Assembly (NCBI GenBank): GCA_020536535.1
Contig: JAHLWZ010000451.1
Span: forward strand, 1 to 58,486
Reading direction: 5' to 3'
From: Pelomyxa schiedti
Taxonomy: Eukaryota; Protista; Evosea
DNA: 58,486 nt
Below, one piece after another: positions 1-58,486 of the stretch (position 1 is its first letter; each line of letters starts with the position of its first letter). Both the position numbers and the translations under genes were made by a program. The notes below the pieces were generated by a model, which was given only the letters and a program-made list of their open reading frames with translations, was not told the DNA's origin and made no database searches.

Positions 1-684
1 GCCTACAATGATCCATCTTCATATCAGCCACCAAGTGCCGGCGAGGGTCAGGGTCACTGGTGTTCATTTCATCCTCCCTACACTTTTGACAGCAACCCCT
101 CACAATTTTGGATTGGTAAGACAAGAGGAAAGCGAGTTTGGAATCATATCATTCACTATTAATAGGGTTCAGTGATGAGGTTGTAACTGTCGCCTCCCAG
201 CCCGCGCGTATAAGATTGCCAGATAAGTTCACAGGAATGACTCTGGCTTATCTTCTTGATCATTATGGAATGTAGGTGCACAATTTGTATTCCCAAATTT
301 AACTCTATTTTTGGCCAGTAATCCGGCAGTGATACTAAGCCTTATTGCAATTGATTCCGGGGCCAGCTTGCAAAGTTCCTCTGACACAAATACTCTATTT
401 AAAGTAGGGAATGGAAACGGTCATTTTGATTGGTATCTGACATTTTATTGTACCGTACTGTATAACCTTCATTAGTACATGGCAGTGCCCGCGATCCAAT
501 GGGAAAGTAGTGAACTTAGACATCGACCAATTTTCCACACTAGCCTCGGTCCTGGCTATGAGAATCAAAATCAAAGGTTATTTTTTTTTTACCTCCAGAG
601 TACTCTGAGTGACTTGCGGATACAGGGGATACCCCAATTTATCTCAGTCACAATTTCTTTTCAAACACAAATGAACTTTCACAA
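1..684 (+). repeat. Near-identical direct copy of 56434-57105; partial gene copy with the reading frame intact at the 13-nt indel
   Basis: Base-by-base match to 56434-57105. I see 4 substitutions, a 13-nt extra segment here (ATTGCCAGATAAG, 215-227) and a 1-nt indel. Confidence 0.97.
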
Positions 685-784
685 NNNNNNNNNNNNNNNN
701 NNNNNNNNNNNNNNNNNNNNNNNNNNNNNNNNNNNNNNNNNNNNNNNNNNNNNNNNNNNNNNNNNNNNNNNNNNNNNNNNNNNN
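685..784. other. Scaffold gap (100 N)
   Basis: Run of 100 N; true size unknown. Confidence 1.
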
Positions 785-843
785 TGAGCCGAAAAAGACA
801 TCCATTAGGCGGAAAAAGGAATCCATTTGAGCGAAAAAAAATG
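785..843. repeat. Short degenerate ~21-nt tandem repeat next to the gap
   Basis: GAGCCGAAAAAGACATCCATT / AGGCGGAAAAAGGAATCCATT / TGAGCGAAAAAAAATG. Confidence 0.5.
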
Positions 844-1162
844 GTTGTGTTGATTTCATTTGGTTTTTCATTGGTTTGCCCGTTTTTTGACTGAAACGTC
901 CAATACAACTTCGAGAGCGTCGGAGTCGCGACTTTGGAGTCGGTGTTTTGGGCTTAGTCTTTTTGGGTGGTGGCCGTTTTGAATTTCAGCAATCGTCAGG
1001 AGCCCGGACGTAGTCCTTTGGCAGAGCTCCGCATCTTTCGTTCGTTTCCAATAGTTAAGAGAAAAACGATAGCTTTTTGTTCGAATTGGAATTTTCCTCC
1101 TCTAATCTAATTCGGCTTTTTTTTGTTCTTCAAGGCGAAATTGATCTGGTAGTGCCGCGGAA

Positions 1163-2294
1163 ATGAGAGACAAAGTGATCGACCCTCAGAACCTCAATTG
1201 GAGAAATGACCAGTCTCGCTTTGGCTACCAACTCATGTTGAAAATGGGTACCTGCTTTTTTCCCTATTTTGTCTTTTCTGTCTCACTTTTCCCTTTTTCT
1301 ATTTTTTTGGTTTTCAATAGGGTGGTCTGAAGGGAAAGGTCTAGGCAGTAAGGAGGATGGAACAAAGGAACACATAAAAGTGACCATGAAAACTGATTCA
1401 CGAGGCATTCTTTTTGTTGTGCCGTTAATTTCTCTAATAGGTTTTCCTTGCACAGGAGTAGGAGCAACTTTAAACAGTGACAAAAACTGGCTTGTTCACG
1501 ATGTAGCTTTCCAATCAGTACTGCAAAGGCTGAACTCTTCTCGTTCATCTACACCCCCACCATCACACTCACCCGCCAATATGGGCTTTTGTCCAGCTAG
1601 CTCCGAAACAACCTCCACTGACACTGAACCAACTACTACAACAACCACCACAACCACCACTACCACTACAACCACAACCTCAACCAACACACTAGGTAAC
1701 ACCCATCAAACTACCACAAAAGAGACACCCACAAACACACCCTCAGAGAACCCAACTCACACATCTTCACCTCAGAGAGCTACCTCTCCTGCACTCCAAT
1801 CAACATTACCGCATAAGCCCAAGAGAGTCGTGTGAGTTTTCCCCGCCCATATTTCTTAATTTTTTTTTTTAATTCCACCTTTCTAACCTGTCACCACATA
1901 AAAGGAATTACAAACTACTTCGGACAAAATGCGGAAGTCGTTCCACAGCTGACACCAACGGAGTTTTTGGGAAGAATGTGCAAAAATCCACTTCACCGGT
2001 TCTCGATGACTCTTCCTCACCAGATGATGAACCCGAGGTTTCCGAAAAAAAACAACAAATTTCCACTTACTTGAACACTAGACTCCCAACTCGGCTGTAA
2101 CATTCACAAGTACTCTTGATGTGCACTCATACTTCCGGCAAAAAAGAGAAAGCACGCACAACAAGGAAGCAGAACCCCAGCCAATCACCACACCTGAAGA
2201 ACAAGAACAAGAACACGAAAGTGGCTCCCACGCTCCTGAGCCCTGCCCAAAACGTTCCAGAGTATCACACGCACCCAAAATAGTGCGTTCCTGA
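1163..2294 (+). CDS. PINX1: G-patch protein PINX1/Gno1/Pxr1 (rRNA processing, telomerase inhibitor family), about 5 exons
   Basis: Spliced translation DPQNLNWRNDQSRFGYQLMLKMG|WSEGKGLGSKEDGTKEHIKV...GVGATLNSDKNWLVHDVAFQSVLQRLN matches the PINX1 N-terminus and G-patch. The later RSTADTNGVFGK and LDVHSYFRQKR match conserved PINX1 blocks. Confidence 0.9.
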
Positions 2295-2472
2295 ATTATG
2301 GGCCGCGTACTGTACAGTGGCCCAGGACCCAGCTGTGTGAACCCAACACAAAAAGCCTCTCCCACCAACACACCAAACTTAAGATCCCGGCGACTTCACC
2401 GAACAATGCAAAACGTGAACAAAGTTTGATTCGTCGGTTACTTTGAAATCTGATTGCATCGATAGGGCGAGG

Positions 2473-4042
2473 ATGGCGTCCGAGACCAAGAGCATGTTCG
2501 ACCGCGTAGTTGCTATGATCGAGGACGCGACAGCAGTACCGAGGCAAGACGACTACGACAAGGACAGGGTCGTCGTGCGCGACGACCTCCTCGTCGCCGT
2601 CAACGCCGCGGTGCGCGCAGTCGCCGGCGTAGTGGCCTCGGTCTCCAGCGCCCTCCTAGGCCCGCCCGCCGAGGTCCCGGCGGCGGCGCCGCTGTCCCAC
2701 AATCCCCGGGGCGCCCGCGGCCGCCGTGCCCGCCACGGCGTAGCCCCCGACCACCGTAAGCCTCGGCATGAGCACCATCATCATCACCACCACCACCATG
2801 ACGATCACCAGAACAAACCCCCTCAGCTCCATGAACACCGCAGGGAGGCTCCTCGCACTCGCGCCCACGCTCACGACCACCGGCGTGCCGATGGCAGGCC
2901 CCCGCCGCAGCCTCATGCTTGTCATACACGCGGCTCGCGGGGGGTCCCCCCGGCCCCGCATGCCGATCCCCGCCTCCGCCGCCGCCGCCTCCATCACCAC
3001 CGCCACCACAGAGATCCAGAGCAGCTTCCCCGCCACCGCCACAGCAACCGGAAGGAGCACAAGCACGAGGTGGAGGAGCAACTGCACGAGGGATTCGGCG
3101 GGAGCGAGGGGGGCCACGACGAAGAGTCGGAGGAGAGGGAGAGGGAGAGGGAGGGGGTGGAGGGCCAAGTGGAACCAGAGGCTCAATTTGACGCCGAGGT
3201 TGAGGCAGAGCCCGAGGCCGAGGTTGAGGTTGAGGCTGAGGCTGAAGCCGAGGCGGAGAAGCCAAAGGATGATGAGAGAAAGGAAGGGTCTGGTATGTTA
3301 TTGATTCTCGCTCCATTATCACATATATATCGGCTTCACCGAAATTCAAAATCAAACACAGAAGAAGGAAAGCCTCACCACCATCATGCGGCAGCTCCTC
3401 ACAGACGTCGATACGTCGCAACATCCTCGCATTCGGCCGCTGCTGCTCCTAAAGATTCCATTAGTAAGGAACCGGCTTCTGACGGAACTATTGGATGTTC
3501 GAAGTCTGAGAAGAATGTGGGTGCGTCAGCAGCTGCAGTTACCTCCGCAACCGCCACTACCGCAATGATTGAAAATTCCAAGGAAGGAAACAAAAGTCCC
3601 AAGGTTTCTACCCTATTTCTTTTCTTGCTCACATATGGACAAGGGAAAGAAGAAGCCCTCTCACTTCGTGCACCCACATAAGCCGCTTCCTCCCAGAACT
3701 CCTCAGAGTGCGCCTCCGTCCCAGCGGCTTCGTCGCCACAAAAAGAGGAAAGAACCCATCAAAATGAAGCCTCTGGAGCCAGCAGCCCCTTCCACTTTGC
3801 CTCCCCCGTACTCAACTGAACCACCGGCCACTGCTTCCAATGGTTCACCAGCACAAGGAACACCGGCAGTGATTTCTTCCACAACAACCTCCCCTACTGA
3901 TACTGCTGTTCTCAGCCCGGCACCAGGCATTCCCGATTCTACAGTTAATGTTGAACCCAAGGAAACAACAGACCCACACCATCCAGATGGAACAAATCAT
4001 GAACCACAGGGAGATGGCAGTGAAATCAACCTACACATGTGA
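2473..4042 (+). CDS. Hypothetical low-complexity protein (His/Arg-rich, then Glu-rich, then Pro/Ser/Thr-rich with a PPPY motif)
   Basis: Long GC-rich ORF from ATG 2473. Two plausible GT-AG introns (about 3293 and 3604) join it to the ORF ending at 4042. No recognisable domain. Confidence 0.6.
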
Positions 4043-4125
4043 TCCTCTTTTCACAAACGTGTTACCATAAAAAAAAACAAATTGTTTATTTTGGCTGTCT
4101 TCTCTTCAAAGAGGAGAATAATGTC

Positions 4126-5911
4126 CTAGGCACCAGTGTCAGATCTCTTTGCAGAACGCAAATACTGTACTCTTTGATTATCATACGTCCCTGGAACTGT
4201 TGATGGGGGTGCTAGGATGGTGTGTATGTGGGTGCACTCAGAAAGTACAACATCAACAGCAGAAGTTGTGAGACTGGAGCACAGCGAAATGTCAATTTTG
4301 TAGAGGTTGGGCATAGAATGCGCTATGGAGGCAATTCCAGCATCAGTGATAGAGTTGCATCCCTACAGTGAGGTTAATAACAGGGGTGGGAGTTGGTACT
4401 GACCTGTAAAGCAAGGTGGTGCAGTTTTGTGCACAGACTAATAGCATCACAACCGGCAGTGGTGACTGTGGTTTTGTCAAAGTGGAATTTGTTCACACTT
4501 ACACACTGTTATAGCAATTAGTGAAATCTAGCAGCTTGAGGGTGTGAGCCATATTGGGGAGAAAGGTGTGTAGATCTTCATCTGTAACGAGAAGTTGAGC
4601 AATGACAAGAGATTTCAAGGAAGAGCACTTCGCCAGAGTGGCTCCTAACTTATGACATGGTTAGAACTCATTTCGGCAAGAGAAAAGAAAAAAAAATCAC
4701 AAACGTTGAAAGTTGGATCTAGTTCATTCTTGGAGAGGTCAAGGTGAGTTAAATTAGGGAGGAACTGTGCATCGATTATTGGGAGGAGCCTTGTATGAAG
4801 GTTGGGTGCATCAAGGGCTATGCTTGTTAAGTGGAAGGAAAATATAAATAGTATACATGTGAGGTTATGAGAGTTGACCAGGAATTTCTGTAGCAAGTGA
4901 CTTGGAAAAAATGCAAAAGGGTGTCCAAGAGATAGGTCGCGCAGTTCAGTGAATTTTTCAAGCTCAGTGACAACATCTTCACTGCATTATGCAAATAAAT
5001 GTCAGCCCTTTGAAAGGGATTTTGTAAGGTCAACCAACTTTGTCCTGGTGAGATCTAATGCAAGATGTTGAAGAGTCTTGGCGCAAGGTAAGTTTCGGAA
5101 AAATACTGCCCACAACGATCCAGGGATTCTATATGATCCCAAAAGTGAAAGACTTTCTAGAGATTGGAGATTTTGGGCAACAGTTTCGAGGGCTGAGAAA
5201 TGTGAGCAATGCGGAGTAGGGGGAGGAAAAATACTATTGGCTTTCCATGAATGTTGGAAGTGAGTCAAACGAAAAGAGGGGATTGTATTGAGATGAGGGG
5301 CCAATGTCTCCAGTATCTCATCACTACAATATGAAACACCATCAAAAGTTATTTCACGTAGAGTTGCCATTCTTTGAGTCAAAAAGGAAATAACTTTATC
5401 AGGTTTCACTCCCTCAGCCTGAGCCTTCCTTACATGTAATGAGTGAATAATACAAGAAACAAGCGGAACCAATAAGAAGTAACCTACGATCCATGCCTCC
5501 TGGTGAAAGAGATCCTCTCCAAATTGGGACACGCAGAAGGGTCCTCCAGAAAGTGAGCCCAGACCACAACCTCAAGCCACTTCATGTGCCCAGAAACTCT
5601 CCTAAACAATTCCTACCCAGCCAAAAAGGCCGGCGCCGTAATTAGGCACTTGGCACTCCAAAGGGGACAGAGCGAGAAAAAAGCCGACCGACCTGAGTCT
5701 CTGCGTTGGCATAGCCGGCCTTGTAAGGCAGCACGGTGCGGGCCCACAGCGCGCCGCACGCTTCGAACGCGACCCTCATTGCTCGGCACGCAGCACTGCA
5801 CACCCACACTCGCGCCCAGTCCCTGCCCCCTGTGGCAGTACCTACGCCATGCAAAATAAGCCCACACAGCGACGCTTCCCCAAACACCAGCACCTCGGCT
5901 GTTGTGCTCAT
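4126..5911 (-). CDS. F-box/LRR-type protein (Cys-containing LRRs, FBXL/AMN1-like), multi-exon
   Basis: LRRs such as LQSLESLSLLGSYRI, LPNLTHLDLSKN and MPNLYKIDISLCSSLT. The N-terminus has a degenerate F-box-like CSAACRAMR...LW. Confidence 0.75.
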
Positions 5912-5957
5912 CTTCGTGGGGGAAAAAAATATGGATTCTTTTTGAAAGGTGTCAGAA

Positions 5958-8900
5958 TTAGGGAGTGAGAGAGATGGTCACACGGCCGTGACCCCCATTG
6001 ACACCTGGCCTGTTGTCCGGCTGCCCTCCCGCATTGAAGGAACTGCCCCCAGTGCTGGGCGCCAGGCTGTAGCCACCTCCTCCCCCCAGACAAGACTGCC
6101 GGGAACCACACCCACCCCCACCAAACCCCCCAAAGTTCCCATCACTACAGCCACCAAATCCACCCTGGTTAGCATCCCAACCAACGGTTCCTCTTTCTCC
6201 ATTGCCCCCATGCAAAAACGCACGCCACTGAACCCATCACTGCCGGAAGTGACACCATTCCCAGGGGAACCGCACACATTAGTAGTACTCTCGCCACCGC
6301 CACCCCCACCACCGGCCACAATCAGGCATTTGGCTTTTGGGAAATCTGGCCCCAAGGTAATGAATGTGCCTCCACCACCACCACTCTTTAGCCCAGTCCC
6401 ACTGCCCCCACAGTGCCCAACCAGGATATGCAGAATGTCACCACACTTCATACTGAAAGTGCCACAGATTACTGCACCTAAACCACCCCGCCCACCCCCT
6501 CCTTGTGCTCCACGTGCCTCTATTCTCCAATTCCCAGATGAAGGCACTTTCCACTGCTGAATGCCAGCAATAGATGTAACTTTCATGGATGGTCCATATG
6601 TCTGGTCACATTGTTGCTGAGCAGGTCCATTTGGGCCTGTGGCTCCACAGTTTGTAAAAGTGAAAATGCCACGGCCACGTTCTTCTATGTTAAGAACACG
6701 CAGTTCCTCCCTCGCTGCAGTGAGCTGGTTTTTGGCTGTTATTCGTATTAGAAGTACCAGGTAGATTAGTTGGGAATGTACCAATCAAATAGGCTTGTTT
6801 GTTTTTTTTTGCCTCCACCTGTGTGGCCTGAAGTTGTTTCTGCACTAGATAATTTGAGAGGTGGAAACTTATGAAGAAGGCTGAATATTACCAGCTAAAC
6901 ACTCTTGTTTGTTTTTATTTGCTTCGTCCTGTGCTGCCTGAAGGTGAGATGTAAATTTGAGGAAGGGTACAGAGGTACCAACTAAATAATTTTGTTGAAC
7001 TTGGTTGAGTGTAGTAGTAATCCCGTCAATTTTATCTTGAGCATCCTTTTTTATTTTGGTGATCTCGGCTACGAATTCTTGTGTCAGAGGCGGCAGTAAT
7101 GCATCAGAAGTGTTTTCCTTGTAGGGTGTTCTTTTCTCAGAGACAACAGTCTCGATCTGTGGTGCTAATAGAAGCATATTGCATATAAAAGTTTTCCTTA
7201 TTTGAAATTATGTTTCGCTTTTGTGTGGAATGTCATACAAGGAAGGATTGTCAGTTGGTGACTGGGGACTAACATCTCGTATCTCTAAAAGTAATCTCTC
7301 ACACTTGGCAATCAATGTATCGATATTATTCAACATGCCACAGCAGGAATTTAGGTCCTCATACAGAGCCAATGCCGTATCTGTGTGGTGATTCATATAG
7401 GCTGAAAGTGCCAATTGTGACTTTTTTCTACACTGCTGTAGATAGAGAGTTGTAGCAGTGTTATATTCCTCCATGACTGAGTGAACATTCTGAACCAGCA
7501 TTGTCCAGGAGTTTAAGTGGGAATCATTTGTTGCTTGAACTTCACGTTTTTTTTCCTTCAGTTGGTTCAGTAGTTCTGGAAATGGGTTAGGGTTAGGGTT
7601 AAATGGAGGAGCCTATGGCGGGAGCCTTACTCTTTAGCTGCTCAATACCGGTCTCAAATGACATAGCCAGAGTGGTAGTTGGATGCCCCCGGTGCTCTCC
7701 AACTACTGCACAGTCGGCACATATCAGGGTGTGACAGCTGCTACAGACCAATGAATAAGGCCGCCCGGCATGTGCAGTACAGTACTGCATAGAATTTGAG
7801 ATTAACAGGCAGTCGGGGGTTGTTATGAGAGTCTCTTGGTGCTTGCGTTCGGTGTCTGTGTAAGTCTTAGGAACTGGTATACGGTGCATAAATCCATGTT
7901 CAGACAAGATGGTATGCAGTAGTGGGGCGCTAAGTTCGCTACGAGTACTCAGGGAGAGAGGAAATGCAACAGAAGGTAAACTAGGGAGTTTGATTTCAAG
8001 TTGTGTGCCAATCACAGTCTCGATTAGTCTCTGGTTCATGAGTTGAATTTAGAGGCAAAAGAGGTGACGTACTTGAAGTCGCCCAGAAAAACTCTTGAAC
8101 AAAAAGAGAAGACTGCAGTCATCCAGTAACTCAAGACTGGTGCTACAAATCTTACTCCCAGAGAGCACTGCCGATGAAAGCAACTCAAGAAATGTCTGGT
8201 GTTTTGCTAGATGTTGTTCTGTGCCATAATGATGAGATTTGTTTTGAAAAGTTTATGGGTTCTCCACCTTGACGAGCGAATTCCTCTGATAGTGAGGCAG
8301 CCAAAGATGACTGTCTTTCTTCCAGTAGGTTCGATAATGTGGAAAATTCCGTCTTTATCAATTTTTGTACTGCGTCATGATTCTGTGACTGTATTAATGT
8401 GCAGTAGCTAATGTTCAGAAGTATACAGCAAGTAGGGTTCTTTGTTGTTCATTCACAAGGTGGATCGCTGCTGAAATGCGTGGAAGATTGACAGTAAGTG
8501 TCTTTATCAGAGATGTGAGACTGGAACGCATTTGAGAAGATGCTATTTTCACAGGTTGAAGGGGGTGCTCTCGATGTAATATGGAACACTGAAGGCATAA
8601 TGCCTTTAAAGGCAAAGGCCCGCTCATTATGGTGTGGTAAAACAAATTAGAAGAAGACCTTCTCGTCAAGGCAACAAAAGAAAACTGGTGTATCATCACT
8701 GCACTCCACACATTTCACAAAAGATGTGAGTCTATGGACTGAGTATCAGTAAGACTGGGCTCCGTAACTGAGAGATTTACATGGACTAGAGAGCCACTCT
8801 GAGATGGGCATGTACTTGTGGGAACGAGTGCGTTGTGTCCTGTGATATAATTTTAGACATCCAGGGCACTGAAGGTGCACATCACAAGTCGGGCAATAAA

Positions 8901-9464
8901 TGGTCGCCAGTTCAGGTTCGTGCGAATCATCCTCTGACGTAGTCCTTAATACTTCCAAATGTACAAGATACGTACCGCAGTTTGGTATCTGTGTATCATT
9001 CGATACATTTCCAGACTTCAAAGACGCAATTTTTACAATGAGGCTCGGAGGGAGTGCTGACACCTTGCAGCCAATTGACTCTTTGCATACCGGGCACCTG
9101 ATGTATTCGGTTTCACCTGGTACGGTGGCGGCTTCTTCTGCAACCAAAGAATCCACCACGGTCGTGGGTGCACTGCCACTTGGCGACGTGACAGGGGGAC
9201 AACTGGCTGCCGCAGTGATTGTCTTCGCTATTGGCGGGGTGCACACAGTGGCCCCTGGGCTTGAACCAGTTGCACTGAGCAAATGCGGAGATTGCATTGT
9301 CTCTAGCTTCACCAAACACTCGAAGTCGAAGGTGTGGAGGCATGGCAACAATCTGGATCAGTAAACAGGAAAACTTAAAAAAAATCGATCAACCGTGGAT
9401 CCGTGAAGGGACAACAACAAAGGGAGCAGTTGAGGTCGAACGACGTCGGGGGCGGCGAAGTCAT
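5958..9464 (-). CDS. TRIM-like E3 ligase: RING, B-boxes, coiled coil, B-box, coiled coil, ALK/LTK-type glycine-rich domain
   Basis: RING: CSLCCCPFTDPR|LLPCLHTFDFEC...CPVC. B-boxes: YCPTC..CPGCLKLYH...RSH and CTAH..LVCSSCHTLICADCAVVGEHRGH. C-terminus: FTFTNCGATGPNGP..GIQQWKVPSSGNWRIEARGAQGG..GGGGGTF..LIVAGGGGG. Exons join in frame across 8040-8430. Confidence 0.8.
7584..7601. repeat. (GGGTTA)3 telomere-like hexamers inside an intron
   Basis: GGGTTAGGGTTAGGGTTA. Confidence 0.6.
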
Positions 9465-9685
9465 TGGTTTTTCCACAATTTCGCCACCGATCACTCTTCC
9501 AATTTGGCACTGGTACCAGTAACCACCATCACTGGAACCCAATGAGTTTAATACCGAAAAGTTAATCATGATGAGATAGTGCACTGAGGGGAGGGAGTTC
9601 TAGAACCCAGCTGCTGACTCACCACTTTTCCGATCATTGATAAACCGTGAACACACCCAAAAATTACACAACATCAAAAAGAACA

Positions 9686-10198
9686 ATGAGAGGACAGAAG
9701 CCAGTGTCTGAAGCGTACAAGGAACGCCGCTGCGTGGTATTCCTTCTCCGTGCCAGCTACCTTGTTGGTTTCCTCTTCGACGCCCTCGCCGGCTACCGCC
9801 TCTCCATCCCCGTCTACAAAAGCGCCATGCCCATATTCCGAGCTCTGTGGCACCACACATTATCCCCGAAAGGCATCTCACTTTCTTCTCTGATATCTAC
9901 GTTTACCACCGCCGCCATGCCGTGGACACCAAAGGACTCTACAGCGACGACTGCGGCGGCTATGATGTGGGGGTGGACGTTCCTGTTGCTGTGGGGATGT
10001 ATGAGGCCCATTCAGAGAAGGGGGGTTCTGTGGCTGACTCTGGTGCCTGTGCTTGTCGGCCTCAGCGTGTCTCTGGTGTGTGAGCTGTCAGCGAGCGGCC
10101 TCACGTCCAACGCTTGGCTTGGAATCGTCATAAGGCTCATTATAGTACCCCTATTTGGGTCTGCTTTGTGGCTCTCGAGGGGCTTGTCTGTGGACTGA
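9686..10198 (+). CDS. Small intronless multi-pass membrane protein of unknown function
   Basis: 170-aa ORF with about 4 hydrophobic segments. Motifs LLRASYLVGFLFDAL and MMWGWTFLLLWGCMRPIQRRGVLWLTLVPVLVGL. Confidence 0.75.
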   Translation: MRGQKPVSEAYKERRCVVFLLRASYLVGFLFDALAGYRLSIPVYKSAMPIFRALWHHTLSPKGISLSSLISTFTTAAMPWTPKDSTATTAAAMMWGWTFLLLWGCMRPIQRRGVLWLTLVPVLVGLSVSLVCELSASGLTSNAWLGIVIRLIIVPLFGSALWLSRGLSVD

Positions 10199-10298
10199 GA
10201 AAAATGATTTATTGATCTTGTTTTTCCTCACCTTTCTCCTTCGGCGATTTGCAGACCAACGAAAAACCCGGAAATAAAACAGAAAAAACCAAAGGCGG

Positions 10299-12625
10299 AT
10301 GAGCAGCCCCACCACCACGGCGTCGTCGTCGCAGCCCGTCGGTTCGCCGGTGCTTTCCGAGATTATGGGAGGCCTGCGCTCCTCAGGGGGCCTCCGGTCG
10401 TCGGGGGGCTGCCACCCAGGCGCCAACTCGGCGCTGCTCCGCTCGCGCGAGAGGAGCCGATCCAAGGACACGGACATGATGCTGGCCGCGCGCCGCGCCC
10501 GCGCCACCGTGCAGGCCAACAAGCTCCGCGAGTCGACCGCGGGGGGGCTTGGCGCGAGCCTCGCAGTGGAAGAAATCATCCCGCCGACGGCTGCGGCGGA
10601 AACTATAAAGCCCGGGACGCCCGAGGCTGTAGTTGTGACTAGCCCTGAGGGAGTTACTGAGCAGGCCGCTTTTGATTTGGCCTCGTTGGTTTCGAGCTCT
10701 CCGCAACAAGTTCGTTTTTCTCAATTTGTGATTCTTTTTTTTTTTTTTTTTTTTCCCCTTCTTCTCTCCCAAGAATGTCTCGACGCTAACACAAAATGAA
10801 TATCCATTTTCCTCATTCACTTCATACAGCTGGAGATTTATGAACAGTATGTGCAGCGGCCTCCTGCAGAATCAATGCAGAGTATAACTAAAGTTTTCCG
10901 TATTGGAAATGGACCGTCCTCATCTCACACAATGGGACCGAAGCGTGCTGCTGGTTTCATTCATTTTTTGGCCTCTACGCATCTTATTCCTCTCAAGAAC
11001 GATTTGCTTCAATGTGGCCGCTCGGGAAAGAGGGGTGCACACATTACAGAGTTACTCTCTATGGAAGTCTTGCTGATACAGGGAAAGGCCATTTGACTGA
11101 CAAGGTTTTGGCTTACTGATGTAACTGCTGTTAGGTTCTCATTCTTTTTTAAAGGTAATACTCTCCGCCTTGGGAGAAGATCACACACAAGTTATTTTTT
11201 GCACTGGTGATGTACCTGCCAAATTGGATATTCATGTCAACCCTTTGACATTTGAGGCCTTAAAAGCCAATGAGGCACGTGATGAAGTTTATTTATGGAC
11301 CCTTACTCTATCACACAGGAAGTAGTTGGTGAGTATACTGCTTGGAGTATTGGAGGTGGATGTGTTATTGATGAACACAACATTGATAAAGTACAACATT
11401 TTACTTGGTTTAGCCATCACGCTCATCCTGTTACAGGATGCAACAACCTATAATAAATACCCCTTCAGTCAAATGACTCAATTCATACAGTATGCCGAGA
11501 AGACAGGTCCCTCTAATAGCACTCTTTTTGTATTCTGAAGATTTAACACAACACAGGGAAACATCTCTGGCAAATAGTTCATGATGTCGAACCGGAAATA
11601 TTTGAAAAAGTTCCTGATGACAAGTTGACTGACCTAACAGATTCTCGAGGATGGCTGTGGAAAGTGTGGACAACAATGAAAAGTACTGCTGTCTCAAAGA
11701 ACTTGAAAATGTAACAAAAACAAAGAGTGCGTACAACGCGGGTTGACAACAACCGAAGTTGAAATTCCTGGACCTTTGCATTTGAAACGAAAGGCACAGT
11801 CTCTTAAAGGCAAAAAAGGCAGATCAGAGTTATTCATGTATACGCTGTCTGTTTCTGAAGAAAACGCCTCAGCTGGCGAAGTAGTCACAGCTCCAACTTG
11901 CGGGTAAGGTCACACACTCGTTGAGTTTCTCACTGGGTTTAGGTCGTGTGGAGTGGTTCCAGGGATGCTATACTACCTTCAACAGCATGAGCACCTTTCT
12001 GATGAAGATGTACTCAAGGCTCTCGCAACTGCTGGGCTTGTCGGTAGCGTGGTGAGGGCAAACGCTTCAGTTTCTGGTGCCGAAGTTGGGTGCCAGGGGG
12101 AGGTACACTCCGCCATCCCAGCCTCTTTTGAAGATTTACCTATTGTAAGGTTGGTGTGGCAACATCCATGGCGGCGGCAGCTGCCACTTTCATTTTTGGT
12201 GGGACCCCACTGCAATGCGAGCTTGCAGCTGAAATGGCTATGGAAGGCCTACTGGGCCTCACTTGCTGCCCAGTACTTGGTCTTGTCCAGGTGAAATATA
12301 AACAGCACACCTGCATTTATATAACACCCCAATTCAACAAAAGGTTCCTTGCATTGATAGGAATGTGGCCGGAGTAGGCCGGGCTTTGGATTGCTCCGAA
12401 CTTGCACTCACGAGGTCAGAGCCCAACTTGATTTCCTTTGATGAAATATGCTTCACAATGCTTGTTACAGGTTTTTGTTTTATGTTTTATTCCTTCTTGC
12501 CCCATTACTCACATTTTTTTTCCGCAGGCCACGACATGAAGCGAGAGTACAAGGAAACCTCCCTTGGTGGAGAAGCCTACACTTGGAACCTCGATGAAAG
12601 AATTCTTGCTGCCACGAAGCACTAA
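10299..12625 (+). CDS. sdaA: Iron-sulfur-dependent L-serine dehydratase (single-chain bacterial type) with an N-terminal extension; many introns
   Basis: RIGNGPSSSHTMGP, LYGSLADTGKGHLTD, SEENASAGEVVTAPTCG, ASVSGAEVGCQGE, LGLTCCPVLGLVQ|VPCIDRN and YKETSLGG. Confidence 0.93.
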
Positions 12626-12877
12626 AGATTTTCCGAAAGCAAAGAAATAATCCAAAAGATTCTTTGTGTTTCTGCCTGCCTGTTGGAGAAGTAATCAACA
12701 GCTCGGATCGATCATATCATTTTCAATGAAACGTGGAAAATCACAGCGGCGTTCGCGCAATGCACTGCACAAACAGTGCATTTGCGTGAACAGGAGTGTA
12801 CCTGTGATGTGTCATGGGGGATGGCCTGCACCGCATGCTTATATCACTGCCGCCAATGAGTTGCTTTGATTGTCGAA

Positions 12878-15157
12878 ATGAAAAACCCTGCAGTGTGGTT
12901 ATGTGTGGGCGTGGTTCTTATGGCAGTTGTGGAGGGCTCTATAAGGGTAGACAACGCTACAAAGATGTTTGTAGACGAATACGGCAGGTTGGTGGTTTTT
13001 ATTCCTCGGTTTCTCGTTCCAACGGTTTTTTGAAGGCAAAGATTCTTTCATGGAGTGAATGCCGTGTACAAGATGGATCCATACATGCCCATCACCGATT
13101 ATTTTGATCCGCAGCTGTCACTTTGTGTACGAGTACCATTTTTGGCACGCAAATGGTTCTAACGTGAGCAGGAAGAGGACATGGAAGATTTGTGGAACTG
13201 GGGAATGAATGCTGTTCGGTAATTCCCTTGAATACAGACTCTCCGGGCTCACTTTCTGAATAGCCTTGGTGTCATGTGGCCCGGCGTCGAGCCATCTAAA
13301 GGCCAATACGATATGACCTACCTCAGTTCTATGGCAAAAATTGCCAGCGATCTTTCTGCTCACGGAATATACACAATAATCGGTATGCAGTTCTTGGAAC
13401 AGTCGGACTTTGGTAATAGTTTACAGACTTGCACCAAGATGTCTTTAGTAGGCACGAATGTGGCGAAGGTAGACGTTTCTCTTTTGGGGGCAAGCAGTGA
13501 CCTGTCTTTTTCCAATAGGCGTTCCCGATTGGGCTACCTATATTCCCCCTGATGTTGAAGCATTCCCTGCTCCTTTACGCAATGTTACCCTTGACTTTGA
13601 CCCCACAACAGGTTTTATTTACTCCCAATTCTGTTTACCCAACCGTCCCAGGATATCCCACCATTGAAAGCTGCCTTCTGTATGATTTCTTCGACTATTA
13701 CTTCACGAAAGAAACAGGTTAAAACACTTATTCTTTTTCCCTTTATTTATGCTATCAGGTGCTGTGTTCCAGGCCCTGTATGACAACACCAATGGGATAC
13801 AGACAAGGTAGAAGGTAAAAAAATAAACTTGAATTAAACATGAGTAGCTGGGTAAACTTCTGGGTTGAAGTTGCAGGATACTTCAAGGATATTGACGGAG
13901 TTTTAGGCTATGAACTTATTAATGTAGAGCTTCTTTTTTTCGGGTATAACTCTCACCTCTTTCTAGGAACCGGTAAAAATGACAGGAATTTATTTTTTCG
14001 TTGATTTGGAATTAGTGGGCTGGTGACATCTACGGGAAGAGAGGGCTATTCATCCCTGGGGAGGCCGATAGAATCAATTTGGCTCCAATGTACGAAGCTG
14101 CAAATGATGCCATTCGACAAATTGATGATGTGAAAATGCTTTTCTTTGAGAAGGCTTTCCTTAACGTAATTGGGCCAACTGGATTAGGCTATGGTAGGAC
14201 CGAGTCTTTTGGGCATCCTAATTACCATGGTAGGTCCTGGAGGAGCGGCCTATAGTGACAGACAGGTGTACAGTTACCATAATTATTGTGGATCTATGGA
14301 TGAAGATGGGAATCCTTCTAAAGTAATTCTTTGCGATGGTAGCCCACAACAAGTTGGTAGCTATCTGACCGGACATTCAGGGGAGGAAGATTTCCAATGG
14401 CAACAAGAAATGCGGGACATTGAAAACTTGGGCTGTGGTGGTTTCATGACAGAGTATCCTTTCGCTTCTAGGAGTTTCTACTCACTTCCAATACAAGGTT
14501 TGGGGCTGTATCTGGAAATTCTTCTACCGTCATCCGTAACCTTAACTTTTTAATGGATCTTGTACTTTCCTCCAAAATTTCTCGTATTTAACACATTTCC
14601 TATAGACTGACAAGTACCAGCAAAGTTGGGCATACTGGCAATTTAAGAAATACAATGACTTCACAACAACGAATGGTACTGACTTTATTACTTTTCATGT
14701 TCCTGCTTACCCCAAGAGCAGGTGGTGAGTCCTTTTACTCTGATGATGGCACTGTTCAAACGGAGAAGGTATGATTACGGAAAATAAGAGAATTCCTTAC
14801 CTTTATGGCAGGTGGCGGCAATCACTCGGGCTTATCCACAAGCTATTGCGGGGACAATTAACTCCTATCAGTTAGATAGAGCAACTGGAAAACTAACTGT
14901 TGACTACAACATCAACAAGGTTTCCTCATAAACCCGCACATACGTTACGAGCCCTAACTACGAAGCAGGCCATATCCCAGCCCACGGATATCTACGTGAA
15001 TGTTGCTATGAACTACCCAAAAGGCGTCAAAGTATCAATGACACCCGGTAACGTTGCAACCTACAGCTACAGTAACAACCACGTCCACGTCACTCCGTTA
15101 GCCTCCACCCCCGACGGCACCAATCTCGTTGTTACCATCACAGACAGCCTTCTGTAA
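12878..15157 (+). CDS. Secreted glycoside hydrolase family 5, endoglycoceramidase-like
   Basis: Signal peptide. FVDEYGR|..FHGVNAVYK, WGMNAVR|LGVMWPGVEP, DLHQD, GYELIN|EP|WAGD (acid/base), FMTE|FG (nucleophile) and SWAYWQFK. Confidence 0.9.
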
Positions 15158-15256
15158 ACGCGTTTGGGTAGAATAACCTTGTTGTTTTCCGAAGATTGTT
15201 TGATTTATATCCCGGTTACTGGAAGAAAGAGGTTTTTTTTTCCAACAGCAACCGTC

Positions 15257-16709
15257 ATGGACCTGGAGGCGGCGAGGAATGCGCTGAAGAAGACGAAGCC
15301 TCCGGTAGAGAGGCACATAGGGCAGCAGGCAACTACGTCGACATCATCGTCGGCGCCACCACCAGAGCCGCCTCCTATGGACGCAGACCAGCTTCGCGCG
15401 ATGAAGCGTGAGAACTTCGCGTGCAACCTGGATCTGGCATTTTCAGTGCTGCCCGCCAAGGCGACCCCAGGCGGGGGCGCGGCAATGCCCCTCGAAGCGG
15501 GGGTGCCCGTGGAGAGGTGCGACAGGGAGGGAGTGGTGGAGACTGTGTGCGTGCCGCTTGATGTGAGGAGCGCGAGGGCGATGCTGGGCCACATGACCGT
15601 GGACAAGTCGGGCGTGGTGAAGCAATTCGGCCCCATGCCTGGCGTACTAGAGGGTAGGAGCTGCCAAATTGTGTTTATTACAATGCAAATTTGGAGGTAC
15701 TAAAGCTTCTGTGAATAGGTGACCAAGAGCAATTTGATGCTGTTAAGCAGGCTTTGGGGAGGGCTATGCAGTCGTTGGCAGAGGGGTGCCCTGAATCATC
15801 CGGCTTCATTGTCAAGCTCTCCTCACGCAGCCCAAAGGATGCATCTCTGGCACACCCAAAATTCAGGGAACTTTATGAGAAATCTCTAGCGGCACTTCAT
15901 TCAATCAGTGGATACTCCGCAGTTCCATGTGATACGAAGCTTGTTGCTCTGTATACCGCTGCAAAAGAGGTTGTTGCCAAAGAAATATTTTCATCTAACA
16001 TTACAAGGTAACGTGTGTACACAATGTAGATGAAGCCATGGCACTACTTCTGGCCAGTAAACGTATATGCTTTGACCTCTCCCTTGACTTGAAGTTCCCA
16101 GAGGAGTTCTCACTAAAAGTAAGTCATTTTCCGTATTTCTGGCATCCCAATTTTCAAAACAAAACAGATAGTTGTAAGGCCATGGGTGAATATTCCTATG
16201 TGGGGTGAGTTCCGCGCATTTGTAAACAACAACAAAATGACTGCCTTGTCTCAGTATTTCTCGCAAGTGAGTTCTATGCCTCGCGATTGTCTCTGATAAC
16301 CCACAGCTCTTCTTTCCAGAGCTTACTGATGGTGCACGCTGTGCAGCACTACGTGACACTATAATGCAATTCTTTGAGACTCATGTTCAGCCTCACACCT
16401 CCACACTTGCTGGAGGTAAGTACTCTGTTGATTTCATAGTAGACGCATCCAACAATGTGTCCATACTTGAATTCAACCCATTCATGATAAGGTAAGTATT
16501 CCCCCTTCCCCTCCATTCTATATACTTCTCAAAGCACGAGTTCCTGCCTCTTTGACTGGTCAAACGAGAAGGATGACAAGATTATGCACGGCGAGTTGCC
16601 TTTTGAGTTCCGCGTTCATAAGACTTCCCTCGTAGATGTGCCTGGTGCCAAGGCCAAGATGTCTAGCTCACTACCCCCTGACTGGGTCACACTCATCTTT
16701 ACAGAGTGA
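15257..16709 (+). CDS. CDC123/D123-like ATP-grasp protein
   Basis: FIVKLSSRSPKDA, IVVRPWVNIPMWGEFRAFV..MTALSQY, YSVDF, ILEFNPF and SCLFDW. Confidence 0.85.
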
Positions 16710-16765
16710 AGCCATCACTCTTTGTTTTCTCTTAAAACTTGTTGTTCAAAGAAGGCCTCTCTGTG

Positions 16766-18275
16766 ATGGGCAACTCGACACACAAGAGCCCAAGCAATAA
16801 CGCACCCGAGTTCTTCACGATTCGAGACCAACTGGTCGCGATGGCGACGAGCAAACACTGGCGAGCGGGGGCGGGGAGCCGGATGGGGGCACTCCTGGAC
16901 GACGCGGCGATGGCGGGCATCGCGTGGATGCTGGTGCGCATGCAACCGCACGTGCCCGTGCTCATGGAGCCCCGCATGAAGGACAGGCTCTACACCGCCG
17001 CCGTCGTCGTGGCTCCCAACGGCAACGCCCGCGCTGTGGCTCTCGAGGGTGCCTTCTCCGACGACGCCGTCGGCACTTGTGGCTCCCAGAGGGTGCTGTT
17101 TGCCATTGTGCAAAGGGAGAGGAGGTACGCGGACGTGGGGGTGTGGGATGCAGTTGTGGGAGGGGCGGCGGTGGATAAGTTCAGGGTGGACGCTGGCGAG
17201 GGAACGACTCTGTTCAAAAACCAATCCACTTGTTGCAATGAAAAGTGGTTGGTGTGGTTGGCTTCACGAAACGGCCCTTCTGGGAAAATGTGAGGGTTAG
17301 TGCCATACTTCATTTGTCAGTTTATTCCTCTTCCCTTCACTTTTACGCACATTCTTGAACTGATATATTTGCCTCAGTGCCTGCCTTCACGTGTGGTCCC
17401 TTGGTAAGGACCATACCCACAGTGCCGTTGACTTGGATACAATGATTCCTACTTGTTGTAAAGAGTTCTTCCATTTGACGTTTGACTTTACTTATTCCGA
17501 TTCCAGAATAAGGTGCCTGACATTTCCATTTTTCATATTCTCACATCAGCGCAGTAATGGTGATGAATTATCCATTGTGCTTGGTGTTTGCCTGGGCTAT
17601 AAATCAGATTTCACAGGTAGCTATGTCATTGCAACAGTCTCTCCCCACAGTGACAACACCAAGTCCACAATTCACGTTCTTCGGCTTGACTTATCAAAAC
17701 TTGCCTCTGGGCCGACACACACCTCTTTTTCCGGTGAACGAAGGCCTTCGTTTGGTTTCTACCCATTCCTCCTAATCGCTTTCACAGGGTCGATAAACAC
17801 GCAACTGCCTTTATTTTTGTGGGGTGGCCGGCTGCTTCTCCACAGCCAGAACAAAGACTACAATGTACTTTTACTCACTGATGCCAGCACCGGGGACACA
17901 AAATGTGAAATCCGCGGAATGGGTCAATCTGGATCGTCAGTTTTTACTCTGACTGATACAGCTGCCGTACAGTACTTATACAGCGCAGAACAGGCCTACC
18001 TATGGTCCTTTGGCAAGCCTGACCAGCAGCTTGCCTACACTCAGCTACCCGCCGTGTGGAATCCTGTGCGGACCAGTATATTTGTACCACATCTAACTAG
18101 CGATCCGAATGCTCTTCGGGCTGTGGGGATTGGAGGAGGATGCTTTGTTACAGTCAGGGGGGAGTCCTCACCATGCCTGAATGTTCACAATGCCTATACC
18201 GCAGCTGTCACTGACACAGTCACGTCTTCTCCCTCTCTGCATCTTGGCTCTATATGTCTATCAAGGTGGTTGTGA
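16766..18275 (+). CDS. HxR-box family, subfamily A, copy 1 (MGN start, constant N-terminal cassette, variable beta-rich C-terminus)
   Basis: Paralogous to 20925-22524 and 27965-29601, with shared intron positions and the motifs CNEKWLV, LHVW, GDELSI, FLWGGRLLLH and GIGGGxFV. Confidence 0.85.
16808..17103 (+). repeat. 296-bp near-identical coding cassette, copy 1 of 3
   Basis: Matches 21045-21340 and 28040-28335 without indels. Confidence 0.97.
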
Positions 18276-18398
18276 TTGTGGTCTGGCAAGAGCCTCATAA
18301 TGTATTTAATGCTAAAACCAACCTTTATTTCATCAAGAGCTAAGCTAATGAAAAGAAGAAAATAAGCATTACTGTGGATGGTGTTGCCTGAGGTTGGT

Positions 18399-19259
18399 TC
18401 AAGTCTGGCGAATGTGAGGAGGGCGAGGTGGCTCGGGTTTGAGAAGTTCTGGGGTTTTGATGGTTGCTCGGCATTTACGGACCCATTTGGGTTTGTGAGT
18501 GTGGTACGGCTTCGGTGCATCACCTGCTGGCTTGCGTCCAACAATCAGATATAAAACTGGTAGCTGCGTATTAAGCTCCTTTCTCTGCCGTTGTGTTTCG
18601 CATGCATTCTTGGCCTCACCTTTTTCCTCTTCCTCTTCCTCTTCCTCTTCCTCTTCCTCTTCCTCTTCCTCGGCATTCCGTCCGTGGTTGCTGTGAATGT
18701 GGTGATACAAGCTATTCACTGCACTTAATCTAGATCGGAAATGTGCCCACCCTGGCCTTTTATAGTGCGTCGTGCAGTGGGGGCACATGTACGGCAGATT
18801 ACCCCTCTCCGGTATCAACTCATTTGCTATGCGCCAATCATGATGTCTACCATCTATCGCCAAAGATCCCTGACCAGTCATGAGTCTTGCTTTGATCCTG
18901 GTAACTTTATCTTTCAACGTTGGTGATTCTACGCAGGAGTCTGAATCGGAACTTGATGCCATTGCCAAATCTTGCAATCTCCGCCAACGTGACTGTTTGC
19001 GTTTCCGCCGATGGTGGTTCACGATGTGCGCATACAAACTATTAACAGCGTGCACTCTAGAAGGGAACCATGCCCATCCAGGCCTTTCAAAGCCCTTGCA
19101 TTGTGAGCAGGCGTATGGAGTATTCTGGTCTCTTGGCACCTTGGCATTTGCTGTTCGCCACGCACTCTTTTCCTCTCAATCTTCACAGTAAGGGCACAAA
19201 GAAAAAACAAAAGAAATACATAGTACGTTAAAAATTGAGATTTCCTGCGTACCGCGCAT
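18399..19259 (-). CDS. Protein with two copies of an unusual CxxC...RPGW...AVNxLxxHxxxH zinc finger and a poly-Glu tract
   Basis: PYACSQCKGFERPGW..AVNSLYAHIVNHH and PYMCPHCTTHYKRPGW..AVNSLYHHIHSNH. A short first exon MRGTQEISIFN is inferred at 19259. Confidence 0.75.
18625..18671. repeat. (TCCTCT)n microsatellite encoding poly-Glu on the minus strand
   Basis: About 8 hexamer units. Confidence 0.9.
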
Positions 19260-19495
19260 GGTCGTCTCGGAGGACTGGGCGTTATTTTATTTATTCTTAC
19301 GGTGGGTTGATAATCACAGCTATAAATGACACCTGTGATGACCAGAATGGGCGTCCCCAGCAGTGAAGAACATATAGTGCAAAGGGGCCCTCTGTCATTG
19401 CATATGTGGTGATGGTTGCGGTCTAAGTTGAACATGGAGACACATCCTGTCCTCTCATATGGGAGTTTCAAGGAAATCACAATTGTAGCGACACA

Positions 19496-20857
19496 ATGAG
19501 TGCAAGCGGGAGGAAAAAGAAGGCAAGGGGCACATACAAGCACGCCCCTGTTCCCCGATTGACCTTCGGACTGGACCTTGCCTCTCAATTCGCCGCACTG
19601 TGCCTGCTCTCGCACCAAAGGTGCAGTGGCGCAAGCAACAAGGGCTCGGAGCTTCGGCGCCTCGCAATCAGAACCGTTTGGCAGTGGGTGGTGCACGAAG
19701 CGCCAGTCAGGCTGGTGAACCTGCGCCTACTCAGGGAGCCGCGCCAAAGGGGGGCTGTGGACTGGGAGGCCCTGCTGACTCTGGGAGTGTCCGAAGCCAC
19801 GCTGGCTGTGGTTCCGCGCGAGACGAGGCACTGGGCGCGCGAGACGCAAGGGTGCTTGAGCCTGGTTGGCGCCAATCGCGTGCATTTGATTGAGAGGGTA
19901 AGGGAGAGGGGAGAGATGGTGTCGAGCAAAGTTGCATGCTTCAAGGGCGACGGGAAGCTGTACAGAACGGTCAGGGACGCGGGGGCACTGCGTGATTGTG
20001 ATGGGGCGTGTGAGTGCGAGTTGGGATACAATAAGGTGGTGGTGTCCCAGGCTGCGGGGAACATTTGTGTGAATCAAAAGTGGGTGGTTCTTGGTGGCTG
20101 GAGTTGGGGGAGTCTTAAGCGGATTGTTATTGTGAACTTACTTTTGGCTGGTCAACAAGGGGAAGCGGTTGCAGAAAAGGTGATCACAAGCTTCTCACGG
20201 GACAAGCGCCTGCTTGGGGTTTTCTTGGACAGGTATCATTGTGATGAGGCATTGTTCGTTTGGTTAAGTGGAGAGCTTTCGGTAGAAGTGAACATAGTCA
20301 ACTTGGAGCAACTGTGGTCTTCCCCTAATACCTTCAGCCCAATCATATCCGCACTGTACTTGCTGCCAAGCACTAGTTTGAGATCAGCCTATGACGTCCA
20401 AGAGCAGTGGTTGGTACTGAGGACAGAATCAAACAAGAGATCCTTCATAGTCAAGGCAAATCCACACATTTTCCAGACCGTAATTCTCCAGTATGCCGAA
20501 ATATCAGCCGACATGCAGGACAATCTACTCCACTCCGCCCAGTTTAAGTCTCAAAGACTGGAGCTCTCGCAGTTGAGTGAAAGACTGTACTGTGTCTCAG
20601 CATTCATGGTGCTCCTTTCAGAGATACTAACAGTTGAAATTTGGGACTGCAACACCCCCTCCCATGCCATCAGCATTGTTGAGTGCAGGAAGGACTGCCA
20701 TATGGTCTTTGGGCACGCAGGCTTCCTGTTCTATGACTATGGTGACCACGTTGTGATAACTGACTACCTCTCTGGCACGAGAGTCGCCGAACTCTCCTAC
20801 GTAGTACCCGGAACAAATCCGGGTACAGTCTTCACGCAGTTCTCTTTCTTGTACTGA
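19496..20857 (+). CDS. HxR-box family, subfamily B, copy 1 (intronless, 453 aa)
   Basis: SQFAALCLLSHQRCSG..VWQWVV, VNQKWVV, DEALF, LSQLSERLYCV, EIWDCN and GFLF. Paralog of 24615-25967. Confidence 0.85.
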   Translation: MSASGRKKKARGTYKHAPVPRLTFGLDLASQFAALCLLSHQRCSGASNKGSELRRLAIRTVWQWVVHEAPVRLVNLRLLREPRQRGAVDWEALLTLGVSEATLAVVPRETRHWARETQGCLSLVGANRVHLIERVRERGEMVSSKVACFKGDGKLYRTVRDAGALRDCDGACECELGYNKVVVSQAAGNICVNQKWVVLGGWSWGSLKRIVIVNLLLAGQQGEAVAEKVITSFSRDKRLLGVFLDRYHCDEALFVWLSGELSVEVNIVNLEQLWSSPNTFSPIISALYLLPSTSLRSAYDVQEQWLVLRTESNKRSFIVKANPHIFQTVILQYAEISADMQDNLLHSAQFKSQRLELSQLSERLYCVSAFMVLLSEILTVEIWDCNTPSHAISIVECRKDCHMVFGHAGFLFYDYGDHVVITDYLSGTRVAELSYVVPGTNPGTVFTQFSFLY

Positions 20858-20924
20858 ACCAAAGTTGTACCTTGAACCAAAAAGCAAACAATCAGGCAAT
20901 AATTCTTTTCTCGTACGGTTGGGA

Positions 20925-22524
20925 ATGGGAAACGCCACAGGAGGCAACAGCGACGAGCATCCGCCGGCACAAGAAGACGAGGAATACACCTCGTCCAATG
21001 CCGTCAAGGGTCCACCAGACCCACCCAGCGTCGTCAACAACTCGCAGTTCTTCACGATACGTGACCAACTCGTTGCGATGGCGACGAGCAAACACCGGCG
21101 AGCGGGGGCGGGGAGCCGGATGGGGGCACTCCTGGACGACGCGGCGATGGCGGGCATCGCGTGGATGCTGGTGCGCATGCAACCGCACGTGCCCGTGATC
21201 ATGGAGCCCCGCATGAAGGACAGGCTCTACACCGCCGCCGTCGTCGTGGCTCCCAACGGCAACGCCCGCGCTGTGGCTCTCGAGGGTGCCTTCTCCGACG
21301 ACGCCGTTGGTACTTGTGGGTCCCAGAGGGTGCTGTTTGCGACGCAGGAGGGCGATAAAAGGTACTTGGACGCCAGTGTCTGGGACGCAATTGTGGGCGG
21401 TGCTCCAGTGGATAAATTCAGGCTGGATGCAGGCGACGGCATGGAATTTACAAAAACGTCGGGGAGAAAGTGCAATGAGAAATGGTTTGTGATACTGGCT
21501 GATCGGCGCAGAGTTCGGAAAAAGTGATGTGCCTTTCAGACTCTCACTTCTCTCTTCGCTTCTTTTTTTTTTTCAACAAGATGGGAATTGACTGATATTC
21601 ATTTGGAAATGTAGTTCATGTTTGCATGCGTGGTTACTGCGTAAGGGCCATTTCCACAATGTCATAGACTTAGAGGCAATGATACCTGCTTGTTGTAAAG
21701 ATTACACCATTCTGCAGTTTGACTTCACCTTTTGTGAGCCTAGTATCAAGTTGTCTCGACAGTTCTAAAACGGTAGCGTCTCATAATTTTTTCCCTCCCT
21801 GCAGCTGCGGGGACGAGCTGTCCATTTTACTTGGAGTTTGGCCCCGAAGTGGAAACACCGAGGACCCTCACTCCAACGCTATTACTATACACATTCTTCA
21901 CTTTGACTTGTCGAAACCTTCATCTGCACCAACCCACATCTCTTTTCCAGGTGTGCTTCTCACGGTCAGTCCCCCACATATTCCAAACGCTTTAACCAAA
22001 AATCAGGTGCTCCGCCCTCGCGGCTTTGCTTTCTCTGGGGTGGGCGACTCATTCTACACAAGGACCATAATAATACTGCTAAGAGGCGCGGCCTAATACT
22101 CACAGACACCGGCACTGGAATCCGTCTATGCCGCGTCCGCGAGCTCCAGTCCAGGGGCACCTCAATCTATGCGGTGAGCGAGACACACCTCATGCAGCAC
22201 AACCACTCCACCGACGAGTGTGTCCTGTGGGCCTTTGGACAGCCCGACCAGCAGCTGGCTTATGGTTATGATCCTACATCGCTGATGTACCTGCAGATAC
22301 CAACCAAAACCAGTTTAACAGTGCCACACTTGGCTCTGAGGGGTGGACTCTCAGACACTGTCCCGTGTACCGGGATTGGGGGAGGATATTTCGTTACAGT
22401 GAGAGGGGAGTACTCCCCCTGTTTGGATGTGCACAATGCCTACACCACCGCAACTGTAACTGACACACTAACATCTTCCTCATCTCTGCTCCTGGGGTCG
22501 TTGCGCCTCCAGTGGTGGATGTGA
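20925..22524 (+). CDS. HxR-box family, subfamily A, copy 2
   Basis: MGNATGG start. Four exons splice in frame. Same motifs as copy 1. Confidence 0.85.
21045..21340 (+). repeat. 296-bp near-identical coding cassette, copy 2 of 3
   Basis: Direct match to 16808-17103 and 28040-28335. Confidence 0.97.
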
Positions 22525-23013
22525 ATAAAAAAAAAAAACTCCAAAATTCTTGGTGTTGTTGAGGTTCCAGAGTCAAAGGACAAACAACACAGCTGAATTG
22601 TCATGAGGAAAAACCTGACTCGAGGTAGTTGGAGTGATGGGCGACGGATTCATGAGGACAACATCGTTTATCTTGCCGTATTCTGTTGAGCTCGTGGGAA
22701 ACAAGTGTAACTGTCGACTACTGTAAGATAGTGGTCTGAGTGAGGGATGTTGAGGACTGAACAAACATGTTTTTCTCATATCTTAGGTTGGCTTCACTAT
22801 TAAGGTGAGTCGGTTCGGTGGTAGCTGTTAGCATGAACTAGCTGGTTCCTGTAAGTGGCCATAATTAGAGGGCGAACTTGGAATCGCTCGACAGAGTCTT
22901 TGAGGAATCCTATGGACCGGCACCCGAACAACTTGCCCTCACAGTATTCCGGCATAATGAGGATTTCTCCAAGGGTCTGGGCACAATCTAGAAGAAACTA
23001 GTCTCTGATCAAG

Positions 23014-24519
23014 ATGGCTGACGACGCGCCACGAGAGGTTTTTCGTAAATATGAGAACCTAGTTAGAATTAGAGGTTCGTATGGCCTCATGTGGCAAGTA
23101 GTCTTCAGATTTGTTTGATGGGAGCACCGACACTCGAAGGGACTGGAAAAATCAACTTTGAGGAGATGCCTTATCAAACGAGTACCTGACGTTTTCAAAG
23201 ACGAACAATCGACAATGAAAGCGTACCGAGAGCTTCACATTTTGTTGCATTTGGGAAAACACGAAAATATTGTGGCTCTCGTTGACTTCTTGTTTGTACG
23301 CACGCTTGTTTGTCCATCCGAACACGGAATGGTCTCACAACACCTTTTTAAGGCCAAAAACAGTGGGCACCTGTTTGTCATTTATGAATTCATTGATACA
23401 GATCTGCACCAACTGATAAGGGCTGGAATCCTGGAACCTGTCCACAAGCAGGTGAGAGGCTCAATGTGTGATTGATTCGTTGTTCTGACACGGTTCTTGC
23501 AAGTATATTGTGTACCAAATTCTCAAAGCCTTGTTATGGATTCATTCTTCCGGACTGATTCACTTGTAAGTGTAACCTTTGTCCACTGTGACTTAATCGT
23601 GTTTAGTCGAATCAAACCAAGCAACATACTCGTCACCGAAGACTGCACAGTTAAGGTTTGCTCCCTTCTAGTGTGAAAGGGGTTTTTTCCCGGTTTAGCC
23701 CTTATGACGAACCCTGTGCATCATTTGGTTGAACCATTCGCATGGCGAGTGGGTGTATCAGGAATGCTCAGGAGACACTTTTTCGCCATAAAGGGTTAAG
23801 ATCTAATTGCCAACAGCTATGTGCCTTTGATAACACTCAGGGTATTGGCATGAGGAAGCCACCTGACAATGGTAAGTGAGTGGGTAATCACTGGCAACTT
23901 TTCTTTTTTACAGGTCTCTATGGTATCCGGTGGTACACCGCCCCTGAAGTATTTCTTGGCTGTTCTAAAGTTACACCCGGTATTGATTTATGGAGTGTTG
24001 GGTGAGCCAATATTTATCCATCACCTGTCACTCACAACCACAAAAAAACAGGTGCATCCTTGCAGAAATGGAGACTCACAAGCCCATGTTTCCCGGAAAT
24101 TCCACACTTGACACCCTTGAAAGAATAATCTCTTTCACTGGGCCACCATCACCAGAGGACAAAGATGCAATGCAAAGTCCATTTTCAGACCAAATTTTGG
24201 AGTCGCTGTCTCCAAGGACAAATGATTGGGCAGATCTGATGAAGTCCTGCACCCCTGATGCCATGGACCTTCTCCGTTGGTTGCTTGTCCTCAATCCTTT
24301 CAAGAGACCATCAGCCAACGAGGTTTTTTCCAGTTCTTCTCTCCATTTCTCACACACCTTTTTCCACAGGCATTGTCACACCCGTTTCTCTCACAGTTCC
24401 ACGACTCTGATGTTGATGTGCCAATTTACAACTTCCAAACGTTCCACCAATACCCCTCAACAACTCCCACAAATCCGCAAGAATTCCTCCATGCGCTCCC
24501 CCCCAACGACCAGCATTAA
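23014..24519 (+). CDS. MAPK15/ERK7-like pseudokinase, copy 1
   Basis: RELHILLHLGKHENIV, YEFIDTDLHQLIRAGILEPVHKQ|YIVYQILKAL, RWYTAPE, PMFPGNSTLDTLERI and ALSHPFLSQFH are ERK7-like. The catalytic loop reads HFRIKPSN and the DFG position reads AFD. Confidence 0.88.
23695..23799. mobile_element. Putative piggyBac-like MITE or hairpin in a kinase intron
   Basis: The left end TTAG-CCCTTATGACGAAA and the right end TTTCGCCATAAAGGG-TTAA are imperfect inverted repeats. Confidence 0.5.
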
Positions 24520-24614
24520 GAGCTACATGCTTACCGACAATATGCGTTTCAAAAACAACTCTGCAATTTCTCTTCTCCATCCTGCTGTTTCCAAGGAAAT
24601 CAGTCAACGGCAAG

Positions 24615-25967
24615 ATGCAGGGCATGCCGGTGTTCCCGGATCTCCCGCCCGTGGCAGTGTCCTCCTCGCCATCGGCGATCCGCGCGGTGCTCCAGTTCGT
24701 TGCCCTTATGACGTCGTCGCACGCACGGTGCGGCGCATGCAGCCCCGCGCGCCACGCCTGCTGCCTCTCCCCGCTAGCGCGCCACATATGGCGCAAGTGG
24801 GTCGTCGGCACCTCCGCGGTGATATCCCTGGTCGTGGAGCGCCGGCGCGACCCGATATACGAAATGTCCCTGGTGTCTCAGGCGGTGCCGTTCAGCGTGT
24901 CCAGAGCCACGCTGGGCATCACCCGCGACTTGAACACGGGCTGGAACAGCGACCAGTGGGTGGCCCCCGACGTGGCGGCAGAGAGGGGCAGCGGGGGCGG
25001 CTCGCGGCGCCTCGCCTCGCTCCGTCTCAAGAGGGAGAGGAGGGAAACGACGGGGGACGGCGACGGGAGATCCTACGGCGGGGGTGGCGCCGAGATCGGA
25101 GAAGGAGGGGGAGCGCGTGAGCACGGGGGCGACCGCGCTCTGCTGATTTGCAGGGAGGGAGTTTTGTGCGAGGCAGTAAACACCAAGTGGTGGGTCACCT
25201 GCGAGGTCGGGAGGGGAGGAACGGGTTCCGGCAAAAAGGTCACTCTGGCTGTTACTTGCATCCAGGGATACACTTCCTACCAGGTGCCAGCAGCAAGCGT
25301 TGATACTTTGGCTGGGATTGATGTTCCTTGGGACATTCCTGAGGAATGTCCAACAAGCCTATTCTTGGATAATGTTGTTTCAGATGAGGCACTGTTTGCT
25401 TTCTGTTGCCATGCCACCAAGATGATTTCCCTGACACTGTTTGATGTACGTAAAACCTACGAATCTAGGAGAATTGCAGTGTTGGTGCAGACGTCAACGG
25501 GAACAAATCAGGTGCAATCAGCCTCACTTGGTTTTGGGCCATTCAAAGTTCCTGTTGCATTGGTTTTGAGGAGGAAGAAGACTGATGGCCATGTTGTTTT
25601 CATTGTGAAGCCTGCAGATGGTAATGTCTTTCAAGTTGAGTCCACGACAGGTGTGGCAAAACTGCTGTCTACTCGTTGCTCTGATCTGTCACAGCTGAAT
25701 GATTACATGTTCTGCATGGCCTATGGCAATGAAAAGTCTTTTGAATTGTGGGACTGCCATAGTACAGACAAGCCAGTGAGGTGCATCCAACCAAGCAGTG
25801 ACAACTTTGACCAGGTCATTGCTGGTTGTGGGTTCTTGTTTGCAGTTACAAAAAGAGACAGGAAGATCCAGGTTATTGATGCTTCATCAGGGCTGGCTGT
25901 GATAGCTTTAGAAGTGTTATTTACCTCTGAATTCTTCATCAACCAACAGTACTCCTTCTTCTCATGA
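24615..25967 (+). CDS. HxR-box family, subfamily B, copy 2 (intronless, 450 aa)
   Basis: LQFVALMTSSHARCGACSPAR..LARHIWRKWVV, VNTKWWV, DEALF, LSQLNDYMFCM, ELWDCH and GFLF. Confidence 0.85.
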   Translation: MQGMPVFPDLPPVAVSSSPSAIRAVLQFVALMTSSHARCGACSPARHACCLSPLARHIWRKWVVGTSAVISLVVERRRDPIYEMSLVSQAVPFSVSRATLGITRDLNTGWNSDQWVAPDVAAERGSGGGSRRLASLRLKRERRETTGDGDGRSYGGGGAEIGEGGGAREHGGDRALLICREGVLCEAVNTKWWVTCEVGRGGTGSGKKVTLAVTCIQGYTSYQVPAASVDTLAGIDVPWDIPEECPTSLFLDNVVSDEALFAFCCHATKMISLTLFDVRKTYESRRIAVLVQTSTGTNQVQSASLGFGPFKVPVALVLRRKKTDGHVVFIVKPADGNVFQVESTTGVAKLLSTRCSDLSQLNDYMFCMAYGNEKSFELWDCHSTDKPVRCIQPSSDNFDQVIAGCGFLFAVTKRDRKIQVIDASSGLAVIALEVLFTSEFFINQQYSFFS

Positions 25968-26066
25968 CTAACAACACAAACCGATTTTGGGTACCCAACA
26001 AGTAAAGTTAGCACTGCCGCATTTCTTCCCATCACTTTTTATTATTCCAAAAGTGCAGTTGATCCG

Positions 26067-27710
26067 ATGGTCGACGAACCGGTGCCACCGGAGGTTTTGG
26101 ATAAATACAACCTCGTACAGAGAATGAGGAACTCGTACATCGTCACGTGGCAAGTAGTCTCGATGTGTTCACACGCTGTGACTTTATAATTGATGTGTGT
26201 CTGGGAGAAACACAACCAAGGGAACGGAAAAGGCGACTTCGAGGAGATGCTTCATAAAGCGGGTGATTGACATTTTCCAAGATAAGAATACAACGATGGA
26301 GTATTGTAGAGAGCTTCACGTTTTGTTGCATTTGGGGAAACACGAAAATATTGTGGATCTCATTGACTTCTTGTTTGTACGCATGCTTGTTTGTCGTTCC
26401 CGCCATGAAATAGGCTCACAACACCTTTTTAAGGCCAAAAACAGTGGGCACTTGTTTGTAATTTATGAATTCATTGAGTACGATCTTTATCAAGTGATAA
26501 GGGCTGGAATCCTGGAACCTGTTCACAAGCAGGTGAGAGCCCAAATGAGTGATTGAATGATTCGTTTTGCTGACACGGTTCTTGCAAGTATATTGTGTAC
26601 CAAATTCTCAAAGCATTGTCGTGGATTCATTCTGCAGGATTGATTCACTGGTAAGTATAGACATGATTGACTCTGAAGTCTCTGACTTGAACTAAGTCAA
26701 ATCAAGCCAAGTAATGTTCTCATCATTGAAGACTGTTCAATTAAGGTTCGCACACCTATCTTTTTTTCCCATTTTAGCCCTTATGGCAAAGCCTGTGGTA
26801 TCGCTTGCTCAAATATTCCCCACAACATGTCGCATGGCAAATGAGGGAGTATTGGCGATACCTCACAATACTATAAAGGGTTAAAATCTAAATGCCAAAA
26901 GCTGTGTGGCTTTGATCGTGCTGAAGGCATTGGAATACAACAGCCACCTGGACTCACTGGTAAGTGGTAAACGATGGAAATACCTCCCCTTTATTCCAGA
27001 TATCTGTTGTACCCGGTGGTACACCGCCCCTGAAGTATTTCTTGGCTGCTCTAGAGTTACACCCAGTTATGATTTATGGAGTGTTGGGTGAGCCAATATT
27101 TATCCATCACCTGTCACTCACAACCAACACACACAAAAAAAAAAACAGGTGCATTCTTGCGGAGATGGTGACTCAAAAGCCCATTTTTCCCGGAAATTCC
27201 ACGCTTAACACCCTTGAAAGAATAATCTCTTTCACTGGGCCACCATCACCAGAGGACCAAGATGCAATGCAAAGTCCATTTGCAGGCATGCCCTCTCGCT
27301 TTTCACCACTGAGAGTCTCATTGATTGTTATTTCAGGCCACGTCTTGGAGTCGCTGGCTCGAAGGAAAAATGATTGGGCAGATCTCATCAAGTCATGCAC
27401 CCCTGATGCCATGGACCTTCTCCGTTGGTTGCTTGTCCTCAATCCTTTCAAGAGACCATCAGCCAACGAGGTTTTTCCTTTCAGTTCTTCCCTTTTTCAC
27501 TGACACCAAAGTGAGGCATTGTCACACCCGTTTCTCTCGCAGTTCCACGACTCTGATGTTGATGTGCCAATTTACAACTTCCAAACATTCCACCAATACC
27601 CCTCAACAACTCCCACAAATCCGCAAGAATTCCTCCGTGCACTTTCACCACCCAACACCCACAATGCAACAATGAATGCAAGCTCCTCCTATCAACAACA
27701 CTCTTTCTGA
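26067..27710 (+). CDS. MAPK15/ERK7-like pseudokinase, copy 2
   Basis: Close paralog of 23014-24519, including intron sequence. The catalytic loop reads HCQIKPSN, the DFG position reads GFD, and the Gly-rich loop is lost (RMRNSYIVTW). Confidence 0.88.
26774..26884. mobile_element. Putative piggyBac-like MITE or hairpin at the equivalent position in kinase copy 2
   Basis: TTAG-CCCTTATGG...CTATAAAGGG-TTAA, plus an inner inverted pair TGTGGTATCGC / GCGATACCTCACA. Confidence 0.5.
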
Positions 27711-27964
27711 TTCAAAGTGTGAAGAACATCAAATTTTCACCTGTTGAAACCTCCATTCCAGCACCTCGTTAACGTCACTCTTTGCACAGCATGGAACTTG
27801 AAAAACGAAAAGAAAGAAAATTTGTGTTCTGAAATGTGTATGTCACTCTGCTTGAGCTGTCGTTTTTCTTTTGATTCAGAAGGACTTCAAACATGGCACT
27901 CCCCAAACACTCAGTGGTTCAGTGGAGGAACCCGCACTCCGAAGGTTTGTGATATTCCATAAAA

Positions 27965-29601
27965 ATGGGCAACCGCATAACGGCCGAGCCGACACCCACA
28001 ACGAGCGCGGTAGCGAAAAAAGCTCCCAACGAAGTCGGAGAGTTCTTCACGATTCGAGACCAACTGGTCGCGATGGCGACGAGCAAACACCGGCGAGCGG
28101 GGGCGGGGAGCAGGATGGGGGCACTCCTGGACGACGCGGCGATGGCGGGCATCGCGTGGATGCTGGTGCGCATGCAACCGCACGTGCCCGTGCTCATGGA
28201 GCCCCGCATGAAGGACAGGCTCTACACCGCCGCCGTCGTCGTGGCTCCCAACGGCAACGCCCGCGCTGTGGCTCTCGAGGGTGCCTTCTCCGACGACGCC
28301 GTCGGCACTTGTGGGTCTCAGAGGGTGCTGTTTGCGTCTTTGGCAGGGGAGAGGAGGTACGCGGACGTGGGGGTGTGGGATGCAGTTGTGGGAGGGGCTC
28401 CAGTGGCGAAATACAGGCTGGATGCTGGTGAGGGGATGAAATTGTTTCCAAACCAGGGAAGATGCTGTAATCACAGGTGGTTGGTGTGGGCATCATCAAG
28501 GGTTGGAAGAGGTGCGAAAATGTGAGTGTGGATTTTTTATTTTTTTTTTTGGCTTTTTGGTTTTCGCCCTTCTTTGTGTCTGGATTCATTTCTTTGTTGT
28601 CGGAGTGTTAGTTCTTATGTGGTACAGTTTAGTAAACTCCTTGTATTTGTTGGAGCATTTAACCCATTTTACAGTTTTGAGTGTTCCTTGCATGTGTGGT
28701 CACTCAAAACGAGCCATGTGCGCAGCATAACAGAGTTTATCGAATTTCTTCCTCCATCTTGTCATAATGCTTGTTCTATGACTTTTGAATGGACAACATC
28801 AAACTCTGCAATCAAGTTTCCTTCCAGAGTTCCTCCTGTCATATTCACGTGTTCCTTCCAACTCACAGTTACGGGGACGAAATGACTATTGTAATGGGAA
28901 CTGGGGTTCCTGATGGCAATACAGATTGTGCAATTCACCTTTTTCGCATGGACCTGTCCAGACCTACATCTATTGCACGACCGGCCTACATTACTTTCAC
29001 AGGTAATTTGCCCTCCTGTGGCACCCTATACAAGGCTAATACTAAGCCCCTACCCCCAACTCTCCACCTTCAAGGCCAAACAACATCACCGATGTCATAC
29101 TTTCTATGCGGAGGCAAGTTCCTCCTGCACCATGATGCGTCTGCCAAGCGACCGTATGTTCTCACCAACGTTCACACCGGCCAGACCATCCTAGAACTCC
29201 CCAACATTTCTACCCCCGGTTGCACCCTCTACCAAACCAGCGAGACCCACTTGTTGTATCAGCCCGCAGGTTGTGCCGTACTGCTTGATTTATGGGCCAT
29301 AGATACCATCAGCCACAACAATAACGCAACCAAACAACAAGAACCAGAGCCAGAGACACAATCACCAGCACACGCGATACTAGAGAATTCCATAGTCATA
29401 CGGACCAGGTTACCAACCGCAGAGGACCTTGTGATAGGGCATGGGGTTGGAGGAGGCTACTTTGTGGTTGTTGGGGGTGGGGTTTCAGACAGATACTGCG
29501 AGGTTTACAACCCAGGAACGAGGTTCCCGTTTCTTCAAAAACTGGAGTCGACTCCTTCCTTGTGCCTTGGGAGGCTCTGCCTCCCCAGGTACGTGTGGTG
29601 A
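27965..29601 (+). CDS. HxR-box family, subfamily A, copy 3
   Basis: MGNRITAE start. Constant cassette, CNHRWLV, LHVW, GDEMTI, FLCGGKFLLH and GVGGGYFV. Confidence 0.85.
28040..28335 (+). repeat. 296-bp near-identical coding cassette, copy 3 of 3
   Basis: Direct match to 16808-17103 and 21045-21340. Confidence 0.97.
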
Positions 29602-29747
29602 CACCTCCCATTCACATTGTCTGTCTATTTGTCCTATTTGACTACAATGGAAATGTGTCATGTATTCTTTTTTTTTTTTTGCCCAAGACCAAGTGACTTC
29701 TTGAAATTTCACAATCAATAATTGTGATCATTGATTGGGGGAGTTGG

Positions 29748-31976
29748 ATGAAGGTAGATCGGAGGGTGATTGTCTCGTGGGGACTGTGGCTCGTATGGCT
29801 GCCGTTGACGTCGTTTTTTGCTGTTTGGGTTGGCGGCAGAGTAAGGCTTTTTTTTCCCTTTTAGAAGTTTGGTTTGGCTGTTACTTTTTGGATTAAAGAG
29901 AATAGCTTCCTGTGAATTATAGCTTGACTTTGATGTATTACTGCTGCTTGAGGTTTATGAGGCACCCTTTGAACAACAGACGTTATTTGACATTACCTCT
30001 GTTAATACTATTTGTGTGGTTCGGCTTCCTGGCTGGGTTCTGGGGAATGATGCCCTTATCCTCTGGAGTTGCTCTAGTCATCATTTTCGCTGTAACTTCG
30101 GAATTTCCTATCTCTATTTGTTACACTTGGTGCTAGATAACAATATGGATGTTAATACCAGTAGCATTCGACACGTTACTGTGTTTCACCAATGTAAGGA
30201 GAACGATACTCATCTATGTGTTCCCAATTACATGCACCGTGTTCATGGATGTGTATATTTTGGCCAACCCCTACGGGACAATAGGTTTTTTTTTGGTCAA
30301 TTGATCTCATGACTTTCCCCTTTAAGACATGCCTGGGGCAGAAATAGCTACTCAACTAATGGTTCTGCAATTACTTTCTTTGTTTGGCATACCTGGCCTT
30401 ATATTCTTTACAACCTGGATCTCTTCATTTATGGTCTCTGTACCTTTCTTATGGTTGGCTCATTTTCTCATATTGTTCACGTCTCATTTGGGAAAGGACA
30501 TCAAAAGAAAAAGAAAAAAATCCCAAAATACAGAATCGAAAAGTACACCTCTCTTTGATTGCTCTCTTTACTGTTGGGGTTTGTAGAATTTTACCCCTTT
30601 ATATTTCTCATCTTCATAGCTGTATTTTTTCTCTGGGGTAGCCATGATAAGTGATCCAGTCAATAGTGCTTATAATCCACCAGCAAATGTACGATTGGGT
30701 GCTGTGCTCATTGACGACTTTGAGAACCACCCTGCTGACTGGGTAAATCAATCTTTTGCAGTAAGTAAAAACGCTGCTGATGCAGGTTTGTGATCTTTTT
30801 CTTCCGGCAAGCAACTAATGTGGGAATAAGGGGCTAAAATAGTAATGTGGAGTGAGTGGGGGGTTCTTGTCAATACCTACCCGGGAGACCCACTTGACAC
30901 CACCAATTGCACTACAGGCTATTGCGATTTGCTAGCAAGAAGCCAAGAACTTGCGATATCCAGCAACATATGGTTTGCTCCATGTTTCATCCTTGAGGTT
31001 TACGAAACTGAAAGCACCAACTCAACCTGGGTGAGTTTTCCCATTCTTGTGCTTTTTCCACTAAAAAAACAAAGCTTTCTTCAACAAATCGGATACACAT
31101 ATTTTCACCAAATGGCACTATGGTTTTAGATTACACAAAGACATACCCTGTATGGGGGGCAGAGGTTCTTTCCCTTCCCATGGACCTGACTGCAAGAACT
31201 GACTTCCGATAGGATTTCATTACCCCAGGAGATGGGCACATCAGTTATGTAGACACTCCATACGGTAGAATAGCAGCTGTTGTGTGCGCTGATGCAGGCT
31301 ACCCAACGTTAATACAGCAGGCTGGTTGGAATTTTTACTCCCAACTCAAAAAGTTACGTCTATAAAAGGCCGGGATAAAGTGGATATCATGCTTGTTCCT
31401 TCGGAGGACTGGCAATCAATATACCGGCTCACAACGCGATTAATGATGTTCAGAGCTGTAGAAAATGGTATGGTTCAGGTAGGACCTTTCAAACTTGAGC
31501 CATCTAACCTGATTATCAAGGTTCGTGCCACCATTAGGGGCAGGTCTCAAGCAGTGGACCCAAGGGGAAATTTGCTTCTTGATTACAGTTTTTTTTCCTT
31601 CTTTCCTCGTGTTATATGTTGACCACATTCCAAATTAGACTTCTTTGAGTATCCTGGAAGCTTTACATGTGACGGAACAGACACCTGCAGACCAATACAC
31701 TTCATTTTGACCGATATTCCAACCAATGCACATCGGTTAATCCATCAGTAAACACTTTGACTTTAACCCTTCCCAAACACTAGGTTTACACTATATCCCT
31801 GGCTGTTTGATATCCCAACTTACCTGTGCTATGTCGTTTTCCTCTTTTGCCTCATTTTCATTGCACCCTGGGAGAAGTGGAAATGTGTCATCTCAGCAAA
31901 CATTCACGCACTTGTCAAAGCAACTATTTTGGAAACGCCCCCCGCCGGTCTCCTCATGGACAACACATCTGATTAA
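29748..31976 (+). CDS. Apolipoprotein N-acyltransferase (Lnt)-like membrane protein with a nitrilase/CN-hydrolase domain
   Basis: Multiple N-terminal TM helices and LQLLSLFGIPGLIF. Triad motifs MWSE, YTKTYPV and VVCAD. Also DIMLVPSEDW, FRAVENG, GRSQAVDPRG and TLYPWLFD, followed by a final TM. Confidence 0.82.
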
Positions 31977-32017
31977 AAAAATTCAACCAGATTTTGATCA
32001 TCAAAATAGAATAAACA

Positions 32018-32569
32018 ATGCAGGCTGACAACACGCAATTTTTCACAGTCCTGGCCCCCGTGCCACTGACAGAACCTTTCTCCTGGGACAGGCTGAGCGA
32101 AATTGTGGGAGCTGGAAAGACTGAACTGCTTGGCCGCGAACCAGCGGCACAAACCCAGTACGTTGAATCAATGAGGGGACTCAAGGGAACATGGAAGTCT
32201 GTTGATGACTTCATTCTCGTGAAGCACTTTGGTTGGACCCAGCGCAATGCAGCCTCGACATACCCCAGCCCAAATTGTGGTGCAGCAACAGCCCCCACGG
32301 CAGTGTGGGAGGCACACAGGCCCCCAGAATACGACGAATCCACGTTCGTGAGGCTGAGCGACAACGATTACCCCTACTGGGTAGAGGACGGCATACGGCA
32401 CCACGTGCTATGGAGCGGCCGGCACCTAAGCGAGGTCGAGGTCGACGCGGAGCTGGGCAGGGCCCTGGGCCCCGGCCACGATGTGATGTGGTTCGAGAAC
32501 AAGGGCGACAGGAAGTCTATAAAGAGGCTGCATCACGTCCAAGTGTTCTCGAGGAGGAAGTTGTGTTGA
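32018..32569 (+). CDS. DUF3605 family (GIG1-like) protein, intronless
   Basis: SWDRLSEIV..LGR, NDYPYWVEDGIRHHVLWS and WFENKGDRKSIKRLHHVQVF. Confidence 0.85.
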   Translation: MQADNTQFFTVLAPVPLTEPFSWDRLSEIVGAGKTELLGREPAAQTQYVESMRGLKGTWKSVDDFILVKHFGWTQRNAASTYPSPNCGAATAPTAVWEAHRPPEYDESTFVRLSDNDYPYWVEDGIRHHVLWSGRHLSEVEVDAELGRALGPGHDVMWFENKGDRKSIKRLHHVQVFSRRKLC

Positions 32570-32693
32570 GTAGATAGACAAAACGAATGGGTTGGGCCTT
32601 GTTTTTGTTTAGGGCCCCACATGCAAATACCGGTCACAAAATATCTTGATTGTTTCATATGGATAGGGTTTCTTTTACATTTTATTGACAAAA

Positions 32694-35600
32694 TTATGTG
32701 TCTTGGTTGGGTGGTGGGAGTGGTTCTCTTTCTTGTCTTGATGCTTTCACCAGCGAGATAATGGTTTGTTGGAATACAGCCAGTGACTTCTCTAGCTCTT
32801 CCTGCAAAGGTCGTTGATCTTGGCTTATAAGGGTTTTGTTCAAGCTCACAGCCTCAGCAAGGCACCCTGTTTATTGTTGTGTGGGTTGATTTCTAAGAGG
32901 CAAAACCAAAGTGATTGTACCTGAAAATTCTTCCATGTTGGATTCAAGGATCCCAACCTGTTCCTGGTGGAACTTGGGTTCAAGTCCTTCTTTGTTCAGA
33001 AAAATCTTTGCTATTTCCAGCGGGCCAGAGTTCACAACTGCATGTTCATGGTTAGTGATGATGTATTTTTTTAAAAGGGTTGGAGAAAGAATACAGGCTA
33101 ACAGGGACCCCTGAAGGAGTATTTGCAGAGTTTTGATATTTGTGGGTTTCTTTGCTATTTCTCTCTTAAGTCCTACTAGTTTATCCTGTATAAGCTCTAT
33201 TGCGTTCTCAATCGGGGATAGTTGTTGCTGAGGGATGTGTAAGTACAATAAATCCGTCAAAAAGGTAGTCTTTCACCTCCTCTCTTTGTATGATGGGGAG
33301 ACGCTTCAATAGATACGGGAATGACCCTTTAGTGGTGTATATCACTTTTTTTTTCCACTGTTCTTCAAGAGAGGCTCCATGTGCCTTTCCGCCTTCTGTA
33401 AAAGGCATCTCCATAAGAAACTTTGCTATATGTTGTGTTAAGGAACTTCGGAAATATAAAACCGAGACTCACAAATATTAAAGTGTTGTTCCAGTGGAGA
33501 CATGGTTCGTTTCTTTTCTGGAGACCAATAGGGAATTAATGAAGCCAATTGGATGTAATATTTATTCTGAAGAAGTTATTTCCAGGAGAGGAAAAAAGGC
33601 ACCGTACGGGATCAAGTGCAGAAGGGATAACCTCTTTGGTATTAGGGACTAGTTCAATGTCCCTGGAGGTTCCAAATTGTTCCTTGAAAAAAAAAAATAA
33701 TATGTTTGAGGTTCTTGCTGAAGATTAGCCTTTGGATCAAGTACCTTTAAACGTCTCGAAATATCTGGAAGGCGGCAAGTGCATTGTTCTTTATATACGA
33801 ATTCTTTTTGATTGAGGTCTCCCCAGCCAACTCCATAAAAAGCAACCCGGTAGTAGTTGGGCATTACTCGCATAGTACCAACATTCTTTGAATGGAACAC
33901 ATTAAAGAACATACTTGGGAGGTCAGAACATACATCTTCAACAACTTTATTGCATAAAACATTCAATGCCGAGTGTACACCACTTTGTTTTTTGTAGTTT
34001 TTATTGTATCTGTGCAACGGAAGTGTTAACAGCAAGGCATCAATTGATTCCTCATAAAGTTTGGCATGTTCCAGAGTATATACAGCATCTTTCAGCAATG
34101 CTATTATTTTTGTGTAAACTAAATGTCAACAAGAGTAATTTGTGTGTACCTTCCCACCCCGATATACTGAATTCCTGTATAAGGCAGACATCTCCCCTCT
34201 TAATGTGTGAGTCACCAGTTGGGGTAAATAAAGAGCTGTGGTACCACTGCGTGGAGCATTGAAGGAGAAGGCAATGAATTCTCTTGCAACCAGTTGGGAA
34301 AAGCTTGGAGAATCTCTGTATCCAAGAGTTTCTTGTTTGTTGTTTATTGATGAAAAAGAGTACAGGAAAGAAACCACTGGGAATTTCTGAAGGACAAATA
34401 AATACTCAGCCACAAGTGCTGCTGTCAAGATCTTTGCCTGAGCGAACTCCTCAAAATTGCCAGTCTAAAGGCCTTGTAAGGGGTATTTGATTTCCCTTTA
34501 CATACTTGATGGTGTTTGTGAGCGAGGTTATTGAGCCATGTGACTCGCAAATCAGGTGCATCCTGAAAGCCACGAGATAGTTGATGGTAAATCTCACCTT
34601 CAATAAGGTGTAAAAATAACAGTTATGTGGAAAGACGAGACACAAGTCATTTCTGGATCTAAGGAACACGCTCTGAGTTTCATATTTTCTGCAATGATAG
34701 AGTGCAGATGGTTCATCATTTTATCCTTGTATTGAGGTAAAAACCTTTATGTCGAAAAAGAGAAACAAACAACCATCTCAGACACAAAGTCCACTTGTGT
34801 GACACCTAATGACTGTGGAAGGGAGGAGTCTGTAGCAACGCCAGTGGAAGCTTGGATACTTGTACTGTTTTCAGTTGTTGCCTCACTGGCACCAGTAGAA
34901 GCCTCAGTGGTGGAAGAGATTTTTTCTTTCTGAGTACGAGATTTTCTTCTATGGCGAACGGATTTGGTTGACTCCTGACGGTGCCGTTCGAGTTCTTCAG
35001 GTATAGCCGATGTAGCTTTGGAGTGTATAGCACTCGTTATAGACGTAAGACATGACTTCAGAGACTCAAACTCATTTTGTGCATCTCCAACCATCTGCGA
35101 AAGTGAAACGACGCTCTGCACTTTCACACGAGAGATATTTCCTACCTCGGCAAAGTTTTGCTTAATACAAATTAATGACATAAGAGGGAAGAGGTTTTTA
35201 TACCAGAAGCATATTGTGAAGCAGAGAAGCCGCCTTGGAGCGCATAAGTGGATTGAGTGAGTTGCACTGGTCGAACACCTTCCTTGTAAGAAGCCCACAA
35301 ACAGAGTTTCGTGCCCTAAGACACCTTTTAAAGAATAAAGCGGAAAGGAGTTGATCACCTGAAAATGAGAAATCGATGTACCGCTATCACTGAATTGAAA
35401 ACATTAAACAAGAAGGAAACTAGCTCGCTACTGCTCTGACTTCTGAGTAGAGAGAGCAAAACCTTGTTACAATAAGTAAACGGGGGAAGGTGTGAGTTTT
35501 TTTCAAGAAAACCTCAATTAGTGAGAAGAACGATTCCATGATATCTTCATTGGTTTGGTCAATTTCTCGGAAATCATGTAGACACTGCAAAGCAATCCTG

Positions 35601-38600
35601 AGACATATCCTGTTACATTCGTGACTAAAATTCTGCCACTGAAGGTAGTAGTTAGAGGAGGGATTGTGAACTTATTATTTTACTCATGAGTTTCACGGAG
35701 AAACAAAAATTACCAGCAGAACAAGGAGTGGGGGCTGAGCTGCCGAATTTTCGGAAGTGCTTTGGCTTCTAGATGCACATTAGCTACTTGACGGGAAGTG
35801 GTGTATGTCGCACATATCCGGTGAGCTGGATTTTCTTTCCAGAACCCCTTTTGGGTCTCTTCTTGTAGAGCTTCTACTGTCTTAGACAAGATAAGAAAAA
35901 TAAAAGGAAAAGAAATATGAACCTGTGGTCACTTGACTAGTAGGAGATAGCAAAGAATTCGCTGCAGCAGTGGAGTCTACTGCAAAAGGTTGGTCAATCT
36001 CCTCACATTTCTGTGCTCCTGGATAGGCAAACTGAAACGAATCACCTTCAGGTACAATTTATGGTGGCAATACCAAATTCACACAATGCAACAACACTTT
36101 GAAAAGCTTTCTCCCTTCCTGTGGTGATTGTTTTTGCCACCATTCAGTGAGCAACTTCATATCGATATCTGGGTGTCACCTTAACAAAGGCCAGGAGGTG
36201 GAAGCAAAAAAAACCTGAAAAGATGTAGAGAAAGCATATCAACCATGGTCTTACAGAAGCTTTATTATCCTTCATTCGGAGTTCGTCCGCAAATAAAGTC
36301 TCAAAGTTACTGATCACCTTGGAGTAGATGAGATCCACAGATAACTGTGATGGAAACAACAAAAGGAAGATAAGGAAAATATAACGAGGCAATCTTTCTT
36401 CTTTCTTGTTTGTCCTTATACCGAGGGTCATGATCATGCATGAACAGTAAGTCTTTCAGAATTTCGATTGCCTTTTGAGGACTCAGATTGAAAGGGGACT
36501 AGACAATGAACCTGATACCAAATGTGTCTTGGGCTCTCTTTCACAGCAAGTTGCATTTCATACAGTAGAAGTCCAGACAAAAAATGTTTTTTCCTGGGGC
36601 CATGAGATTGAATTTTGATCAAAGAATGAATACATGAACGGTTCTAAAAGTTCCGTAGTAGTATTATCTTCTTCAGGGATATTCAAGGTGATGAAATGGT
36701 AACTGTTGAAAAGAAGCCGTAGAAATGTCCATTTGAGTTCAGCAAGTTCTGGATTAGATGCCGGAAAGCAGTTCACATATGTGTGAATCTTTGTTGAAAA
36801 AATAAGCTTAGCTGGTAAATGCAATCACTCACAAGCTTAAATAAGTATCCTTTGTTGATAACAGAAAATAATTTCTCAAGGAATAAAGCAATTTCTCTAT
36901 TGAGTAACTGAGTGATAGTGAGATTCGACTTCTTGAACAGTGGGATGGCTTTTGTGAAGGTGTGCATCAAAGTGTGCAGTTTTGCCTTGAATGACTCACG
37001 GATTACTGTTGCTACTGTTAAAACAAAAAAAGGTTACTCTATTCATATAATTTAGACTACCGTTGGACCTACCAACAGAATTCTGGAAGTTTAGCCAAAG
37101 GGTAACATCTTTGAATATTAACGTAAATAGAAACCGAGCAAAATGACATGACAGAATTTGCTTTGTTTCGCTCTATAGACTTGTCAATTCGATTGCCAAG
37201 TTTGAACTAAAGTCAACTTGAAATTGCAGGAAGTAATTCCACTGAGAAACTAAGGCTTCATGCACAGGTAACTCACTGGGCTCGAAGTTATAGATGTACT
37301 GGACATAGGTTTCCAGTATAGGATAAGATTGTTCTTGGCGGTGTTGCTGCTTGGCTACACTAGACACTATAGTCAAAGAGCAATAGAAAACTCTGGGCAA
37401 TTTGTGGAAGGTACTTGTCTAAGACAGATATCAATTGTACAAAAGCTTCTTGACTAACAGAATTTTCTTCTGTCAGTACCTGAAGAAGTCTTCTGACTAT
37501 AAGTGGGAAAAAAAGAACTTGGTCTCTATCTGTGCTTTCAATACCACGCAAAACCTTGTAAGGAGATTTAATTCTTATGAGTGGTTGGTATAACAGTACT
37601 TGCAGGCTGGGTGATTTGTCCTTAAGAAACTTGGAGAGAAGTGCATCTTTTGGGAACACCGAGGATGCCAAGTGCAAGTGGAAATTGAAAACTGGTTTGC
37701 CACCATCAATCCAACGGTTTTGCTCCCAATTGAAGTAGAAACTGCTGAGAGGGTAATGGATAGCAGGCTGTGGCTTATTATTATAATCAATGAACCTGGA
37801 CTTTTTTTACGAAGACAAGGTGGGAACAAATCTTACACTCCATCTGAATCAACAATTGGAATAACGCAATAACCCAAAGGCACTTCCAGTTCTCGGGGTT
37901 TATTCTTTTTGGGAGGGGAGCATTTGATATGGGTGAATTCAACCTGGAAGAACAATAAGTGCAAATAGAGATGCATAGAAAGAAACTAAAATATGGTGTC
38001 TAGGGGTGATGTGCTCAGGAAGTTGGATCTTAATTTCGTCAAAGACGGAGAATTTTGGCCTTTTTGTATGGTATACAACAGGAATTCTTGCTTGATTAGT
38101 GAGAGGTGATGATACAGAGTCTCCATATATAGCCTTGGAAAAAAATCAATTGGAGAAACAGGAAAAAAAGACCTACAGGGAGGCCAATAGGCCTCTCAGA
38201 AGAGTCATCTTCTACCAATTTCACAGTAAGCAAAATGTTTCTAGCAGTGCCTTCTCCTTTATAGCCAGAAAAGTTGAGACTCTCAGGATAAAAATATAGC
38301 AAATTGATGTATTCAAGATGTGGCAAAAAAGAAGAATCAGGTTGAGGAAACTCAAAAATCTCGATGTTGTTTGCTGCCTGGGATCAAGTAATGAGTTAAA
38401 CTCATTTTCTGGCACAATTACTTGAATATTTTTCCCGTCATCAATAAAGGGGGCTAGTGGACATAAACTGTAATCTAAACGGTTGACCCAGGTAGTTAGA
38501 TCAGGGTTGAATGCAATTGTAATTGTAAGTCGCCCTGGTACCAGTCTCAATTTCTAGAAAACCAATTACATGTAAGTCACTAACTAAGAAGGAACAAAAC

Positions 38601-40395
38601 CTTGCACTCCTTTTCATTTGTCAACTTGGCTAAAACACCAGGAAGATCAGAATTACATCGGAGAAGAGGGATATCAGCTTCTAATGGTCGTAATGCACCC
38701 ATTCCAAAAAGGGGCACAGCACCCATTGCAAAAACTGATATTTGGTTAATACAAGTTTTGAATTGTATGTAGAAAGAACCTTGATGAAAAAAGGAGGCCT
38801 CTGTGACACTTCCAGTTACTTGAGGTCTTCCTAACTAACGATGGAGAACTTAGTAGACAGAGGACTACTGATGTATACTTACTGAATAACTCATCAAGTT
38901 CTTACAGTAGGGTTCAGTGATCTCATCATAGTCTCCTTTTAGTGTTTTCGAAATCTCAGCACAGAGAAAAATTGTTGGGGATGGCTTTTCAACATGAAAG
39001 AGGCAGCGTTTAATCTTCAATCGATTGGGTGCCTTGTTTAATGGTCATGATTTGGTTTTTCACCCATTCTACACAAAAAAAACCTGCGGTACAAGAGGTA
39101 AGATTAGATCTGAGTTTAAGTCGACAGAGAAGTTTTCAGATAACTTCTCTTTTTTTTGTGCGTCATAGAGACACAATTTGACATAAAAAGGCTCTATTGG
39201 GGGGTTTACTAACTGCAAATGCAATTTCTGGCATTCAACAGCAATGTATACACCACTAAAAAGGTGTGATGAGGGTTAGGAGGCAAGTTAACCAAAACCT
39301 TTTGATCAAGTGCGGTGGATCAGTGTGGCGGTTATCACAAGGAGAAGAAGATAACTTGGAGCTTGGGAGTACATGAAATAGTGTTTGGGTGGGTTCCGGG
39401 CACTGTGAGAAAATGAATAAAGTTTGAAAATAATAGTCAGACTTTCTGGAGCAAATCTGAAAATTGAAGTGTTGAACCCAATAAGGATTCATCTAGAACA
39501 GTAGTGCATTCCTGTGAAATGCTTGGATTGTCAATTTCATAGGCCAACATGGCAATACTGGAATCAGTAGAAGGTGAAGAATAGCCTTTTATAATTGTGA
39601 GAAAGTGATAGTTCCAGTACTTTTAGTTGAGGAGGAGTGACGAAACTGCTTAAATCATTGACATTAGAGACACATGTCCAATTTTTTGTGAAGAGCTTCA
39701 TGGATTCACTTAATCCACCAGTTGCAGCAGTATCAATGTGTGATCCTGCCTACATACAGAAATTGATGAGTACATAGACTGGCTTTTCAATATCGTAGCC
39801 AGCTAATACACACAGGTAGTTTCGGCAATCCGTTGGCAGTGTCGAATTTCCTCACAACCTCTGTGATTTCCAGACACTTGTTTGGCCACATCAGGACCGG
39901 GTCGCGCTGAGCAGCCAATCTGGCATCAAACGAGTCCCAGTCCCAATTCACAGTCCCTGGGGCATCGTCACCACAGCCACTGACACTTCCAGCCGATGTC
40001 CCCAAATGGTCCCCTCGCCGCCCCGTGGTCACGGTTCTATTCATCGGCGTGGGCGACGATGACACCAGAGAAGGGCGGGCAGTGCAAAAGTGGCCCCCCG
40101 GCCCCTCGGAGCCAGACCGCGGCGGCCGCGTCGAGCCGTCGATGGGGCTGGCCGAGTTGCTCCGCGGGCGGTGCTGCCCCAGCAGGGTCCCCTCGGACGG
40201 CGCGGTGATGGGCGCCAGGGGAGGCGGCGGGATCGCGGGAGGAGTGCCGCGGAGCACGGTGGCGGGGATGGAGATGGTCGTGGCGGTGCGGGAAAAGCCG
40301 CCGCCGCTGGGCATCGACGCGGAGACAACGAGGGGAGGGGGTGGCGACAACGGCAGCGTCTTGGGGGGGTCCACAACCACGTTGCCCCTCTGCAT
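32694..40395 (-). CDS. DOCK-family Rho/Rac GEF (DOCK-C/D, zizimin-like; DHR-1 C2 and DHR-2), many exons
   Basis: YINLLYFYPESLNF..ARNILLTVKLVEDD (DHR-1). YYRVAFYG..KEFVYKE, MPFTEGGKAHGASLEEQWKKK..FPYLLKR, LSPIENAIE and LQILLQGS..VNSGPLEIAKIFL (DHR-2). Confidence 0.92.
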
Positions 40396-40598
40396 TCGTA
40401 TTTTGGTTCTTTTTGTCTTTTTGATTCCGATGGTCTTTGCCAACGAACTTCGGCCACACCCGATACCCGAAGGGAAAACTCATTCCCGTAACCATCAACA
40501 TCCTTGTTTTCGTGTTCTTCACCGATGAATGCGTTGACGTCCTTGTGAGTAGCACCCAACGAAGTTGTGGCAAAACAGTACAGTGGTTGATTGAAGAC

Positions 40599-41411
40599 TC
40601 AGTTCTGACGACGGTGGGGAGGGCGAGGAATTTCGTTGTGCGCCGTTGAAGGTGCCGGCGTTGTGGTAATTTCTGGTGGATTCATGGTAGAATTTGCCTG
40701 GTGCGGTTCTGCTTCTTCGCCGTGAGTTGCCGTTGTTGGGTTAGTGGGCATCTCGGCATTGGCTTGCGTGACTTTTGGTTCGATTGCTTCTTGAACGTCC
40801 AAGGTGTTGTTGACATTACAGCTTCTAATTATCTATATGGAGTATGAGATAAGTGTCCCTTATTTGGAGTATTACATACAACAACAAGCCGTGGATAGGA
40901 AACAAGCTCAACAGGATGCTGTGCCAGTTCCGTTGGATGCACTTCCCTTTGATGTTGCTTTGGTATTGCTGGCTGTTCTCTTCCAACCTCTGTCTCTGTC
41001 TCTTCCTCCGTCTCCGTCTCTGTATCCGTATCTACTAACTCTGCACAACAACTAGCATGTTCTAGGCTCTCAACTTTCTCACGGATTGATGAAAACCTGG
41101 ATTTTGGTTTCAATCCCACCACTGAGTGCAATGGAAGACTGTTCCGTAGATTGCATTTTCGAGCTGTTCGAGGGTGTTTTTTGCGGCAGCGAGACAGGTG
41201 CTGAGACAGGTTGTTCACTGCGTGTCTCCTCGTCGAGCACGCATACCACCCCGGCCTTTTGTACTCGGTGCATAGTGGGCACATGTAGGGTTTGTTCTTG
41301 CTTTCTGGGATCAGGCCTTGTGCTTGCTCCCATACAGAGAGATCTGTGTCAATAAGTAAAAGATAGTCTCGCAAACCAATACATTTACTGACCCGATGTC
41401 TCTCGGCCCAT
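40599..41411 (-). CDS. Second member of the RPGW zinc-finger family (one finger plus an acidic tract)
   Basis: WEQAQGLIPESKNKPYMCPLCTEYKRPGWYACSTRRHAVNNLSQHLSRC. The first exon MGRETS and the last exon ending at 40599 are inferred. Confidence 0.7.
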
Positions 41412-41675
41412 GGTGCTTATCACGGTTCTTTGTTTCTTTTATTTTTGTTAGGGTCGCAACCTGTTTATTTTACATGCTTATTTTTAGGTCTGATGAGATG
41501 TAGACCACGTCTCATCACTCCCCTCCATCAAGTTCAGGGGTGAGCAAGGCGTACTTAGGGCAGCTGCACAACTAGTAGGCAAGAGGTGAATGGGGCAGGT
41601 CACTGGCAGGTAAGAGGAAAACAAGGGTTCGGTCCCACACTTTCCCTTCGCGGTATTGGTGATTTTCTCGTAAAG

Positions 41676-42129
41676 ATGCACGAGCAGTTTCAGCGCGAAC
41701 ACACGCAACACCAGCAATTCCTCCAGCAGCACCTGTCACAAATTGCGCAACAGATACCCACACCGCGAGCAACAACTACTCGCACGCCCGTCTCCACGCC
41801 GCCCACGCCAATGCACGCCACCACGGCCCCGCAGCTTCTCGTGCACCCGCCGCCGACGTCCTTCGCTACGGCGACGCCCCTGCAGCACTTGCAGTCGACG
41901 CCTCAGCAGCGCCCGCAGCCGCAGTCTCCTCAGGTTTATTCTATGCGAGGCGGAGGGGCGACGACGGCGACGGTTCAACAGGCGTCGCCGGGCTTTCAAT
42001 TCCCGCAGTTGCAGGTTCAGCAGCCGAGGTTGGAGGTGAGGTTTAGAACAAGGTCAGGGAGGCTGGATTGGGCTTCAATTGCATCGGTGGACCCTGCTAG
42101 GGTGCTGAGGGAGGTTTGTAATTTTTTTT

Positions 42130-42182
<53 letters not shown>

Positions 42183-45100
42183 TTTTTTTTTGTTTCTGTT
42201 TACTTTCACTTTATTTTTATCTGGAGTTTTTCTTAAATGCAAGCTACAGGGTGATGTGAACACTCTGAGAGCACTGGTGGATAATATCACTTTCTCGAAT
42301 GTCGAATTGGAGGGTATGTTACACCAAATCCGCACAATTCGATTCAAATTTCTATTTCGCCCAGCAAATGCACCCAGTGGTCTTGTAAAAGTTGTTCAGC
42401 TGTCACAGTTGATGATAGAATTCTTCCATACACTCTACCAACAGGTGGAGACTCACTGCAATTCTCTTCAAGTGCGACTATCTGCAGTGACTGAAGAACG
42501 TGACCTACTAAGGTCTCATCTTACCACCAGGGTAGTTAGGGGAATTTTCGACATCAGTACTCCTAAAATCTCCTTTGTTTCTTTTTTTTTTTTAGACTGA
42601 CGAACTGAACATGATCAAGAGAGAAGCTCGGCAATTAAAGAAAACTGCCAGTGCACTACAAATGGCACTTGATATGTCAAACAATGACGGTGCTCCTCTG
42701 ACCATGCTTGCTTCTGGTACTGTCTGGGTAATATTTTTAGTTTCCTATTTTCTCCCCTCAAAGTTCTCCAGAAATGCCCACTATGCAAGAAGATTTTCAA
42801 AACAGGGGATTTCCTGGAGTCGCATGTCAACAGACGTCACCCCTTGGAAACCAATAATCCAGCTGTGAGAGCTTTGCTGGAGCAAAGAAGCACACAAAGA
42901 AAAAATTGTTACCCTCCAGTGGTGATGACATCTGTTCCACCAATAACCCCTCAGACACCCTCTACACCACAAATGGGAACCGAGGCCACACAAAAAAGAG
43001 TGGAAGATGAGATGAAATTACTTCACCAACATATTTCTGAAATGGCTGAAAAATTAAAGCGTGAGTGTCTGACTACTTTTCTCTTGTTCACTTGCATGTT
43101 GAAGAGTCTTTTGGAGCTGAGCTGACACAAGAAAGAGAACTATTTACACAGCGTGCCTTAAAGTGCACTTCTTTTCTACTATTGAAGTTCTCACTTATCT
43201 CCAGACTCCAAGAAGATGTTACAACAATCCAACGAGAAATGCAAAGATCTCTTTGTGATGTTCGAGTGGAAATTGCACGCAAATCGCAACAAGAACAATT
43301 GGCGGTTTGCTCTTTCTTTCTTTTTCCCCCTCATGTTTATGTTCATATCTAAATAGATGGGAAAGCAAGCTTCCCTTCAGAGAGCATATGAAAAATCAGG
43401 GATTATTGGCATAGACAGTGACCCTGATATCAAACAGTAATCTATTTGTTACCATAATATCTTTTTTTTTTACTTCCCCTTGAAGACCCTCTGTGATGAC
43501 TCGTCACATACAAGTTTCACGTGCACAAGAAAATGTACTGCTCCAACCTGAAGGCACTTCACAGGATAAATGTAGTCCTTCTTCCTTTTTTACATTGAAA
43601 GAAACCTGATTTTCCGAAGTAAATAATGAATTAAGATGTTGGAATAACTTCTCACACTTATGACATAGTTGAGACACCACTCGAAGAAATGAGAAAGTCT
43701 ATGAGAAATTCCCAGCCACATACTACTGAAATTATTGACAATGAAGGAGAAGAAATGGACAGCGGTTCCCCACATTCTTTTCCTGTAGAGCCCATTGAGG
43801 TTTGCAACAGCCACTTTCTTCAGTATGCAACTGATTGAGTAATTCCTACAAGCAAGTTAGCTTACAGGACGAGTATCCAAGCACTGAAAAAACCCAGCAG
43901 TGGTTCGCAGATAAAAGTACCCAAGAGGAGGACAATGTACCAACTTATGGTTCAGATGTCCAAGACAATGTCCAAGACCCAGACTCGCAACCAATTCCAG
44001 AAGATACAACCGCCACTGTGAGGAGGCCAACTGACACGGGATGTACGTCCTGCTCTTCTCGTCGGCGTGGCCAAATTCCGTCTTTACTCTACCCATTTCA
44101 TCACTCATTAGCCCACAGTTGTGCTGCTTAAAACTCGTCCATATTTAAAGACTCAGTATCACCACTCCGAAGCAGGGATAGCAATAAAACGTGATTCTGT
44201 GCAAGCTCAGCTGATGGCAGTCATTAGGTCTATGAATCCTCTTGATCCAGAACTGCAATTCTTGAAAGATGAAGAACTGGAAACTCTCCAACAAGTAAGG
44301 GTTCTAACTTCTTTTAGCTTTTTTGCTATAACATCCTAGTTTATTACAGCTAAACGATCCAGTGTTCTTTCTGACGAGCGGCTCCACTGGATTGAGCAAG
44401 TTGATGAACTTGTTTCCAAGCACTATAAACCGCTCTTTATTCCTGCAGAAAACCATACCACCTTGAAGCGCAGCCTCAAGCATAGTACTATGCCAAAGAA
44501 GCTGTCAAATCTCAGCAGGTCACAGGCAAAGTCTAATAAGAAGCAGAGGCCAATACCATCGTCTTCAACCACAAAAAGTAACAGGAAGAGTGCCACCCTT
44601 CCACCGCTAGTTGGGCGTAATAATGCGATTCCATCACAAAAAGATCGCAACTCTCCTCTAAAGCAAGGTCCTCCTCTAAGTAATTCAACCAACATCCGGC
44701 ATCCACAAAAGCCAGTAGGCAGTACATTTGGAACGGTGGAAGAGCGGAAAAAAGATTCAAGTAATGCACAACAACCCGTAGCACCCAAAATCTTCAGTCA
44801 TACTGGGCCAATCCAAGTCAAATCCGTTTTCAGTCTGAGCAAAGATGCAAGTGGAGATTCCTCTCAAGAAGAACAGAAAGACTCTGTAAGTGTGCTTGGA
44901 GATGCGGATGTCAATCCTAGCAGTGACGACTTGCAAAATCAAACACTCCCTGCATCTGTTTCAAACTTCGTGGAAAACTCCAATTCTGGCAGTGATCAGG
45001 ATCAAGAACACGCGAGTGACAGGGATCACTCAGATTCACAGTTGCAGGCACAAATGCACTCACACTCCGATAGTGAACCGTCTCAAAGCCAGGAGAAAGG

Positions 45101-46532
45101 ATTCACTAGACAGCACAAAGGTGTAAGAAAACGTTCAAATACTGCTCCGAAACAACCTGCAAAAACCAGCAGCACAACCCCCAAGGTGACTTTCGCAAGA
45201 CAACGGTCCGGATCTGTTCCTAGCAAGGGTGCGCCTACCCCTGAGGTAATTGATTCCGAAAGTTCATACATACCAGAAATAAATTAAGTTAGGATTCGTC
45301 GGAAGAAGCTGTACCACCGTTAGTGCCACCTATACCTGCCCAACCAGTAATGTATTCCTTTTTTCCACTTCTACTTAATACAGTTCAGAATTCTGTGATG
45401 ACACCAGCGCCAGTGGCACAACTAAACCAAACAGTGGCCCCTGTAACAAATACTTCAGGAACCACGTCACCAACCAAGTCAATGACAGCTGGTTTAAAGT
45501 CCCTGATGAAGAAAGTCTCCAGGTTTCCTTTTGTAAGTCCGTTAAACATAAAAAGCATTCCTCACCGAGTGATTTCTTAATGCAGGGGAAAAAAAAGGAT
45601 ACACAAACTGCCACAACCACGTCGACAAGTCCCACAGGCGTCACTCCACCTACTACGGGCACACCATCTGCCCCATTGGGAGGGGTAACTACAGCCGTAA
45701 ATAGTGGAACTCCTGTTACAGCTGGTTCTGTTCAAGGCTCTGCCTCAGGGGTCGGTACTGTCAATGCAACTTCTGGTAATGGAAGTGGAGATTCTGACAG
45801 TGGATTTGGTGGATATGCTGGAAGCAGCGGCAGCCAACATCACTCCCGATCGAGTTCAGGGAACGCCTCCCCCTCACACCAGGACAACCTGGAAATCCTT
45901 GATGATGTTCCGGTAATGGACACCTTTTTTCCCGAAACGTAACTAACCATTCCTCAGGATGCGGAAAACCAATCAGAGTCGGAATTTGCCTCCCATCAAG
46001 GTACTGAGCAGGATGTACTTGGCTCTGAGGTAAGCGAAATCTCTCTTTCCATCAGCCCCAGGACTCAGCAATTAACAGCATGAAGGGAGTGGATCCCACC
46101 ACTCTCAAAGTAACGACGGGGGAGATAATGACCAGATTGGGGACAGTCTGGATGGCCTGAACCCTCAAAATACCACGCTGACCCAAAATACAACGGACAT
46201 CGAAGTTTTATCTGTACAGTCAGTCACCGGCAGCGGGCACAGCGATTCACAGTTGCAAAAAATTCCTCCTCATTTCATCTCAAACTAAGAGTATCCAGGA
46301 TTCGGCAGGGAGGTGGAAGAAGCGGGAGCGGCTCAGCCAGCAACGTTTACAACAACAACGACAACGACAACGACAACAATCCCGGGTTGCAGAGTATCAA
46401 CAGTGACGAGGATGCAAGCGCAAGTGCACAGCCTTCCAGGGGGAATGCCTCCTCACCTAAAAGTGCTGTTTTTGTTACTCCTTTCCAATCTTTACACAAT
46501 CCACAGACTATGATGACTGGGACGACACATAG
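41676..46532 (+). CDS. DZIP1: DZIP1/Iguana-like cilium/basal-body protein (Dzip-like N domain, coiled coil, C2H2 finger, long disordered tail)
   Basis: RFRTRSGRLDWASIASVDPARVLRE|GDVNTLRALVDNITFSNV, LVKVVQLSQLMIEF and KCPLCKKIFKTGDFLESHVNRRHP. The 3' end is less certain. Confidence 0.8.
42132..42181. repeat. Poly-T tract (about 50 nt) in an intron
   Basis: Homopolymer run. Confidence 0.95.
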
Positions 46533-46683
46533 CACCCCAACCAGATGTGAATGTAAATAAAAGTCTCACAGACTTCTGTTCTCATCAGTTTCTTCTTCTG
46601 TTCTCATTGCATTCCGCGGTTGAAAACAAAGCAAAAAAAGAGGAATCTGTTGGAGCCACGAATCGAAAACAAAACAAAAAAAA

Positions 46684-48474
46684 ATGGCCACGATTAACGC
46701 TGAGGGGGTCGCTACCAAGGACGCCTGCGGAGATCACAAAGCGGATCTCGCCCCTGTAATTGCTGCCGTAGTTTCGGCGCCACCCACAACCTCGCCGACA
46801 TCAACCGCGGAAACGTCGCCCGCGGCACCCACAACGCCCACGAACGCGACTACGTGCCCTATTACTACTGCCGCTACTGCCACTACAACGAGCGCCAGCG
46901 GAGCCACAGAAACCGCCGCGGCGAAAACGACAGCAGCAGCGTCGGACAACGACGCCGGGGGATCAGACCTAACGGGGGAAGAAGTGGCTGTGGACGTGGC
47001 TGACGACGACCCAGACGTCGACGGCTCGAAGCCACCGAGCGCGGCTGCTACTGGCGCTGCTGAGGAGGGTCTGAAGTTCAAGCAATACCCGTAAGTGCAT
47101 GTCATGCACGCACGCACGCACGCGCGAACGAACGAACCACACCAGAGAGGAAGAATCTGGCCAAATGATTCAGCTTGTTCTAACCTTGGGAAAAAGGTCA
47201 TTTGATAACATTGGCAAGCCTGGTGTACTCGACCCTGTGCTTGCAAAGTACGGAAAGGATGAGTTTGTTGTGACTGAGAAGGTTCATGGATCGAACTTCT
47301 CTTTCATCACCAATGGGAAAGAACTTATAACAGCAAAGCGAGGAGGCCTTTTGCACCCGAGGTACCAATTCATTTTGTGCAAAAGAACCCTTACAGTAAA
47401 TAGTGCCAAGTTCTTTAATTTTACGAGAGTGCTCGACAAGTACAAGGATAGAATAATGCAAGCCTTCGTTATAGCACAGAAGCGGTTCGGATTCACCCGC
47501 TTGCACGTATTTGGTGAATTCTTTGGGGGAGAATATCCCCACGAAGGTGTTCCCAAAATTCCGGATGCTGTATCTGTGCAGCGGAGATTGTACTATTCTA
47601 ATGATAACGAGTTTTTTGTATTCGACTTAAGTGGTGGTGTTGGCTTCGTGGATTATGATGACATGCTCTCTATTTGCCAGGTTAAAACTTGTACTTTTGG
47701 CTCTCATCTAAACAAATACAGGAAGCGGGACTGCTTTGTGCTCAGCCACTCTTCAGAGGTACCTTGGCAGAGTGTGTTAAAGTACTGAAACCTGTTCTTA
47801 TTTTCGGACTCTAACCTTCTCATTTTTAAGTTTCCTGTTGTATTTCCTACAACCATCAGTGGTAAGTGTTCGCTTTCTCTGTCAAATTTTAACAACTCTA
47901 CAAGGCATGCTGGGATTACCTCCAATACCAGACAATAACGCTGAAGGAGTTGTGATAAAGCGTGTCAAACACTCACGACCTCTTTTTAAAAGCAAAAATC
48001 CCAAATTCGAGGAAGTGGTACGGCTCTTCATTCTTCCCTCCCCACCGAACAGTAATTTATCTTCCTAGGCATACCTGCTCACTCCAGAGAAAAGAATTGC
48101 CGATGCAGCAAAAAGGGAGATTTACTTACAAAAGAAAGCCGAAAGAGCTCAGCTGGGACCTACGACCCCCACAGAACCAGCGGCACCATCACCATTATTC
48201 ATTGCTGCATCAGCCTACGTTACCAGCAACCGCTTGGACAGTGTCATTTCTAAAAGTATTGCGTTTCAATTGAACTCCCTAACCACTCCACACAGTTGGT
48301 CAAGTCACAATACGGGACAGTGCAAAGTTAATGGGACTACTGGTACAGGACGCACTCAAGGATTTTGAGAAAGACAACGAAGAATATAGAGTCCTTGCCA
48401 AGGATGAGCAACGCAAAATCAACAAACTGCTAATGCTACCAGCCAAGAATGTAGTTACACAGCACTTCGCTTAA
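46684..48474 (+). CDS. Rnl2-family ATP-dependent RNA ligase (T4 Rnl2 / kinetoplastid REL-like) with a Thr/Ala-rich N-terminal extension
   Basis: FKQYP|SFDN start of the ligase domain. Motif I TEKVHGSNFS, III FGEFFGG, IIIa FFVFDL, IV AEGVVIK and V FKSKNPKFEE. C-domain YVTSNRLDSVISK|VG...LLVQDALKDFEKD. Confidence 0.9.
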
Positions 48475-48554
48475 TTGTCCAAAGATTTTCTTAAAAAACA
48501 AATAAATAGTAGTAGTTATTCTTTGCGAGTTTGGATGGGTGACTTGGGTTTTTT

Positions 48555-49575
48555 CTAGCAGCTCCTGTCACATCTGTCACAGAAGAAAGAGTTAAACTTG
48601 ATATTTGCAGTTTTCCTGAGGTCAGTGCACTGGGAACAACAAAGCATTGGGTTCTGTGCAATAAACGCTTCACCAACTACCGTGAAATCTTCACGAATCA
48701 GTGAGGTAATGTCAGTGAGAAGGGAGTTCCTGTGTGAATATTGTCATTAATGCCGTAGGAAGAACAAACATTTGGTGCGCGCTTGGTTATATTTTTGCGT
48801 ATTGACAGGAAAGACTTACTCGTTTATATGCAATAGGTTTCCAATCATTTTGAGGGAAGGAAGGTGGAGAACTTCCAGACTATTAACAGCGAGATTCCCC
48901 CAGATGTCCAGTTCTTCGGAAATTTGAGCCAGTGCGGGGAAGGAAACGTTCTTCCAAGATTCCGTACTCACACTGAGGCACCAGACATTGTGAAGGTGCG
49001 GCATATTTACATCGACGAGGTTCGGATTATCTCCATTTAACTCCAAAAGGTTGACAGAGAGAAGTTGGGGGAAGTCAAGTGATGCGAGCTTGCCACCGGT
49101 AGTACTAACCAGTAAATCCGCGGTTACAGTTCGGAGTGCAGGCATAGATACTTTAGTAGATTTTCTGCACTCAACTGCCATCGTGTAGGCCTTGAGAAGG
49201 TTGTTATTAAACACAAAACACTCCCTGTTTTTTAAAAACAAGGGGAAAAAAAAAAACCGATTCGAGGACAGGGAACGTAATGACGTCGGCTTCAATAGAA
49301 GGTCCCAGAATCAATCCGCAGCTACCACCAACACACCCATCAATATAAGTCAGCTGGGCGAAGGCCTGCTGGATTTCCTCGTCAGTGCAGCAGTCTATGG
49401 TCAGTCCGAAGTGGAACGCGGTGCAGTTGGACAGGGCCATCAGGCCCGTAGAATTCGTCACCACTGTCTGCTCGTACGCGTCACCGCAGTCCTCTCCATC
49501 TACACCCACCCAGTACAATGATTCCCAGCAGCACGAGAACAACAACATCACAACCGCCACTCGCCTAACCGCCAT
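48555..49575 (-). CDS. Secreted receptor-L-domain-like repeat protein
   Basis: Signal peptide. Repeated FPxLxxV/I units, LSNCTAFHFGLTI, and a terminal IAQNPMLCC with a Cys cap. Confidence 0.7.
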
Positions 49576-49871
49576 TAATTACTACGCAATCACAAGCCTC
49601 CGGAGTTGAAACGACTGTTGGGTTCTTGCATTCCGAGAAAGGTACACTTGGGGATCGACGGCGAAGTACACCTTGAAGAGAACTCTGTCTGGTGCTTGTA
49701 GACTAACCAAGTTGGGATCCAGAGTTGATGTTATTGAACACACGTTCAGAAGAAAGCCGACACTCCTTATTTGGGCCGTTCGGCGATTTTCCTCCGTCGT
49801 TATAAGAGATTCTTACAGCGAGCAAAAAAAAAAAAAGAAAAAAGCTAACCCTGTTGGTTCAAACGACACGA

Positions 49872-51250
49872 ATGCCCAAGACACTGCTTATTATCGACTT
49901 TAGCACCAACTGGTACGCCGTGTTCAACAACAAAGCCAAGCCAAGGAACAGGCTGGCCAACGGTGATCAAATAATTATCGAGCAAACCGAATGGAAGTAT
50001 ATGTCTATCAAGGCCTGGTTAGTCTTTCTGCCCTGTTTTTCTTTAAGATAGTTTGAAAAGTACTTCGTACTATACGCGATATACGTTTTATACTTTGGTA
50101 ACAAATTTGCTGCAGTTCTGATGGTCGGTGCTGGGTGCATATTAACCGAAGTGAGGACCCCTTCCCGTGCAGCTCTCAGAGCAATGACAGGGTTATTTCA
50201 CCTGACTTCTTGTTGATCCGAAACTTCCCTACGACAGTGCACGACGAGGACTTCAAGAACATCCTTATGGGATTCATGTTTGCTAACATTCCATCAGTGA
50301 ACAACCTTCAGTCCGTTTACCTTGGTATCTGCTTCTGTTTCTTGATTTCTTTTTTGTTTAAAATATGCCCAAATAGATATGCAGAGACCTCTGATTTATA
50401 ACGAGCTTCGCAAGTGCGAAGTAGCGCTGAAGGAAAGGGCAAGAGCAGCAGGTCGTGACACAACCAACATGCTTTCTGTTGTGCCAATGCAATACTTTGG
50501 CAACCAGGTGCCGATCACGGTCTTAATTCAATTTTCGCTAACACAACACAGGGAGGAGTCCTTGGGCCACAAGAAATCCAAAATGTCCCAATAAACTTCC
50601 CCACTGTGATGAAGGTTGGCAACTGCCACGCTGGTATTCACAAATATCCTCTCTTTTTTTCTTTAACTCTGAAAAGGTTATGGTAAAGCTCTCGTTGCCA
50701 AGGCCACTGACCTCGCTGATATATCAAGCATTGTGGCTCTCAATAGGAACTTCTACACGTGTGTAAAACAAAAGCAAAAACATCAACAATAGTAGAATCT
50801 GAACTAACTTTTTTTTTGGTTTTTTGGCTTTACAGAGTAGAAGAGTACCTTGACTTCGAGTGGGAGTACCGTATCCAGTGCGTAGGCGAAAACGTGCGCT
50901 GCTTCAAGCGTGAGTCCAAGAACCACTGGAAGAGCAACTGGGGAAATCTGGTGTTTGAGGACTACCCTGTCGCTGAGCATCACGTTGAGTTTGCTCGCGA
51001 GTGTGCCAAGGTAATCCTCCCATACATTCCTTTCACCAACGTAATTGAATGTTTTTGCTAATGCGTGACTTTGTAGATCTGGGGAGGGCTTGATATTTTT
51101 GCCATTGATGTGGTGCACATGGCCGATGGTCGTGAATTCGTTCTGGAGATCAACAACTCCTCCAACGGGTTCTACTTCAAGCACGAGGTCGAGGACGCCG
51201 GCATTGTAGCAGATCTGGTCCTGGCCAAGATGAACGCCCTTTGGCACTAG
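49872..51250 (+). CDS. Synapsin-like ATP-grasp protein (C domain only)
   Basis: LLIID..NWYAVF, IEQTEW, PDFLLIRN, ANIPSVNNLQSVY, FPTVMKVGNCHAG|YGK, YRIQCVG..FKRES..WKSNWG and WGGLDIFAID..VLEINNSS. Confidence 0.87.
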
Positions 51251-51392
51251 TGCTTGTCAATAAAACCACAAAAAGCTGGGAAAAAAACGTCAAGAAGACA
51301 AGTTGGGGGGCCCTAACTTGTCTTTCAGACAACTTTGCCGTACCTTTCTCTTCTTTCTTCGGTCCAACGAGGAGGACAAAAAACAAAGCACG

Positions 51393-53646
51393 ATGTCGGG
51401 TACCAATTACGTGTCGGCCGCCTACGCCGCTGCTATTATCGGGTCTGAGCCGCCAGATACGCCACCCACAGCGCCGCCTGCTGCCCACACGTCGCGGGAA
51501 CCGGAGCAAGGAGGGGGGAGTTACTCTTCGCCCGAGGGGCTCCACCCGTTCTCCTCTTACGTTTCGCTGAGCACAGGGGCCGCGATGATACTGGGCTCGG
51601 AGCCGCCCCTTACAACGCCCCCCTACGTCACCCCGGCGGAGATCGTTGGCTCCTTTCCCCCCGAGAGCTCCCCAGTGCGGCCGCCATCCGCACCGCCGTT
51701 GTCGCCGTCGCAGCCTTCGCGTCCAACTGTCCATTCCTCTCCACCGTCACAGTCCCAGTCACAGTCACCTTCACCATCACGATCGCAAGCACAACCACCA
51801 ACATCAACCCCGCCTTCCAGTTTGTCTGTGCCTCGTGTGGACATCGCGGATTACTATAGAAGTCGGCACTTCTCGGTGTACTGTTTGAAGTGCAAAGAAG
51901 TCAAAGAAGCCAAAGTTCGTCCATGTTGTAAGGAACATAGGCACGACAACGTTCAATATATGTCGGCACCAGAAAACTGGGCAGATTTGATGGGACGTTC
52001 AGATGCCACGTGCACATGTTTCACTTGTCTTACCACTGGTGTCACCACCAAAGTAGCTTTTCTCTTCGGGTGTCGTGTCTGCAACAGCAATGAGGTTGTT
52101 TTTTCGCAGTCACTATTTATTGACTGGACGGGCACTACGCACAAGTGTGAGGCCTGCCGCAATGTAATTTGCTCCCATTTTTTTTATCATCTTGAGTAAC
52201 AAAAGAGCAGGACTTCCGCCAAGACGCCATGGTGTGGTTTCCCTGTGGACACTGCTTATGCACAGGGTGCTTTATTAGTTATACAACACTGATATGTACA
52301 AGCCCACAACCCATCCATTGGAATCAAACAGACAAACAACATGCCATAAAGTGTTGTTGTATGCAACTGGGAACTGTCGCTACTATACTTAATTGCCAAT
52401 AGACTCAGATTGTCCTACTTCCTTCTTACCTGATGACCGTATACTTAAAATACTCGGCCCCGAATTGTATAACCGCTATAAAGCAAAGTGCGCTAATATG
52501 TTCTCTTTAATGGTATGTCTTTTGTAACACTTAATTGAGCTCAATGGTTTTACAGGACCGGGGGGATACAAGTGTATACTGTTCCAATCCACAGTGTATG
52601 TGCTCTGGTTCACCGTTTATTATCGTTCATCGAGGTAACTCCGGCTCTAGCCACTATGGTGAATGTCCCATGTGTAAGGTAGCTTTGGATATGCACTCAT
52701 TGACAATTTAAATAAATGCCCAGACGATCACATGTCTTGTATGTAAAGACAATAAGGAGAGCTGTTCTTGCCCCCCACTACTTGCCCCGCCTGTACCTAC
52801 TACTTCGCTCTCTACAACAGGTATTTGGTGAAAAATTTCTTGTCTTAAAGATTGTAGGTCACTTTTGCCGCGGGATTATTCTGCCTCCTGAAAAAGAAAG
52901 AAATCTCATTCTTTCGATCAAAGGGAATACCACCCTCATAATACAGGTACATGGATGCCCTATAAGTGGTGAAACTGAATTTCTCTAAATAGATCCACAG
53001 AGATTTTACAATAAAAATGGTGAAGAAAGTTATTGAAGAAACATCCGGAGATCGAGATCTCTACCCTTGCTTCCGACAAAAATTACTTGCTGGAGGGAAA
53101 CAACTTGAGGATACAGAGACCATTGGCCGTTACAATTTAGAGAACGAGTCAACAGTTTTTTTGATTATGTCTACCCTTTCACCTGAAACAGGGTCTCCCT
53201 CTTCCAGGTGCACATTTTCTCTGGCTCCTATCTTATTTTGCAAACAACTATTTCAGGAACTCGTCCGCAAGTGAATCCGTTAGGAGCTCTGTGCGCAGCT
53301 TTGTAGGCACTGTCTGTCAGACTTGCCCAAAATGCGGAGCTGGGATTACCAAGCCAAGGTATTCTTTGCTTTTGAGATTATCGAATTTTTGAAATATTGG
53401 AATACAGAAGCCATGGCTGTCACACTGTAAAATGCCCACAATGTGGCCAAGCATTTTGGTAAACCATAACTTGTTACGCCATTGAAAAACTGATTCAATC
53501 TCCACAACAGCTACAATTGTCGTGCTATCGGCAAATGTGAATGTCTTCCGTATTGCACTGACAAATGTATCTGCCTTCCCTGCACCGAGTGCCGACGTAA
53601 TAAGCGTTGCCCTGGATGTGGTGGCTGCGATGTTTGCAAGCTATAG
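51393..53646 (+). CDS. Parkin-like RBR E3 ligase: Pro/Ser-rich N-terminus, RING0, RING1, IBR, ubiquitin-like domain, RING2, Cys-rich tail
   Basis: RING0: FSVYCLKCKEVKEAKVRPCC..PENWADL..C..C..AFLFGC. RING1: CEAC..FPCGHCLCTGCFISY..CP...LKILGPELYNRY. IBR: YCSNPQC..CPMC..CLVC. Ubl: QKLLAGGKQLEDTETIGRYNLENESTVFLI. RING2: CPKCGAGITKPRSHGCHTVKCPQCGQAFCYNC. Confidence 0.85.
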
Positions 53647-53825
53647 CTGGACTCCCCGGTCAAAGAAATGAAATGGGTGAACAAAATAATCAGCAGACTC
53701 TATTCATTTTCCTTCTCATCACAGAGGACTGTTTAACAAATAACAAAGACGAAACCGAAAAATTTACACTTGTTTTGTTTTTTTCTATAAGTGAGTTTGG
53801 TGTCACTCCAGGGAATGGGGCCACC

Positions 53826-55574
53826 TCAGTGGTGATGTCTGCGAGTGCTGTGGTGGGTTCGGTGGTGGGGGGTTTCACCGTCGGCGTTGGAGTCGGTTTC
53901 AGGAGATGGGTTGCGGTGGTGGTGCGAGTGTGAGCGAGCACGGCCCGACGAAGGGGTTGGGTTGGGCTCCGGGGGTTCCGAGTCCGCGGCGCCGCCACCG
54001 CTGCCGCCGTCTGCCTCGGCGTCGGCCTCGGTGTCCCCGCTGGGGTTGTTGCCGCCGCCTTCGTTGCCGTCGTCGTCGTCGTCGCCGTCTTTGGCCTTGC
54101 TCTTGCCTTTCTTGGTGTCTGGGATCTCGGGCGGGGGCTTGGTGCCCACTTCTTGCTGTCGCCAGGTCAAGAGGTTGTGTACAAACTGAGCAGCTTTCTG
54201 TGACATTACTAGGGCCTCCATGGGGTCCGGCGTCATGGCTTCATACAGGTTGGGAGCAACAACGATTGCTTGGGTGATATTAGATATTTGTTTATTTGAG
54301 AATGAAAGGATTAGGAAGTACCAAGATTCTGTGGTCCGGGTTATTTTTTGGTTTGTTTTTTTTTGGGGGGGGTGGGTAGAAAAGTAAGAAAACAGTAAAT
54401 CAGATATAGACCCATACTTGTGCAGTCATCTTGTTTACAGTTCTATTGGCAGTTACAGTAAGTAATAAATCCAGAAGCCAATTCGTTAGACCGAGGTACG
54501 GCTCCTGGAGAGCTTGGAACAACTGAACACTATCAGATACAGTTGAGCAATCAGAAATTTGTTTGCTCGGCAGTGTATTGAGCACTGGCGTTGGAAGTTC
54601 ACGATACCAAATCTGGTGAAAAGAACTTTAGAGCAAATTTAATGCACAAGATACCTTTATAAGAGTGGCGATTGCATTCACATCAGTTGGCATGGAAAAG
54701 TCGCCTTTGTTCATTTGTTGTTTGAATTGCTTCACTTCAAGTTGTTCACCAGCAAGCCGGAAGACTCCTTCCTGGATTTTTCCTCAATGTGATTTGAATT
54801 ACTGGATTGGAGACAAACCTGGTCAAGACCATCATTTTCAAAAAAGGCCTTTTTAAGGGCTACAAGAACCGCCGGAACCTTGAACTCTGATTGTTTGTTA
54901 AGTTTCGCATTTCCGTGGTTTTTTAAGTACCTCCATCCTGGACCTGGTCAAGTGTTGTAGGGTCCACCCCAAAAACACCTGTTTCACAACGGATACGAGC
55001 TGTCAAGAATATGCAACCAGCCCCTGTTGGCATGTGAGGGGAACTTGCTTGACTTTTACTGCAGACCTTCGATTTGCAGGTTGACTTTGAAATTTTGGTT
55101 CACTTTGGATCGGATAACGAGTTTTGCTTTAATTTCCTTCTCTTTATTCTGCATTTGTTTTTGCTTGTTTGTTAAACTTAAACAAGGTCATTTGCACTTA
55201 CAGCTTTAATTGTGCCATCAGCGGGACTGAAATTTAGCTGGAACTCTCTTGGGAAGCACGGCTCAAAATGAAACTTCACATTGTAATTGTTGTTGTTGCG
55301 GATAGTCAAACGGTCTACAAGAGGTTTGTTCCTGAGATCGTGGACACTTGTTAGCGGATTACCAAATTACAATGAAGAAACTCACAACGGAATTGACGGA
55401 AAGGCGTCAAGCCCCCAATCAACAACCGCCTTGGACACCTGTTCTCAAAAAAAAAAAAAAAAAAAACCGGGTTAAAAAAAAGTGAAAGCGAGAGCTGTAT
55501 ACCTCCACTTTTCCACCAACACCACCACCGGTCGAGGGTAGATCTCCGAGTCCTTTCCCGTGCTCCTGCCCCAT
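53826..55574 (-). CDS. gacA: RhoGAP with an N-terminal Ig/MSP-like domain (Dictyostelium GacA-like)
   Basis: MGQEHGK start, GVFGVDP, EGVFRLAGE (arginine finger), AIATLIK|IWYRELP and NKMTAQ..AIVVAPNLY. Confidence 0.8.
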
Positions 55575-55882
55575 GCTCGCAGCACCAAGTTTTTTTTGTT
55601 TGTTTCGCGTTTTCGTTTTTCGTGGTTTCCGAACTTTTGCTCTGATTTTGTGAGTTCAAAGAATCGGCAATATTTTTCTGAGAGAACCTTACAATGTGAA
55701 GGCTGTGGATCAAGTCGAAGATCTACGGTTTTTTCCCTGATTGACACCAATCCCCTGGCTTGTGTGCCACAGCTGACCTGTTTCGTACTTTCTTTTTTAT
55801 TTTTTTTTTTCTTTGCGCAAAAGGAAGAAGCCCTTAAGGGCATCTTGTTTCCATGACACTTTGATTTTATTGTGAACTGGTG

Positions 55883-58258
55883 ATGTGGATGAAGAGTGCA
55901 TTTGTCATTGCTTTCTGCAGTTGGTGTTCATTCGTACTATCTCGTGTGGTTTGCCCTCAGGCTGGATTCTTCTGTCTCAACGAGAAAACGTTTGTTCTCT
56001 CTCAAGAGCACTTGGCAATTTCACATTGTTTGTGTCACAGCTATGTGTGGTGTGACGAGGAAAATTTGGACCTCCCTACATCCTGGACCTGCAAATCAGG
56101 CCCAATTTGCAGGTGTGGTCACGCCGGCGGAGAAAAGGGACCTTGTGAGTGGGACTACACCAAAATGGTCAATGTGACCTGTGAGGGTTGGTATACATTC
56201 ACTGATTAGCATTACTTCTGACATCCATCAATAGGCGTTGCGGGGCAAGAACTTTCTGATTGGACAAACCTCCCTACTCAACTCAGTTCAAGTGGACTAT
56301 CTTTCTTAACTTTTCGCACGGTAACTGTACAATAGATATTCATCAACGTTCAAGCACAAATCATGTACCTCTTGCACTACTTCTCTCAAAAAGTTACTGG
56401 AAAGCGGCCTTGCAGTACCTCATTTCCCTTCCTGCCTACAATGATCCATCTTCATATCAGCCACCAAGTGCCGGCGAGGGTCAGGGTCACTGGTGTTCAT
56501 TTCATCCTCCCTACACTTTTGACAGCAACCCCTCACAATTTTGGATTGGTAAGATAAGAGGAAAGCGAGTTTGGAATCATATCATTCACTATTAATAGGG
56601 TTCAGTGATGAGGTTGTAACTGTCGCCTCCCAGCCCGCGCGTATAAGTTCACAGGAATGACTCTGGCTTATCTTCTTGATCATTATGGAATGTAGGTGAA
56701 CAATTTGTATTCCCAAATTTAACTCTATTTTTGGCCAGTAATCCGGCAGTGATACTAAGCCTTATTGCAATTGATTCTGGGGCCAGCTTGCAAAGTTCCT
56801 CTGACACAAATACTCTATTTAAAGTAGGGAATGGAAACGGTCATTTTGATTGGTATCTGACATTTTATTGTACCGTACTGTATAACCTTCATTAAGTACA
56901 TGGCAGTGCCCGCGATCCAATGGGAAAGTAGTGAACTTAGACATCGACCAATTTTCCACACTAGCCTCGGTCCTGGCTATGAGGATCAAAATCAAAGGTT
57001 ATTTTTTTTTTACCTCCAGAGTACTCTGAGTGACTTGCGGATACAGGGGATACCCCAATTTATCTCAGTCACAATTTCTTTTCAAACACAAATGAACTTT
57101 CACAAGCCTACCGGTCTTACATTGAAGACCCACAAAAAGTACCTCCCAGTAGTAGCTTCGCGTTTTGGATTAACTCTTGGGAAGGCAATCATCCTTTCTG
57201 GGTTAAACTTACACCTACATCACACCCTGGCGTACAGTTTTGATAGAGGTAACATCTCCCTTTTCCTCCTTTACTCTCTACCTACCGTGACTCTAGTGGG
57301 GATGCGCACTCCCTGGGAAGGAAGATCCAGGTTGAGGCGTGACGAACTGGAATCTGCTGCAGGTTTTGGAATGTTACCTTCTTTGCTTTTCCCATTCTTT
57401 TTGTAGTGCTGTATGCCCACAAAAAAACGATCTTTGATCCTATCTTTGGAAGCGAGAAATTACAGACTTGCCCTCCTTCCTCCGACCCAACATTGTTTGC
57501 TTGTCTGTCATCTAGATTCTAGACTTATACTAACTTAGGGAGTGCGGCCTTATTTCTGTCTCTGATGCTCTCCATTTGTGTGAAGTTGTGAACAAAGCCA
57601 CTGATGTGTATGACTACTCAATTGTCTGGGATGATGTGGTGTATGCTACTAGCACAATTTGTATGACAAGTCCAACTTACAACTTAGGTTCTTTATAAAC
57701 GAATTGAGGGGTACATATCCTTTTCTGGAAGTTGCCCAAGTTCATCCGGAGATTGATTGGTCATCACTTCTTGATAATGCACGAGACGCCTTTTCAATAC
57801 TGTCAGCGAATAGGTTTCATCAATCAGGCGGAAATAGCAAGTAAGACCTTACGCGCACGCAATTATCTAAGGAAAACCTGTGAAACAGGGTACCGTACAC
57901 TGGTAATGAAATCTCCTTGCGGTATGACTGGCGGATGCTTCTTGCCGTTATGCGTTTATACCTTCCCCCAAGGGAAAAGCTAGTGGGACCCTCATTCCAT
58001 GTTTCACACTGAAGCACTGTATGCCTAAACTAAGCCAACAAACAGGCAATGGAAAATCTATTTTACGGCATTTACATATCTGATTCTCTTGACGCGGCAC
58101 TTTTCCGGAACTGGCCTTTGGAGAACTGCACATTTGCAGGTCTTCAAACCGAGATATGCAGGTCAGAGTACTCCATCTTGAATCGACTGTTGCCAATTCA
58201 ACATTTCACAGACAAGAAAACTCAGCCCACCAGCTCACGTCAATTTTTACAGCACTAG
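55883..58258 (+). pseudogene. Secreted protein gene (signal peptide, Cys-rich module, unknown domain) with a 13-nt frameshifting deletion; 3' end approximate
   Basis: Compared with the copy at 1-684, loss of ATTGCCAGATAAG after 56647 shifts the exon frame to a TGA at 56658-56660. Confidence 0.65.
56434..57105 (+). repeat. Direct copy of 1-684
   Basis: Near-identical to the start of the window. Confidence 0.97.
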
Positions 58259-58423
58259 TATTACTAGCACTTTGTGTGCCATGTTGCCTTTTCTCGATGT
58301 AAGAATAGAACAGAACCATTGCCATCACCATTATTCTCCTCCTTCTTTGTTTTCCTTTTTGACCAACAACCCTCCTCCGGGGATAAAACCAATTTTTATT
58401 CCCGCTTGTAGAGTTTCCGGCGC

Positions 58424-58486
58424 GTTTAGGCAGCGGAGTTAATGAGTTTAAGGAACGTTTAAGGAACGGAGTTAAAAAGTTTAAGG
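58424..58486. repeat. Short repeats at the window end (GTTTAAGG x3, CGGAGTTAA x2)
   Basis: GTTTAAGGAAC GTTTAAGGAAC GGAGTTAAAAA GTTTAAGG; cut off by the window end. Confidence 0.5.

What the first reader, a model, noticed from the sequence alone, without database searches (positions are those of the whole stretch)
51393..53646. Parkin-type ligase with the ubiquitin-like domain moved between IBR and RING2
Seen: nine exons splice in frame to RING0, RING1, IBR, Ubl (about 52899-53169), RING2 and an extra Cys-rich tail. The Ubl keeps the Ser65-equivalent (NESTVF, TCA at 53149-53151), and RING2 keeps a candidate catalytic Cys (HGCHT). Established: RING0 is the Parkin-specific domain. Animal Parkin has an N-terminal Ubl and a REP element in the IBR-RING2 linker, and is activated by PINK1 phosphorylation of Ser65 in mitophagy. 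Inference: a permuted Parkin with the Ubl at the REP position implies a different autoinhibition mechanism. The organism is probably an anaerobe with reduced mitochondria, so the role may be PINK1-independent or involve symbiont/xenophagy control.
Basis: partly seen in the sequence, partly recalled or inferred. Interest (0 to 1): 0.82.

Follow-up and report, generated by a model that had tools for sequence, protein, structure and literature searches.

The report
Amoeba Parkin-like ligase, internal Ubl
The anaerobic amoeba Pelomyxa schiedti expresses a ubiquitin ligase built on the core otherwise seen only in animal Parkin (the Parkinson's-disease ligase), but its ubiquitin-like domain sits between the IBR and the catalytic RING2 domain instead of at the front, so Parkin-type ligases exist outside animals in a rearranged form.

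Summary
One spliced RNA contig carries all nine joints. It is NCBI 'hypothetical protein Pelo_5644' of Pelomyxa schiedti.

Domain order: Pro/Ser-rich N-terminus, RING0, RING1, IBR, ubiquitin-like domain, RING2, Cys-rich tail. RING0-RING1-IBR matches only Parkin among solved structures by sequence (E 7e-8). By fold, the top 32 matches are all Parkin. A profile of the amoeba RING0 domains, run against 1.84 billion proteins, retrieved Pelomyxa proteins, Parkin-type proteins (named ones all animal) and one repeat artefact.

At least six paralogs exist here; five show the internal Ubl, and only Pelomyxa proteins had it. The scan already noted this design on two paralogs elsewhere in this genome (s1-386752, s1-383163).

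Caveats:
- This copy is the most diverged paralog.
- It keeps the catalytic Cys (Cys556) and the Ser65 equivalent (Ser499), but the catalytic His is Thr.
- It keeps only part of Parkin's phosphate pockets.
- Its Ubl resembles ubiquitin more than Parkin's Ubl, so 'moved' is not shown.
- No PINK1 orthologue was established.

Verdict: new variant of a known kind, undescribed in the literature searched. The mechanism is inferred.

The parts
51393..53646 (+). Whole coding region, 10 exons: 51393-52163, 52211-52358, 52403-52512, 52556-52678, 52724-52820, 52858-52946, 52993-53207, 53257-53358, 53408-53458, 53511-53646. 613 aa plus stop. Equals Pelo_5644 (P0001).
   Evidence: Exon arithmetic. All nine joints in RNA contigs. 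Colinear with P0001. Name.
51393..51842 (+). Pro/Ser-rich low-complexity N-terminus (residues 1-150), with no Ubl. Not covered by RNA before 51709.
   Evidence: Composition: P 33, S 32 of 150. No Pfam hit beyond a chance-level one, Hamartin E 2.8. RNA coverage.
51867..52163 (+). RING0, the Parkin-specific zinc domain (residues ~159-257). All eight zinc-ligand positions are filled (Cys164, Cys167, Cys179, His182 in place of Cys169, Cys207, Cys212, Cys227, Cys230 in place of His215). The Lys161/Arg163 equivalents are Lys174/Arg176. The Lys211 equivalent is Gly226.
   Evidence: PF17976 E 9e-4 and 22.8 bits in the genome scan. Parkin is the only solved-structure family matched. Foldseek. Residue map.
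52146..52512 (+). RING1 with the Parkin-type helix ILGpElYNRY (residues 252-343; holds introns 1 and 2). His302/Arg305 equivalents are Arg319/Lys322.
   Evidence: Alignment to human Parkin RING1. PF17978 is weak on exon 3 (E 0.061) but above the cut-off in paralogs P0002 and P0005.
52556..52771 (+). IBR (residues 344-400; holds intron 4). Eight Cys; Pfam does not detect it.
   Evidence: Aligned to the Parkin IBR by phmmer. Model pLDDT 60-81. No Pfam IBR hit at this position.
52902..53178 (+). Ubiquitin-like domain (residues ~432-508; holds intron 6) in the IBR-RING2 tether. Ile44, Lys48 and Ser65 equivalents are Leu478, Lys482 and Ser499. There is no C-terminal Gly-Gly.
   Evidence: PF00240 E 1.8e-8. 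Ubiquitin E about 2e-8 with alignment. Positions.
53149..53151 (+). TCA codon of Ser499, aligned with Ser65 of ubiquitin.
53315..53520 (+). RING2 / catalytic domain (residues 538-572; holds introns 8 and 9).
   Evidence: PF22191 IBR_1 E 1.7e-4, below the cut-off. C-x2-C...GC...C motif. Model pLDDT about 78-80 in parts.
53418..53420 (+). TGT codon of Cys556, the Parkin Cys431 equivalent. The next residues are His557 and Thr558, so the His433 position is Thr.
   Evidence: The other readable Pelomyxa RING2 domains read C-H-H.
53530..53643 (+). Cys-rich tail (residues 576-613, 11 Cys) in place of Parkin's C-terminal WFD motif. It is shared with paralogs and with a RING0-less RBR at C973.
   Evidence: No Pfam match.

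Best explanation
This is a real, expressed gene of the anaerobic amoeba Pelomyxa schiedti. It encodes one member, the most diverged one compared, of a lineage-specific family of at least six Parkin-type RBR ubiquitin ligases.

Shown: the protein has Parkin's RING0-RING1-IBR core, a ubiquitin-derived domain inside the IBR-to-RING2 tether, a RING2 with the catalytic cysteine, and an extra Cys-rich tail.

Inferred from how RBR ligases and Parkin work: RING1 binds an E2 charged with ubiquitin, ubiquitin passes to Cys556 of RING2 as a thioester, and it then goes to a substrate lysine. RING0 probably shields RING2 in the resting state. The tethered Ubl probably docks in cis on the RING1/RING0 surface and gates release of RING2. 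Ser499 is a possible phosphorylation switch, and the kept basic residues (Lys174, Arg176, Arg319, Lys322) are possible phosphate acceptors.

Because the catalytic His position is Thr, this copy may discharge ubiquitin slowly or act mainly as a regulator.
For: - Gene and transcript.
- Organism: the assembly has 52,367,397 bases in 5337 contigs, matching the published P. schiedti assembly. The protein is named Pelo_5644.
- Parkin-type core by sequence: RING0-IBR hits only Parkin among solved structures that are RBR ligases (five entries, E 7e-8 to 8e-6). The only other matches at E up to 1 are two chains of a plant receptor kinase at chance level.
- Parkin-type core by fold: the 32 best Foldseek matches are all Parkin (E 9e-13 to 4e-9), and HOIL-1, ARIH2, RNF216 and HOIP follow at E 7e-5 or worse. 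The ESM Atlas gives Parkin clusters first by features and by shape.
- Distribution: the RING0 profile against 1.84 billion representatives found 49 proteins. Three are P. schiedti, one is a repeat artefact, and the rest are Parkin-type proteins with a RING0. Every named one is from an animal, and wherever a Ubl was detectable it lies N-terminal.
- Paralogs: P0002 and P0005 pass Pfam's cut-off for Parkin RING1, and P0002 also for RING0. Five paralogs (four seen here as loci, plus P0005 as a protein) share the internal Ubl. Where the genomic loci were read, the intron inside the Ubl sits at the same point, so the design predates their duplication.
- Ubl.
- Residue map.
- Tree: the three Pelomyxa proteins form one side of a branch (100/98) and are not nested in an animal subgroup.
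Against: - For this copy, the Pfam RING0, RING1 and RING2 matches are all below the curated cut-offs.
- It has the longest branch in the tree, 3.38 changes per column.
- His433 is Thr, Glu444 is Ala and Lys211 is Gly.
- Parkin's C-terminal WFD motif, which packs on RING0, is replaced by a Cys-rich tail, so the RING0-RING2 clamp may differ.
- The model is poor for the Ubl, most of the tether and the tail (pLDDT 27-50; pTM 0.43). The tools give no coordinates, so no docking could be read.
- No activity, phosphorylation or substrate data exist.
- The tree has no outgroup, so 'sister to animal Parkin' is not shown.
Confidence: 0.72

Rival explanations
1. Built-in allosteric activator. The tethered Ubl does not inhibit. 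Instead it occupies in cis the RING1-IBR ubiquitin-binding site, which is the site where phospho-ubiquitin activates Parkin and where free ubiquitin activates other RBR ligases. The ligase would then be constitutively primed, with no kinase needed.
For: - The Ubl is more ubiquitin-like than Parkin-Ubl-like.
- It keeps the hydrophobic-patch equivalents Leu478 and Lys482.
- The basic residues at the phospho-ubiquitin pocket are kept as Arg319 and Lys322.
- No PINK1 orthologue was established.
- Allosteric ubiquitin sites on RBR ligases are established knowledge of the family.
Against: - Ser499 and the flanking E-S-T are kept exactly as in ubiquitin, which fits a phosphorylation site.
- Two of the three RING0 phosphate-pocket residues are kept.
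- There is no structural evidence either way.
Confidence: 0.25
2. Decaying or non-catalytic paralog. This copy is a diverged duplicate that no longer works as a ligase. It would be a pseudo-enzyme or scaffold, while other paralogs carry the activity.
For: - Longest branch in the tree.
- Pfam scores below the cut-offs, while paralogs pass.
- Thr at the catalytic His position, where four other paralogs and a RING0-less RBR have His.
- Lys211 equivalent lost.
- Another paralog (C291, P0002) has no RING2 at all.
Against: - The reading frame is intact over ten exons.
- All zinc-ligand positions of RING0 and RING1, the IBR's eight Cys, and the RING2 ligands checked are filled, apart from conservative Cys/His swaps.
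- The gene is expressed and spliced correctly in four RNA runs of one sample.
- Variants seen in the RNA are in-frame insertions of 3 and 6 nt.
- Cys556 is kept. In Parkin, loss of His433 slows catalysis but does not abolish thioester formation (established knowledge).
Confidence: 0.2
3. A generic RBR ligase whose N-terminal zinc domain resembles RING0 only by Cys-rich composition, or a gene-model artefact that fuses two genes.
For: The Pfam RING0 score is below the cut-off in this copy.
Against: - No other RBR ligase reaches E 1 against RING0-IBR.
- The RING0 profile retrieves Parkin-type proteins from 1.84 billion sequences, apart from one repeat artefact.
- Foldseek favours Parkin by seven orders of magnitude.
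- One RNA contig spans all joints.
- Five paralogs share the domain order.
Confidence: 0.04
4. Recent transfer from an animal, or animal contamination of the assembly.
For: Apart from Pelomyxa, every named protein with a RING0 that was retrieved is from an animal.
Against: - The nine introns of 37-52 nt match this genome's intron-rich style.
- There are six paralogs on separate contigs.
- The gene lies on a 58-kb contig among other amoeba genes.
- The Pelomyxa group is not nested in any animal subgroup.
- Identity to animal Parkins is only 21-27%.
Confidence: 0.03

Closest known systems
Parkin (PRKN), animal RBR E3 ligase
   Same: - RING0 followed by RING1 with the ILG-E-YNRY helix, then IBR, then RING2 with the catalytic Cys.
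- A ubiquitin-like domain with a Ser at position 65.
- Lys161 and Arg163 equivalents kept, and basic residues at the His302 and Arg305 positions.
   Different: - The Ubl lies between IBR and RING2, where Parkin has the REP element, not at the N-terminus.
- The N-terminus is a Pro/Ser-rich stretch.
- His433 is Thr, Glu444 is Ala and Lys211 is Gly.
- Parkin's C-terminal WFD motif is replaced by a 38-residue tail with 11 Cys.
- There are at least six paralogs instead of one gene.
- The host lacks classical mitochondria.
HOIL-1L / RBCK1
   Same: An RBR ligase that also carries a ubiquitin-like domain. It is the next-best structural match after Parkin and appears among the Atlas feature hits.
   Different: Its Ubl is N-terminal and it has an NZF finger and no RING0. 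Foldseek E is 7e-5, against 9e-13 for Parkin.
Ariadne-type RBR ligases (ARIH1/HHARI, ARIH2)
   Same: RBR catalytic cycle. Autoinhibition by an accessory domain that masks the RING2 cysteine (established knowledge).
   Different: The masking domain is a C-terminal helical Ariadne domain. There is no RING0 and no Ubl. They are weak structural matches (E 4e-4 or worse).
Paralogs in the same genome (Pelo_3794, Pelo_2487, and loci at C804:81402, C804:133055 and C579)
   Same: Same domain order where it can be read. The intron inside the Ubl sits at the same point in the loci read. The Cys-rich tail is shared.
   Different: - The paralogs keep C-H-H at the catalytic site.
- They have Thr or Ala at the Ser65 position.
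- Two pass Pfam's Parkin-domain cut-offs.
- Pelo_3794 lacks RING2.
- Pelo_2487 has extra Cys-rich repeats between RING0 and RING1.

Membership tests
RBR (RING-between-RING) E3 ligases | RING1, IBR and RING2 in this order, with zinc ligands in place | tested here: met
   Aligned to Parkin RING1 and IBR with the ligands kept. RING2 matches Pfam IBR_1 at E 1.7e-4, below the cut-off. Foldseek aligns about 430 columns to Parkin R0RBR chains.
RBR (RING-between-RING) E3 ligases | Catalytic cysteine in RING2 (G-C-x-H motif) | tested here: met
   Cys556 is in H-G-C-H-T. The His two residues after it is Thr in this copy.
RBR (RING-between-RING) E3 ligases | E2-dependent thioester and ubiquitin-transfer activity | not testable with these tools
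   Needs a biochemical assay.
Parkin family | RING0 domain directly before RING1 | tested here: met
   Parkin is the only RBR family matched by sequence among solved structures (E 7e-8). The top 32 fold matches are Parkin. The RING0 profile retrieves Parkin-type proteins. Pfam PF17976 is below the cut-off here (19.9-22.8 bits against 25) and above it in paralog P0002 (30.4 bits).
Parkin family | Parkin-type RING1 (Pfam PF17978) | tested here: inconclusive
   Only E 0.061 on exon 3 alone, and not listed for the whole protein at E 0.01. Paralogs pass with 34 and 35.8 bits against a cut-off of 26.6. The helix motif ILGpElYNRY aligns with human ILGEEQYNRY.
Parkin family | N-terminal ubiquitin-like domain | tested here: not met
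   The N-terminus is low-complexity with no Ubl. The only Ubl is at residues 432-508, after the IBR.
Parkin family | REP element (Trp403) in the IBR-RING2 linker, blocking the E2 site | tested here: inconclusive
   The linker holds the Ubl. No aligned REP was found, and the model there has pLDDT below 50.
Parkin family | Catalytic triad Cys431-His433-Glu444 | tested here: not met
   Cys556 is kept; His433 is Thr558 and Glu444 is Ala567.
Parkin family | Phospho-ubiquitin pocket (Lys151, His302, Arg305) and phospho-Ubl pocket (Lys161, Arg163, Lys211) | tested here: inconclusive
   Lys161 and Arg163 are kept. Lys211 is Gly, His302 is Arg, Arg305 is Lys and Lys151 is Leu with a Lys next to it. The charge is partly kept; function is unknown.
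Parkin family | Activation by PINK1 phosphorylation of Ser65 in ubiquitin and the Ubl | tested here: inconclusive
   The Ser65 equivalent is present. A kinase family with an HCD catalytic loop exists, with 28 pattern hits against 3 in the control. The member tested hits PINK1 at E 1e-9 over the longest stretch, but PDK1 scores better (4e-11). Atlas features give generic kinase clusters.

The most novel reading that the evidence does not exclude
A phospho-ubiquitin switch of the PINK1/Parkin kind predates animals. In Pelomyxa it has been rewired: the Ubl is tethered next to RING2, there are many ligase paralogs, and there is a large family of PINK1-related kinases. It would then survey hydrogenosome-like organelles or the amoeba's prokaryotic endosymbionts rather than respiring mitochondria.
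Probability: 0.15. Interest if true: 0.9.

Novelty: new variant of a known kind. Interest (0 to 1): 0.65.

Why it matters
Parkin and PINK1 are listed among metazoan-specific genes (PMC3789837). They are reported absent from Entamoeba histolytica, the best-studied relative of this amoeba (PMC9796589). The paper that describes the P. schiedti genome mentions neither parkin, PINK1, mitophagy nor ubiquitin.

A family of Parkin-type ligases in an amoebozoan therefore changes the picture of where the RING0-RBR design arose. It also offers a natural rearrangement of Parkin's regulatory parts. Because the Ubl sits at the place of the REP element, biochemists could test which features of Parkin autoinhibition and phospho-activation depend on domain order.

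The host has only hydrogenosome-like organelles and lives with endosymbionts. The family could therefore show what such a ligase does when there are no respiring mitochondria to police.

Tried and rejected
- **Joined model.** I searched the spliced model exon by exon by reference and never built or sent a joined model. Full-length work used the public protein P0001, which one search returned.
- **Word-based protein search.** Searching with P0001 residues 150-613, and with an alignment of three paralogs, found only Pelomyxa proteins. It missed even P0005, so this blank is weak.
- **Metagenome scan.** A scan of JGI metagenome contigs with the RING0 profile gave 111 pattern matches, none confirmed.
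- **RING2 and tail against solved structures.** Only chance zinc-ribbon matches appeared, so RING2 rests on Pfam IBR_1 and the motif.
- **AlphaFold2 model.** Built from 21 sequences, it is good for RING0-RING1 (pLDDT 72-92) but poor for the Ubl and tail. The tools return no coordinates, so the Ubl could not be placed.
- **PINK1.** Loci around Sel1 repeats held no kinase. A pattern for the HCD catalytic loop found the candidate kinase family, but it was not clearly PINK1-like in my tests.
- **Literature.** No paper holds parkin, RING0 and Amoebozoa together. Other searches gave no description of this architecture.
- **Rejected readings.** Gene fusion artefact, animal contamination, and chance resemblance of the RING0 domain (see rival explanations).
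Full report
**Gene model and transcript**

The region 51393-53646 on the + strand reads as ten exons joined by nine GT-AG introns of 37-52 nt. The exons sum to 1842 nt, which is 613 codons plus TAG.

Four single-cell RNA runs of one sample hold the locus. All nine joints are seen, and one 1477-nt contig (X1 record 2) runs from 51851 to 53739 across every one of them. The Ubl exons are therefore on the same transcript as RING0, RING1, IBR and RING2. Coverage begins at 51709, so the Pro/Ser-rich first ~105 codons and the start codon rest on the open frame only. The upstream gene (see 'Surroundings') ends at 51250 and its RNA reaches about 51318, so there is no room for further 5' exons. The RNA also shows in-frame insertions (CCC after 52784, CTGTCT after 53637) and one C>T change.

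**Organism and public record**

The assembly has 52,367,397 bases in 5337 contigs. This matches the published Pelomyxa schiedti assembly of 52.4 Mb in 5337 scaffolds with 7.4 introns per gene (PMC8887013).

The profile search returned a 613-aa protein, P0001. It is colinear with my exon pieces, with one-residue gaps at the five split codons. NCBI names it 'hypothetical protein Pelo_5644 [Pelomyxa schiedti]'. From here on I used P0001 by its id.

**Domains**

- **RING0.** Exon 1 alone matches Pfam PF17976 (Parkin RING0) at E 9e-4, 19.9 bits, below the 25-bit cut-off. Its best solved-structure match is louse Parkin at E 9e-6.
- **RING0-RING1-IBR.** Residues 150-430 match five Parkin entries (E 7e-8 to 8e-6). 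No other RBR ligase reaches E 1; the only other matches are two chains of a plant receptor kinase at chance level.
- **Ubl.** Pfam ubiquitin matches residues 440-506 at E 1.8e-8, above the cut-off.
- **RING2.** Pfam IBR_1 matches residues 538-573 at E 1.7e-4, below the cut-off.
- **Structure model.** An AlphaFold2 model of residues 150-613, from 21 aligned sequences, is confident for RING0-RING1 (pLDDT 72-92) and moderate for the IBR. It is poor for the Ubl, most of the tether and the tail.
- **Fold search.** The 32 best Foldseek matches are all Parkin (E 9e-13 to 4e-9; TM 0.60 on R0RB chains). HOIL-1, ARIH2, RNF216, HOIP and HHARI follow at E 7e-5 or worse.
- **ESM Atlas.** Parkin clusters come first both by sequence features (0.92) and by shape.

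**Family and distribution**

Pfam RING0 finds three loci in the genome. Searches with the tail and RING1 exons add more. Reading the loci gives at least six paralogs:

| Paralog | Source | Note |
|---|---|---|
| This gene (C451, Pelo_5644) | window | most diverged copy |
| C291 (Pelo_3794, P0002) | L002 | no RING2 found |
| C804:81402 | L003 | full domain order |
| C804:133055, minus strand | L004 | 5' end cut by the contig end |
| C579 | L005 | full domain order |
| Pelo_2487 (P0005, 740 aa) | protein record only | extra Cys-rich repeats between RING0 and RING1 |

Each of the five other paralogs has the ubiquitin-like domain after the IBR. In the four read as genomic loci, an intron sits at the same point inside the Ubl. 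Those with a RING2 also share the Cys-rich tail. The design therefore predates the duplications and is not a recent ubiquitin insertion. A RING0-less RBR at C973 shares the RING2 and tail type.

A profile of three RING0 domains, run against 1.84 billion representative proteins, gave 49 hits at E 1e-3 or better. Three are P. schiedti and one is a repeat artefact. The rest are Parkin-type proteins with a RING0; every named one is from an animal, and some are unnamed. Wherever a Ubl was detectable in these, it lies before RING0. Only the Pelomyxa proteins have it after RING0.

The word-based searches and a metagenome scan added nothing, and both are weak tests. In an unrooted tree, the three Pelomyxa proteins form one side of a branch (100/98). 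P0001 has the longest branch, at 3.38 changes per column.

**Residues (human Parkin numbering first)**

- *Zinc ligands.* All are in place in RING0 and RING1, with two conservative swaps: Cys169 becomes His182 and His215 becomes Cys230.
- *Phospho-Ubl pocket.* Lys161 and Arg163 are kept as Lys174 and Arg176. Lys211 is Gly226.
- *Phospho-ubiquitin pocket.* His302 is Arg319, Arg305 is Lys322, and Lys151 is Leu with a Lys next to it.
- *Ubl.* It aligns with ubiquitin (ynlenESTvflim against ynIqkESTlhlvl). Ser499 (TCA 53149-53151) is the Ser65 equivalent. Leu478 and Lys482 match Ile44 and Lys48. There is no Gly-Gly end.
- *Catalytic site.* Cys431 is Cys556. His433 is Thr558, with His at the neighbouring position, and Glu444 is Ala567. 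The four other Parkin-like paralogs with a readable RING2, and the RING0-less RBR at C973, read C-H-H.
- *C-terminus.* Parkin's WFD end, which packs on RING0, is replaced by a 38-residue tail with 11 Cys.

**'Moved' or gained?**

The internal Ubl matches single ubiquitin at E about 2e-8 and its paralog's Ubl at 29% identity, E 6e-12. Against a Parkin Ubl it shows only 24% identity at E 4.3. A permutation of Parkin's own Ubl is therefore not shown. Independent capture of a ubiquitin-derived domain is equally possible.

**PINK1**

Earlier notes of this scan report a large PINK1-like kinase family with an HCD catalytic loop. A back-translated HCD-loop pattern gives 28 hits against 3 in the control. 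One member, in L019, has an intact kinase domain. Its best solved-structure matches are PDK1 (4e-11), MNK and greatwall. PINK1 follows at 1e-9, though over the longest aligned stretch. Atlas features give generic kinase clusters. I count PINK1-likeness as not established here, and I found no PINK1 orthologue.

**Mechanism**

What is shown is the anatomy; the rest is inference from RBR and Parkin biochemistry. The most likely reading is a Cys556-dependent RBR ligase whose tethered Ubl gates RING2, possibly through Ser499 phosphorylation and the kept basic residues. The rivals are a built-in allosteric activator, and a diverged copy with little or no catalytic activity.

**Literature**

Parkin and PINK1 are listed as metazoan-specific (PMC3789837) and as absent from Entamoeba histolytica (PMC9796589). 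The genome paper does not mention them. No paper found describes this architecture.

The scan itself noted the same design earlier on two paralogs elsewhere in this genome (s1-386752, s1-383163). My reading of the paralog loci agrees with those notes.

**Surroundings**

The upstream gene is a synapsin-type ATP-grasp gene ending at 51250. An unrelated gene lies downstream on the minus strand. Nothing nearby is functionally linked to the ligase.

**Verdict**

This is a new variant of a known kind. Interest 0.65.

Noticed in passing
window 50759-51250 (+): The upstream neighbour ends in a synapsin-type ATP-binding domain (Pfam Synapsin_C, E 2.2e-10 on the last exon). It has at least one short intron.
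   Followed up: partly
window 52771, 52784, 53637: RNA contigs of the same sample show a C>T change and two in-frame insertions (CCC adds a Pro in the post-IBR linker; CTGTCT adds two residues near the C-terminus). These are probably alleles or cell-to-cell variation.
   Followed up: no
L002 (G000:C291:67500-73500), protein P0002: Paralog Pelo_3794 has RING0, RING1, IBR and the Ubl, but no RING2 could be found downstream. It would be a Parkin-like protein without a catalytic domain. Its Ser65 position is Ala.
   Followed up: partly
L006 (G000:C973:4500-9500) and L014 (G000:C423:35012-38140): Another Pelomyxa RBR ligase (L006), without RING0 or an internal Ubl, shares the C-H-H catalytic motif and the same Cys-rich tail. 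The tail is therefore a module of Pelomyxa RBR ligases in general. L014 matched the same RING2 but was not read.
   Followed up: partly
L019-L022 (G000:C197:102116-123859), L017: Tandem genes encode a coiled-coil region followed by a kinase with an HCDIK catalytic loop. The genome has 28 pattern hits against 3 in the control. PINK1 is among the nearest solved structures but is not the best.
   Followed up: partly
protein P0005 (Pelo_2487, on a 4.7-kb contig): This paralog carries about 200 extra residues of repeated Cys-rich motifs between RING0 and RING1, and has His and Arg at the His302/Arg305 positions.
   Followed up: no
proteins P0003 and P0004 (hits): P0003 is a 942-aa perfect tandem repeat that hits the profile 16 times and is probably an artefact. 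P0004 is a Parkin with a duplicated Ubl-RING0 stretch, probably an assembly artefact.
   Followed up: no
G000, genome-wide: Sel1 repeats are extremely abundant: about 2000 first-look candidates, many in open frames of 400-900 aa.
   Followed up: no
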